A stretch of 64,000 nucleotides of DNA from an uncultured Pseudomonadota bacterium (lineage in GTDB: Bacteria; Pseudomonadota; Gammaproteobacteria; Steroidobacterales; Steroidobacteraceae). The notes under the pieces were generated by a model. The model did no database searches and was not told the origin of the DNA. It was given only the letters and a program-made list of their open reading frames with translations. The stretch spans positions 174,023 to 238,022 of the forward strand of contig CAWCGL010000009.1 in NCBI GenBank assembly GCA_963794975.1. The letters are read 5' to 3'. Positions 1 to 64,000 of the stretch are shown here, piece by piece (positions within the stretch are counted from its first letter, which is position 1; each line of letters begins with the position of its first letter). Made by a program: the position numbers and the translations under genes.

Positions 1-826
1 CATCCTGCGGGTGGCGCGCTTCGCGGCGCGCTACGCGGAGCTGGGCTTCCGCGTCGCCGACGAGACGCTTGCGCTCATGCGCCGCATGACCGAGGCCGGC
101 GAAGTGGCGGCGCTCGTGCCCGAGCGGGTCTGGCAGGAGACCGAGCGCGCGCTCGATGAGTCGCAACCGCAGGTCTACTTCGAGGTGCTGCGCGCCTGCG
201 GCGCGCTCGCGGTGATATTCCCCGAGATCGACGCCCTCTACGGGGTACCGCAGCCGCCGCGCTGGCATCCGGAGGTCGATACCGGCGTGCACGTCATGCT
301 CACGCTGCGCTACGCAGCAGCGCACAACGCCCCGGCCACGGTGCGCTTCGCAGCGCTCACCCACGACCTGGGCAAGGCGCGCACGCCGCGTGAGCACTGG
401 CCCAGTCACCACGGCCACGAGGCACTCGGTGTGCCGCTGATCGAGGCGCTGTGCGATCGCCTCAAGGTGCCCAACGCCCAGCGGGAACTGGCCATCCTCA
501 CCGCGCGCGACCACACCCTGGTGCACCGCGCGCTGGAGCTCACCCCGGCCACGGTGCTGAAGCTGTTCGAGGGCTGCGATGCGTTCCGCCGCCCGGAGCG
601 CTTTGCCGAGCTGCTGCTCGCCTGCGAGGCCGATGCCCGCGGGCGCACCGGGCTGGAGGACCGACCCTATCCGCAGGCGGCGTACCTGCGTACGCTGCTC
701 GCGGCGGCCGCCGCGGTCACCCTCTCGGCGCAGGACCGTGCCGGGCTTGCAGGTGCTGCCATCGGCGAGGAGATCCGCCGCCGCCGGCTGGCCGCGATCG
801 CACCGCTGCGGGCCGCGCCGCCATAG
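1..826 (+). CDS. cca: CCA-adding tRNA nucleotidyltransferase, C-terminal part (5' end outside window)
   Basis: The reading frame is open from the window edge (..ILRVARFAARYAELGF..). The HD-domain signature RFAALTHDLGK and surrounding sequence match the phosphohydrolase half of bacterial CCA-adding enzymes. Confidence 0.85.
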   Translation, partial: ILRVARFAARYAELGFRVADETLALMRRMTEAGEVAALVPERVWQETERALDESQPQVYFEVLRACGALAVIFPEIDALYGVPQPPRWHPEVDTGVHVMLTLRYAAAHNAPATVRFAALTHDLGKARTPREHWPSHHGHEALGVPLIEALCDRLKVPNAQRELAILTARDHTLVHRALELTPATVLKLFEGCDAFRRPERFAELLLACEADARGRTGLEDRPYPQAAYLRTLLAAAAAVTLSAQDRAGLAGAAIGEEIRRRRLAAIAPLRAAPP

Positions 827-842
827 AGCAGGCGCGGCGCGC

Positions 843-1637
843 CTACTGCAGCGCCCCGCTCATCACCCCGGCCAGCAGCACCGCGCCGAGTGCGATGCGA
901 TACCAGGCGAAGACCGTGAAGCGGTGCGTCTGCACGTAGCGCAGCAGCCACTTCACGGCGATGAAGGCGACCACGCCCGAGACCACGAAGCCGACCAGCA
1001 GCGCGTTCCAGTCCTCGCCGGCGCTCTGGTGCCGCACCTTGAGCAGCTCGTAGCCGGTGGCGGCGAACATGGTCGGGATGCCGACCAGGAAGGCGAACTC
1101 GGTGGCCGCGGGGCGGAACGTCAGCCCCACCAGCATGGCCGCGAAGATCGTCGCCGCCGAGCGTGAGGTGCCGGGGAAAATCGCCGCCAGGATCTGGCAG
1201 GCACCGACCACGATCGCGACTTTCCAGGTCACGACCGAGGAGGCTGGCTTGCCGGCGACGTAGCTCTCGATGACCAGGATCGCGATACCGCCGATCAGCA
1301 GCGCCAGGGCGACAGGCAGGATGGTCTCGGGAAGTTTCCACCCGGCCTTCGTGGCAATGAAGCCGAAGGTGCTGGTGATCAGGAAGGCGACCACCAGCTT
1401 CGCCAGGTAGTCGCGGTTGGCCGGATCACCGTAACGCGTGAGCAGCGCGACGATCCGCCGCCAGTAGATCAGCACGATGGCGAGGATCGCCCCGGCCTGG
1501 ATGGCCACGTTGAACAGCTCCGAGCGGTGACCGAGCCAGCGCTCGGCGATCAGCAGGTGCCCGGTGCTGGAGATGGGCAAGAACTCGGTGATGCCCTCGA
1601 TGATGCCGAGGATGACGGTGTTCAGGATGTCAGACAC
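843..1637 (-). CDS. uppP: undecaprenyl-diphosphate phosphatase
   Basis: 264-aa polytopic membrane protein. The N-terminus MSDILNTVILGIIEGITEFLPISSTGHL is the conserved UppP/BacA signature. Confidence 0.9.
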   Translation of the reverse strand: MSDILNTVILGIIEGITEFLPISSTGHLLIAERWLGHRSELFNVAIQAGAILAIVLIYWRRIVALLTRYGDPANRDYLAKLVVAFLITSTFGFIATKAGWKLPETILPVALALLIGGIAILVIESYVAGKPASSVVTWKVAIVVGACQILAAIFPGTSRSAATIFAAMLVGLTFRPAATEFAFLVGIPTMFAATGYELLKVRHQSAGEDWNALLVGFVVSGVVAFIAVKWLLRYVQTHRFTVFAWYRIALGAVLLAGVMSGALQ

Positions 1638-1706
1638 GTTTGCTTACACTCGTTGCGGCGACGGTGCGCCATCTTACCGATCCGGCGGCCCGGAAACGTG
1701 CGCCGG

Positions 1707-2891
1707 TCACAGCAGGTCGCGCAGGTCCTGCAGCGCGAAGCCACTCAGCGCGTCGTCCAGCCCGCGCGTCAGCGCCAGTGCCTTGAACGCCTCGCCCATC
1801 TCCTCGGGCATGATGAGGCGGCGCGCCTCCCCGGCCAGGCGCGCGCGCTCCAGCTCATCCGCCGCCGCGCCCACCATCTCTTCCAGTCCCGAGGCCAGGA
1901 GAAATGCCGCCTGGGTGGCAAATCCTGTGACCGCAAGGCCGGCATCGACGCCGGCCTGCGCCACGCGCGTGAAGTCGACCCAGGCGGTGATGTCCTGCAC
2001 GCCTACGTTCACGTACGGGTCATCGTGCACGCGCTGCCGGAAGTGGCAGCGCAGCGTGCCGCTCACGCGCTGCGGATGGTAGTAGTGGCGCTGCGTGAGC
2101 CCGTAGTCCAGCAGCAGCAGTGCGCCGTGCCCGAGGCAATGCGCCAGGCTCGTGACCCACGGTCCGACGGTGAGGGACAACTCCGACGCGTAGCCCTGCG
2201 GCAGCGGCGCCGGCAGCGCGCCGGACACTTCCGCCCAAGCACGCAGCAGCGCCGGGTCCGGCTGCGATGCGCTCTCCTGGAACTCCCCCGCGCTGCCGAT
2301 GCTGACACCGAGCTCGGCAAGCGCGGCGCCCTGACGCAGGAAGCGCCGGCACGGCAGCGCGTCGGCGACCTCGTTGGCGAGGATCACGCCGTCGAGCGGC
2401 GCTTCCGGCAGGTGCTCGAGCCACACCACCCGCTCGCGCAGCTCGCGCGGCAGCTGGCCCAGGTGCTCGCGCTGGCGCGCGGCAAGATCGGCGCTGACCT
2501 CCAGGATCGCGTAGCGCTGTGGCAGCACCCCGCCGGCTGCCAGCTCGGTGAGCAGCCCTGCGGCCATCACCCCGGTGCCCGCTCCGAGCTCGAGGATCTG
2601 CCCGCCGGTGCGGCCGAGCACCTCCGCGCAGGTGCGCGCCAGACAGCGGCTGAACAGCCCGGACATCTGCGGCGCGGTGACGAAGTCCCCGCCGGGGCCG
2701 AGCTTGCGTGCGCCGGCGCTGTAGTAGCCGAGGCCCGGGGCGTACAGCGCCAGCGCCATGAAGCGCTCGAAGGACAGCCAGCCCCCGGCTGCGCGCACCT
2801 CCGCGCGGATCAGCTCGGCCAGGGCATCGCTGTGGCGGCGTTCCTCCGCCGACAGCGGCGGCAGCATTGAGCGAGGCGCCGATGTCGTCAT
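1707..2891 (-). CDS. SAM-dependent methyltransferase, MidA/DUF185 (NDUFAF7-like) family
   Basis: 394 aa. The motifs YYSAGARKLGPGGDFVTAPQMSGLF and ILELGAGTGVMA (SAM-binding loop) are typical of MidA-family proteins. Confidence 0.8.
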   Translation of the reverse strand: MTTSAPRSMLPPLSAEERRHSDALAELIRAEVRAAGGWLSFERFMALALYAPGLGYYSAGARKLGPGGDFVTAPQMSGLFSRCLARTCAEVLGRTGGQILELGAGTGVMAAGLLTELAAGGVLPQRYAILEVSADLAARQREHLGQLPRELRERVVWLEHLPEAPLDGVILANEVADALPCRRFLRQGAALAELGVSIGSAGEFQESASQPDPALLRAWAEVSGALPAPLPQGYASELSLTVGPWVTSLAHCLGHGALLLLDYGLTQRHYYHPQRVSGTLRCHFRQRVHDDPYVNVGVQDITAWVDFTRVAQAGVDAGLAVTGFATQAAFLLASGLEEMVGAAADELERARLAGEARRLIMPEEMGEAFKALALTRGLDDALSGFALQDLRDLL

Positions 2892-2902
2892 AATCGGCTC
2901 CC

Positions 2903-3674
2903 ATGACCGAGCCCACGCCCCCCGGCGAAGCCGCAGTGCTTGCCGGCAAGACCGTCCTGATCACCGGCGCCGCCAAGCGCGTGGGCGCTGAGATCGCGCG
3001 CCTCATGCACGCCAGCGGCGCGAACCTGGTGCTGCACTACCGCAGCTCCGCCGAGGACGCCGCGGCCCTGGAGCGCGAACTCAACGAGGCCCGCCCGGGG
3101 TCGGCGCTGTGCGCGGAGTGCGACCTGCTCGAGGTGGCGCAGCTGCCGGGCCTGGTGGCGCGCGCGGTCGATGGCTTCGGCGGCCTCGACGTGCTCATCA
3201 ACAATGCCTCGACGTTCTTCCCCACCCCGGTGGGCGATATCACCGAGATCGACTGGGACGACCTTTTGGGCACCAACCTCAAGGCGCCGCTGTTCCTGTC
3301 GCAGGCTGCCGCCCCGGCCCTGCAGGCAGCGCGGCGGGCTGATCATCAACATCGCCGACATCCACGGCATGCGCCCCCTGCGCCGCTATCCGGTGTACAG
3401 CGTCGCCAAGGCGGGGCTGATCATGCTCACCAAGTCCCTCGCCCGTGAGCTCGGTCCGCAGGTGCGCGTGAACGCGGTCGCGCCCGGACCGGTGATGTGG
3501 CCGGCCGACGGGCTGGACGCGGCGCTGCAGGAAAAGATCATCAGCCGCACGGCGCTCAGGCGCCCGGGAAGCGCCGCGGAGGTCGCGCGCGCCTGCCTGT
3601 TCTTCGCCAGCGAGGCCGCCTACATCACCGGCCAGGTGATCGCGGTGGACGGCGGGCGCAGCATCGGCTGGTGA
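2903..3674 (+). pseudogene. short-chain dehydrogenase, pteridine/dihydromonapterin reductase-like (FolM-like), broken by a +1 frameshift near 3326-3338
   Basis: The N-terminal half (ORF 2903..3448: GKTVLITGAAKRVGAEIA...LINNAS) and the C-terminal half (ORF 3171..3674: GGLIINIADIHG...YSVAKAGLIMLTKSLARELGP...ITGQVIAVDGG) together form one SDR in two frames. The total span is 772 nt (3n+1). Confidence 0.75.
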
Positions 3675-3687
3675 CACATCGCACCTG

Positions 3688-4171
3688 CTAGGGACTGATC
3701 TGCCTGAGCGGATGCGCGGCCTGGTCAAAGCGCCGCCACAGCTCCCCGATGGTGACGCCGGCGGTCGGGTGCATGACCTCGGGGGCGAGCGCCGCCAGCG
3801 GCCCCAGCATGTAGGCGCGCCGGGTGAGGTCGGGGCGCGGCAGCTTCACGCTCGCCTCGTCGCACACCGTCTGGCCAAACAGCAGCACGTCCAGGTCCAT
3901 CGAGCGCGGCGCCCAGCGCGGCGCACCGCGCGGCCTGCCGCACTCGGTCTCGATGGCGTGCAGCTGCGCCAGCACCTGCGTGAGCGGCAGCTCGGTGGTG
4001 AAGCCGGCCACCAGGTTGATGAAGTCATCGCCGCTGAAGCCGGCGGCCTGGTTCTCGATACCAGGGCGAGAGGCGCACGTCGGGAAAGGCGCGCTGCAGC
4101 GCCGCCACCGCGCGCGCGAGGTTCTTGCGCGGCTCGATGTTGCTGCCGGCGGCGACGTAGACCTCGGTCAC
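3688..4171 (-). pseudogene. folK: 2-amino-4-hydroxy-6-hydroxymethyldihydropteridine pyrophosphokinase (HPPK), broken by a +1 frameshift near 4071-4077
   Basis: A GTG at 4171 gives VTEVYVAAGSNIEPRKNLARAVAALQRAFPDVRLSP. The next frame continues PGIENQAAGFSGDDFINLVAGFTTELPL...RWAPRSMDLDVLLFG, which is the HPPK core. The span is 484 nt (3n+1) and the break lies at a CCC/GGG run. Confidence 0.8.
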
Positions 4172-4172
4172 C

Positions 4173-4574
4173 TCAGCTCCGCGGCGCGGCCGCGGCAAGA
4201 TCTGCGCGCACCCGCTCGATGGTGACGCCCACGTCGCGCGAGCCGCGGATCGCGCCGGGCTTGTTGACCGAGATGCGCACCCAGGGCAGCGCGAACTCCT
4301 CGAGGACGGTCAGCGCCAGGCGATGCGCCAGGGTCTCTACGAGCTTGAACTCGGAAGCCTCGATGAAGCTGAGCACGCGCTTGGCGACCTTCTTGTAGTC
4401 GAGCGTGTCGGTCACCTCGTCGCTCGCGGCGGCGCGCGCGCAGTCCACCGGCAGCTCAAGATCGAGCACCACGGTCTGCTTGACGCGCCGCTCCCAGTCG
4501 ATGAAGCCGATGATGCACTCGCTGGTCAGCCCGCGCAGGAAGATGCGGTCGCCGCTGTGGAGGGTGTTGGTCAT
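4173..4574 (-). CDS. folB: dihydroneopterin aldolase
   Basis: 133 aa starting MTNTLHSGDRIFLRGLTSECIIGFIDWERRVKQTVVLDLEL, ending VNKPGAIRGSRDVGVTIER. The stop lies 1 nt from the folK GTG. The longer 289-aa ORF in the track is a shadow extension into tsaD. Confidence 0.85.
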   Translation of the reverse strand: MTNTLHSGDRIFLRGLTSECIIGFIDWERRVKQTVVLDLELPVDCARAAASDEVTDTLDYKKVAKRVLSFIEASEFKLVETLAHRLALTVLEEFALPWVRISVNKPGAIRGSRDVGVTIERVRADLAAAAPRS

Positions 4575-4600
4575 GTGTGGGGGAGCTTGGGGGTTGAGGG

Positions 4601-5629
4601 TCAGTCTTGCGCCACCGCCGGCAGCGACTCGAGCGGCCACTGCGCGCGCGCCTGGATCGCCAGGGTGTCGTGCTGGCCGGCCGCCAGGCGCGCCAGGCCC
4701 GCGACCGCGATCATCGCTGCGTTGTCGGTGGAGAACTCGATGCGCGGATAGTACACGCGTGCCCCGCGCGCGCCGACCGCTGCGGCCAGGCGCGTGCGCA
4801 GCGTGCGGTTGGCGCTCACCCCGCCGGAGACCACCAGCACCTGATGGTCGGTCTCCTCCAGCGCGCGCAACGACTTGGCGATCAGGGTGTCGACGATGGC
4901 ATCCTCGACGCCGCGCGCCACGTCCGCGCGCTGCGCGCCGCTGAGGTCCCTGCCGCGCACCGCCTGCAGCACCGCGGTCTTCAGGCCCGAGAAGCTGAAC
5001 TCCAGGCCCGGCCGGTCGAGCATCGGCCGCGGGAACTCGCACGCCCCGGCGCGGCCTTCGCCGGCGAGCTGCGCCAGCAGTGGGCCGCCCGGGTACGGCA
5101 GGCCGAGCAGCTTCGCGGTCTTGTCGAAGGCCTCCCCGGCCGCATCATCGCGGCTGGCACCGAGCAGGCGGTAGGAGCCGATGCGGGATACTTCTATAAG
5201 GAGCGTGTGCCCGCCGGAGACCAGCAGCGCGACATGGGGAAAGGGCGGCGGCTCTGCCTCCAGCAACGGGGCGAGCAGGTGCCCCTCGAGGTGGTGCACC
5301 CCGATGGAGGGAATGCCCCAGCCGAAGGCGAGACTGCGGCCGAGAGCCGCACCGGTCAGCAGGGCCCCGATCAGCCCGGGCCCTGCCGTATAGGCCACCC
5401 CGGAGAGCTGCCCGGGCGCGGTCGCGGCGGCGGCCAGCGTGCTGTGCACCAGGGGGAGCAGGCGCCGGACGTGGTCCCGGGAGGCGAGCTCCGGCACTAC
5501 CCCGCCGTAGGCGCGGTGCAGCTCGACCTGGCTGAAAAGCTCGTGCGCCAGCAGTCCGGACGCACTGTCCAGCACCGCCACGGCGCTCTCGTCACAGGAG
5601 GATTCCAGGGCCAGGATCCGCATAGCCAA
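4601..5629 (-). CDS. tsaD: tRNA N6-adenosine threonylcarbamoyltransferase
   Basis: 342 aa. [31 protein letters not shown] and GGVSAN are Kae1/TsaD signatures. The gene is divergent from rpsU, as in many proteobacteria. Confidence 0.92.
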
Positions 5630-5644
5630 AAATTGTAGTGGTTT

Positions 5645-5673
5645 TTGCCTTTGCCCCGGGGCTCCTTTAGAAT
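5645..5673 (+). promoter_or_regulatory. candidate sigma-70 promoter of the rpsU operon (-35 TTGCCT, 17-bp spacer, -10 TAGAAT)
   Basis: TTGCCT sits at 5645-5650 and TAGAAT at 5668-5673, about 85 bp upstream of the rpsU ATG, in the tsaD/rpsU divergent intergenic region. Confidence 0.4.
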
Positions 5674-5757
5674 CCCCCGCCCCCGACTGGCCGCCTGTTT
5701 TACGGCGCGGTTCGCCGGTCAGGTGAGATCCAACCGCTCAATAATCTTGAGGTTTCG

Positions 5758-5967
5758 ATGCCGAGCGTCCGTGTCCGCGAGAACGAGTACTTTGATGCCG
5801 CCCTGCGGCGTTTTAAGCGTGCCTGCGAGAAGGCGGGCATCCTCACGGAGCTGCGACGTCGCGAGTTCTACGAGAAGCCGACGCAGGAGCGCAAGCGCAA
5901 GAAGGCCGCGGCCATCAAGCGCCACATGAAGCGCGTATCGCGCGACGGCATGCGCGCCCCCCGCTAA
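5758..5967 (+). CDS. rpsU: 30S ribosomal protein S21
   Basis: The 69-aa product [52 protein letters not shown] is a canonical S21. A GAGG Shine-Dalgarno lies upstream. Confidence 0.95.
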
Positions 5968-5988
5968 AGGGATGCCGCGCAGCGGCGT

Positions 5989-6432
5989 ATGACGCTCAAG
6001 GACCGGATCACCGAGGATATGAAGACTGCGATGCGCTCCGGCGACAAGGAGCGGCTCGGCACGGTCCGCCTCGCGCTGGCCGCGATCAAGCAGCGCGAAG
6101 TCGACGAGCGCATCGTGCTCGATGACAGCCAGGTCCTCTCGGTCCTGGAGAAGATGATCAAGCAGCGCCGCGAGGCCATCACCCAGTTCGAAAGCGGCGG
6201 CCGCGCCGACCTGGTCGCCAAGGAAAATAGCGAGATCACCGTGCTGCAGCACTACCTGCCCGCGCAGATGGACGCGGCCGCGGTGGATGCCCTGATCGCG
6301 CAGGCGATCGCCGAGAGCGGCGCCACCTCCATCAAGGACATGGGCAAGGTCATGGCCCTGGTGAAGCCCAAGGCCGCCGGCCGCACCGACATGGGCGCGG
6401 TCAGCGCGCGGATTAAGCAGAAACTGAGCTGA
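5989..6432 (+). CDS. GatB/YqeY domain-containing protein
   Basis: 147 aa. MTLKDRITEDMKTAMRSGDKERLGTVRLALAAIKQREVDE is typical of the YqeY family. It sits between rpsU and dnaG. Confidence 0.85.
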   Translation: MTLKDRITEDMKTAMRSGDKERLGTVRLALAAIKQREVDERIVLDDSQVLSVLEKMIKQRREAITQFESGGRADLVAKENSEITVLQHYLPAQMDAAAVDALIAQAIAESGATSIKDMGKVMALVKPKAAGRTDMGAVSARIKQKLS

Positions 6433-6450
6433 TTTCCCTGGTGTCGGGGC

Positions 6451-8307
6451 GTGCGCGCCCTGTCAGGCTTGCCTTCAGTTAGGTTCGCTCACCCGTACGG
6501 TCAGCACTTGGCACGCATCCCCCAGCACTTCATCGATGAGCTGATCGCCCGCGCCGACATCGTGGAGATCATCGGCGGGCGCGTGCAGCTGAAGAAGTCC
6601 GGCCGCGAGTACCGCGCCTGCTGCCCGTTCCACAACGAGAAGACGCCCTCGTTCTGGGTGAGCCCCGACAAGCAGTTCTATCACTGCTTCGGCTGCGGCG
6701 CGCACGGCACGGCGCTCGGCTTCCTCATGGAGCACGACCACATGGCCTTCCCGGAGGCGGTGGAGGAGCTGGCCACGCGCCTGGGCCTCGAGGTGCCGCA
6801 CGAGGGCGGCGCGGCCGGTCCCAAGCGCGCCGATGAGCCGCTGTACGAGCTGATGAAGAGTGTCGCCCGCTACTACGCGGAAGCCCTGGCGAAGGAGCCG
6901 CGCGCCCGCGACTACGTGGTGCGCCGCGGGCTCAGCCCCGAGACCTGCGAGCGCTTCGGCATCGGCTACGCGCCGAACTCCTGGAACGAGCTGCTGCGCC
7001 GCTTCGGCGGCAACGAGGCCGGCCGCAAGGCCCTGAGCGAGGCGGGCATGATCATCGAGCGCGAACGCGGCCAGGTGCGCGAGGGCGACCGCCACTACGA
7101 CCGCTTCCGCGACCGCCTCATGTTCCCGATCCGCGATGCCCGCGGGCGGGTGATCGCCTTCGGCGGGCGCATCATCGATGCCGGCGAGCCGAAGTACCTC
7201 AATTCCCCCGAGACCGTGCTGTTCCACAAGGGCCGCGAGCTGTACGGCCTGTACGAGACGCGCCGCGCGCGCACCAACCTTTCGCGCCTCCTGATCGTCG
7301 AAGGCTACATGGACACGGTGCGCCTGCATCAGGCCGGGATCGACTACGCGGTGGCCACCCTAGGCACCGCCACGACCCCGGAGCACCTGCGGCGCCTGTT
7401 CCGCCTGGTGCCCTCGGTGGTGTTCGCCTTCGACGGCGACCGCGCCGGCCGCGCGGCCGCCTGGCGCGCGCTGCAGCAGGCGCTGCCGGAGGTGCGCGAG
7501 GGCCGCGAGATCCGCTTCCTGTTCCTGCCCGACGGGCACGACCCGGACACGCTGGTGGGCGAGGAAGGCAAGGACGCCTTCGAGGCGCGGCTGCACGATG
7601 CGCTGCCGCTCTCGGAGTACCTGGTGCGCGAGCTGTCGCAGCAGAGCGAGCTCGGGCATGCCGACGGGCGCGCGCGCTTTGCCGAGCACGCGCGGCCGCT
7701 GTTCTTGAAGGTGCCCGAGGGGGTCTACCGGGAACTGTTGCTCGACCGACTGGCCGAGGTCGTAGGCCTCGGGCCACAGCGGCTGCGCGAACTGTGGATG
7801 CCCGGCGCCGCGCCGCCGGGCAACGCGGAGCCGCGCGCGCCCGCCGCGCGCCCGCGCAGCGCCACCGCCGCCGGCCGCGGCAGCCTGGTGCGCCAGGCGA
7901 TCGTGCGCCTGCTGCACTACCCGGCGATTGCCGCCGAGGTGAGCACGACGGAGCGCGCCGGGCTGGATGCCAGCGACGAGCCCGGGGTCGCCCTGCTGCG
8001 CGAGCTGATCGATGACCTGCGCGAGCGCCCGGCAACCATTGCCGCCCAGGTCGTGGAGCGCTGGAGCGACCGCGAGGGCGGGGAGTGGCTCAAGAAACTC
8101 CTCGAGCGCGAGGAGGTCATCACCTCCGCGGGGGTGGCGGCCGCGGAGCTGCGCGGGGCCCTGGGCCGACTGGCGGACCTGGCGGGGGCCCGGCGCCTGG
8201 AGGCGCTGGAGGCCAAAAGCCGTTCCGGGAGCCTGGAAGAGGCAGAACTTCAGGAATTTCAGGCACTTATTGTTAAACTAGGTCACCGCCGCACGGGTGG
8301 AGGCTAA
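6451..8307 (+). CDS. dnaG: DNA primase
   Basis: It has the zinc-binding motif CCPFHNEKTPSFWVSPDKQFYHCFGCGAHG and the TOPRIM region LLIVEGYMDTV...FDGDRAGRAAAWRA. An alternative in-frame TTG start at 6508 would give the usual (M)ARIPQHFIDEL N-terminus. Confidence 0.92.
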   Translation: MRALSGLPSVRFAHPYGQHLARIPQHFIDELIARADIVEIIGGRVQLKKSGREYRACCPFHNEKTPSFWVSPDKQFYHCFGCGAHGTALGFLMEHDHMAFPEAVEELATRLGLEVPHEGGAAGPKRADEPLYELMKSVARYYAEALAKEPRARDYVVRRGLSPETCERFGIGYAPNSWNELLRRFGGNEAGRKALSEAGMIIERERGQVREGDRHYDRFRDRLMFPIRDARGRVIAFGGRIIDAGEPKYLNSPETVLFHKGRELYGLYETRRARTNLSRLLIVEGYMDTVRLHQAGIDYAVATLGTATTPEHLRRLFRLVPSVVFAFDGDRAGRAAAWRALQQALPEVREGREIRFLFLPDGHDPDTLVGEEGKDAFEARLHDALPLSEYLVRELSQQSELGHADGRARFAEHARPLFLKVPEGVYRELLLDRLAEVVGLGPQRLRELWMPGAAPPGNAEPRAPAARPRSATAAGRGSLVRQAIVRLLHYPAIAAEVSTTERAGLDASDEPGVALLRELIDDLRERPATIAAQVVERWSDREGGEWLKKLLEREEVITSAGVAAAELRGALGRLADLAGARRLEALEAKSRSGSLEEAELQEFQALIVKLGHRRTGGG

Positions 8308-8424
8308 GTTAGATTTGGTGATTCCCGGCTGGTTGAATAAAATTGCCGGCTCTTTGCCCCTCCCCCTTGAGCCGGCCCGTATCGGGCAGCACATTAGGGG
8401 AATCCACCAGCGCGCCGCGAGTAC

Positions 8425-10566
<2,142 letters not shown>

Positions 10567-10590
10567 CGCTTCGGCTGCGCAAACGACAAA

Positions 10591-10627
10591 GGCCCGGTGC
10601 TGGCGACAGCACCGGGCCTTTTTCTTT
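10591..10627 (+). terminator. rho-independent terminator after rpoD
   Basis: A perfect 11-bp stem GGCCCGGTGCT/AGCACCGGGCC with a 6-nt loop is followed by TTTTTCTTT. It begins 25 nt after the rpoD stop. Confidence 0.65.
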
Positions 10628-10646
10628 GCGGACGGGGGCTGAGGGG

Positions 10647-10904
10647 CTAGAGGCCGGCCTTGCCGAGCGCGTCGATGACCTCGCGCAGCGTCTCGGCGAG
10701 CGCCGGGTGGCTCGCCTCGAACCTCACCGCCAGGGACTCCAGGCGCGGCGCAGGGGCGGCCCCGGCCGCGGTGCCCTGCCCGAGCTTGTACTCGATGTCG
10801 TGCATCAGCGAACTCAGCTGCTGCCGCGCATCACCGTCCACGGGCCCGGACCCCAGGTGCTCACGTACCCGTGCCAGCAGCTCGTGCAGACCGTTGTCGG
10901 CCAT
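10647..10904 (-). CDS. small hypothetical protein, DUF4404-like
   Basis: About 85 aa counted from MADNGLHELLARVREHLGS...LMHDIEYKL...ESLAVRFEASHPALAETLREVIDALGKAGL. The helical, conserved-looking termini resemble DUF4404. The family call is tentative. Confidence 0.5.
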   Translation of the reverse strand: MADNGLHELLARVREHLGSGPVDGDARQQLSSLMHDIEYKLGQGTAAGAAPAPRLESLAVRFEASHPALAETLREVIDALGKAGL

Positions 10905-10914
10905 CGGCAGCTCT

Positions 10915-11109
10915 TCAGCTGCCGACCGAGGCACTCAGCGCGCTTGCCAGCTGCGCATCCCCGCCGACGATGTCCTTCCAGGTCAGTTCCTTGCCCAGGC
11001 GCTTACCCTTCTCGGTGAGCTTCAAACCTTCCGGCGACAGCGTGACCATGTACGGCTTGCCGTCCACTTCGATCTCGCGCTTGAGCTGCTTGCTAAGTTT
11101 CGTAGCCAT
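10915..11109 (-). CDS. small hypothetical protein (64 aa, Lys-rich)
   Basis: MATKLSKQLKREIEVDGKPYMVTLSPEGLKLTEKGKRLGKELTWKDIVGG. The composition is non-shadow (K/E/L-rich in a GC-rich genome), and the gene lies 10 bp upstream of the next gene on the same strand. Confidence 0.45.
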   Translation of the reverse strand: MATKLSKQLKREIEVDGKPYMVTLSPEGLKLTEKGKRLGKELTWKDIVGGDAQLASALSASVGS

Positions 11110-11188
11110 TGCGTCCTCTCACTTACAAATCTGCTGCTGATGTTAACAGTGGCCGCCGGCGTTCACCGGCGGGGGGCAAAAACTAAGG

Positions 11189-19064: not shown

Positions 19065-19094
19065 TTCAGAACATTTTCAGACACGCTTCAAGAC
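19065..19094 (+). promoter_or_regulatory. 30-bp motif TTCAGAACATTTTCAGACACGCTTCAAGAC (copy 2)
   Basis: It lies about 105 bp upstream of the DUF4242 gene. The downstream leader also shares GCACTC..GG and AACCAACCA(A/G)G with the leader of the urcA-like gene. Confidence 0.4.
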
Positions 19095-19198
19095 GCCCGG
19101 GCACGCACTCGGGAACACTGCGTTCCCGTACTGGTCGCACCGCTACACAGTGCCGGGGGCGCAGCGGGGCGAGCCAGCAAACCAACCAGGAGCCAGTC

Positions 19199-19471
19199 AT
19201 GCCGAAGTTTCTCATCGAACGGGACATCCCCGGGATCGGAAAGATGACGCCCGCCGAACTCAAGAGCGCGTCGAAGAAATCCGTCGGCGTGCTCAGTAGC
19301 CTCGGGCCAAGCATCAGCTGGCTGCACAGCTACGTCACCGCCGACAAGCTGTACTGCCTGTACCACGCCGCCGACGAATCCCTGCTGCGCCGCCACGCGG
19401 AACTGGGCGGCTTTCCGGCCAACAAGATCTCCCAGGTCACCGGCACCATCGACGCCACGACCGCGGAGTAG
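19199..19471 (+). CDS. DUF4242 domain protein (cytoplasmic form)
   Basis: 90 aa. MPKFLIERDIPGIGKMTPAELKSASKKSVGVLSSLGPSISWLHSYVTADKLYCLYHAADESLLRRHAELGGFPANKI. An AGGAG Shine-Dalgarno lies 6 nt upstream. The long 223-aa ORF in the track is an upstream shadow extension. Confidence 0.75.
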   Translation: MPKFLIERDIPGIGKMTPAELKSASKKSVGVLSSLGPSISWLHSYVTADKLYCLYHAADESLLRRHAELGGFPANKISQVTGTIDATTAE

Positions 19472-19520
19472 GACGCACGCCGAACCTTTCCCATCCTCAG
19501 CACCAATCGGAGTCACTAAA

Positions 19521-19880
19521 ATGAGATCAATCGCCCCGATCCTTTCATTGCTACTCGTCGCTCCCGTGTTCGCCACCGATGCCCCCTCGACCGCGACCCC
19601 GGCCACCGCGACGGCCACAGGCGAGCACCGCTACGTCATCGAGCGCACCTTCCCCAAGGGCGCGCTCGAGGGACTGGACGCCGCCGGCAAGGAGAAGATC
19701 AACCAGAACAACGCCAAGTACGGCGCGCGCTGGCTGATGTCCTTTGCCAACGCCGACAAGACCAAGACCTACTGTGTCTACGAGGCGCCGAACGAGGCGG
19801 CGGTGCGCCAGGCCGCCGTGGCCAACAAGATCCCGGTGGACAGCATCACCGAGGTCCCGGTGACGCTGCTGCCGAAGTAA
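19521..19880 (+). CDS. DUF4242 domain protein with signal peptide (secreted paralog)
   Basis: 119 aa. The signal peptide MRSIAPILSLLLVAPVFA is followed by YVIERTFPKGALEGL...KTYCVYEAPNEAAVRQAAVANKIPVDSITEV, which parallels the preceding gene. Confidence 0.7.
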   Translation: MRSIAPILSLLLVAPVFATDAPSTATPATATATGEHRYVIERTFPKGALEGLDAAGKEKINQNNAKYGARWLMSFANADKTKTYCVYEAPNEAAVRQAAVANKIPVDSITEVPVTLLPK

Positions 19881-19887
19881 GGTGGTG

Positions 19888-19923
19888 CGCGGGGGCGTGC
19901 GACGCCGGCGGCGCGCCCCCGCG
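19888..19923. terminator. GC-rich hairpin between convergent genes (possible bidirectional terminator)
   Basis: CGCGGGGGCG ... CGCCCCCGCG forms a 10-bp stem between the 19880 stop (+) and the 19928 stop (-). There is no clear U-tract. Confidence 0.35.
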
Positions 19924-19927
19924 GCTG

Positions 19928-21247
19928 TCACTTGTCGAGCGGAGTGTTGCCGCCTGAAAACTCGGCATGCGCCTGCGCGAGGCGGTAGCGCTGCTCGTCG
20001 CGCCAGCTGCGCCACCGCGTCAGCGCCAGCAGTCCGTACAGGGCCTTGAACAGGCCGATGCGCCGCAGCACCTTGGGCGTATCGAACAGGTCCCCGGCCA
20101 GCATGGAAATCACGCCCTGCTCCAGCTGCAGCGTATTGCGGGGACTGGCGAACAGCCCGCTCATCACCGGATTGTTGAAGCGGTAGATGAAGAACGAGAA
20201 GCGCTTCATGCCCGCGCGCTGCCGCCGCTCGAGCCGGCGCAGCAAGCCCGCCTCCGCCGCCGGCTCGCGCAACGCCCTGTCAACGACCGCCACCGCCTGC
20301 TCCGCGCCGGTCATCGCCAGGTACACGCCCGAGGAGAACACCGGGTCGAGGAAGGCGAAGGCGTCCCCCACCAGGACCCATCCCGGACCGCCCATCTGGC
20401 GCGAATCGTAGGAGTAGTTGCCGGTCACCCGCACCTCATTGCCGATGAGCTCGGCCGCCGCCAGGCGCTGCCACAGAGCGGGGTTGCGGCGCAGCGTCTC
20501 CAGCAGGAACTCCACCGTGCGCCCCTTGCGCTGCTTGAAGTAGTCCGGCCGCGCGACCGCCCCGACGCTCATCACGCCCGCGGGCAGCGGGATCATCCAC
20601 ATCCAGCCGTGCTCGAAGCGGTAGATGCTGATGTTGCCGGCATCGGCGCCGGCGCGATCGATCGCACCGCGGAAGTGACCGAAGATCGCCGCGCTCTGGT
20701 GCTCGGTGTTGCGGCGGCGCAGTTTGCGCTTGGCCGAGATAAAGGTATCGCGGCCGCTGGCGTCCACCACGTAGCGCGCCTGCAGGTGGTAACTGGCGCC
20801 AGCGTCGGTGCGCACCTCGAGCAGTGACTGGCGCGGGCCGCGCTGCTCGAGGCTCACGACCTCGTGCCCCTCGCGCGCATCGGCGCCGCAGCCACGCGCA
20901 TGCTCGAAGAGCATGCGGTCGAAGTCCTGGCGCCACACCTGGTAGGCGTGCGGCGGGCTGCCGCCGAGCGCGCGCGCGAACGCGAAGGTGTTGTAGCCCT
21001 GCGCGTTGTCGGCCTCGAAATCCGCGCCGGGCTTGTAGACACCCAGCGCCCGCACCTTCTCCAGGACGCCGAGCCGCTCGAACAGCGGCAGGTTCATCGG
21101 CAGCAGCGACTCGCCGATGTGGAAGCGCGGGTGGCGCGCCTTCTCCAGCGCGATGACCTGGTAGCCCTGGCGCGCGAGCAGCGCGGCCGCCGTGCTGCCC
21201 GCCGGGCCGCCGCCGATAACCGCGATGTCGCACAGCTGCGTCTGCAT
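19928..21247 (-). CDS. FAD-dependent oxidoreductase, flavin-dependent halogenase-like
   Basis: 439 aa. It has an N-terminal dinucleotide fold (DIAVIGGGPAGSTAA), FPR-type HPRFHIGESLLP, a WxWxIP motif (GWMWMIPL) and FLDPVFSSGV. Confidence 0.8.
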   Translation of the reverse strand: MQTQLCDIAVIGGGPAGSTAAALLARQGYQVIALEKARHPRFHIGESLLPMNLPLFERLGVLEKVRALGVYKPGADFEADNAQGYNTFAFARALGGSPPHAYQVWRQDFDRMLFEHARGCGADAREGHEVVSLEQRGPRQSLLEVRTDAGASYHLQARYVVDASGRDTFISAKRKLRRRNTEHQSAAIFGHFRGAIDRAGADAGNISIYRFEHGWMWMIPLPAGVMSVGAVARPDYFKQRKGRTVEFLLETLRRNPALWQRLAAAELIGNEVRVTGNYSYDSRQMGGPGWVLVGDAFAFLDPVFSSGVYLAMTGAEQAVAVVDRALREPAAEAGLLRRLERRQRAGMKRFSFFIYRFNNPVMSGLFASPRNTLQLEQGVISMLAGDLFDTPKVLRRIGLFKALYGLLALTRWRSWRDEQRYRLAQAHAEFSGGNTPLDK

Positions 21248-21312
21248 TGCGCCCGCCCGGGTGCTGCCGGCCTAAGCAGGAGCGGTGCGTGGTCCGCGGG
21301 GCTCGTCCATCG

Positions 21313-21762
21313 TCAGTGCGACTCGCCCGCGGCATCCGGCGGGACGTAGATCGCCAGGCCCTTCGCGTTCTTGTTGTACAGCCCGCCGCTGCCGCCCACG
21401 CTGCCCCCCGATGCGGAACTGGGGCCGTAGCTGCCGCCGCCGACGCCGAGCCCGATGGAACCGGTCTGGTGCTTTTCAACTCCCTGCAGCAGGATTCCGT
21501 TCGCGCCAACCTTGGCCGCCTCGGCCTTGAGCTTCGCGATCGCCTCGTCGGTCTTGCCCTGATCGGAAAAGGACATGGAGCCGCTGGAGGCATCGAGCGT
21601 CGCGATCTGCTCGTACTTCGGCGGCGGCTCGAAATAGATCTTCACCTGGTCGGGCGAAATCGCCGGCCGGGCCGTGCCCACCAGCACGTGCGAGGAGGAG
21701 GTGCAGGCCGCCAGCAGAGCGGCAGCGGCTCCTGCCAGGGTGAGCTTAAGCATGCGAGACAT
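21313..21762 (-). CDS. hypothetical lipoprotein with Gly/Ser-rich segment
   Basis: Starts MSRMLKLTLAGAAAALLAAC (lipobox). A GGAGA Shine-Dalgarno lies upstream. The middle region (DEAIAKLKAEAAKVGANGILL) resembles YdgH/BhsA-like small periplasmic domains. The family is uncertain. Confidence 0.6.
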   Translation of the reverse strand: MSRMLKLTLAGAAAALLAACTSSSHVLVGTARPAISPDQVKIYFEPPPKYEQIATLDASSGSMSFSDQGKTDEAIAKLKAEAAKVGANGILLQGVEKHQTGSIGLGVGGGSYGPSSASGGSVGGSGGLYNKNAKGLAIYVPPDAAGESH

Positions 21763-21916
21763 GGGGCGTTTCTCCTGGATCCCGTTCAGACACCACACCG
21801 AGGGTATGCGGGTCTGCCGCACCAATCAAACCATGTTGACCAGCTCCCGCGACGCCGCGCGCTGTGCGCGGCGCCGGGAGGATTGGCAGGGCGCAAGGGC
21901 CCTCACACGCGAGCGC

Positions 21917-22267
21917 CTACTGCTTCAGCTCAACGATGATGGTCTCCACCGCGTCGAGCGCTTCGTCGGCATGCGTGACCGGCGGCTTCAGCAGCACCTG
22001 GCCGGTCTTCAGGTCGCTGATCGTGGTCGTGCCGTCAGGCAGCGTGTACTTCACGCGCCCGCCCTTGACGACGTAGACCACGTAGTTCGGGTGGGAATGC
22101 ATCGGCGTCTTGTCACCGGCGTTGGGCGCGTAGCGCACCACGCGCACCCTGGCATCCTCGGCCATCACGCTCTGGTGCTTGAGCCCGAAGCTCGTCGCAT
22201 CCTGCGCGAACACCAGCGGACAGCCTACGGTAAGGACGGCCATCGTCACGAGCAGCGAGCGTTTCAT
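21917..22267 (-). CDS. secreted cupin-domain protein
   Basis: It has the signal peptide MKRSLLVTMAVLTVGCPLVFAQ. A cupin beta-barrel is suggested by GDKTPMHSHPNYVVYVVKGG..YTLPDG. Confidence 0.75.
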   Translation of the reverse strand: MKRSLLVTMAVLTVGCPLVFAQDATSFGLKHQSVMAEDARVRVVRYAPNAGDKTPMHSHPNYVVYVVKGGRVKYTLPDGTTTISDLKTGQVLLKPPVTHADEALDAVETIIVELKQ

Positions 22268-22342
22268 GCGGAGTCTCCCCTGTGGCAACCCGTGCCGATT
22301 CTGGCACGAGTACGCAGCCCGGGCAGCCCCGGGCCGCCGTGG

Positions 22343-24511
22343 CTAGCCCGGCTGGAAGCCCTTGGTCCCGGTCTGCCACAGCAGGAAGGCGTAGGTGTCG
22401 GCCGCCTCGCGATCCTGCTGTGCGCGCGTGGAGCCGATGCCGTGGCCGGCGTCGAAGTCCACGCGCAGCAGGATCGGCTTGTGTGAACGGGTGGCCGCCT
22501 GCAGCCGGGCGGCCATCTTGCCCACGTGGAACGGCGCGACCCGCGGGTCGGTGACCCCGGTGGTCAGCAGCACCGCCGGGTAGGCGATCCCGTCCTTGAC
22601 CGAGTGGTAGCTGTCGATCGCGCGCAGCGCCTTGTAGCCGGACTCCTCGGTGATGACGCCCCACTCGGGCTCCTCGCCGTAGCCGTCCTGCTCGACCACG
22701 TAGCGCAGCGGGTTGGACCAGCCTACCCCGTCGATGACGGCGGCGAACAGCTCCGGCCGCTCGGTCATTGCGCGCCCGACCGTGATGCCACCGGCCGAGC
22801 GCCCGCCGATGGCCAGGCGCGCCGGCGTGGTGTACTTGCGGGCGCACAGGTCCTCGCACACGTCGATCAGGTCGCGCCAGGTGTTGGGCTTGTTCGCCAG
22901 CTGGCCGGCCTTGTGCCAGTCGCGCCCGTATTCCCCGCCGCCGCGCACGTAGGCGTAGCCGACCACGAAGCCCGCGTCCACCAGCGCGAGCGTCCTGCCG
23001 GCAAAAGCCGGCGTGTACGCCGGCAGCCCGTAGGAGCCATAGGCGCATACGTAGGCCGGCGCCGAGGCGTCGAGTTTCAGGTCCTTGCGATGGATGAGCA
23101 CGTACGGCACCCGCGTGCCGTCGCGCACCGTGGCGAACAGGTGCGTGCTCTGGTAGGGGCTGACATCGATCGCCGGCCGCGGCGTAAGCCCGGTCTGGGT
23201 CAGGCGGCCGCTGGCATCGACGGACCAGATATCAGGCGGCGTCAGCCAGCCGGTGAGCCCGAACATCGCCCCGTCGCTGCCCGCTGAGACCTCCACTGCG
23301 CTGAGCGTGCCCTCGAAGGGCAGCGTGATCTCGCTGACGTGACCGTCGCGTGTCAGGCGGCGCAGCCGCGAGATGCCGCCATCGAGCATGCGCAGGTACA
23401 GCCCGTCGCGCGCCAGGTGCAGGTCCTCGATGACCCACTCGCCCTGCGGCACGACCTCCACGGCGCCCGCGAGCGCCGGAGAAGCCGCGCTCACCTTGAG
23501 CACGCGGCCCCGGGGCCGGCCGTGGTTGGCCAACAGGTAGAGCGTGTCGCCGTCGAGCTCGCTCGAGGTCACCTCGTCCTCGAAACCGGCGACCGGTACC
23601 CAGCGGGCCTTGCTTGCAAGAACCTCGGCCAGGGGCGCGATCAGCACGCGCGCCTCGCTGCGCACGTCGGTGAGCTCCAGCAGCACGTGGCGCGAGCCCT
23701 CGAAGGCGCGGATGTGCGGCATCTGGATGCGCTCGTAGCTGACCCGGGGGTCCAGGCCGCGCTTCATCAGGATCGGGTCCGCGGCCGGGTCGGTGCCCAG
23801 GCGATGGAAACGCGCCTGGCTGTCGAGGTAGCGCTCCGGGGTGGCGACGGCGGCGGTCAGCTGGTTGTAGAAGAAGCCGCTGCTGTCCTCGAGCCAGCTC
23901 GGCTGCGCGCCTTCCGCGTTGCTGATGCGCTCGGGCAGCTCGGCGCCGTCGGCCACGTTGAGCACGTGCAGCACCGAGTCCTCGCTGCCATCGCGGGAGA
24001 CGCCGTAGACCACGCGCTTGCCGTCGGGGGAGGCCAGCCACCAGTCCAGCGACTGGTGGGTGGCAGCGCCGCTGTTGGCGGTCGGGTCGATGAGCACGCG
24101 GTGGATGCCGCCTTCCTGCACGAACAGCTTGAAGTTGTCGGCCCCGGCCGGGCGCTGCTCGAAGAACAGGCGGCCGCCGGCGCGCTGCACCGCGCGGGTG
24201 ACCGCGGTGTCACCGGAGAGTTGCTGGATGCGCGACAGGAGCCCCGCCCGCCCGGGCACCTGGTCGAGCACGGCGCGCGTGTGCGCATTCTGGCCCTTGA
24301 GGAACGGCAACCAGTCCGGGTCCTGGGGATTCTCCATCCAGCGGTACGGATCGCTCAGGGTCTCCCCGAAGTAGGTGTCCTTGACCACCGCGACGCGCGC
24401 CACGGGCGCTGCCGGGACCGGTGCTGCCGCGAGCACGGCCTTAGGCACCAGCAGGCTCGCGCACACCCCGCCCGCGCCCACGAACAGATCCCGACGATTG
24501 ATGCCGCCCAT
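22343..24511 (-). CDS. prolyl oligopeptidase-family serine peptidase (S9), Tat/Sec-exported
   Basis: 722 aa. It has a twin-arginine-like leader (INRRDLFVGAG), an N-terminal beta-propeller region, and a C-terminal catalytic domain with GGRSAGG (nucleophile Ser) and ..DFDAGHG. Confidence 0.9.
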   Translation of the reverse strand: MGGINRRDLFVGAGGVCASLLVPKAVLAAAPVPAAPVARVAVVKDTYFGETLSDPYRWMENPQDPDWLPFLKGQNAHTRAVLDQVPGRAGLLSRIQQLSGDTAVTRAVQRAGGRLFFEQRPAGADNFKLFVQEGGIHRVLIDPTANSGAATHQSLDWWLASPDGKRVVYGVSRDGSEDSVLHVLNVADGAELPERISNAEGAQPSWLEDSSGFFYNQLTAAVATPERYLDSQARFHRLGTDPAADPILMKRGLDPRVSYERIQMPHIRAFEGSRHVLLELTDVRSEARVLIAPLAEVLASKARWVPVAGFEDEVTSSELDGDTLYLLANHGRPRGRVLKVSAASPALAGAVEVVPQGEWVIEDLHLARDGLYLRMLDGGISRLRRLTRDGHVSEITLPFEGTLSAVEVSAGSDGAMFGLTGWLTPPDIWSVDASGRLTQTGLTPRPAIDVSPYQSTHLFATVRDGTRVPYVLIHRKDLKLDASAPAYVCAYGSYGLPAYTPAFAGRTLALVDAGFVVGYAYVRGGGEYGRDWHKAGQLANKPNTWRDLIDVCEDLCARKYTTPARLAIGGRSAGGITVGRAMTERPELFAAVIDGVGWSNPLRYVVEQDGYGEEPEWGVITEESGYKALRAIDSYHSVKDGIAYPAVLLTTGVTDPRVAPFHVGKMAARLQAATRSHKPILLRVDFDAGHGIGSTRAQQDREAADTYAFLLWQTGTKGFQPG

Positions 24512-24607
24512 CGCTCTCGCCCCTCAGGTTTGCCGCCGACTGGCGCAGGATTATGGGCCAGCGCCCGCGGCGCTGCACGGCGCGCGCCGGGCACAGCGCA
24601 CGGCGAG

Positions 24608-25300
24608 TCAGTGCTCGCCCGGCAGCCAGCGCACGTCCTGCTGCATCTCCTGCGCGAGCGGCGCGACATCGGTGCGGGTGCGCTCGAGCACCGCGATGCC
24701 GCCGCCACCCTGTGCCGGCACGACGATCCCGCTCATGCCGCCCTCGTGGAAGGTGCGCCGCGCGGTCACGCTCTCGTGACGCAGCAGCAGCACCGTGGCC
24801 GGGCCCTGCGAGGTCTGCAGCACCAGGTGCGGTACGTAGTGGCCGTGGAAGAAGCAGCTCTGCGCGTACACGATTTTGTCGGAGGACAGGTCGAGAGCGA
24901 CGCCGGCCCCGTTCAGCGCGGCGGCCAGCTCCGCCGCATCGACGTGGCGCTCGCTCAGCCAGCTCTCCGGCTCGCCCTTGACGTGGTTCACGAGGTCGCG
25001 AGCCAGGGTGTCACTCGGGCGCAGCACCCACGTGCCCAGCACCACCGCGCTCGCCACCAGGATGCTCGCCGCCAGGGCCCACTGCCGCCACAGCGGCTTC
25101 GCCCGCGGCCGCGGCACCAGCGTGGTGACCGGGGCGCTGAGCGGGGGCTCCTGCAGCACGCGCTGGATGCGTCCCTCGAGGCTGAGCATCTCGGTGCGGA
25201 ACGTAGCGCAGGCATGGCATTCGCTGAGGTGCTCCTGCAGCTCCGCCGGTGCGGACGCCGGGTCAGCGCCGATCAGCAGGCGTGCGTGCTCGCAGTTCAC
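24608..25300 (-). CDS. anti-sigma factor (zinc-binding HxxxCxxC, DUF3379-like), single TM
   Basis: MNCEHARLLIGADP..LQEHLSECHAC carries the ZAS motif. A TM segment follows (WALAASILVASAVVLGTWVL). A 4-nt overlap links it to the upstream ECF sigma gene. Confidence 0.75.
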   Translation of the reverse strand: MNCEHARLLIGADPASAPAELQEHLSECHACATFRTEMLSLEGRIQRVLQEPPLSAPVTTLVPRPRAKPLWRQWALAASILVASAVVLGTWVLRPSDTLARDLVNHVKGEPESWLSERHVDAAELAAALNGAGVALDLSSDKIVYAQSCFFHGHYVPHLVLQTSQGPATVLLLRHESVTARRTFHEGGMSGIVVPAQGGGGIAVLERTRTDVAPLAQEMQQDVRWLPGEH

Positions 25301-25908
25301 GCCGCCCCCCCTGCGTCTGCCACGTCCGGCGCGGCGCTCATGCCGCAGATCACCCGCAGCTTGTTGCGCGCCCGGAACAGCCGCGTGAGCACGGCCGTGG
25401 AGGACAGCGCCAGTTCCTGCGCGATCTCCTCGGTCGTGAAGCCGCCGATCACCTGCAGGACCAGCGGCTCTCGGTATTCGATGGGTAACTTCATGATCGC
25501 GTGACGCAGGGCAAACAACTCACTATCCGGTTCCGCGGCCCCCGGGCTGGCCTGGATCTCGGCAACTTCCTCCAGCGGCACCATTTCCAGGCGCTTGCGC
25601 TCGTACAGGCGGGCGTGCTCGCGGCGCACGATCGTCAGCAACCAGGGACGGGCGGCGCTGGGATCCTTCAGCGCCTCGCGCGAACGCCATGCCCGCAGCA
25701 GCGATTCCTGCACCACGTCCTCCGCGATAGCCCGGTCACGCGACAGCCACTGGGCGAACCGCAGCAGGTCCGGGCGCATGGATTCGAACAGCCTGACGAT
25801 AGGCTCACCCGGCGCCGCTCCAGGCAGCCGGTCGCTGATAGATAAGACCGGGGATTCGGGCGGAGAATTGCGCATAGCTTGTAGCTGCAGCGGATTATAC
25901 GCATCCAT
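25297..25908 (-). CDS. ECF-type RNA polymerase sigma factor
   Basis: It has region 2 (LLRFAQWLSRDRAIAEDVVQESLLRAWR) and region 4 (PIEYREPLVLQVIGGFTTEEIAQELALSSTAVLTRLFRARNKLR). Confidence 0.88.
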   Translation of the reverse strand: MDAYNPLQLQAMRNSPPESPVLSISDRLPGAAPGEPIVRLFESMRPDLLRFAQWLSRDRAIAEDVVQESLLRAWRSREALKDPSAARPWLLTIVRREHARLYERKRLEMVPLEEVAEIQASPGAAEPDSELFALRHAIMKLPIEYREPLVLQVIGGFTTEEIAQELALSSTAVLTRLFRARNKLRVICGMSAAPDVADAGGAA

Positions 25909-25986
25909 GATCGCCGTCCCGGCAATATCGCGTCAGACTGACCGGTCTTCTCGCCCAACTGTGACATCACCGCGACAGGAGTAACC

Positions 25987-26469
25987 GTGAGTGCGCTAAT
26001 CCAATGGCTGATCGAATGGCCCCGCCGCGTTGCCGGGCATATCGCCTGGCTCGCCCCCCTGTTTGCCCGCATCACCGTCGGCTGGGTGTTCCTGTGGAGC
26101 GGCTGGGGCAAGCTGCAGAACCTGCCCCTCGTGACCGAGAACTTCATCGGCTGGGGCATCCCGGCGCCGCACCTGCTCGCGCCCTTCGTCTCCGGGGTGG
26201 AGTTCTTCGGCGGCCTGTTCCTGCTGCTGGGCCTGCTGACGCGCATCTCCGCCGCGGCCCTCGCGGTCACCATGATCGTGGCCATCAAGTCGGCCAAGTG
26301 GGCCGACGTCGACTCGCTCGAGACGCTGCTCGGCTTCGACGAGTTCGAGTACCTGGCGCTGTTCCTGTGGCTCGCCATTGCCGGCGCCGGTGCGGTGTCG
26401 GTCGATCACTTCCTCGAGCGCTGGTACCAGCGCACCCGGCCGGCGGCGCCGGGAACGGCTCTGCACTGA
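25987..26469 (+). CDS. DoxX-family membrane protein
   Basis: 160 aa with four TM segments. RITVGWVFLWSGWGKL and FVSGVEFFGGLFLLLGLLTR are DoxX signatures. The gene is divergent from the ECF sigma gene. Confidence 0.85.
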   Translation: MSALIQWLIEWPRRVAGHIAWLAPLFARITVGWVFLWSGWGKLQNLPLVTENFIGWGIPAPHLLAPFVSGVEFFGGLFLLLGLLTRISAAALAVTMIVAIKSAKWADVDSLETLLGFDEFEYLALFLWLAIAGAGAVSVDHFLERWYQRTRPAAPGTALH

Positions 26470-26561
26470 AGGCCAGGCGGACGCAACAAATGCGCGGTGC
26501 TGCCGGTCTCCTGCAGTACCGGGCCTTACCCCGGCAATACCCAACAACGAGGAATGCACCC

Positions 26562-26813
26562 ATGCGATTGAAAAACTCAGGTCTCGCGGCCGCCACGGCC
26601 GCCGCCATGCTGTTCAGCACGGCCATGGTCGGCACTGCCGTCGCCGGCACCGGCACGAACGTGCAGTGCGCGGGCGTCAACTCCTGCAAGGGGCAGTCGG
26701 CGTGCAAGAGCGCCAACAACGCCTGCAAGGGCCAGAACTCCTGCAAGGGCAAGGGCTTCCTGGAGATGAGCAAGGCGGACTGCGACGCTGCCAAGGCGAA
26801 GGCGGCGAAGTAA
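26562..26813 (+). CDS. bufferin-type RiPP precursor paralog (Sec signal peptide + 6-Cys core), orphan copy
   Basis: 83 aa. The signal peptide MRLKNSGLAAATAAAMLFSTAMVGTAVA is followed by the core GTGTNVQCAGVNSCKGQSACKSANNACKGQNSCKGKGFLEMSKADCDAAKAKAAK. A GAGGAA Shine-Dalgarno is present. The product is near-identical to that of the gene at 50072..50320. Confidence 0.85.
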   Translation: MRLKNSGLAAATAAAMLFSTAMVGTAVAGTGTNVQCAGVNSCKGQSACKSANNACKGQNSCKGKGFLEMSKADCDAAKAKAAK

Positions 26814-26824
26814 CGCGGCGCGCA

Positions 26825-26857
26825 CCGGTGCAGCGTCCAGGACGGACGCTGCACCGG
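26825..26857. terminator. perfect 14-bp hairpin after the orphan precursor gene (between convergent genes)
   Basis: CCGGTGCAGCGTCC-aggac-GGACGCTGCACCGG begins 12 nt after the stop. There is no strong U-tract. Confidence 0.5.
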
Positions 26858-26866
26858 GGGCGCAGC

Positions 26867-27487
26867 TCAGCCCGCGGGCATCCCGTCGAAGAAGTCCACC
26901 AGCCCGGTCTCCAGCGAGTACTCGGCACCGACCACCAGCAGTCCCTGCTTGCGGATCAGTTCCTCGAGCACCTCCGAGCCGTGGCGCAGGTGGTCGGCGG
27001 ACATGCGGATGTTGGCGCGCACCGCCTGGTGTTCCAGCGTGCCGGGGTCGGTGGACGGCGCATCGAGCAGGCCGACCACCGCCGGCCGGATGCGGTCCAC
27101 GATCGAGCTCAGGTTGCGCGACTGCTCCTGCCAAGGGCGCGCCAGCTGCTGCAGGGTCGCATGGATCGCGCCGCAGCTGGAGTGACCGAGCACCACCACC
27201 AGGCGAGTGCCGAAGGCCTCGGCGGCGAACTCCACGCTGCCCACCTGCGAGGGGGCGACGATGTTGCCCGCCACGCGGATCACGAACAGATCTCCCAGCC
27301 CCTGGTCGAACACGATCTCCGCCGGCACCCGGGCGTCCGAGCAGCCGAGGATGATCGCGAACGGGGCCTGCTCGAGCGCCAGCGCGCGGCGCCGCTCGGT
27401 GGTGTCGCCGCCATCACGCGGCCGGTCGGCCGCGAAGCGCTGGTTGCCTTCCTGCAGTGCCTTGAGAGCCTCGCGGGCCGGGATCAT
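26867..27487 (-). CDS. beta-class carbonic anhydrase
   Basis: 206 aa from MIPAREALKALQEGNQRF. The zinc ligand context is ILGCSDARVP and VLGHSSCGAI. The 338-aa ORF in the track is a shadow N-terminal extension. Confidence 0.9.
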   Translation of the reverse strand: MIPAREALKALQEGNQRFAADRPRDGGDTTERRRALALEQAPFAIILGCSDARVPAEIVFDQGLGDLFVIRVAGNIVAPSQVGSVEFAAEAFGTRLVVVLGHSSCGAIHATLQQLARPWQEQSRNLSSIVDRIRPAVVGLLDAPSTDPGTLEHQAVRANIRMSADHLRHGSEVLEELIRKQGLLVVGAEYSLETGLVDFFDGMPAG

Positions 27488-27558
27488 GGGTTCGCTTTTT
27501 CGCTGTGCATGCTCGTGCTCAATATACCTGATACCGCCGGCGGCCTCGGCGCCCGGCT

Positions 27559-30090
27559 TCACCTGCGGCGCGTGCCGCGCACCGGCTGTGCCTCGAGCGG
27601 GTTCTCGGGCCAGTAGTGCCTGGGGTAGCGGCCGCGCATGTCCTTGCGCACTTCGGCATAGGCACCGCGCCAGAAGCTGGCCAGGTCGCGCGTCACCTGC
27701 AGCGGGCGCTGCGCCGGGGACAGCAGCTTGAAGGTGACCGCGACGCGGCCGCGGCCGAGCAGCGGCGAGGCGGACAGCCCGAATACCTCCTGCAGCCGCA
27801 CCGACACCGCCGGCGCACTGTCGTCGAGGTAGTCCACGCGGATGCGCGAGCCGGTGGGCATGGTGAGGTGCGTGGGCGCCCACTCATCCAGCTCGCCCTT
27901 CTGCACCCGGCTCAGCAGCGCCCGCAGGGCTTCCGCCACCGGCACCTTCGCCAGGTGCTCGCGCCGTGTCACCCCGTCCAGCCAGGGGACCAGCCACTCG
28001 AAGGATGCACCGAGCGCCGCATCGCTCACCTGCGGCCAGGCGCCGCCGGCCTCGGGCCCGAGCGCGGCGCGCACGAACTCGATGCGCGCCTGCAGGTCGC
28101 GGGCATCGCGGTCCCAGCCCAGCGCCGCCACCCCCAGCTCGCGCAGGCCCTGCAGCATCGCGCGCTGCGCCGCCTCCGGCGGCACCTCCGCCATGGGCTT
28201 GTCCTCGAGCACCAGGGCGCCCAGGGACAGCGTGCGCCGCGCCAGCACCGCGCGCTCACGCGGGCTCCATTCGACTGACTCGCCGCGCAGCAGCTGCGCG
28301 GCGAAATGGCGCGACAGGTCGGCAGGATCCAGGGCTGCGGCCATGAGGATGCGCGCGTCGCGGTCGCGGTCATCCAGGTCGACCGCGACGATAAACTCCT
28401 GCCGCGCCAGTCCCTGGGGTTCGCTGAAGTGCGCACCGCGGCCGTTGGCGAGGGTGTAGCGCCCTTCCCCGCCGGGACGCTTGCGCCCGATGCGGTCGGG
28501 GTAGGCGAAGGCGAGCAGCAGGCCCGGCGAGCTGGCCTCCTCCGCCGCCGCCGGCGGGCCGCCGGCCAGCTGCTGCTCCAGGGACCGTGCGGCCTGGCGG
28601 GCGCGCTGCAGGGTGCCGCGATCCGGCGCCAGGTGCCCACCCTCGCCGCGCAGGATCTCCAGCCGGGTGCGGATGTCCCCGTCGCGCGCGCCGCCGCCAC
28701 GCAGCAGGTCGCGCTCGGACAACAGCGCCGCCAGCTGCCCGGCGAGGCGCAGCAGCCCAAGCGCGCGCGCGCGCAGCAGCATGTGCGCCAGGCGCGGGTG
28801 CACGCCGATGCGGGCCATCTCGCGGCCGTGCGCCGTGATGCGGCCGTCGCCATCGAGCGCGCCCAGCAGGCGCAGCAGGTCGCGGGCGCTGCCGAGCATC
28901 GCCGGCGGCGGCGGGTCTAGCCAGCGCAGCTCCCCCGCATCGCGCGTGCCCCAGCTGGCCAGTTCCAGCGCCAGGGACGCAAGGTCCGCCTCGGCGATCT
29001 CCGGCGCGGTGAATGCGGCCAGGCCCGCCTGTGCGCCCTCGCTCCAGCCGCGGTAGCAGACCCCTTCCTGCGTGCGTCCGGCGCGGCCGCGGCGCTGTTC
29101 GGCCGAGGCCCGCGAGATGCGCTGCGTCTCCAGCCGGCTCATGCCGGTGACCGGGTCGAAGCGTGCGCGGCGCATGAGGCCGCAATCGACCACGACGCGC
29201 ACGCCCGGGATCGTCAGGCTGGTCTCGGCGATGTTGGTGGCCAGCACCACCTTGCGCTCCCCGCGCGCCGCCGGCTGCAGTGCGGCGTCCTGCTGTTCGC
29301 CCGACAGGTCACCGAACAGCGGCAGCACCCGCGTACCCGGCGGCAGCGCGGCGCCGGCGAGGTGGGCCTGCACGCGGCGGATCTCGGCGGCACCCGGCAG
29401 GAACACCAGTATGTCGCCGTGTTCCGCGTTCAGGGCGAGAGCGATCATCTGCGTCACGCGCCGTTCGGCGCTGTCCGGCGCGCGGCCCGCCGCGTTCGGC
29501 AGCGGCGGCGCTCCGGTGCCGTGGAAGCGCGTCGCGACCGCAAAGCTGCGGCCGGGCGCGCTGACCAGCGGGGCGTCGCCGAGCAGGCGCGCCACCGCGG
29601 CGGTGTCGAGCGTGGCCGACATGACCAGCACCCGCAGGCCCGGGTTCAGCTGCGCGCGGGCGTCGAGGGTGAGCGCGAGCCCGAGGTCCGCCTGCAGGCT
29701 GCGCTCGTGGAACTCGTCGAAGATGACCACGGCGACATCCTCCAGCGCCGGGTCCGCCTGCAGCAGCCGGGTCAGGATTCCCTCGGTGATGACCTCCACG
29801 CGCGTCGCGCCCGAGACGCGCGTGTCCAGCCGCATGCGGTAGCCGACGGTGCGGCCCACGCTCTCGCCGAGGGTATGCGCCATGCGGCTGGCAACCGCGC
29901 GCGCCGCCAGCCGCCGCGGCTCGAGCATGAGCACGCGCCGCCCGGCCACCCAGTCCTCCTCCAGCAGGGCGAGCGGCACCACCGTGCTCTTGCCCGCCCC
30001 CGGGGGCGCCTGCAGCACGGCCGCCCCGGCGGCGCGCAGGGCCGTGCACAGCGGCCCGAGCGCCTCATCGATCGGCAGCCCGGATCTCAC
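27559..30090 (-). CDS. hrpB: ATP-dependent RNA helicase HrpB
   Basis: A GTG start at 30090 overlaps the upstream stop (GTGA). It has Walker A (APPGAGKST), the DEAH box (VIFDEFHERS), and a C-terminal HrpB-specific region ending PRHYWPENP. Confidence 0.88.
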   Translation of the reverse strand: MRSGLPIDEALGPLCTALRAAGAAVLQAPPGAGKSTVVPLALLEEDWVAGRRVLMLEPRRLAARAVASRMAHTLGESVGRTVGYRMRLDTRVSGATRVEVITEGILTRLLQADPALEDVAVVIFDEFHERSLQADLGLALTLDARAQLNPGLRVLVMSATLDTAAVARLLGDAPLVSAPGRSFAVATRFHGTGAPPLPNAAGRAPDSAERRVTQMIALALNAEHGDILVFLPGAAEIRRVQAHLAGAALPPGTRVLPLFGDLSGEQQDAALQPAARGERKVVLATNIAETSLTIPGVRVVVDCGLMRRARFDPVTGMSRLETQRISRASAEQRRGRAGRTQEGVCYRGWSEGAQAGLAAFTAPEIAEADLASLALELASWGTRDAGELRWLDPPPPAMLGSARDLLRLLGALDGDGRITAHGREMARIGVHPRLAHMLLRARALGLLRLAGQLAALLSERDLLRGGGARDGDIRTRLEILRGEGGHLAPDRGTLQRARQAARSLEQQLAGGPPAAAEEASSPGLLLAFAYPDRIGRKRPGGEGRYTLANGRGAHFSEPQGLARQEFIVAVDLDDRDRDARILMAAALDPADLSRHFAAQLLRGESVEWSPRERAVLARRTLSLGALVLEDKPMAEVPPEAAQRAMLQGLRELGVAALGWDRDARDLQARIEFVRAALGPEAGGAWPQVSDAALGASFEWLVPWLDGVTRREHLAKVPVAEALRALLSRVQKGELDEWAPTHLTMPTGSRIRVDYLDDSAPAVSVRLQEVFGLSASPLLGRGRVAVTFKLLSPAQRPLQVTRDLASFWRGAYAEVRKDMRGRYPRHYWPENPLEAQPVRGTRRR

Positions 30091-32144
30091 CAGATGCGGA
30101 CGCGCTCGTCCGGTGCCAGGTAGAGCTTGTCGTCCGCGGTGACGCCGAAGGCGGCATACCAGGCATCGACGTTGCGCACCACCCCGTTCACCCGGAAGCG
30201 GCCCGGGCTGTGCGGGTCGCTGAGCACCTGCGAGCGCAGCGCCTCGTCGCGGTCCAGGCCGCGCCACACCTGCGCGAACGACAGGAAGAAGCGCTGGTCG
30301 GCGCCGATCCCGTCCAGCACCGGCGGGGTATGGCCGCGCAGCGAGCGGTGGTAGGCGTCGTAGGCGACCGAGATGCCGCCCAGGTCGCCGATGTTCTCGC
30401 CGAGCGTCAGGCGGCCGTTGACCTTCAGTCCCGGCAGCGCGGTGAACTCGTCGTACTGCGCAGCGAGTGAATCGGTGCGCTTCTTGAACGCCTCGGTGTC
30501 CGCCGGCGCCCACCAGGTGCGCAGCACGCCGCGCGCATCGGACTTGGAGCCCTGGTCATCGAAGCCGTGCCCCATCTCGTGGCCGATCACCACGCCGATG
30601 CCGCCGTAGTTGACGGCCGGGTCGGCATTGGGGTCGAAGAACGGCGCCTGCAGGATCGCCGCCGGGAACACCACCTCGTTGAAGGTCGGGTTGTAGTAGG
30701 CATTGATCGTCTGCGGGGTCATGCCCCACTCGCTGCGGTCGGTCGGATCGTTGAGGCGCTTGACCTCGCGGTTCCACTCGAAGACGCGCGCGCGGATGGC
30801 GTTGCCGAAGGCGTCTCCGGCCACGACCGACAGCTGCGAGTAGTCGCGCCACTTGTCCGGGTAGCCGAGCTTGGGGTGGAAAGCGGCGAGTTTCTCCAGC
30901 GCCACCTTCTTGGTGGCCGGCGTCATCCACGGCAGCTTCTTGATGCGCTCGGCGTAGGTGGCGCGCAGGTTCTCGACCAGCTCGCGCACCTGCGCCTTGG
31001 AGGACGCCGGGAAGTAGCGCTCCACGTACAGCGCGCCCACCGCCTCCCCCAGGTCATTGTCCAGCACGCGCACCGCGCGCTTCTCGCGCGCGCGCTGCTC
31101 CGGCTGCCCCTGCAGCGTGTGTCCATAGAAGTCGAAGGCCTCCGCGTCGAAGGCGTGCGGCAGCACCGCGGCCACGCTTATCGCGTAGTGGTACTTGAAG
31201 TAGGCGCGCCAGGTCTCCAGCGGCACCTGCAGGAACAGCTGCGCCAGGCCCTGCACCGCGTCGGTCTCGCGTACGACGAACTGCGGCTGCGCATCGACGC
31301 CCTCGGTGGCGAGCAGGGTCTCCCAGAAGAACCCCGGCGCCATCGCCTCCAGTTGCCCGCGCGTGCGCGGGTTGTAGGTGAGGTCGCGCTCGCGGCGCTT
31401 GGCCGCCGGCCAGTGCAGCTTCGCGATCTGCGTCTCCACATCGAGGATCGCCTGCGCCTCGGCGGCCGGCTGCTGCTCGCCGATCAGGGTGAGCATGTGG
31501 GTGATGTGGGCGACGTACTTGGTGCGCAGCCCGGCGTACACCGGGTCATCCTTCAGGTAGTAGTCGCGGTCCGGCATGCCCAGGCCGCTTTGCGTGATGA
31601 TCACGTCGTAGCGGTCCGGATTCTTCTGGTCGATGGAGATGCCGATACGCAGCGGCGCCAGGAGGGCCAGGTCCGGCCGCCCCATGAGCCGCGTCAGGTC
31701 ATGGTAGTTGCGCGCCTGGGTGATGGCGTCGATGGCGGCCCGCGCCGGCTCGATGCCGCGCTGCTCGATCGCCGCGCTGTCCATGAAGGCGCGGTAGTAG
31801 TCGCCGACCTTCTGGTCGTTGCTGCCCTCGGCGGCCTGCGCCGGCAGGCCCTGCACGATGGCCAGCACCTGCTGCTGCGCGCGCTCGTCGAGCTCGGCGA
31901 AGGACCCCCAGCGCGTGCGGTCGGGCGGAATCTGGTTGCTGTCGAGCCAGTGGCCGTCCGCGTAGCGGTAGAAGTCATCCCCCGGGCGCACGCTCAGGTC
32001 GCGCGACCCCAGATCGATGCCCCACGGCGGTATGCTCGGCGCTGCGCGGGGCGCAGCTGGCGGCCGGGATGCCGCCGCGCTCCAGGCCCCTGCCACGATC
32101 AGTGTGCCAGCCGCGCAGGCCGCCGCGATCCCTTGCTTCCACAT
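30087..32144 (-). CDS. M13-family zinc metallopeptidase (PepO/endothelin-converting-enzyme-like), secreted
   Basis: 685 aa with a signal peptide. It has the HEXXH motif VIGHEMGHGFD, a downstream GENIGDLGG motif and a C-terminal ..ERVRIW. Confidence 0.9.
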   Translation of the reverse strand: MWKQGIAAACAAGTLIVAGAWSAAASRPPAAPRAAPSIPPWGIDLGSRDLSVRPGDDFYRYADGHWLDSNQIPPDRTRWGSFAELDERAQQQVLAIVQGLPAQAAEGSNDQKVGDYYRAFMDSAAIEQRGIEPARAAIDAITQARNYHDLTRLMGRPDLALLAPLRIGISIDQKNPDRYDVIITQSGLGMPDRDYYLKDDPVYAGLRTKYVAHITHMLTLIGEQQPAAEAQAILDVETQIAKLHWPAAKRRERDLTYNPRTRGQLEAMAPGFFWETLLATEGVDAQPQFVVRETDAVQGLAQLFLQVPLETWRAYFKYHYAISVAAVLPHAFDAEAFDFYGHTLQGQPEQRAREKRAVRVLDNDLGEAVGALYVERYFPASSKAQVRELVENLRATYAERIKKLPWMTPATKKVALEKLAAFHPKLGYPDKWRDYSQLSVVAGDAFGNAIRARVFEWNREVKRLNDPTDRSEWGMTPQTINAYYNPTFNEVVFPAAILQAPFFDPNADPAVNYGGIGVVIGHEMGHGFDDQGSKSDARGVLRTWWAPADTEAFKKRTDSLAAQYDEFTALPGLKVNGRLTLGENIGDLGGISVAYDAYHRSLRGHTPPVLDGIGADQRFFLSFAQVWRGLDRDEALRSQVLSDPHSPGRFRVNGVVRNVDAWYAAFGVTADDKLYLAPDERVRIW

Positions 32145-32163
32145 ATGCGCACTCCAGAAGAAA

Positions 32164-32535
32164 TCAGTGGCGCCACACGCCCCAGGCGAACAGCAGCCAG
32201 CCGCCGATCCAGGCCAGCCCGCCGACCGGCGTGAGCAGGCCGAGCGCGCGCGGCGCCGAGAAACTCAGTGCGTACAGGCTGCCGCAGAACAGCACGATCC
32301 CCGCCGTGATCAGCAGCGCGGCGGCGCGCAGCGCCGCCGCATCGAGGCTGCGCAGCGCCAGGCCCACCCCCATCAGCCCGAGGGCCTGGAAGAAATGGTA
32401 GCGCACCGCGGTCTCCCACAGCTGCAGGCGGTCCGCCGCCAGCTGCCCCTTGAGCAGGTGCGCGCCGAAGGCTCCGCACACGGTCGCCAGCGCCAGCAGG
32501 ACGCCGGCGAGGGCCAGCGTCCGGCTGCTATTCAC
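32164..32535 (-). CDS. DUF423 (YgdD-like) membrane protein
   Basis: 123 aa with four TM helices. GAFGAHLLK...AVRYHFFQALGL is a typical DUF423 pattern. Confidence 0.8.
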   Translation of the reverse strand: MNSSRTLALAGVLLALATVCGAFGAHLLKGQLAADRLQLWETAVRYHFFQALGLMGVGLALRSLDAAALRAAALLITAGIVLFCGSLYALSFSAPRALGLLTPVGGLAWIGGWLLFAWGVWRH

Positions 32536-33274
32536 CGTGCTTGCCGAGGAACGGCTTGATCAGGTCCAGCGGCAGCGGGAAGACCACGATCTGGGTGCGC
32601 TCGTGCGCGATGTCGGCGAGGGTCTGCAGGTAGCGCAGCTGCAGCGCACTCGGGGCCTGCTCGAGCGACTTCGCGGCATCGACCAGCATCGCCGCCGCCT
32701 GGCTTTCGCCCTCGGCGTGGATGATCTTGGCGCGGCGGGTGCGCTCGGCCTCGGCCTGCTTGGCCATCGCGCGGATCATGCTCTCGTCGAGGTCGACGTC
32801 CTTGATCTCGACGTTGGAGACCTTGATCCCCCAGGTCTCGGTGCTCTGGTCGAGGATGCGCTGCAGATCGACGTTGAGCTTGTCGCGCTGCGAGAGCAGG
32901 TCGTCCATCTCGTGCTGGCCGACCACCGAGCGCAGGGTGGTCTGCGCCACCTGACTGGTCGCATCGAAGGCGTTCTCGACCTGGATGATCGCCTTGCCGG
33001 CATCGACGATGCGGAAGTAGACGACCGCGTTCACCTTGACGGAGACGTTGTCGCGCGTGATCACGTCCTGCTTGGGCACGTTGAGCACGATGACGCGCAG
33101 GTCGACCTTGCGCATCTGCTGCACGATCGGCCAGACGAGGATCATGCCCGGTCCCTTGATGCCCTTGAAGCGGCCGAGCGTGAACATGACGCCGCGCTCG
33201 TACTCGTTCAGCACCTTCAGGGAGCTGAACAGCAGCACGATCACAAGCACGATGAGGGCAATTCCGAACGGCAT
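32528..33274 (-). CDS. SPFH/band-7 slipin (stomatin-like) protein
   Basis: 248 aa with an N-terminal TM segment and an SPFH core (VLNEYERGVMFTLGRF..GPGMILV..DLRV...VPKQDVITRDNVSVKVNAVVYFRI). It lies downstream of nfeD. Confidence 0.88.
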   Translation of the reverse strand: MPFGIALIVLVIVLLFSSLKVLNEYERGVMFTLGRFKGIKGPGMILVWPIVQQMRKVDLRVIVLNVPKQDVITRDNVSVKVNAVVYFRIVDAGKAIIQVENAFDATSQVAQTTLRSVVGQHEMDDLLSQRDKLNVDLQRILDQSTETWGIKVSNVEIKDVDLDESMIRAMAKQAEAERTRRAKIIHAEGESQAAAMLVDAAKSLEQAPSALQLRYLQTLADIAHERTQIVVFPLPLDLIKPFLGKHGE

Positions 33275-33298
33275 GGTGCGTCTCCGGTTAGCGCAGGT

Positions 33299-34714
33299 TC
33301 ACTGCGGCTCGACCCATAATGTTAGCCCTTCCACCCTCACGATGCGCGCGCCATCGCCCGGGCGCATCGGCCCCGCGCTGCGCGCATTCCACAGCTCGCC
33401 GCCGAAGCGTACCCGCCCGCGTCCGGGGAACTCGCCGACCACCTCGGCGCTGGCGCCGATCATGGCCTCCACGCCGGTAGTCACCGGGGTGCGCATGGCG
33501 CGCGTGGCCATGAACACGATCCCCGCGATCGCCAGCGCCCCGAAGGTGGCGATCGCTGCGATCAGGGGCCGGCCGACACCCATGCCCGGCACGTCGGAGT
33601 CAAAGAGGATGAGCGAGCCGACCACGAAGGCGATCAGGCCGCCGATCCCGAGCGAGCCATAGGTGGGGAAGAAGAACTCCGCGACGATCATGCCGACGCC
33701 GACCGCCACCAGCGCCAGTCCCGCGTAGTTGACCGACAGGATCTGGAAGGCGAACAGCGCAATGATCAGGCAGATCGAGCCGACCACTCCGGGCAGCACC
33801 GCGCCCGGGTTGTAGCCCTCCAGCAGCAGCCCCCAGATGCCGATCAGCATCAGCCCGTAGGCCACGGTGGGATTGGTGATGACGGCCAGCAGCTGCGTGC
33901 GCCAGTCGGGCCGGGCACGCACGACCGTGAGGCCGCGGGTGGCAAGCTTCACCGTGTTACCGGCGACCTGCACTTCACGCCCGTCGATGCGCGCGAGCAG
34001 CTCCGGGATGTCCTTCGCGACCACGTCGATGACCTTCTGCTGCAGGGCGGCGTTGGCGGACAGGCTCGCGGCCCCGCGCACCGCCTGCTCGGCCCACTCG
34101 ACGTTACGCCCACGCAGCTCGGCGAGCCCGCGGATGTAGGCGACGGCATCGTTCACCACCTTGTGCTGCATGGCGCTGCCGGGGGCAGGCTCCTTGGCCT
34201 CAGCGCCCGGCGGGGCCGCGCCGGGCTTCGCCGCGCCGCCGGGCAGCGGCACCGGCGCCGGTGCAGACTCGCCTTCGCCGCCGATCGAGACCGGGGTGGC
34301 AGCGCCGAGGTTGGTAGCCGGCGCCATCGCCGCGATCTGGCTTGCGTAGAGGATGTAGGTGCCGGCGCTGGCCGCGCGCGCCCCGGAGGGGGCGACGTAG
34401 CTGGCCACCGGCACGGGCGAGGCCAGGATCGCGCGGATGATGTCGCGCATCGCGCTGTCGAGCCCACCGGGGGTATCCAGCTGCAGAATCACCAGGCGGC
34501 TGCCACTGGCGGCCGCAGCGGCGATGCCGCGCTCGACATAGCGCGAAGTAGCAGGGCCGATCGGCCCGTTGATCTCCAGCACGCTGGCCACGCCCTCGGC
34601 CACCGCATCCGCTGCCGGACGCGGCGGAGCCTGGCCGGCAGCGACACCGGCAATCACGACAAGCGCCAGCGCGAGCAGCGAGGCGCGCCGTGCGTATGGC
34701 CGTGGGAGTCTCAT
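33299..34714 (-). CDS. NfeD-family membrane-bound ClpP-class serine protease
   Basis: 471 aa. It has a signal peptide, a ClpP-like domain (LVILQLDTPGGLDSAMRDII..SAGTYILYAS), four or five TM helices and a C-terminal OB-fold (GRGRVRFGGELWNARS). Confidence 0.88.
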   Translation of the reverse strand: MRLPRPYARRASLLALALVVIAGVAAGQAPPRPAADAVAEGVASVLEINGPIGPATSRYVERGIAAAAASGSRLVILQLDTPGGLDSAMRDIIRAILASPVPVASYVAPSGARAASAGTYILYASQIAAMAPATNLGAATPVSIGGEGESAPAPVPLPGGAAKPGAAPPGAEAKEPAPGSAMQHKVVNDAVAYIRGLAELRGRNVEWAEQAVRGAASLSANAALQQKVIDVVAKDIPELLARIDGREVQVAGNTVKLATRGLTVVRARPDWRTQLLAVITNPTVAYGLMLIGIWGLLLEGYNPGAVLPGVVGSICLIIALFAFQILSVNYAGLALVAVGVGMIVAEFFFPTYGSLGIGGLIAFVVGSLILFDSDVPGMGVGRPLIAAIATFGALAIAGIVFMATRAMRTPVTTGVEAMIGASAEVVGEFPGRGRVRFGGELWNARSAGPMRPGDGARIVRVEGLTLWVEPQ

Positions 34715-34770
34715 GCGATCACCCTACTCTTGGCCGAGTTGCGTCCGCAATCCCGCCCCCGGCGGCGGTC

Positions 34771-35871
34771 CTAGGCCAGTGCGCGCACGCCCTGGTACCC
34801 CAGGTACAGCCCGACCAGCAGGATCAGCACGCCGGAGAAATACGGGGCGCGCCGCGCGAGCGCGGTGAAGCCGCCCATGTGCTTCGCCAGGTGCCGCACC
34901 CCGAGCGCCGCCAGCGCCCCGGAGGCCACCATGGTCACGGCGAGACCCAGGCTGAAGCCGAGCACCAGGGTCACCCCGAGGGCGAACTTCTTCAGCTGCA
35001 GGCACAGGAGCAGCACGGTCACGGCCGCCGGGCAGGGCAGCAGGCCGCCGGTCAGGCCGAACATCACGATCTGCCCGGTCGTGACCTCGCGGTTGGTGAA
35101 GCGGCGGCGGATATCATTGGCGTGCGCCAGCTCGTGCGGATCCTGGTAGCCGGGCGCGCTGACATCGAGGGCGTCGTAGTCCTTGATCGCGTGGCGGTGC
35201 GCCCCTTCCACGAACTCCAGGTCGTAGTCGTGCATGTGGTGGTCGTGGCCGAGCTTCAGGCGCGCCACGAACTCGTGCGGCGTGGCGACCGTCTGGCTCG
35301 ACACCAGGTGGTCGGACTCGCGCCGGAACGTGAACACCTCGCGGCTGCCGTCGGCGCGCTCGGTCTCCACCTGCACCTGCTCGGCCGAGCACAGCGGGCC
35401 GGCCTCGGCGTGCAGGCAGAAATGCGCCGCCCCGCCGTCGGATGACAGCGCCAGCAGGAACACGCCGTGGCCGGTGTCGACGCGGCGCGTGCCGTCGTGG
35501 TGATGATGGTCCTCGTGGGCATGCCGGGCCGCCGACGCACGCGAGGCGCGCCACAGCATCCACGCGGCAACCGCCACGATGATCACCGCCGAGGCGAGCT
35601 GCAGGTACGGCTCGGTGGCCTCGCTGTTGAAGCGGCTGCCGAAGTACAGGCCGGACAGACCGATCGCCCACACGATGGCCGTGTGCGAGACGGTCGCCGC
35701 CAGCCCCAGCAGGACCGCCTGTGCCAGCGTGCCGCGCACGGCGATGATGAACGCCGCCATCATCGTCTTCGAGTGCCCCGGCTCCAGGCCATGGAGCGCG
35801 CCGAGCAGCATGGCGCTGGGCACGAACAGCCAGGAGTTGCCCTGCTGCAGCAGCGTGCTGAAGGAAGTCAT
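34771..35871 (-). CDS. rcnA: nickel/cobalt efflux transporter, RcnA/NicO family, with a long His-rich and structured central loop
   Basis: Signature [19 protein letters not shown] near the N-terminus, second half GLLPCPAAV. Central loop [12 protein letters not shown].. and [19 protein letters not shown]. Confidence 0.8.
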
Positions 35872-35887
35872 GGGACGGCGGAGTCCG

Positions 35888-35907
35888 CTATAGGGTGGGG
35901 GGTATAG
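35888..35907. promoter_or_regulatory. G-tract dyad CTATA-GGGTGGGGGG-TATAG, candidate RcnR/CsoR-type operator upstream of rcnA
   Basis: AT-rich inverted half-sites flank a G/C tract, 17-36 bp upstream of the rcnA ATG. This architecture resembles the E. coli RcnR site type (TACT-G6-N-AGTA). Confidence 0.4.
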
Positions 35908-35930
35908 TATATGCCCGCGTCGCTATGCCG

Positions 35931-38108
<2,178 letters not shown>

Positions 38109-38244
38109 AGGACCGCAAATTAGAACAGAACTGCCGTCCGCGGGTCACGCCGGCTAAGGCCTGGCGCGCTGGATACCCTGAAACCGGGGGTGAGGCCGCC
38201 GCGCCCGGCCGCGATCACCCCGCCCAGGGGCGCCATTTGCGTGT

Positions 38245-38262
38245 TACCAAGTTACCTTGGTA
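38245..38262. promoter_or_regulatory. 18-bp palindrome TACCAAG-TTAC-CTTGGTA within GTTACC/GGTACC/GTAACC repeats, candidate operator
   Basis: A perfect 7-bp inverted repeat lies 13 bp upstream of the ATG at 38275, embedded in four (G)GTWACC hexamers (38243-38273). Confidence 0.4.
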
Positions 38263-38274
38263 CCATCGTAACCC

Positions 38275-38529
38275 ATGAAAGACATCACCCGTACGCAGAC
38301 CGGAGTGCGCCTGGAGAGCCGACTCCTCAAGGTGCTCAAGGCGCTCGCCACCGAACTCGACCTCTCGCTCGGGGACCTGCTGGAAGGCATCGTGCTGCAC
38401 GCCTTCGAGGGCAAGGCGCCGTTCTCTGCCGCGACGCTGCGCAAGATCAAGGCGCTGCGCGCGGTCTACGGCCTGGACCTGGTGGCCGCCGACTCCCACC
38501 AGCTGCGCGAGGCCCCCGGTGAGCGCTGA
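38275..38529 (+). CDS. small hypothetical protein, ribbon-helix-helix-like N-terminus
   Basis: 84 aa. In TGVRLESRLLKVLKALATELDLSLGDLLEGIVLHAF the beta-strand, helix, helix spacing resembles CopG/Arc/MetJ-type RHH folds. The fold call comes from sequence pattern only. Confidence 0.5.
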   Translation: MKDITRTQTGVRLESRLLKVLKALATELDLSLGDLLEGIVLHAFEGKAPFSAATLRKIKALRAVYGLDLVAADSHQLREAPGER

Positions 38530-38905
38530 GCGGATCACGCTGCAGCGCTTCGTGCGCGGCGAGATCTGCGCCGCGGACTTCCCGCACCGCGAGCACGTGC
38601 GCATGGCCTTCGAGATGCTGCGCCAGCACGACTTCGCCGAGTCGCTCCTGCACTACTCGCGCGCGCTGCGCAACATGGCGGCGCGGGCCGGCAAGCCGCA
38701 GGCCTTCAACCAGACGATCACGGTGGCGTTCCTGGCGGTGATCGCGCAGCGCATGGAGTCAGCCGCGCACGTGGGCTTCGCAGACTTCGCCGCCGGCAAC
38801 GCCGACCTGTTCGAGCGCACGCTGCTGGCGCGCTGGTACCGACCCGAGCAACTCTCCTCTCCGCTGGCGAGCCGTTCGTTCGTGCTGCCGGACCCGCGGG
38901 CGTGA
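38519..38905 (+). CDS. hypothetical protein (128 aa, helical)
   Basis: It overlaps the upstream gene by 11 nt and the downstream gene by 4 nt (GTGA). The composition is non-shadow (FVRGEICAADFPHREHVRMAFEMLRQHDFAESLLHYSRALRNMA). I recognise no family. Confidence 0.5.
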   Translation: MSAERITLQRFVRGEICAADFPHREHVRMAFEMLRQHDFAESLLHYSRALRNMAARAGKPQAFNQTITVAFLAVIAQRMESAAHVGFADFAAGNADLFERTLLARWYRPEQLSSPLASRSFVLPDPRA

Positions 38906-39354
38906 GCCCGCCGGCGATCCTGGCCGGCTATCGCTACCTGTTCTGCGGTCTGCTGGTCATCGCCGGCGCGCAGGCGCTGAGCGAGGGCCCGGAACACGCG
39001 CATGCCGCGCTGCTGGGGATGGCGGAGGCGCCCGGCGCCGCACTGCTCGTGGTGCGCAGGACGCAGTGGCTCGGGGCGTGGACGCTGCTGGCGGTGTTCA
39101 GTTGCGCACAGATAGCCGCGGCACGCGCATCCGAATGGCCCGTACGCTTCGTGCTGTACGCGGCCTGCGCATTCCTGATCGTGCTGCTGGACGGCGCGCT
39201 TCGGCGCGGGCAGAAGGCGCACCAGCGTCCGCCCCGCCATGCTGGTCCGCATGCCTGCGGCCCGCTGCCGCGCGCCGATGCAGCCGCCACAGGAGCAGCG
39301 GCACGAGCGCGACCAGCCAGCCTGACGAGAAGGCCCCCGCCCCGCCCCTGTTGA
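38902..39354 (+). CDS. putative 4-TM membrane protein (3' end uncertain)
   Basis: Four hydrophobic segments are present (YRYLFCGLLVIAGAQAL, GAALLVV, LGAWTLLAVFSCAQIAAA, VRFVLYAACAFLIVLL). The Arg/Pro-rich tail overlaps the convergent lipoprotein ORF by 257 nt, so one of the two 3' ends is suspect. Confidence 0.35.
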   Translation: MSPPAILAGYRYLFCGLLVIAGAQALSEGPEHAHAALLGMAEAPGAALLVVRRTQWLGAWTLLAVFSCAQIAAARASEWPVRFVLYAACAFLIVLLDGALRRGQKAHQRPPRHAGPHACGPLPRADAAATGAAARARPASLTRRPPPRPC

Positions 39355-39631
39355 GGAAGTGCTGCCGCACCCGCTCCAGCAGCTGTTCCTTGAGGGCCGC
39401 GTCCGGCCCCACGGCGCTCGGGTCATGCGGAGGCAGGAACGCCAGCCCCACGCGCAGCGGCGGGGTGCTGTTCTCGGCCGGCGGCAGCGCGCCGGAGGGG
39501 TAGAGGAAATCCACCACGCTCGAGGAGCTGTAGTGCTCGCGCGGAGCCCCGCAGGAGGGGGCGCACAGCGCTTCGCAACCCGCCAGGCTCATCGCCACGA
39601 TGAGCGCTACGGCCAGGACCAGTGTTCGCAT
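39098..39631 (-). CDS. putative lipoprotein with an internal GlyGly-CTERM-like segment (3' end uncertain)
   Basis: Lipobox MRTLVLAVALIVAMSLAGC, then SSSSVVDFLYPSGALPP..LRVGLAFLP, which is reminiscent of rhombosortase-target lipoproteins. Next comes RGGAGAFSSGWLVALVPLLLWRLHRR, followed by an Arg/Ala-rich tail of about 60 aa. Confidence 0.5.
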   Translation of the reverse strand: MRTLVLAVALIVAMSLAGCEALCAPSCGAPREHYSSSSVVDFLYPSGALPPAENSTPPLRVGLAFLPPHDPSAVGPDAALKEQLLERVRQHFLNRGGAGAFSSGWLVALVPLLLWRLHRRAAAGRRHADQHGGADAGAPSARAEARRPAARSGMRRPRTARSVRAIRMRVPRLSVRN

Positions 39632-39777
39632 GGAAGTGCCTCCGGGGTGCGGGTTACGCGCTGCGGGGGCACTTTGAAGTCAGGTCTTTCCCCAAGCCAC
39701 TTTTATGGCCGTGGTCTTCTCAGTCGATCCATCTGGTATCACTGAATGATACTATTCTGGACAGGACAACGAGCGAG

Positions 39778-40545
39778 GTGGGACCCGTGGCCGAGCGCCT
39801 GGCGATCGTCCGGGAGCTGAAGCGAGCGCTAAAGGAGCGCGGGCTGACCTACAGGGACGTGGCCGCGGCCCTGAAGCTGAGCCTGCCAACGGTGAAGCGC
39901 CTGTTCGCGAGGGCCGACTTCTCGCTCGCCCGCCTGGATGCGGTGTGCGAGCTGACCGGGATCTCGCTGCGCGAGATCCTCGAGCGGGCCGAGGAGCACG
40001 CCATCCCCGCAAGCCAGCTCACCCTCACCCAGGAGCGCGAGATCGTCGCCGATCCGCGGCTACTGTTCGTCACCTGGCTGGTGCTCAACCGCATGCCCTT
40101 CGAGCAGATCGCGCGCGACTACCGGCTGACGGAGGCGGCGGTGCTCAGCTGCTTCATCAGGCTCGACCGGCTGAAGGTGATCGAGCTGCAGCCCTTCAAC
40201 CGCGCGCGCCTGCTGGTGAGCCGGCACTTCAGCTGGCGGCCCGGGGGGCCGGTGCAGCGCTACATCAACGAACGCCTGCTGCGCGAGTTCATGGCGACCC
40301 GGTTCCTGGGGCCGCACGAGGAATTCATCTTCCACGGCGCGCCGACCTCCAGGGCGGTCCTCGGGCAGATCAAGCGCCTGCTGCAGAGCACCGCGCGCGA
40401 GTGCATGGAGCTGATCGAACGCGACCGCTCGGCGCCCCAGGAGCGCAACGGGGCCGCGTTCGTGCTCGCGCTGCGACCGTGGGAATACTCAGGCTTCGAG
40501 CAGTTCCGCCGCGACAGCGACCTGCCGCCCTCAGTACAGAAGTGA
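39778..40545 (+). CDS. helix-turn-helix (XRE/Cro-like) transcriptional regulator
   Basis: VAERLAIVRELKRALKERGLTYRDVAAALKLSLPTVKRLFARADFSLARLDAVCELTGISLREI is an HTH followed by a domain of about 180 aa. GTG starts are possible at 39778 or 39787. The upstream part of the 307-aa ORF is probably non-coding. Confidence 0.65.
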   Translation: MGPVAERLAIVRELKRALKERGLTYRDVAAALKLSLPTVKRLFARADFSLARLDAVCELTGISLREILERAEEHAIPASQLTLTQEREIVADPRLLFVTWLVLNRMPFEQIARDYRLTEAAVLSCFIRLDRLKVIELQPFNRARLLVSRHFSWRPGGPVQRYINERLLREFMATRFLGPHEEFIFHGAPTSRAVLGQIKRLLQSTARECMELIERDRSAPQERNGAAFVLALRPWEYSGFEQFRRDSDLPPSVQK

Positions 40546-41737
40546 GTCCTGCCGCGCGCCCAGCCAGGCTGCCTCGTCCGCGGCGGCCGCGGCCTCGAGG
40601 TCGGCCGGGATCGCGGCCGGGTCATCCACCCACTCGCGCAGCAGCGCACCGCCGTTGATCACGTCAATCGCCAGGCGCCCCTCCTCGTACTCGTAGGGAA
40701 AGTCACGCCACAGCGGGTAGTCGGGGCGCAGGCGCCGCAGCGCCTTGAACGCCAGGGCGAACAGCCGCCAGGGGCGGAATGCCTCGTGGTCGTAGTGCGC
40801 CGGGTCTTCCACGTGCACCTGGAATCCGGCGCACAGCTTGCCGGCGTGCTTGTGGAAGGTGGGCTCGAACCAGCAGGCGCGCAGGCGGCAGCCCTTGAGC
40901 CACTGCGGAGCCAGCGCGTGCATCTGCGCCAGCAGCGCCGGGACGTCCAGGTCCGGCGCGCCGAGCAGTTCCAGCGGGCGCGTCGTGCCGCGGCCTTCCG
41001 AAAGCGTGGTGCCCTCGAGCATCACCGAGCCGGGATAGCAGCGCGCCATCCACAGGTTCGGCGCGTTCGGGCTCGGGTTCACCCAGGTGCGCTCCGCATG
41101 CGGCCAGCCATAGCCGGGGCCGAGCAGCGGCTGCCAGCCGCGCATGGATACGACCTGGCAGTCCACATCGAGCCGCAGCGTGCTGATGAACCACTGCGCC
41201 AGTTCCCCCATGGTCAGCCCGTGGCGCATCGGCAGGGGACCTGCGCCCACGAAGCTCTCCCAGCCGGCGCGCAGGGTCAGCCCCTCTACCGGGCGTCCGA
41301 CCGGGTTGGGCCGGTCGAGCACCCAGACACTCTTGCCGTGACGCGCGGCCTCCTCTAGCAGGTAACGCAGGCTCGTGATGAACGTGTAGATGCGGCAGCC
41401 CAGGTCCTGCAGGTCGACCAGCCACACGTCCGCGGCCTCGAGCATCGCCGGCGTCGGCCGGCGCACCTTGCCGTACAGGCTGAAAACCGGGATGCCGTGC
41501 ACCGGGTCGACGAATTCGGGCGACTCGATCATGTTGTCCTGCTTGTCGCCCCGCAGCCCGTGCTGCGGTCCGACCGCCGCCGTCAGCGTCATGTCCCCGA
41601 GCGCCGCCAGCGCATCCAGCGAATGAACGAGATCGCGCGTGACCGAGGCCGGGTGCGCGAGCAGCGCCACACGCCGCCCGGCCAGGGGTGTGCGCAGCGC
41701 CGGTTCAGCCAGCAGCCGGTCGAGGCCGAGTGTTCAT
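40531..41737 (-). pseudogene. DUF1343/NamZ-like exo-beta-N-acetylmuramidase, +1 frameshift directly after the start codon
   Basis: The body (..LGLDRLLAEPALRTPLAGRRVALLAHPASVTRDL...VFSLYGKVRRPT..DLQDLGCRIYTFI) is a full-length DUF1343. The only ATG (41737, in an ATGA overlap with the upstream stop) is out of frame by one base (ATGAACACTC; ATGACACTC would give MTLGLDRLL). The span is 1207 nt (3n+1). Confidence 0.8.
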
Positions 41738-42303
41738 GGGCTGGCAAGCTCCAGTACGAAACCATCGGCATGGTGGAAGTCCGGCTTGCCGGCGGCGTGG
41801 CGCAGTGACCAGTAAGACAGGTCGCCGGCGGCATCCTCCACCACGGCCGTGAGCGCCACGCGCAGCAGCGGCGCCTCGGCAAGCTCCGCCAGCGCACCGA
41901 TGTGCACGGTGGCCGAGAGCTCCAGGCGCTCGGCGTTGCGATACGCCTGCAGGTGCGGCGCGGGTACCATCGCGGCCGCTGTCGCGCTCTCGCGGTAGGC
42001 GCCGAAGCGGTAGGCGGCCCAGTCACCAGCCGGTGAGAAGTTGAACTCGTAGTACGGGTCCGCCCCGGGGGTGCCGACGAAGGCCTCGAAGCAGGTGTGC
42101 TGCCACAGCCCGTCGACCGGGGAGCCGCCGTGGCGCGCGGGGATGCGCACCTGCGCCATGTCGGCGTGCAGCGTGTAGTCACAGAAGAGCACCGCGGGCC
42201 TGATGAAGCGCACCTCGGCGCCGATGCCGTATACGCCCGCCCCGGGGGTGCGCGGGTGCGCCACCAGCATTGACCACTGCGCAGAGGGTGAAGCCATCGC
42301 CAC
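41734..42303 (-). CDS. DOMON/CBM9-like domain protein
   Basis: 189 aa. GLWQHTCFEAFVG..DPYYEFNFSPAGDWAAYRFGAYRE resembles DOMON-like carbohydrate-binding domains that often accompany DUF1343 genes. The family call is tentative. Confidence 0.6.
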   Translation of the reverse strand: MAMASPSAQWSMLVAHPRTPGAGVYGIGAEVRFIRPAVLFCDYTLHADMAQVRIPARHGGSPVDGLWQHTCFEAFVGTPGADPYYEFNFSPAGDWAAYRFGAYRESATAAAMVPAPHLQAYRNAERLELSATVHIGALAELAEAPLLRVALTAVVEDAAGDLSYWSLRHAAGKPDFHHADGFVLELASP

Positions 42304-42306
42304 CGT

Positions 42307-43008
42307 TCAGCCCTGCAGCAGGGCCAGCAGTGCCTGGTTGACCGCCACGGGCTCCTCGAGGCTCGAGAGGTGCCCGCATGCCGGCACGGTGACCAGCCTG
42401 GCGCCGGCGATGCCGCTGGCCATCTCCTGAGCGCGGTCGGGCGGGGTGAGCTGGTCGGCCTCCCCCACCAGCACCAGCGTCGGGCAGCGGATCGAGGCTA
42501 GCAGCGGCCGCGAATCGGGACGCGCGATGTTGGCCGCCTGCTGGTTGCAGTAGCCGGCCACGCCGACCTCGCGTCCCATCTGGCGGTTCAGTTCGCGCAG
42601 CGTGTCATCGGCGATGCGCGATGCGTGCACCAGGCGCGGATACAGCGCGTCGATGACTTCCTCGAAGCGCCCGCTGTTGGCGAGCTCCACCTGGCTGCGG
42701 CGCGCGGCGGAGGCCTCCGGCGTGTCCGCGCGTGCCGAGGTGTCCAGCAGCGCCAGCCGCACGATGCGCTGCGGCGCCTGGCGCAGCAGCTCGAAGGCGA
42801 TGTAGCCGCCCATCGACAGCCCGACGAGTGCGAAGCGCGGCGGCGCGCTGGCGAGGAGGCGTGCGGCGATGCCGGCCATGCTGTCATCGCGGGTGTGGTC
42901 GGCGACCATCACCGGGCCCGTGCTCCACAGGGCGGGGATCTGCTCCGCATACAGGCGCGCGGAGAGCAGCAGGCCGGGGATCATCACGACGGGCAAAGAC
43001 TCGGGCAC
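42307..43008 (-). CDS. alpha/beta-fold hydrolase
   Basis: 233 aa. It has a nucleophile elbow (LVGLSMGGYIA), a C-terminal His region (VPACGHLSSLEEP) and an N-terminal VVMIPGLL. Confidence 0.85.
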   Translation of the reverse strand: MPESLPVVMIPGLLLSARLYAEQIPALWSTGPVMVADHTRDDSMAGIAARLLASAPPRFALVGLSMGGYIAFELLRQAPQRIVRLALLDTSARADTPEASAARRSQVELANSGRFEEVIDALYPRLVHASRIADDTLRELNRQMGREVGVAGYCNQQAANIARPDSRPLLASIRCPTLVLVGEADQLTPPDRAQEMASGIAGARLVTVPACGHLSSLEEPVAVNQALLALLQG

Positions 43009-43022
43009 GGCGCGAGGTTAAC

Positions 43023-44162
43023 ATGCGCCGCATGAAAGTCCGTATCGCACTCGCCGCGGCCGCGCTGTTTCCGGTGCTCGCCGGTGCCACGGCGCCACTG
43101 GCAGGCGCCACACAAACCGCGCTGAGCGCAGAGGCCGCGGGCCGCTTTGCCGCACTGGCTCTGAAGTGCCTGCACCAGGAATATCCCAACCACATCTCGC
43201 ACACGCTCGCCGGGGATGCCGACGCGCGCCCGCCGCGCGAACTCACGCCCGCCTTCTACGGCTGCTTCGACTGGCATTCCGACGTGCACGGGCACTGGCT
43301 GCTGGTGCGGCTGCTGCGCGTGTTCCCCGCGGCACCCTTCGCCGCACAGGCGCGCGCGCAGCTGGCGCGCACTTTCACCGCGCAGAATATCGCCGGCGAG
43401 GTCGCCTACCTGCGCACTGCCGGACGCGCCTCCTTCGAGCGCCCCTATGGGCTTGCCTGGGTGCTGAAGCTGGCCGCGGAGCTGCGCAGCTGGGACGACG
43501 CGGATGGCCGCGCCTGGTCAGCGACGCTGCAGCCGCTGGAGGACGAGGCCGCGCTGCGCATCAAGGCCTGGGTGCCCAAGCTGCACTATCCCATCCGCAT
43601 CGGCGAGCACGACCAGACCGCCTTCTCGTTTGGCCTGATCTGGGACTGGGCGGGGGTGGCGCAGGATGAGTCGATGCGCACGGTGCTGCGCGATGCCGCG
43701 GCGCGCTTCTACCGGGCCGACCGCAACTGTCCCCTCAACTATGAGCCGTCCGGGCAGGACTTCCTCTCACCCTGCCTGGCGGAAGCGGACTTCATGCGCC
43801 GCGTCCTCTCCCCCGCGGACTTCGCCCGCTGGCTCGCCGCACTCCTGCCGGGCATCCCGGGCGGTGCGCCGGCGGGCGCCGCGGCGTGGCTCGTCCCCGG
43901 GGTGGTCACGGACCGCGCGGATCCGAAGCTTGCGCACATCGACGGCCTGAACCTAAGCCGCGCCTGGATGCTCGAGGGCATCGCCGGCGCGCTGCCGGCG
44001 AAGGACGCACGGCGCGCGGCACTGCTGCACGCCGCCGCCGCCCACCGGGAGGCCGCCCTACCGCAGGTCACAGGCGAGCACTACGAGGGTGGACACTGGC
44101 TCGGCACCTTCGCGGTATATCTCACCAGCGCCGCCGGCGAGAGTGCCCCGCCCGCGCACTGA
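43023..44162 (+). CDS. DUF2891 domain protein, secreted
   Basis: It has the signal peptide MRRMKVRIALAAAALFPVLAGA. HQEYPNHISHTL...FYGCFDWHSDVHGHWLLVRLL is the DUF2891 signature. Confidence 0.8.
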   Translation: MRRMKVRIALAAAALFPVLAGATAPLAGATQTALSAEAAGRFAALALKCLHQEYPNHISHTLAGDADARPPRELTPAFYGCFDWHSDVHGHWLLVRLLRVFPAAPFAAQARAQLARTFTAQNIAGEVAYLRTAGRASFERPYGLAWVLKLAAELRSWDDADGRAWSATLQPLEDEAALRIKAWVPKLHYPIRIGEHDQTAFSFGLIWDWAGVAQDESMRTVLRDAAARFYRADRNCPLNYEPSGQDFLSPCLAEADFMRRVLSPADFARWLAALLPGIPGGAPAGAAAWLVPGVVTDRADPKLAHIDGLNLSRAWMLEGIAGALPAKDARRAALLHAAAAHREAALPQVTGEHYEGGHWLGTFAVYLTSAAGESAPPAH

Positions 44163-44177
44163 CCAAGAGCGACCGCC

Positions 44178-45641
44178 TCACGGATGCCCGTCTGGGTGCA
44201 GTTGCACCTTGGCCGCCGGATCCAGCTGTCGCGCCGTCGCGGCGTCAGCGTTCGCGCGCGCGAAGTCCTTGCGGTCGGTGTAGGCGGATGACCGGAACAC
44301 GAAGGCGAGCGAATCCCTTGGGTTTAGCTGGATCGCAGTGCTGAGGTCGGCGATTGCCAGGTCGATCTGCCGCTGCGCGAGACGGGCGTAGCCGCGACCA
44401 CGGAACGCCTCACCGTTCGCCGGTTGCAACGCGATCGCATGATCGTAGTCGTCGATGGCACCGGCATTGTTGCCCTGCTTCTGGCGCAGGAACGCCCGCT
44501 GCAGGTAGGCGTCGGCAGCGTCCGGCCGCAGGCGGATGGCCTGGTCAAAATCCTTGATCGCGCGCTCGGGGTAACCGTTGGCCCGCAGCGCCTCGCCACG
44601 GTTGAGATACGCCGCGTACTGGTCGGGTGCCAGCGCGATGGCCTGGCTGAAGTCCGCCGTCGCGCGATTCCAGTCGGACCTGTGCAGCCAGGCAACCCCG
44701 CGATTCATGTACGCATCGGTCAGCTGCGGATCAATTGCTATGGCCTGGGTAAAGTCCGCAATGGCGCGCTCGGCTTCTGCCTCGGCCAGGTATTCATCGC
44801 CCCTGGCCTTGAGGGCATGGGCGTCAGTCGCATCCACGGCGAGCGCCCGGTCAAACTCGGCAAGCCCTTCCCGGCCGCGGCCGGTCGCCACAAGACTCAG
44901 ACCCAGGTCGAGGTGCGCATCAGCCATGCCAGGATTCAGGCGAATGGCCTCGCTGGCATCTGCCATGGCCCTGGCGTAGTCGCCGTTGAGCCGGTAGGCG
45001 AGGCCGCGGTCGCGCCAGGCGAGTCGGTTGCCGGGGTTGATCTGGATCGAGCGGCTGAAGTCGGTGAGCGCGCGCTCGCGGTCGCCGAGGTGCGTGTACA
45101 GGGTGCCGCGGCTGAGGTACGCGTCGGCGTCCTCGGGGCTGAGTGTCAATGCGCGGTCGAGGTCGGCAAGTGCATGCTGGCTGTCGCCGGACTTCATGTA
45201 CAGCGCCGCGCGGTCGAGGTAAGCGGAGGCGAGCTTCGGATCGAGCTTCAGGGCCGCGTCGAAATTCGCCGCGGCCGCCGCCAGATCGCCCTGCTGCGAA
45301 TGCATCACCCCTAAGTTTAAATAGATCTTTGCCTTCTCGCCGCGCTCGCCGGGGAGCTTCAGCACCGCGTTGTAGTCCTGGATGGCGCGATCCCGGTCGC
45401 CGACAGATTCATAGTAGAACGCGCGGTTCTGCAACGCGCTTGCCCGACTGGTCGCGGCCTCGCGCTTGTCATCGATGAGGTGCGTGCACGCGGCAATCGC
45501 CGTACTCGGCTCCGCGCTGTTGCACTTGCGCTTGTAGGCGCTATTGCCCCCCTCGTGACTTGCCCCCACTTGCGCAAGCACGGCCGGTATTGCAAGCCAC
45601 AAACCGGCGGCAAGGATCAGGGGTGTGGGTCTGGGCCGCAA
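44178..45641 (-). CDS. secreted tetratricopeptide-repeat protein (about 12 TPRs)
   Basis: 487 aa with a signal peptide. It contains repeated 34-aa units (..A..DFD.AI.L.P..A.AY..RG..). Confidence 0.85.
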   Translation of the reverse strand: MRPRPTPLILAAGLWLAIPAVLAQVGASHEGGNSAYKRKCNSAEPSTAIAACTHLIDDKREAATSRASALQNRAFYYESVGDRDRAIQDYNAVLKLPGERGEKAKIYLNLGVMHSQQGDLAAAAANFDAALKLDPKLASAYLDRAALYMKSGDSQHALADLDRALTLSPEDADAYLSRGTLYTHLGDRERALTDFSRSIQINPGNRLAWRDRGLAYRLNGDYARAMADASEAIRLNPGMADAHLDLGLSLVATGRGREGLAEFDRALAVDATDAHALKARGDEYLAEAEAERAIADFTQAIAIDPQLTDAYMNRGVAWLHRSDWNRATADFSQAIALAPDQYAAYLNRGEALRANGYPERAIKDFDQAIRLRPDAADAYLQRAFLRQKQGNNAGAIDDYDHAIALQPANGEAFRGRGYARLAQRQIDLAIADLSTAIQLNPRDSLAFVFRSSAYTDRKDFARANADAATARQLDPAAKVQLHPDGHP

Positions 45642-45700
45642 CGCGGTTCGCGGGCGCAGATCCGCATGCCACGGATCCGCGCGTGCATGGACTCGGACGA

Positions 45701-46867
45701 TCAGCCGAGCGCTTCCTTCAGTTCGGCGAGCAGGTCGGCGATGTCCTCCACGCCGACCGAGAGCCGGATGAGCCCGTCGCTGATGCCGAGCGAGGCGCGC
45801 ATCGAGGGCGGCAGGGATGCGTGGGTCATGATCGCCGGGTGCTCGATGAGGCTTTCCACGCCGCCCAGGCTCTCGGCCAGCGAGAACAGGTGGCAGCGCT
45901 CCAGCGTGCGGCGTGCCGCGTCGAGCCCGCCGCGCAGCACCGCGGTGACGATGCCGCCGTAGCCGTTCGCCATCTGCCGCCGGGCGAGCGCGTGCTGCGG
46001 GTGGCTGGCGAGCCCGGGGTACAGCACGCGTTCGACGGCCGGGTGCTGCTCGAGGAACTGCGCCACCGCGAGCCCGTTGGCGCAGTGCCGTTCCATGCGC
46101 AGCGCGAGGGTCTTGATGCCGCGCAGTGTGAGGAAGGAGTCGAATGGTCCGGGCACCGCGCCGAGCGCGTTCTGCAGGTAGGCCAGGCGCTCGGTGAGTT
46201 CCTTGTCCGCGCGCACGACGGCCGCGCCACCGATCGCATCCGAGTGCCCGTTCAGGTACTTGGTCGTCGAGTGCATGACGACGTCGAAGCCGTGCTCGAG
46301 CGGGCGCTGCAGGTAGGGGGTAGCGAAGGTATTGTCACAGACGCTCAGGATGCCGCGGCTGCGCGCCAGCTTTGCCACCGCGCTCAGGTCGACGAGCTTC
46401 AGCAGCGGGTTGGTCGGGGTCTCGACCCACAGCAGGCGCGTCTCGGGACGCAGCGTCTTCTCGAGTGCGGCCACGTCCGAGAGGTCCACGAAGGAGACGC
46501 TGTGCCCGGCGGAGCGCTTGCGCACGTTCTCCAGCAACCGGTAGCTGCCTCCGTACAGGTCGTTCATGGCGATGATGTGCGAGCCGGCATCCAGCAGTTC
46601 CATCAGCGTGGCGGTCGCGGCCATCCCCGAGGCGAAGGCGAACCCGGCCGCCCCGCCCTCGAGGTTCGCCAGTGCCGCCTGCAGCGCGTCGCGCGTCGGG
46701 TTGTGCGTGCGCGAGTATTCGTAGCCCTTGTGCACTCCCGGGCTCGACTGCACGTAGGTCGAGGTGGCGTAGATCGGCGGCATGATCGCGCCGGTGAGCG
46801 GGTCGGGGCGCTGGCCGCCGTGGATGACGCGCGTGCCGAAGCGCTGCCCGGAAGTCTCGTCACTCAT
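45701..46867 (-). CDS. cystathionine gamma-lyase/synthase family PLP enzyme
   Basis: 388 aa from MSDETSGQRFGTRVIHGG. The PLP-lysine context is HSTTKYLNGHSD, and ...ESLGGVESL is also present. The track's 444-aa ORF is a shadow extension. Confidence 0.9.
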   Translation of the reverse strand: MSDETSGQRFGTRVIHGGQRPDPLTGAIMPPIYATSTYVQSSPGVHKGYEYSRTHNPTRDALQAALANLEGGAAGFAFASGMAATATLMELLDAGSHIIAMNDLYGGSYRLLENVRKRSAGHSVSFVDLSDVAALEKTLRPETRLLWVETPTNPLLKLVDLSAVAKLARSRGILSVCDNTFATPYLQRPLEHGFDVVMHSTTKYLNGHSDAIGGAAVVRADKELTERLAYLQNALGAVPGPFDSFLTLRGIKTLALRMERHCANGLAVAQFLEQHPAVERVLYPGLASHPQHALARRQMANGYGGIVTAVLRGGLDAARRTLERCHLFSLAESLGGVESLIEHPAIMTHASLPPSMRASLGISDGLIRLSVGVEDIADLLAELKEALG

Positions 46868-46907
46868 GCGAAGGGCACCTCTGGTGCTGCTGGGGTGGGG
46901 AAACGCC

Positions 46908-48281
46908 TCATTGCCGGCGACGCAGCCAGTTGAGCAGGTCAATGCGCGTGATGAGTCCCTGGAACTCGTTGCCGTGCATGACGATGGCGACCATGCCGCG
47001 CTTGAAGATATCCATGAGCTGCGTGATCGGCGCATCCGCGGCGATGGTCACCAGGTGGCTCGTCATCGCGCGCGTGACCGGCTCGTTGAAGTGCGCGGGA
47101 TTGGCAACGACCTCCATGAGGATGTCCTCCTCGTCGACGATGCCGACGATGTGGCCATCCTCCAGCACCGGCACCTGCGAGACGTCGTAAAGCTTCATGC
47201 GCCGGTAGGCGGCCATCACCGCTTCGGTAGAATTGACCGTCACCGCGGCGCGCTCGGTGTGCCGGCGGGCGATCAGGTCGCGCAGGTCGCCGAAGTGCGC
47301 GCGCTCGATGAAGCCCTGGTCGAGCATCCAGAAGTCGTTGTAGACCTTGGAGAGGTACTTGTTGCCGCTGTCGCACACGAAGCTGACGACTCGCTTGGCG
47401 CTCTGCTGTGCGCGGCAGTAGCGCAGCGCCGCAGCGAGCAGCGTGCCGGTGGAGGTGCCGGCGATGATGCCCTCGCGGCTTAACAGCTCCCGGCAGGTGC
47501 GGAAGGCTTCTGCATCGGGAATGGTGTAGGCGCTGCTCACCCGCGAGAAGTCCCCGACCGGGGGTACCGAGTCCCCGCCGATCCCCTCCACCAGCCACGG
47601 CGTCATCGTCTGCGGCAGCTTGCCGGTGGTCGCATAGGTGGCAAGGCCCGAGCCGGCCGGGTCGGCCAGCACCAGCTGCACCGCAGGTGCGGTGCGCGCA
47701 AAGAAGTGCGTCAGTCCGGCGAGCGTGCCGCCGGTGCCGGCGCCGCACACGACCGCATCGAGGCGGTGCCCCATCTGTTCCCAGATCTCCGGCGCGGTGG
47801 TCTCCTCGTGTGCCTGGGCGTTGGCCGGGTTGCCGAACTGGTTGACGAAGTAGGCGCCGGGAATCTCCTGCGCCAGGCGCTCGGCGACATCGCGGTAGTA
47901 CTCCGGGTGCCCCTTGCTCACGTCCGAGCGCGTCATCATCACCTCCGCGCCCATCGCCTTGAGGTGGAAGATCTTCTCCTGGCTCATCTTGTCCGGGATC
48001 ACCAGCAGCAGGCGGTAGCCCTTCTGCGCGGCCACCAGGGCCAGGCCCAGGCCGGTATTGCCGGCGGTCGCCTCCACCAGCGTGCCGCCGGGCTTCAGTC
48101 TCCCGGAGCGCTCGGCGGCCTCGATCAGGTACAGCCCCACGCGATCCTTGATCGAGCCACCCGGGTTCTGGTTCTCGAGCTTGAGGAACAGTTCGCAGGG
48201 GCCGGTATCCAGGTGCCGCACCGCCATGAGCGGTGTGTTGCCGATCATCTCCAGGACATTGGCGTAGGTGGCGAGCGGCAT
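46908..48281 (-). CDS. cystathionine beta-synthase (PLP domain + tandem CBS domains)
   Basis: 457 aa from MPLATYANVLEMIGNTPL. It has LENQNPGGSIKDRVG (PLP Lys) and TAGNTGLGLA, plus a C-terminal CBS pair (..YDVSQVPVLEDGHIVGIVDEEDIL..). Confidence 0.9.
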   Translation of the reverse strand: MPLATYANVLEMIGNTPLMAVRHLDTGPCELFLKLENQNPGGSIKDRVGLYLIEAAERSGRLKPGGTLVEATAGNTGLGLALVAAQKGYRLLLVIPDKMSQEKIFHLKAMGAEVMMTRSDVSKGHPEYYRDVAERLAQEIPGAYFVNQFGNPANAQAHEETTAPEIWEQMGHRLDAVVCGAGTGGTLAGLTHFFARTAPAVQLVLADPAGSGLATYATTGKLPQTMTPWLVEGIGGDSVPPVGDFSRVSSAYTIPDAEAFRTCRELLSREGIIAGTSTGTLLAAALRYCRAQQSAKRVVSFVCDSGNKYLSKVYNDFWMLDQGFIERAHFGDLRDLIARRHTERAAVTVNSTEAVMAAYRRMKLYDVSQVPVLEDGHIVGIVDEEDILMEVVANPAHFNEPVTRAMTSHLVTIAADAPITQLMDIFKRGMVAIVMHGNEFQGLITRIDLLNWLRRRQ

Positions 48282-48360
48282 CGGGCGGCTTTTTTTGCGC
48301 AGAGTCGGGCCGCAATTGTACGCTGGCGTGCCCGCGGATGTTGGCGCGGCGGCCGTCGAC

Positions 48361-49137
48361 TCAGTCCGCCCGGGTGATGAGTCCGGAGGCGACCCAGCCG
48401 CGCAGCAGCGTCGCTGCCTGCAGTGGGGCCTGCGCCTCGCCGAGTTCCTCACACAGCAGCGTGCACAGTTCACCGAAGGGCCAGCCGCGCCGCGCCGCAT
48501 CCAGCACGGTGCACTCAGTCTTCGGCAGCGAGCGGAAGTAAGTCGTCAGCTCCTGCCGCCAGGCCAGCCACGGCTGCGCCTGCTGAGTGAAGCTCACCGC
48601 GGGCGGGTCACGCTCCTCGGTGACCGCCTGCCAGATCTGCGGCGCGTTCCAGTGCAGCGCCAGGCGCTGCACGCTCGGGTGAAAGCCAAAGCGCAGCTGC
48701 GCCCACTGCTGCGGTTCCACGCGTGCGAGTGCCTCGTGCGTCACCGGCTCGGCGTCGGCAGCATCGAAGACCTGGCCGAGGGTCCACTCCCAGCCGGCCA
48801 GCTCCGCGAGCACCGGCGCGCTGGCGTACGGCTCGGTGCCCTTGAGGAACTCGGCCAGGTGATCCCCGTAGTAGCGGATCGAGAAGTACGGCGAGTCGTA
48901 GGCGCGCACGTAGGCACTGGCCAGCTGCTGGAAGTCCGCCTCGCCCAGCAGCTGCGCCAGCGCCGGGAAGTTGCTGGCCATGGCCTCGGCGAGGCGGCTG
49001 CCATAGCCGCCGCCGTAGATCGCCAGCCGCGTCGCCACCGGCACCCGCGTGGTGCCGAGCACGTGAGCCTCGATCGCGCGCTCGCCCTGCAGCAGGTAGG
49101 CCTGAAAATCCCCCTGCACCTGCGCCAGCCGGGTCAC
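48361..49137 (-). CDS. DUF2063-family partner protein of the MNIO enzyme (BufC-like)
   Basis: 258 aa. FQAYLL.G......[24 protein letters not shown] is a typical DUF2063 N-terminus. An ATGA overlap links it to the DUF692 gene. Confidence 0.8.
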
Positions 49138-50018
49138 GGCGCCGCCCCTGCGCGGTGCGGCCGGCCCACGTTGACGGTGCCGGCGCGCTGCGTAACGGCC
49201 AGTACCTGCGTGCTGAGCGCGCGCGCCTGCTCAAGTTCGGCGACCAGCTCGGCCAGCGGCGGGATGTTGTCGTCGCGCTCGATCATGGTCGCCACCGGCC
49301 CGCAGTGGCGCAGAGCGGCTGCGTACAGCTGCCACACCGGATCGGGCACCGGATGGTCATGGGTGTCGATCAAATAGTCGCCGTGGTTCTCGTGGCCGGC
49401 GAGATGGATCTGCTGCACCCGCTCGGCGGGCATCGCCGCCAGGTAGGTGAGCGCGTCGAACTCGTGGTTGACGGAGCTTACGTAGATGTTGTTCACGTCC
49501 AGCAGGATCAGGCAGTCCGCGCGCACGGCCACTTCGCGCAGGAAATCCCACTCGGTCAGCTGTGACTGGCTGAAGCCCACGTAACTGGAGACGTTCTCCA
49601 TGAGGATGCGCCGGCCGAGCACGTCCTGTACCTGGCGGATGCGCGCCACGACGTGCGCGAGCGCCTCTTCCGTATAGGGCAGCGGCAGCAGGTCGTGCAT
49701 GTTGCGCCCGGCCACGCCGGTCCAGCACAGGTGGTCCGAAATCCACGCCGGCTCCAGGCGCTGCGCGAGCGCCTTCACCTGGCGCAGGTATTCAAGATCC
49801 AGCGACGCGGTGCTGCCGATGGACAGCGACACCCCGTGCATGACCAGGGGATAGCGCTCGCGGAAGCGCATCAGGTAGGACAGCGGCTTGCCGCCCGGGA
49901 CCAGGTAGTTCTCGGTGAGCACCTCGAACCAGTCGACGGGCGGACGGTCGGCGAGGATCGCCTCGTAATGATCGACCCTCAGGCCCAGGCCAAAGCCGAG
50001 GGTGGGGCTGGTGAGCAT
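49134..50018 (-). CDS. DUF692 multinuclear non-heme iron oxidase (MNIO; BufB/MbnB-like)
   Basis: 294 aa. [56 protein letters not shown] is the DUF692 TIM-barrel metal-ligand pattern. Confidence 0.9.
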
Positions 50019-50034
50019 CTAAGAGGAGTAAACG

Positions 50035-50065
50035 GCGGACCGGGCGCCGCAGGCGCCCGGTCCGC
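50035..50065 (-). promoter_or_regulatory. perfect 14-bp stem-loop between precursor gene and MNIO gene (candidate attenuator/processing hairpin)
   Basis: On the plus strand this reads GCGGACCGGGCGCC-gca-GGCGCCCGGTCCGC. On the mRNA strand it is followed by CGUUU. It lies in the 53-nt precursor-to-MNIO spacer. Confidence 0.5.
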
Positions 50066-50071
50066 AACAGA

Positions 50072-50320
50072 TCACTTCGCCTTGGCTTTGGCGGCGTCGC
50101 AATCCGCCTTGCTCATCTCCACGAATCCCTTGCCCTTGCAGGAATTCTGGCCCTTGCAGGCATTGTTGGCACTCTTGCACGCGGACTGTCCCTTGCAGGA
50201 ATTCACGCCCGAGCAGTGCACCTTGGCTTCGTCTGCGCTGGCGGTGCTGATCGCTGCGGTGGAGAACATCATCGCGGCGGCCGCGGCCAGGGCAACACTG
50301 GGAAGCATTCTGGAACTCAT
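50072..50320 (-). CDS. bufferin-type RiPP precursor (Sec signal peptide + 6-Cys core)
   Basis: 82 aa. MSSRMLPSVALAAAAAMMFSTAAISTASA is followed by DEAKVHCSGVNSCKGQSACKSANNACKGQNSCKGKGFVEMSKADCDAAKAKAK. A GAGGAG Shine-Dalgarno lies 7 nt upstream of the ATG at 50320. It is the first gene of the precursor-DUF692-DUF2063 operon. Confidence 0.85.
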   Translation of the reverse strand: MSSRMLPSVALAAAAAMMFSTAAISTASADEAKVHCSGVNSCKGQSACKSANNACKGQNSCKGKGFVEMSKADCDAAKAKAK

Positions 50321-50639
50321 TCGCAGTCTCCTCATACGGGATGGTGGAACGCCGCGGATTGTACGCCTCGGGTGCGTGAAGTAGTGCCTGTGACGCGCGG
50401 GCCACGTAAGTGCCTCGGCGCCCACGCAAAACCCCACGCCGCCGGGGCGCTTGAGTGCGGCCGTACAGTAGACCGGGGGGACGGGTACTGGATTGCAGAA
50501 CCGTAAAAAGAACCCCATAAGTGGGTTGCCGGGCCTGCACCGGGGATGCCGCACCGCACGCTGGACCGACGTATAATTTGCAGGCCTGCGCCGACCCGGC
50601 ACAGGCGAGTTCCACTGTCCTCACACACACGGTGACGGA

Positions 50640-56353
<5,714 letters not shown>

Positions 56354-56357
<4 letters not shown>

Positions 56358-56887
56358 GGGGGCGCGCGCTGGCCCTGCTGTTCGCGGCCGCCCTGCTGCC
56401 GGCGGGCATCGCCAGCGCCCAGCCGGCGCCGGCACGGGATGCGTTCCTGCAGCAGCTGGCGGGCAGCTGGGAGATGACCGGGACGCTCTTGGGCAAGCCC
56501 GTGCGCCAGCGCGGCGAGGGCCGCTTTGTGCTCAACGACGGCTGGCTACGCTTCACCATCGTTGACCACGGCGTGCCGCCGGCCTACCAGGCCGCCGTAT
56601 ACCTCGGCTTCGATGCCAAGGCCGGCGACTACATCGCTCATTGGCTGGACCAGTTCGGCGCCGCCGGTGCGCGCGTGGTGGCCGCCGGCCATCGCGACGG
56701 CCAGCAGCTTGTGCTCATCTTCCCCTATCCCGAGGGGGCCTTCCGCGACACCTTCGTCATGCAGCCGGGCGGGGCGCGCGGCACCCTCCTGCTCGAGTCG
56801 CAGCACCCTGACGGTCACTGGTCGGTGTTCGCCGCCTACCAGCTGCGCCGCCCGCAGGCCGCGGCGACAGCCACGCCCGCCCGGTAG
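56354..56887 (+). CDS. secreted hypothetical protein (DUF1579-like, tentative)
   Basis: Signal peptide [22 protein letters not shown], then [21 protein letters not shown]...[17 protein letters not shown]. The GTG start overlaps the uvrA-like stop (GTGA). Confidence 0.55.
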
Positions 56888-56901
56888 TACCCTTTCCGCG
56901 C

Positions 56902-57204
56902 ATGGCCCATGACCTGGTCTGCTGGAAATGCGGCGCATCGCTGGCGGAGCTGACCCTGCCGCTGCGGCGTCTCGAGGAGTGCCCCAAGTGCCGCAGCGAG
57001 CTGCACGTATGCCGCATGTGCGTCGACTACGACACGCGGGTCGCCAAGCACTGCCGCGAGCCGACGGCCGAGGAAGTCAGCGACAAGGTGCACGCCAACT
57101 TCTGCGACCACTTCAAGCCGCGCCCCGCCGCCTACGTTCCTCCCAACACCGGCGAGGTGAATAAGTCACTGTCGGAACTGGAAAAACTGTTCGGCAAGCG
57201 CTAG
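56902..57204 (+). CDS. Cys-rich zinc-ribbon protein (hypothetical)
   Basis: 100 aa with CWKCG..CPKCRSELHVCRMC..HCRE...FCDHF. These are multiple CxxC pairs typical of small zinc-ribbon proteins. Confidence 0.6.
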   Translation: MAHDLVCWKCGASLAELTLPLRRLEECPKCRSELHVCRMCVDYDTRVAKHCREPTAEEVSDKVHANFCDHFKPRPAAYVPPNTGEVNKSLSELEKLFGKR

Positions 57205-57347
57205 GCCGCTCGTCTCGCCGCAGCTGCGCCTCGTCATACCGCAAAGTCCCGGCGGGCGCGGCAAACCGTTGCGGGGCCACGCTAAGATGAGTGGATAACA
57301 CGACAGGCTGCGCAGCCCTCGAAGCGGCGGCCGCAACGGAGCTCGAC

Positions 57348-59417
57348 ATGACGCATCGCCCCGCTCGCGCGCGGATCCTCTCCTGCCTGACCTGGCTGTC
57401 CTGCCTGGCGCTGCCGGCACTGGCCCTGGCGGCCGCAACGCCGCCTGCTCCGGTGCACGCCTGGGAAACCGGCGGCACGCCCGCCTCCCTGGAGGCCTGG
57501 GTAAACCAGCACCTGTCCGCCTCCGATGCGACCGTCAAGCGCCTGCTCGCCGTCAAGGGTGCGCGCACCGTCGACAATACGCTGCAGCCCTACGACGATG
57601 CCTTCGGCGCGCTCATCGATGCACAGAGCCAGTCGTCGCTGCTCTACGGCGTCGGCTCCACCAAGGAACTGCGCGACAAGGCGCAGGCCCTCACGCAGAC
57701 CGTGGCCGCGGCCCTGGCCGCGCTCAGCCTGAACCAGGCGGTCTACCGGGCGCTCACGGCGATCCCCAGTCCGGCCGATCCGGCCGCGCGCCACTACCTC
57801 GAGCGCACCCTGCTCGAGTACCGCCTGGCCGGAGTCGACCGGGACGACGCCACGCGCGCGAAGATCAAGGCGCTGCAGGACAAGATCACCGAGCGCGGCC
57901 TGGCCTTCGAGCGCACCGTGCACGATGACCGGCGCACCGTGGTCGTCGACAAGGCGCTGCTGGACGGGCTGCCGGCGGACTACCTCGCCTCGCACCCGGC
58001 CGATGCCGACGGCCACGTCAAGATCACCACCGACTACCCGGACACGCGCCCGGCGCTGAAGTTCGGCAACAACCAGCAGCTGCGCCACCAGGTGTTCATG
58101 TCCGCGCGCCAGGTCGGCTGGCCGGCCAACACCGAGATCCTGCGCAGCCTGCTCAGCGCGCGCCGCGAGCTGGCGCAGCTGCTCGGCTACCAGACCTGGG
58201 CGGACTTTGCGATGGCCGATCAGATGATGGGCTCGCCGGCGAAACTCGCGGAGTTCGTGCGTCAGGTCGACGAGGCCTCGCGTGAACCCGGCGCCCGCGA
58301 GGATGCGGCCCTGCTGGCCTTCGTGAAGTCGCGCGACCCGTCGGTGCAGAAGATCTCGGCGGCGGACCTGAGCTACTGGCGCGAACAGTACCGGCGCGCC
58401 AAATTCAACTTTGATTCGCAGAGCGTGCGGCCCTACTTCCCGTACGACCAGGTAGAAAAGGGCGTGATCGCCACGGCCTCCAAGCTGTTCCGCGTGCAGA
58501 TCAACCCGGTGGCGGGCGTGAACACCTGGAATCCCTCCGTGACCACCTACGATGTCTTCGACGGCGCCACCAAGCTCGGGCGCATCTACCTCGACATGCA
58601 TCCGCGCGAGGGCAAGGACAAGTGGTTCTCGACGACCTCGGTCACCAGCGGTGCCCGCGGGCGGCAGCTGCCCGATGGCGCCCTGATCTGCAACTTCCCG
58701 GGCGGCGTCGCCGGAGACCCCGGGCTGATGCAGTACGGTGACGTCGTGGTCTTCCTGCACGAGTTCGGCCACCTCATGCACCACCTGATAGGCAGCCAGA
58801 ACCGCTTCGCCGGCGCCGGCGCCTTCTTCGTCGAGGGTGACTTCGTCGAGGCGCCCTCGCAGATGCTCGAGGAGTTCTTCCACGACTACGGGATCATCAC
58901 CACCTTCGCGCGCCACTACCAGAGCGGCGAGGTACTGCCGCGGGAGCTGTACGAGCGCATGGTGCGGGCGGATGCCTACGGGCGCGCGGCGGATGAGCAG
59001 TTCCAGCTGCTGGCCACCGCGGTGTCGCTGGACTTCCATACCGTAGACCCGGCGACGGCGGACTTCGATGCGTTGTACCGCAAGGCCTTCGACCGCTACA
59101 GCACCGCCGAGTTTTTCCCCGGCGACCACTTCTGGACCTCGTACACGCACCTGAACGGCTACAGCTCCAACTACTACACCTACGTGCTCGACAAGGTGAT
59201 CGCGCTGGATTTCTTCGCGCAGTTCGACCCGCAGGACCTGCTCGGCGGCCCGACCGGGATGCGCTATCGCCAGACCGTGCTTGCCCCGGGCGCCACCAAG
59301 CCGGCCGCGCAGCTGGTGCACGACTTCCTGGGCCGCGACATGAACCTGGAGGCCTACAAGCGCTGGATGCTCGCCGAGTTCGACGCGCCGGCTACGACTT
59401 CTTCACCCGCTCACTGA
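57348..59417 (+). CDS. M3-family zinc metallopeptidase (oligopeptidase/dipeptidyl carboxypeptidase-like), secreted
   Basis: It has the signal peptide MTHRPARARILSCLTWLSCLALPALALA, the HEXXH motif VVFLHEFGHLMHH and a downstream FVEAPSQMLEEF. Confidence 0.9.
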   Translation: MTHRPARARILSCLTWLSCLALPALALAAATPPAPVHAWETGGTPASLEAWVNQHLSASDATVKRLLAVKGARTVDNTLQPYDDAFGALIDAQSQSSLLYGVGSTKELRDKAQALTQTVAAALAALSLNQAVYRALTAIPSPADPAARHYLERTLLEYRLAGVDRDDATRAKIKALQDKITERGLAFERTVHDDRRTVVVDKALLDGLPADYLASHPADADGHVKITTDYPDTRPALKFGNNQQLRHQVFMSARQVGWPANTEILRSLLSARRELAQLLGYQTWADFAMADQMMGSPAKLAEFVRQVDEASREPGAREDAALLAFVKSRDPSVQKISAADLSYWREQYRRAKFNFDSQSVRPYFPYDQVEKGVIATASKLFRVQINPVAGVNTWNPSVTTYDVFDGATKLGRIYLDMHPREGKDKWFSTTSVTSGARGRQLPDGALICNFPGGVAGDPGLMQYGDVVVFLHEFGHLMHHLIGSQNRFAGAGAFFVEGDFVEAPSQMLEEFFHDYGIITTFARHYQSGEVLPRELYERMVRADAYGRAADEQFQLLATAVSLDFHTVDPATADFDALYRKAFDRYSTAEFFPGDHFWTSYTHLNGYSSNYYTYVLDKVIALDFFAQFDPQDLLGGPTGMRYRQTVLAPGATKPAAQLVHDFLGRDMNLEAYKRWMLAEFDAPATTSSPAH

Positions 59418-61302
59418 GGCGCTCGAGCAGGCGCGCGAACGGGGAGCCCTTCTGGACCTCGACGCGCAGGTGACGCACGCCGCTCTCATTGAGCGTCTCG
59501 CCATTGCCGTTGTCTATCGCCAGCTGGCCGGCGCCGAGGATCTCGAGCGTTTCCTCGAGCGACTGCGCGCCGCGCGCCTCGCCGGCGCCCACCTTGCCCG
59601 CGCCGCGCGCGCGCGGCTTGGGGGTCGGGACTGGCCTGGCGGCAGGCGCGGCGGGGGCGGCGGCCTTGCGGCCGACCGCAACCTTGGGGACGGGCCGGCC
59701 GGGAATCTTGCGGGTGGCCGGATCGCTTAACGGCTTGGCGGCCACGGGCTGCTGGGTACGCGGTGCCATGCGCTTGAGCGCATCGGCCGCCGCGGCGGCG
59801 ATCGCCGCGGCGTCATCGATCAGCTTGAACTCATCGATGCGCTCGGCCGGCTGGGCCGGCGCGCCGCCCAGGGTCGCTGCCTGCTTGTCCTGCTCGGTGG
59901 CGCGCGCCTTTTCCTGGGCGCTGACCGGGACCACCGCGACGGCTGCGAACTCCGAGCGTACGTAGTGGGCCACCTGCTTGGCCGAGATCGCGTCGCTGAA
60001 GAATCCCAGCCGCAGTCCATACCACTTGCGCCCATCACGGCTACCCTCGACGGTGTAGAGCGTGTAGGCACTGAAGATGGCCAGCGGCGGGACCTTGTCC
60101 AGCGCCACCGCCTGCACCGACCACTGCAGCTGCACGGCAAACAGCACGGCCGCGTTGCTGACGACGGCTTCCTTCAGCGCCTCGCGCGTGCCGGTGTCAT
60201 CGGGCTTGAGCAGCGGGATGGCGCCGTGCGCCGGTTCCTGCGCCTGGGCCTCCGCGCCCTCGGGGCGGCGCACTTCCAGCAGCTTCAGCACCTGGGTATC
60301 GCTCAGGGCCGCCTTCGCCGGCGGCGGCGCGGGGGTGTGCGGCGGCGGCGGCGCGCGCATCAGGCGCGTCTCGCCGGTGGCGCTGGCATCGCCGAGCGCC
60401 TTGAGTACCTCGCGCACGTTCGAGTCGCCGAAGACACCGGTGGCGCCGGATGGCTTCTGCTGCGCGGCGGCCGGTGCCGGCTCGGCGGCGAGGCTGAGCG
60501 TGCCGGGCGCGGCGGGCGCAGTCACGACCGGCGCGCTCGGGCGATTGGGTGCGGCAGATGCAGGCGCCGCCGGGATGACACGGGCCGGGGCGGGCGCCGG
60601 TGCGGTGGGCGGGCGGGCGCTCATCGCCGGGGGTGCAGCGGGCGCTGGCGGCGCGGCGGGCTTGCGTGCCGCGGGCAGCGGCTGCGTCGGTGCGGCGGCG
60701 GCGGGCTTGCGTGCGGCGGGCGCTTGCGGTGGCGCAGCGTTAGCGGGCTTGCGCACGACGGGTGCCTGGGGAGCCGGTGCGCGGGGGGCGGGCGCGGCCT
60801 GCAGAACCGGCAGCAGCACCGGAATCGGATCGGGCACCAGCGGCTTGGGAGGCGGCGCGGGTGCGAAGGGATGTGGGGCGGCCTCCGCGGCCGCCGGCGG
60901 CGGAGCGGGAGGGGCCGGGCGCTGCTGCTGCGGACCTGCGGCGTGCTGCGCCTGCGCGGCCGCGGCCGCGGCCGCGCGTTCGCGCAGCTTGCGCCCGGGA
61001 GCCTCACCGGCCCAGGCGCCCGGATAAATCTCGCGCACGAGATTCAGCCACTCCTCGGCTTCCGCGAGCGTGGCGAAATATCCCATGTGCAGCCGGAAAC
61101 GTTCACGGCCTTCCTCGAAGCGCCGGCTGACGAAGAACGTGAAGCGCTTGAGCTCGGGCAGGTCGGCCTGCGCGAGCGCCATCGGCGTGGTGGAGGAACA
61201 AAGGTTCAGCACGAATGGTCCCGTGCTGGCGGCCGGTGCGGTCGCATCGCCTGTGCCGAGCTCTGCGAGAGCGTCGGAAGCGAAGTTGGGCTTTGCAGTC
61301 AT
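59392..61302 (-). CDS. SPOR-domain protein with two SPOR-like domains separated by a long Pro/Ala-rich region
   Basis: Starts at MTAKPNF (ATG 61302). SPOR-like 1 is FVLNLCSSTTPMAL..RFRLHMGYFATLAEAEEWLNLVREIYPGAW. SPOR-like 2 is FAVQLQWS...WYGLRLGFFSDAISAKQVAHYVRSEFAAVAVVPVS. The linker of about 300 aa carries ARKPA repeats. Confidence 0.8.
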   Translation of the reverse strand: MTAKPNFASDALAELGTGDATAPAASTGPFVLNLCSSTTPMALAQADLPELKRFTFFVSRRFEEGRERFRLHMGYFATLAEAEEWLNLVREIYPGAWAGEAPGRKLRERAAAAAAAQAQHAAGPQQQRPAPPAPPPAAAEAAPHPFAPAPPPKPLVPDPIPVLLPVLQAAPAPRAPAPQAPVVRKPANAAPPQAPAARKPAAAAPTQPLPAARKPAAPPAPAAPPAMSARPPTAPAPAPARVIPAAPASAAPNRPSAPVVTAPAAPGTLSLAAEPAPAAAQQKPSGATGVFGDSNVREVLKALGDASATGETRLMRAPPPPHTPAPPPAKAALSDTQVLKLLEVRRPEGAEAQAQEPAHGAIPLLKPDDTGTREALKEAVVSNAAVLFAVQLQWSVQAVALDKVPPLAIFSAYTLYTVEGSRDGRKWYGLRLGFFSDAISAKQVAHYVRSEFAAVAVVPVSAQEKARATEQDKQAATLGGAPAQPAERIDEFKLIDDAAAIAAAAADALKRMAPRTQQPVAAKPLSDPATRKIPGRPVPKVAVGRKAAAPAAPAARPVPTPKPRARGAGKVGAGEARGAQSLEETLEILGAGQLAIDNGNGETLNESGVRHLRVEVQKGSPFARLLERLSERVKKS

Positions 61303-61595
61303 AACTTCCCCGGAAAACGAAACCTTGCGCGGCCGCGATCCTCGGTGCGACGTTTCCTGGTGACGGGGATGGGAGTGCGAGCGAACGCGCCGGTTGCGCG
61401 ATCGTGGCAGCCCCGCCGTCATAGGAAACGTCCTTTAGACCGGTGGCTTTGCGTCCCCGTCTTTCGACGGGTTTGCCCTTATCACTGAGTTCTTAGTGTC
61501 AAAGCGTCGCGGATTGGAGTCAAGCAACGAAATGTGTCGTGACTCTCAAGTGCTGTGACATATGCGCAACTATTGTGTCCCGGCCACTTTATGTT

Positions 61596-62156
61596 TCATG
61601 GCGGCGGCTGCCAGAAGCGCCCGGCGCTGACGATATGTCGTGCGTAGTATCCAGCGCTTAAATCCGCAGCAGAGACGGCACCGCCGGCATGCGGCGCATG
61701 CACGAACTGGCCTCCACCGGTGTAAATCCCCACGTGGTCAATGCCACGCTTACGTATGCGAAAAAACACCAGGTCGCCCGGGAGAATTTGCGCCAGCGGC
61801 ACCGGCCGCGCCGCATGCTGCTGTTCGGCGGCGGTGCGCGGGATGGCAAGGCCGACGCGCCCGTGCACGTACAGCGCCAGTCCGCTGCAGTCGAAGCCGG
61901 CGTCATCGGCGCCGCCAAAGTGGTAGGGCGTGCCGATGAGCGCGGTGGCCGCCGTGGCGATCGCCTCGCCCTGCGCGAGCTGCTCCGGGGGCGGCTCGCT
62001 CGCCGCGGCGACCGGAGCCGGCACGGGCGCGGCGCCGCTGGCGGCTGGTGCGGTGGGCGGATTCGGCGCCGGCTGCGACGGGAGCAGGCTGCACGCACCG
62101 AGCAGCGTGCACACGGCGATGGTCAGGGCGGTGCGCGTGCGCAGCTGCATGCGCAT
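61596..62156 (-). CDS. NlpC/P60 (C40) family peptidoglycan endopeptidase lipoprotein
   Basis: Lipobox TIAVCTLLGAC. The catalytic core is GTPYHFGGADDAGFDCSGLALYV...IDHVGIYTGGGQFVHAP. The 359-aa ORF in the track is a shadow extension. Confidence 0.88.
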   Translation of the reverse strand: MRMQLRTRTALTIAVCTLLGACSLLPSQPAPNPPTAPAASGAAPVPAPVAAASEPPPEQLAQGEAIATAATALIGTPYHFGGADDAGFDCSGLALYVHGRVGLAIPRTAAEQQHAARPVPLAQILPGDLVFFRIRKRGIDHVGIYTGGGQFVHAPHAGGAVSAADLSAGYYARHIVSAGRFWQPPP

Positions 62157-62164
62157 CCGGAAAG

Positions 62165-62896
62165 CTAGCGCGCGCGCGCGGCTGCCTTGGCCGGCGGTGG
62201 CGGACGGGGGCGTGCGAACGGGGTGCGCGCGAGCGCCTCGATGCCGGCGTAGGTGTAGCGCTGCACGCCGCGGCGGCCGGAGCGCGTCGCCCCGAGCATC
62301 GCCTTGGCGACGGTGCCGGCGGAGATGCCGCGGTAGACGGCGTACCTGCCGCCCAGCAGCGGGTTCACCAGTGGCATGAGCGTCACGCCGACGAGTTCCA
62401 GGGGGCGCATCTCCGTGCGCCAGCCGAGCAGCATCGAGGGTTGCAGGATATCCAGTGACTCGAAGCCGAGCGCCTCCACCTGCTGCTCCATTTCCCCCTT
62501 CGTGCGCAGGTAGAAATTCTTCGACTCCGGGTTCGCCCCGACGGAGGAGACCACCACGAAGCGCTTGGCGCCGGCGGCGCGGGCGGTGCGCGCGAACGTG
62601 AGCACGCTGTCGATGTCCACGGCGCGGAAGGACTGCTGCGAGCCGGCGCGGCGGATGGTGGTGCCGAGGCAGCACAGGGCAGCGTCCGCTGCGACTCCCT
62701 TGAGCTGCGATTCCATTTGCGCGAACTGCACGATGCGGTTGGCCAGGCGCGGGTGCTCGCGCCCCAGCGGCCGGCGCGAGACCGCCAGCACGCGCGTGAC
62801 ATCGGGCGCATCCAGCAGGGCATCGAGGGTGCGGGAGCCGGTGAGCCCGCTTGCGCCGGCCAGCAGCACGATCTTCCCGTCCGCCTCGCCCATCAC
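62165..62896 (-). CDS. NAD(P)H-binding atypical SDR (HTATIP2/YbjT-like oxidoreductase)
   Basis: It has the Rossmann motif IVLLAGASGLTGS, plus ..CCLGTT.. and ..FVVVSSVGA..FYLRTKGE. Confidence 0.8.
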   Translation of the reverse strand: MMGEADGKIVLLAGASGLTGSRTLDALLDAPDVTRVLAVSRRPLGREHPRLANRIVQFAQMESQLKGVAADAALCCLGTTIRRAGSQQSFRAVDIDSVLTFARTARAAGAKRFVVVSSVGANPESKNFYLRTKGEMEQQVEALGFESLDILQPSMLLGWRTEMRPLELVGVTLMPLVNPLLGGRYAVYRGISAGTVAKAMLGATRSGRRGVQRYTYAGIEALARTPFARPRPPPPAKAAARAR

Positions 62897-62974
62897 TGCC
62901 TCGCCCGCCCGGGGCGGCTGTTTGTTTGCGACAGCTTAGGAGTGCGCACGCCCTGCGGCAAGCGCGCGCGGATG

Positions 62975-64000
62975 TCAGCTCGGGTCGTAGCAGGTCACGT
63001 TGATGGTCTGGCCCTGCTGGCCAGGGGTCACCGTGATCTCACGACGCACTTCGCGGTAACCCTCACGCGTGCCGATGACCGTATAGCGACCGGGTTTGAG
63101 CTCCACGTCGCGCCGCGAGAAACCGCCGAAGCTGCCGACCTCAGGGATGCTCACCTGCGTCAGGCCGTCGGACACCAGTGACAGGCGCACGGTCTTGTCC
63201 AGCTCCGGCAGCAGCGCCGAGACGCGCGCCATCTGCAGGCGCAGTGCCGGCCCGGGCGAGCTGACCGCCTGCGCGCTCTTCAGGGCGCTCTCCGCCTCCA
63301 TGCGCGCCGCGGGCGATGCCAGCCGATCCGGGCGGTCGATGAAGCCCTGCAGGGTGTCACTCAGGTCCAGCCGCGCCTGGGCACGCGCCTTGCCCTGCTG
63401 TGCGAACTCGAGCGCCGGGTTCTGCCGCAGCGCCGAATTGTAGGCAGCGAGGGCCTCGTCCCAGCGCTCATCGGCCTCCAGATCCTCGGCGCGGGTCTGC
63501 AGCGAGCCGAAGCCGCGGGAGTGCTCGGCGGCGTCGACGCGCTTGAGCCCATCGATGGCCTCGGCGCCGTCGGGGCGCAGGGTACGGGCGCGCTCGAACG
63601 CCGCGCGCGCCTCGCCCAGCCGTCCGGCACCCAGCGCCGCGAAACCCTCGCCCGCCGCTTTCGCATAGCGATCCTCGCCGAAGGCGGCATCGGTGCGCGC
63701 CGGCGCCGCCGCCGCTGGCGGCGGCTGTGCCTGGCTCGGCTGGGCTGCAGCGGCCAGCTGCCGCGCACGCGCCTGGCCCTCGAGCGCCCGCGCGTCCTGC
63801 GGGGCAATGCGCACGGCCAGGTCGTAGGCCTGCGCGGCCAGCGCCGCCTGCCCGGCCGCCACCGCCCGCTCGCCGGCGGCCAGTTCGGCGGCCAGTGCCG
63901 CCGGTGCGCCGGCCTCGACCGTGTCCAGAAGCTGATCGGCCTGCGCGAGGTGCTGGCGGGCGAGGTCCACGTTGCCGGTCGCCTGGGCGCCGCTCGCCTC
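62975..64000 (-). CDS. TPR-like/PEGA-domain protein, 5' end beyond window
   Basis: The frame is open to the window edge. It has Ala-rich helical repeats and a C-terminal beta domain (RLSLVSDGLTQVSIPEVGSFGG..VELKPGRYTVIGTREGYREVRREITVTPG) resembling PEGA domains. Confidence 0.6.
   Translation of the reverse strand, partial: EASGAQATGNVDLARQHLAQADQLLDTVEAGAPAALAAELAAGERAVAAGQAALAAQAYDLAVRIAPQDARALEGQARARQLAAAAQPSQAQPPPAAAAPARTDAAFGEDRYAKAAGEGFAALGAGRLGEARAAFERARTLRPDGAEAIDGLKRVDAAEHSRGFGSLQTRAEDLEADERWDEALAAYNSALRQNPALEFAQQGKARAQARLDLSDTLQGFIDRPDRLASPAARMEAESALKSAQAVSSPGPALRLQMARVSALLPELDKTVRLSLVSDGLTQVSIPEVGSFGGFSRRDVELKPGRYTVIGTREGYREVRREITVTPGQQGQTINVTCYDPS

Follow-up and report, generated by a model that had tools for sequence, protein, structure and literature searches.

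The locus analysed here raises the question of which class of RiPP, if any, is encoded by three co-oriented genes of an uncultured soil bacterium of the Steroidobacteraceae, and what the product might be used for. Inspection of the sequence and the open reading frames of the window (the whole analysed stretch of 64,000 nucleotides) located these genes at 48361-50320 on the minus strand, exactly where the original prediction had placed three tightly linked genes of a bufferin-type operon:

50072..50320, minus strand: bufA2, 82-aa bufferin-2 precursor (NF050166 match, six conserved Cys)
49134..50018, minus strand: bufB, MNIO (DUF692) maturase, 294 aa (NF050167 and PF05114)
48361..49137, minus strand: bufC, DUF2063 partner, 258 aa, with a predicted C-terminal RRE-like domain (PF09836 and AlphaFold2/Foldseek)

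With a probability of roughly 85%, these genes form a canonical RiPP operon for a bufferin-2 (Buf2; 'Cys-Lys captophorin'). About 60 of 80 genomes, which belong to many lineages of the Pseudomonadota, have the order bufA2-bufB-bufC. The operon is flanked by a divergent uvrA-like gene upstream and by genes for a cystathionine beta-synthase (CBS) and a Cys/Met-metabolism PLP enzyme (CGL) downstream. Profile searches with the DUF692, DUF2063, DUF2282 and BufA models, which had been suggested as a check, yielded matches to NF050166, NF050167, PF05114 and PF09836 and none to DUF2282. The precursor and the DUF692 protein both score above the cut-offs of their NCBIfam equivalog models, which bears out the bufferin-type reading; judged by these scores, the precursor does not fail the bufferin models, nor is the DUF692 protein a non-RiPP MNIO. 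A second bufB or bufC gene was not found within the window. The bufferin family, whose secreted Cys-rich peptides are turned into copper binders by an iron enzyme, has already been described, and the locus is therefore ordinary. Bufferin-2 operons number in the thousands and are named by curated HMMs, and their chemistry and role in copper stress are published, so that the locus alone matters little; still, the proteins are listed as 'hypothetical' in records of soil MAGs, and this annotation can be corrected.

The precursor gene and its product consist of the following elements:

50328..50333, minus strand: GAGGAG ribosome-binding site of bufA2, 7 nt before the ATG (AGGAGA invariant in 15 relatives)
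50234-50320, minus strand: BufA2 signal peptide, Sec-type, 29 aa (MSSRMLPSVALAAAAAMMFSTAAISTASA), judged by inspection
50075-50233, minus strand: BufA2 core, Lys-rich, 53 aa, six Cys (from the sequence)

The position of this ribosome-binding site supports the start of bufA2 at 50320. BufA2 reached 90.9 bits with NF050166 (Cu_RiPP_BufA2; cut-off 60), covering model positions 2-77 of 79. In total, 2454 homologues were found, and most of the close ones likewise have 82 aa; a few homologues carry a precomputed DUF2282 match. In a Pfam search, BufA2 itself showed no match to DUF2282 (PF10048) at E <= 0.01, its sole match being a weak one to DUF7640, and it possesses six Cys residues versus four in DUF2282 precursors. 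Together with the NF050166 match, this agrees with the earlier assignment to the 6-Cys type rather than to classic DUF2282. A Sec signal peptide and a core of about 50 aa with a repeated CKGQxxCK pattern had also been anticipated: the motif occurs twice in the core, and by inspection the putative signal peptide comprises an n-region with a basic residue (R4), a hydrophobic stretch of 20 residues and a cleavage site between A-S-A and DE. Among 109 homologues, A27 and A29 of the cleavage site are conserved to 98-100% and the six Cys (core positions 7, 13, 19, 26, 32 and 45) to 99-100%, while the A-x-A motif and the four Cys-Lys (CK) dyads are invariant or nearly so. Inspection of the sequence revealed no EGKCG repeat, and the dyads are of the Cys-Lys rather than the Lys-Cys type. 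BufA2 had no match in a sequence search of the PDB. The AlphaFold2 model (32 homologues) had a pLDDT of 43.6, too low to judge the published beta-hairpin/helix fold or the disulfide, both of which are predicted for BufA2 from homology only.

BufB scored 394.5 bits with NF050167 (MNIO_BufB; cut-off 310) and matched PF05114 with E = 5.7e-116. The full metal-ligand pattern ascribed to this enzyme beforehand is present: in an alignment with VcMbnB, the nine iron ligands correspond to H61, H96, E141, D174, N177, H205, D218, H220 and E247 of BufB, and the catalytic Asp to D249. In the stretch IERD249-D250N, D250 is the Asp typical of Cys-Lys-type MNIOs and matches BufB2-Asp251 (PMC13097082). A different MNIO RiPP class (Buf1/DUF2282, EGKCG/oxazolin or methanobactin-like) or a non-RiPP DUF692 enzyme could be considered in view of the strong but sub-threshold score of BufB with the HvfB model (289.5 bits; cut-off 360) and of the few BufA2 homologues with a DUF2282 match. 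However, the precursor of the window has neither a DUF2282 match nor an EGKCG repeat and carries Cys-Lys instead of Lys-Cys dyads, and BufB is far below the cut-offs of the MbnB (TIGR04159; 62.6 bits, cut-off 325), ApyH and ChrH models, whereas the BufA2 and BufB equivalog models are passed. Such an alternative is extremely improbable and is already refuted by the HMM scores.

The gene bufC starts with GTG and shares 4 nt with the stop codon of bufB; an overlap of this length had been foreseen, but its letters are GTGA and not ATGA. Residues 6-98 of BufC correspond to PF09836 (DUF2063/HvfC_N; E = 1.1e-17), and the score with the HvfC model was 43.3 bits (cut-off 142). The AlphaFold2 model of BufC (pLDDT 86) matches the fold of an MNIO partner protein with an RRE-like domain: Foldseek retrieved TglI (8hi7_A, E = 9e-6) and NGO1945 (3dee, E = 1.6e-4) and, more weakly, the RRE proteins 6jx3 and 5v1v. 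Sequence and profile searches of the PDB gave nothing relevant and did not reach 3DEE; TglI and 3DEE were reached by the structure-based search alone.

Three elements in the noncoding DNA of the operon might be involved in its expression:

50035..50065, minus strand: 14-bp GC-rich hairpin between the bufA2 stop and the bufB start (folding energy, kept across taxa)
50356..50366, minus strand: proximal housekeeping-type -10-like element GCGTACAATCC (TACAATC invariant in 15 relatives)
50470..50496, minus strand: distal ECF-type promoter-like motif GCAAT-N15-CCGGTCT, about 150 nt upstream of bufA2

The hairpin has a folding energy of -34.5 kcal/mol (z = -5.2), and none of 200 shuffled sequences folded as well. 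It occurs at the same place, with different sequences, in most of about 70 related loci examined, and several AT-rich relatives (e.g. L052, L055 and L071) show T-tails. As a candidate attenuator or stabiliser of the mRNA, the hairpin would determine the ratio of precursor to enzymes. A simple promoter/terminator scan missed this hairpin because its T-tail is weak, and the scan detected no sigma-70 consensus. Expression of bufABC is probably driven by two predicted promoters, the housekeeping-type TACAAT promoter and the distal ECF-type promoter. The distal motif is kept in relatives even where bufA2 is absent. A second copy of the proximal element precedes the CBS gene, and a similar one (TTACAATCCGCG) precedes a tRNA gene. 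A placement of TACAAT in conserved RNA hairpin loops was rejected, since the flanking inverted repeats shift register among relatives and the tRNA promoter has the same element. A LexA box, suggested by a TACTGTA half-site beside the divergent uvrA-like gene, was also rejected, since no ACAG half-site follows.

A second bufferin-related locus is present at 24.6-26.8 kb, 23.5 kb from bufABC. Its bufA2 paralog, doxX gene and sigma/anti-sigma module had been overlooked in the earlier reading:

24608..25300, minus strand: DUF3379 anti-sigma factor (PF11859, 75.7 bits)
25297..25875, minus strand: ECF sigma factor (Sigma70_r2 and Sigma70_r4_2; ORF readable from 25908)
25845..25871, minus strand: GCAAT-N15-CCGGTCT, codons 2-10 of the sigma ORF
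25922..25948, plus strand: GCAAT-N15-CCGGTCT, 39 nt upstream of doxX (kept in most metagenome relatives)
25987..26469, plus strand: doxX (bufD-like), directly upstream of bufA2' (PF07681)
26483..26509, plus strand: GCAAC-N15-CCGGTCT, 53 nt upstream of bufA2' (in relatives G[CT][AG]A[CT]-N15-CCGGTCT)
26562..26813, plus strand: bufA2', orphan second BufA2 precursor, 83 aa (tblastn, NF050166)

BufA2' (83.8 bits with NF050166; cut-off 60) shares 76% identity with BufA2 in tblastn, with a nearly identical Cys region and a different signal peptide, and the DNA of the two cores differs mostly at synonymous positions. The orphan precursor probably depends on the BufBC pair of the operon for maturation in trans. 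DoxX scored 76.7 bits with PF07681 and 64.9 bits with the HvfX model NF050144, which is below the cut-off of 80; the order doxX-bufA2' also occurs in relatives. The original prediction had pointed out that no DoxX gene lies in the operon. This is true but no peculiarity, as buf2ABC of Caulobacter also has none, and in the window doxX occurs elsewhere. The sigma factor scored 174.7 bits with NF009170 (PRK12517), and 53 of 57 relatives have kept its ATG at 25875. The anti-sigma factor possesses an H-x3-C-x2-C motif (zinc-finger-like, cytoplasmic) and one transmembrane helix; beyond the helix, in a part that is presumably periplasmic, C149, H154, H158 and H106 are conserved (55 distinct sequences, window included).

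Both loci share the motif GCAAY-N15-CCGGTCT, which occurs four times in the window versus 0.02 expected copies, with all four copies confined to these two loci. Its conservation extends to 21 genome relatives and some 78 metagenome relatives. The copy in the sigma ORF keeps a constant distance in 78 of 81 relatives; its variability shows no codon periodicity, and a rare AAT codon is essentially fixed. Located inside the coding sequence as read from the conserved ATG, this copy does not fit a simple autoregulated promoter. A CusR/CopR box, considered as some bufA2' sites read TGACAAAT, was rejected for lack of an inverted repeat.

Tentatively, and at slightly less than even odds, these observations can be read as a split Buf2 system. 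The DUF3379/ECF sigma module would sense metal stress and, via the shared motif, induce doxX-bufA2' and bufABC and possibly the cysteine-synthesis genes, and one BufBC pair would mature two precursors with near-identical cores and different signal peptides. The copy within the first ten codons of the sigma gene would then be a dual-use (coding and regulatory) element. MNIO-centred surveys would not have joined the two halves of such a system, and a published survey reported no sigma genes in Buf2 clusters (PMC12452194). An ECF sigma factor with a DUF3379 anti-sigma factor represents a candidate type of regulator for Buf2, with a concrete promoter motif. Two precursors with one maturase, in addition to relatives that keep bufBC without an adjacent precursor, offer a handy system for studies of substrate recognition in trans.

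For the function of the operon, chemistry, metal specificity and regulation are transferred by homology from Buf1 and Buf2 of Caulobacter vibrioides. The 82-aa precursor would be made in excess over the enzymes, as the strong hairpin after bufA2 probably attenuates read-through or stabilises a short transcript. In the cytoplasm, the iron enzyme BufB would act together with BufC, the RRE-like domain of which would recruit the substrate. With O2, both proteins would turn the four central Cys into 5-thiooxazoles by oxidation (-4 Da per residue), most probably the four that precede Lys (C42, C48, C55 and C61 of the precursor), with D249 of BufB as the putative catalytic base and D250 pairing with the substrate Lys. 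The peptide would then be exported by Sec and cut by signal peptidase after ASA29. Once in the periplasm, the peptide would acquire a disulfide between its outer Cys, C36 and C74, and the 53-aa product might buffer excess copper. The chemistry had previously been called uncharacterised; this applies to the present ortholog, but for Buf2 of Caulobacter vibrioides a characterisation by mass spectrometry, UV absorbance and genetics has been published (PMC11626156).

Copper specificity is assigned by analogy, because no copper-resistance genes were found within about 18 kb of bufABC, where a gene for a NicO-type transporter lies 13 kb away. The same finding would suit a system that buffers another stress (Au, Cd, Hg, Zn, chromate or oxidants such as hypochlorite), with the thiooxazole peptide as a general soft-metal or redox buffer. 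Homologous operons of Caulobacter depend on sigma-F, their inducers being chromate, dichromate and cadmium (PMC3511200), mercury clusters contain fusions of MerC with Buf2 (PMC12452194), and hypochlorite defence in Azospira is under SigF/NrsF control (PMC4436054). The anti-sigma factor in the window is moreover a DUF3379 protein and not NrsF, so that the sensed signal may differ. Nevertheless, Cu induced a bufA2-lacZ fusion in Caulobacter while Fe, Zn and Mn did not, and buf2 protects against Cu (PMC11626156); the core peptide of the window is also close to the BufA2 equivalog model. A role in stress other than copper is rather improbable.

A further explanation concerns the two genes that follow bufC:

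46908-48281, minus strand: cystathionine beta-synthase (CBS) gene, directly downstream of bufC (Pfam PALP+CBS)
45701-46867, minus strand: Cys/Met-metabolism PLP enzyme (CGL) gene, next after the CBS gene (Pfam Cys_Met_Meta_PP)

These genes may be co-transcribed with bufABC. It is unlikely, on the other hand, that bufA2-bufB-bufC-CBS-CGL form one transcription unit by which the metallophore is coupled to cysteine supply or to H2S via reverse transsulfuration. Such a unit would be consistent with the position of both genes downstream of bufC and in its orientation in about 28 Steroidobacteraceae-like genomes, including one (L022) in which the upstream uvrA-like gene has moved, with a bufC-CBS gap of 16-51 nt in several relatives, and with the 79-nt gap of the window, in which a scan detected no terminator-like site. 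However, the synteny with the cysteine-synthesis genes is specific to Steroidobacteraceae; it is absent from all more distant buf2 loci and may therefore be plain inherited gene order. In the window (48313-48323) and in most relatives, the CBS gene also has its own TACAAT -10-like element, while an ECF-like motif was not found upstream of it in a scan of the window, and in a published survey extra conserved genes occurred at very low frequency only (PMC12452194).

The bufferin-2 operon proposed here corresponds most closely to buf2ABC of Caulobacter vibrioides (CCNA_02999-03001), which encodes bufferin 2 (Leprevost et al., PNAS 2024; PMC11626156). Both share the three-gene order without doxX, the Sec signal peptide (putative in BufA2 of the window), the six Cys, the MNIO with a DUF2063 partner and the NCBIfam equivalog models. 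In Caulobacter, the Buf2 product shows a mass shift of -18 Da (four times -4 Da plus one disulfide); the four central Cys are converted to 5-thiooxazoles, whereas Cys I and Cys VI are unmodified by this reaction and form the disulfide. The product absorbs at 305 nm, and the operon is induced by copper and its product protects against it (PMC11626156). The 5-thiooxazole in bufferins has been confirmed in the literature. The locus of the window differs in its core (53 aa versus 61 aa), in the span from Cys I to Cys VI (38 residues versus 26, Cys24-Cys50, in Caulobacter) and in its gammaproteobacterial host. In Caulobacter, buf2 is under the control of an ECF sigma factor whose gene lies elsewhere; for the operon of the window, control by the separate sigma locus is only a prediction, and the candidate regulator is paired with a DUF3379 anti-sigma factor instead of NrsF/DUF1109. 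Here doxX lies beside a second Buf2-type precursor, while the doxX-containing operon of Caulobacter is of the Buf1 type.

The captophorins, which include the Cys-Lys precursor group (Gadgil et al., ACS Chem Biol 2026; PMC13097082), are likewise encoded with an MNIO, a PME1 partner (DUF2063 plus RRE) and a Cys-rich precursor with several Cys-Lys dyads; in their Cys-Lys group, an Asp lies beside the catalytic Asp of the MNIO, as in D249-D250. The fontiphorin characterised in the same study belongs to the Lys-Cys/EGKCG group and, unlike BufB, its MNIO has a Phe at the specificity position; motifs of the Cys-Lys type were not processed by FonBC (PMC13097082). Buf1/DUF2282 bufferins and gig operons (buf1ABCD) resemble the present system in the enzyme pair, the thiooxazole chemistry and Sec export (both predicted here) and the association with doxX and sigma/anti-sigma genes. 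Their precursor, however, is a four-Cys DUF2282 protein, and doxX and sigma/NrsF genes lie in or beside the MNIO operon, whereas here doxX and the sigma gene accompany the orphan Buf2-type precursor. Methanobactin (MbnABC) differs in its MbnB, as the model score given above indicates, and in its partner protein, MbnC, in place of which the window encodes a DUF2063 protein. Oxazolin/HvfABC(X) of Haemophilus influenzae shares with the window a homologous MNIO (HvfB, 289.5 bits), a DUF2063 partner (HvfC, 43 bits) and a DoxX protein (HvfX, 64.9 bits), all of which score under the equivalog cut-offs here, and HvfA contains the EGKCG repeats that distinguish it from the Cys-Lys-type precursors BufA2.

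Three tightly packed minus-strand genes occupy positions 48361-50320, as the original prediction had stated:

50072-50320, minus strand: bufA2, precursor gene, 82-aa ORF, first of the three
49134-50018, minus strand: bufB, MNIO (DUF692) enzyme gene, 294-aa ORF, separated from bufA2 by a 53-nt spacer
48361-49137, minus strand: bufC, DUF2063 partner gene, 258-aa ORF with GTG start

The overlap of bufC with the bufB stop codon, read earlier as ATGA, is GTGA. A GAGGAG ribosome-binding site is located 7 nt upstream of the bufA2 ATG, and the majority of the close homologues of BufA2 likewise comprise 82 aa, which supports the start codon chosen originally. The N-terminus, judged by inspection, resembles a Sec-type signal (basic n-region, long Ala-rich hydrophobic stretch, A-S-A followed by DE). 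The predicted core of about 50 aa comprises 53 residues; it is rich in Lys, carries Cys at core positions 7, 13, 19, 26, 32 and 45, and contains the CKGQxxCK repeat twice. In 109 close homologues, little or no variation was seen at the six Cys, at the four Cys-Lys dyads or at the A-x-A site. BufA2 passed the curated NCBIfam equivalog BufA2 model (90.9 bits; cut-off 60), and no DUF2282 match was obtained in the profile search. One homologue (P0040) is an eight-Cys variant with a 13-residue insertion, ASNSCKGQSACKG, representing two extra CK repeats, and thus the central repeat region is able to expand.

BufB passed the equivalog MNIO_BufB model (394.5 bits; cut-off 310) and stayed under the cut-offs of the HvfB, ApyH, MbnB and ChrH models. 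The full metal-ligand pattern ascribed to the enzyme was recovered in an alignment to the Vibrio MbnB crystal structure, in which H61, H96, E141, D174, N177, H205, D218, H220 and E247 correspond to the nine published iron ligands and D249 to the proposed catalytic Asp. The directly following D250 corresponds to BufB2-Asp251, the Asp which MNIOs acting on Cys-Lys substrates are reported specifically to possess in place of Phe (PMC13097082). BufC carries an N-terminal DUF2063/HvfC_N domain. Sequence searches with BufC reached no solved structure; its AlphaFold2 model (pLDDT 86) matches TglI, an MNIO partner, and NGO1945 (3DEE), a DUF2063 protein, and more weakly the RRE domains of lasso-peptide and cyanobactin enzymes.

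These results for precursor, enzyme and partner show every defining feature of a Buf2 cluster that is accessible from sequence. The HMM searches proposed with the original prediction matched bufferin-type models, and neither a failing precursor nor a non-RiPP MNIO was found. The locus is an ordinary representative of a published, HMM-defined family, and its interpretation as a bufferin-type operon of the 6-Cys rather than the DUF2282 type was correct.

Between bufA2 and bufB, a GC-rich hairpin of 14 bp was detected at 50035-50065 (free energy -34.5 kcal/mol, z = -5.2). Most of about 70 related loci possess a hairpin of different sequence at the equivalent position, to which several AT-rich relatives add a T-tail. 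It looks like a partial terminator or mRNA stabiliser, which would lift the precursor above the enzyme levels; no discussion of such a role was found in the publications consulted.

A tblastn paralog check of the window revealed a second BufA2 gene, bufA2', within a second bufferin-related module (24608-26813), 23.5 kb from the operon and with no MNIO gene of its own:

24608-25300, divergent from doxX: DUF3379 anti-sigma factor
25297-25875/25908, divergent from doxX: ECF sigma factor
25987-26469, directly upstream of bufA2': doxX (PF07681, 76.7 bits; HvfX model 64.9 bits, under cut-off)
26562-26813, plus strand: bufA2'

BufA2' (83 aa) passes the BufA2 equivalog model (NF050166, 83.8 bits) and differs from BufA2 by two substitutions in the Cys region; its signal peptide is a different one. 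The core DNA differences are mostly synonymous, so both genes are under purifying selection. The anti-sigma factor combines an H-x3-C-x2-C motif with a single membrane helix; beyond this helix, in the inferred periplasmic part, C149, H154, H158 and H106 show at least 95% conservation. The gene order of the module is repeated in one related genome and in many soil-metagenome contigs.

An alignment of the window with 14 relatives (n=15) showed a conserved element, TGCAATCC-N13-CCGGTCTACTGTA, and a proximal TACAATC element upstream of bufA2. Both are retained upstream of bufB (about 7750-8000) in eight related loci (L003, L008, L011, L013, L016, L018, L019, L023) which keep bufBC and have no bufA2 adjoining or within +/-8 kb; the gene for the substrate presumably lies at another site in these genomes and may be a doxX-linked bufA2'. 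The 64-kb window holds four copies of the reduced form GCAAY-N15-CCGGTCT (0.02 expected; maximum one per shuffle), exclusively at bufferin-related genes:

50470-50496, minus strand: upstream of bufA2
25922-25948, plus strand: 39 nt upstream of doxX
26483-26509, plus strand: 53 nt upstream of bufA2'
25845-25871, minus strand: sigma-gene strand, codons 2-10 of the sigma ORF from ATG 25875

Conservation of the sites extends to 21 genome relatives and to about 78 of 81 related loci. Two unrelated half-sites at fixed spacing with a variable spacer sequence fit an ECF-type -35/-10 promoter. Since the motif is found at both loci and conserved in relatives, a single regulon linking them is suggested. 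A split regulon consisting of the sigma/DUF3379 anti-sigma pair, doxX, the second precursor and the shared motif is given slightly less than an even chance (roughly 45%). Among 57 relatives, 53 share the sigma ATG at 25875, and a start there gives an N-terminus whose length agrees with the PRK12517 model; yet variability in the motif copy lying in this ORF lacks codon periodicity and the rare AAT codon is essentially fixed, so this copy may be under constraint as coding sequence and as DNA signal alike. Just after the motif upstream of bufA2', a short inverted repeat, CCGGGCC-(T)NAC-CCGG (26510-26545, plus strand), also present in relatives, lies in the presumed 5' UTR and may form a 5' stem-loop.

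The nearest relatives are Steroidobacteraceae metagenome-assembled genomes. Proteins identical to BufA2, BufB and BufC are present in NCBI/ENA, where close BufA2 relatives are labelled 'hypothetical protein'. The precursor search returned 2454 homologues, and about 60 of 80 genomes fetched, including Legionella, Methylobacter, Sulfuricaulis, Dokdonella and Burkholderiales, show the order bufA2-bufB-bufC. The operon is flanked by the following genes:

50640-56357, plus strand: duplicated UvrA-like gene (1905 aa), upstream of and divergent from bufA2
45701-48281, minus strand: cystathionine beta-synthase (CBS) and Cys/Met PLP-enzyme (gamma-lyase-like) genes, downstream of bufC

The UvrA-like protein consists of two fused halves (internal repeats 32-42% identical), and its gene position is conserved in most Steroidobacteraceae relatives. 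The bufC-CBS-PLP-enzyme arrangement occurs in about 28 Steroidobacteraceae-like genomes and at no more distant buf2 locus. In the window, the bufC-CBS gap of 79 nt contains a TACAAT element of its own and shows no terminator-like site; in some relatives the gap spans only 16-51 nt. Considering the kept synteny, the short gaps and the lack of a terminator-like site, co-transcription of bufABC with the cysteine-synthesis genes is a weakly supported possibility.

No copper-resistance genes were found up to about 18 kb from the operon; the sole other metal-related gene seen in that range encodes a NicO-type (nickel/cobalt) transporter-like membrane protein with a DsbD_2-like region (34771-35871, minus strand). 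Elsewhere in the window, a tRNA gene (12204-12521, plus strand), preceded by TTACAATCCGCG, has its anticodon loop interrupted by a group I intron (Rfam RF00028, 62.2 bits, 12227-12475). ARAGORN detected it in intron mode only, and a loop reading CTCAT makes the tRNA-Gln call doubtful. A c-di-GMP-I-GGC riboswitch (RF03167, 61402-61486, minus strand; 75 bits, gathering score 59) overlaps the called start (GC3-based, 61422) of a 676-aa ORF (59392-61422) without Pfam domain.

The original prediction rightly found no doxX in the operon, but this is no peculiarity, because the Caulobacter vibrioides prototype buf2ABC also lacks it (PMC11626156). Nor is uncharacterised chemistry peculiar to this locus, since Buf2 chemistry has been published for that organism. 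Mature Caulobacter Buf2 shows -18 Da, with -4 Da at each of four central Cys, unmodified and probably disulfide-bonded Cys I and Cys VI, and absorbance near 305 nm; copper, but none of Fe, Zn and Mn, induces its bufA2, and buf2 protects the cells against copper (PMC11626156). For Buf1, BufB and BufC are necessary and sufficient for modification, DoxX and the signal peptide being dispensable (PMC11626156). The 5-thiooxazole assignment in bufferins has since been confirmed.

As BufB and BufC lack signal peptides, modification would occur in the cytoplasm, by analogy at the CK cysteines C42, C48, C55 and C61. The peptide would then be exported by Sec and cleaved by signal peptidase after residue 29, a periplasmic disulfide would form between C36 and C74, and the 53-aa product would bind excess copper. 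Control of buf1 and buf2 by SigF/NrsF in Caulobacter offers a parallel to the regulon, which is predicted here and involves a different anti-sigma family (DUF3379); a published survey recorded sigma/anti-sigma genes for Buf1 clusters and none for Buf2 clusters (PMC12452194). The whole MNIO-plus-DUF2063 group has now been named captophorins, and the BufA2 peptide fits their Cys-Lys precursor subgroup (PMC13097082).
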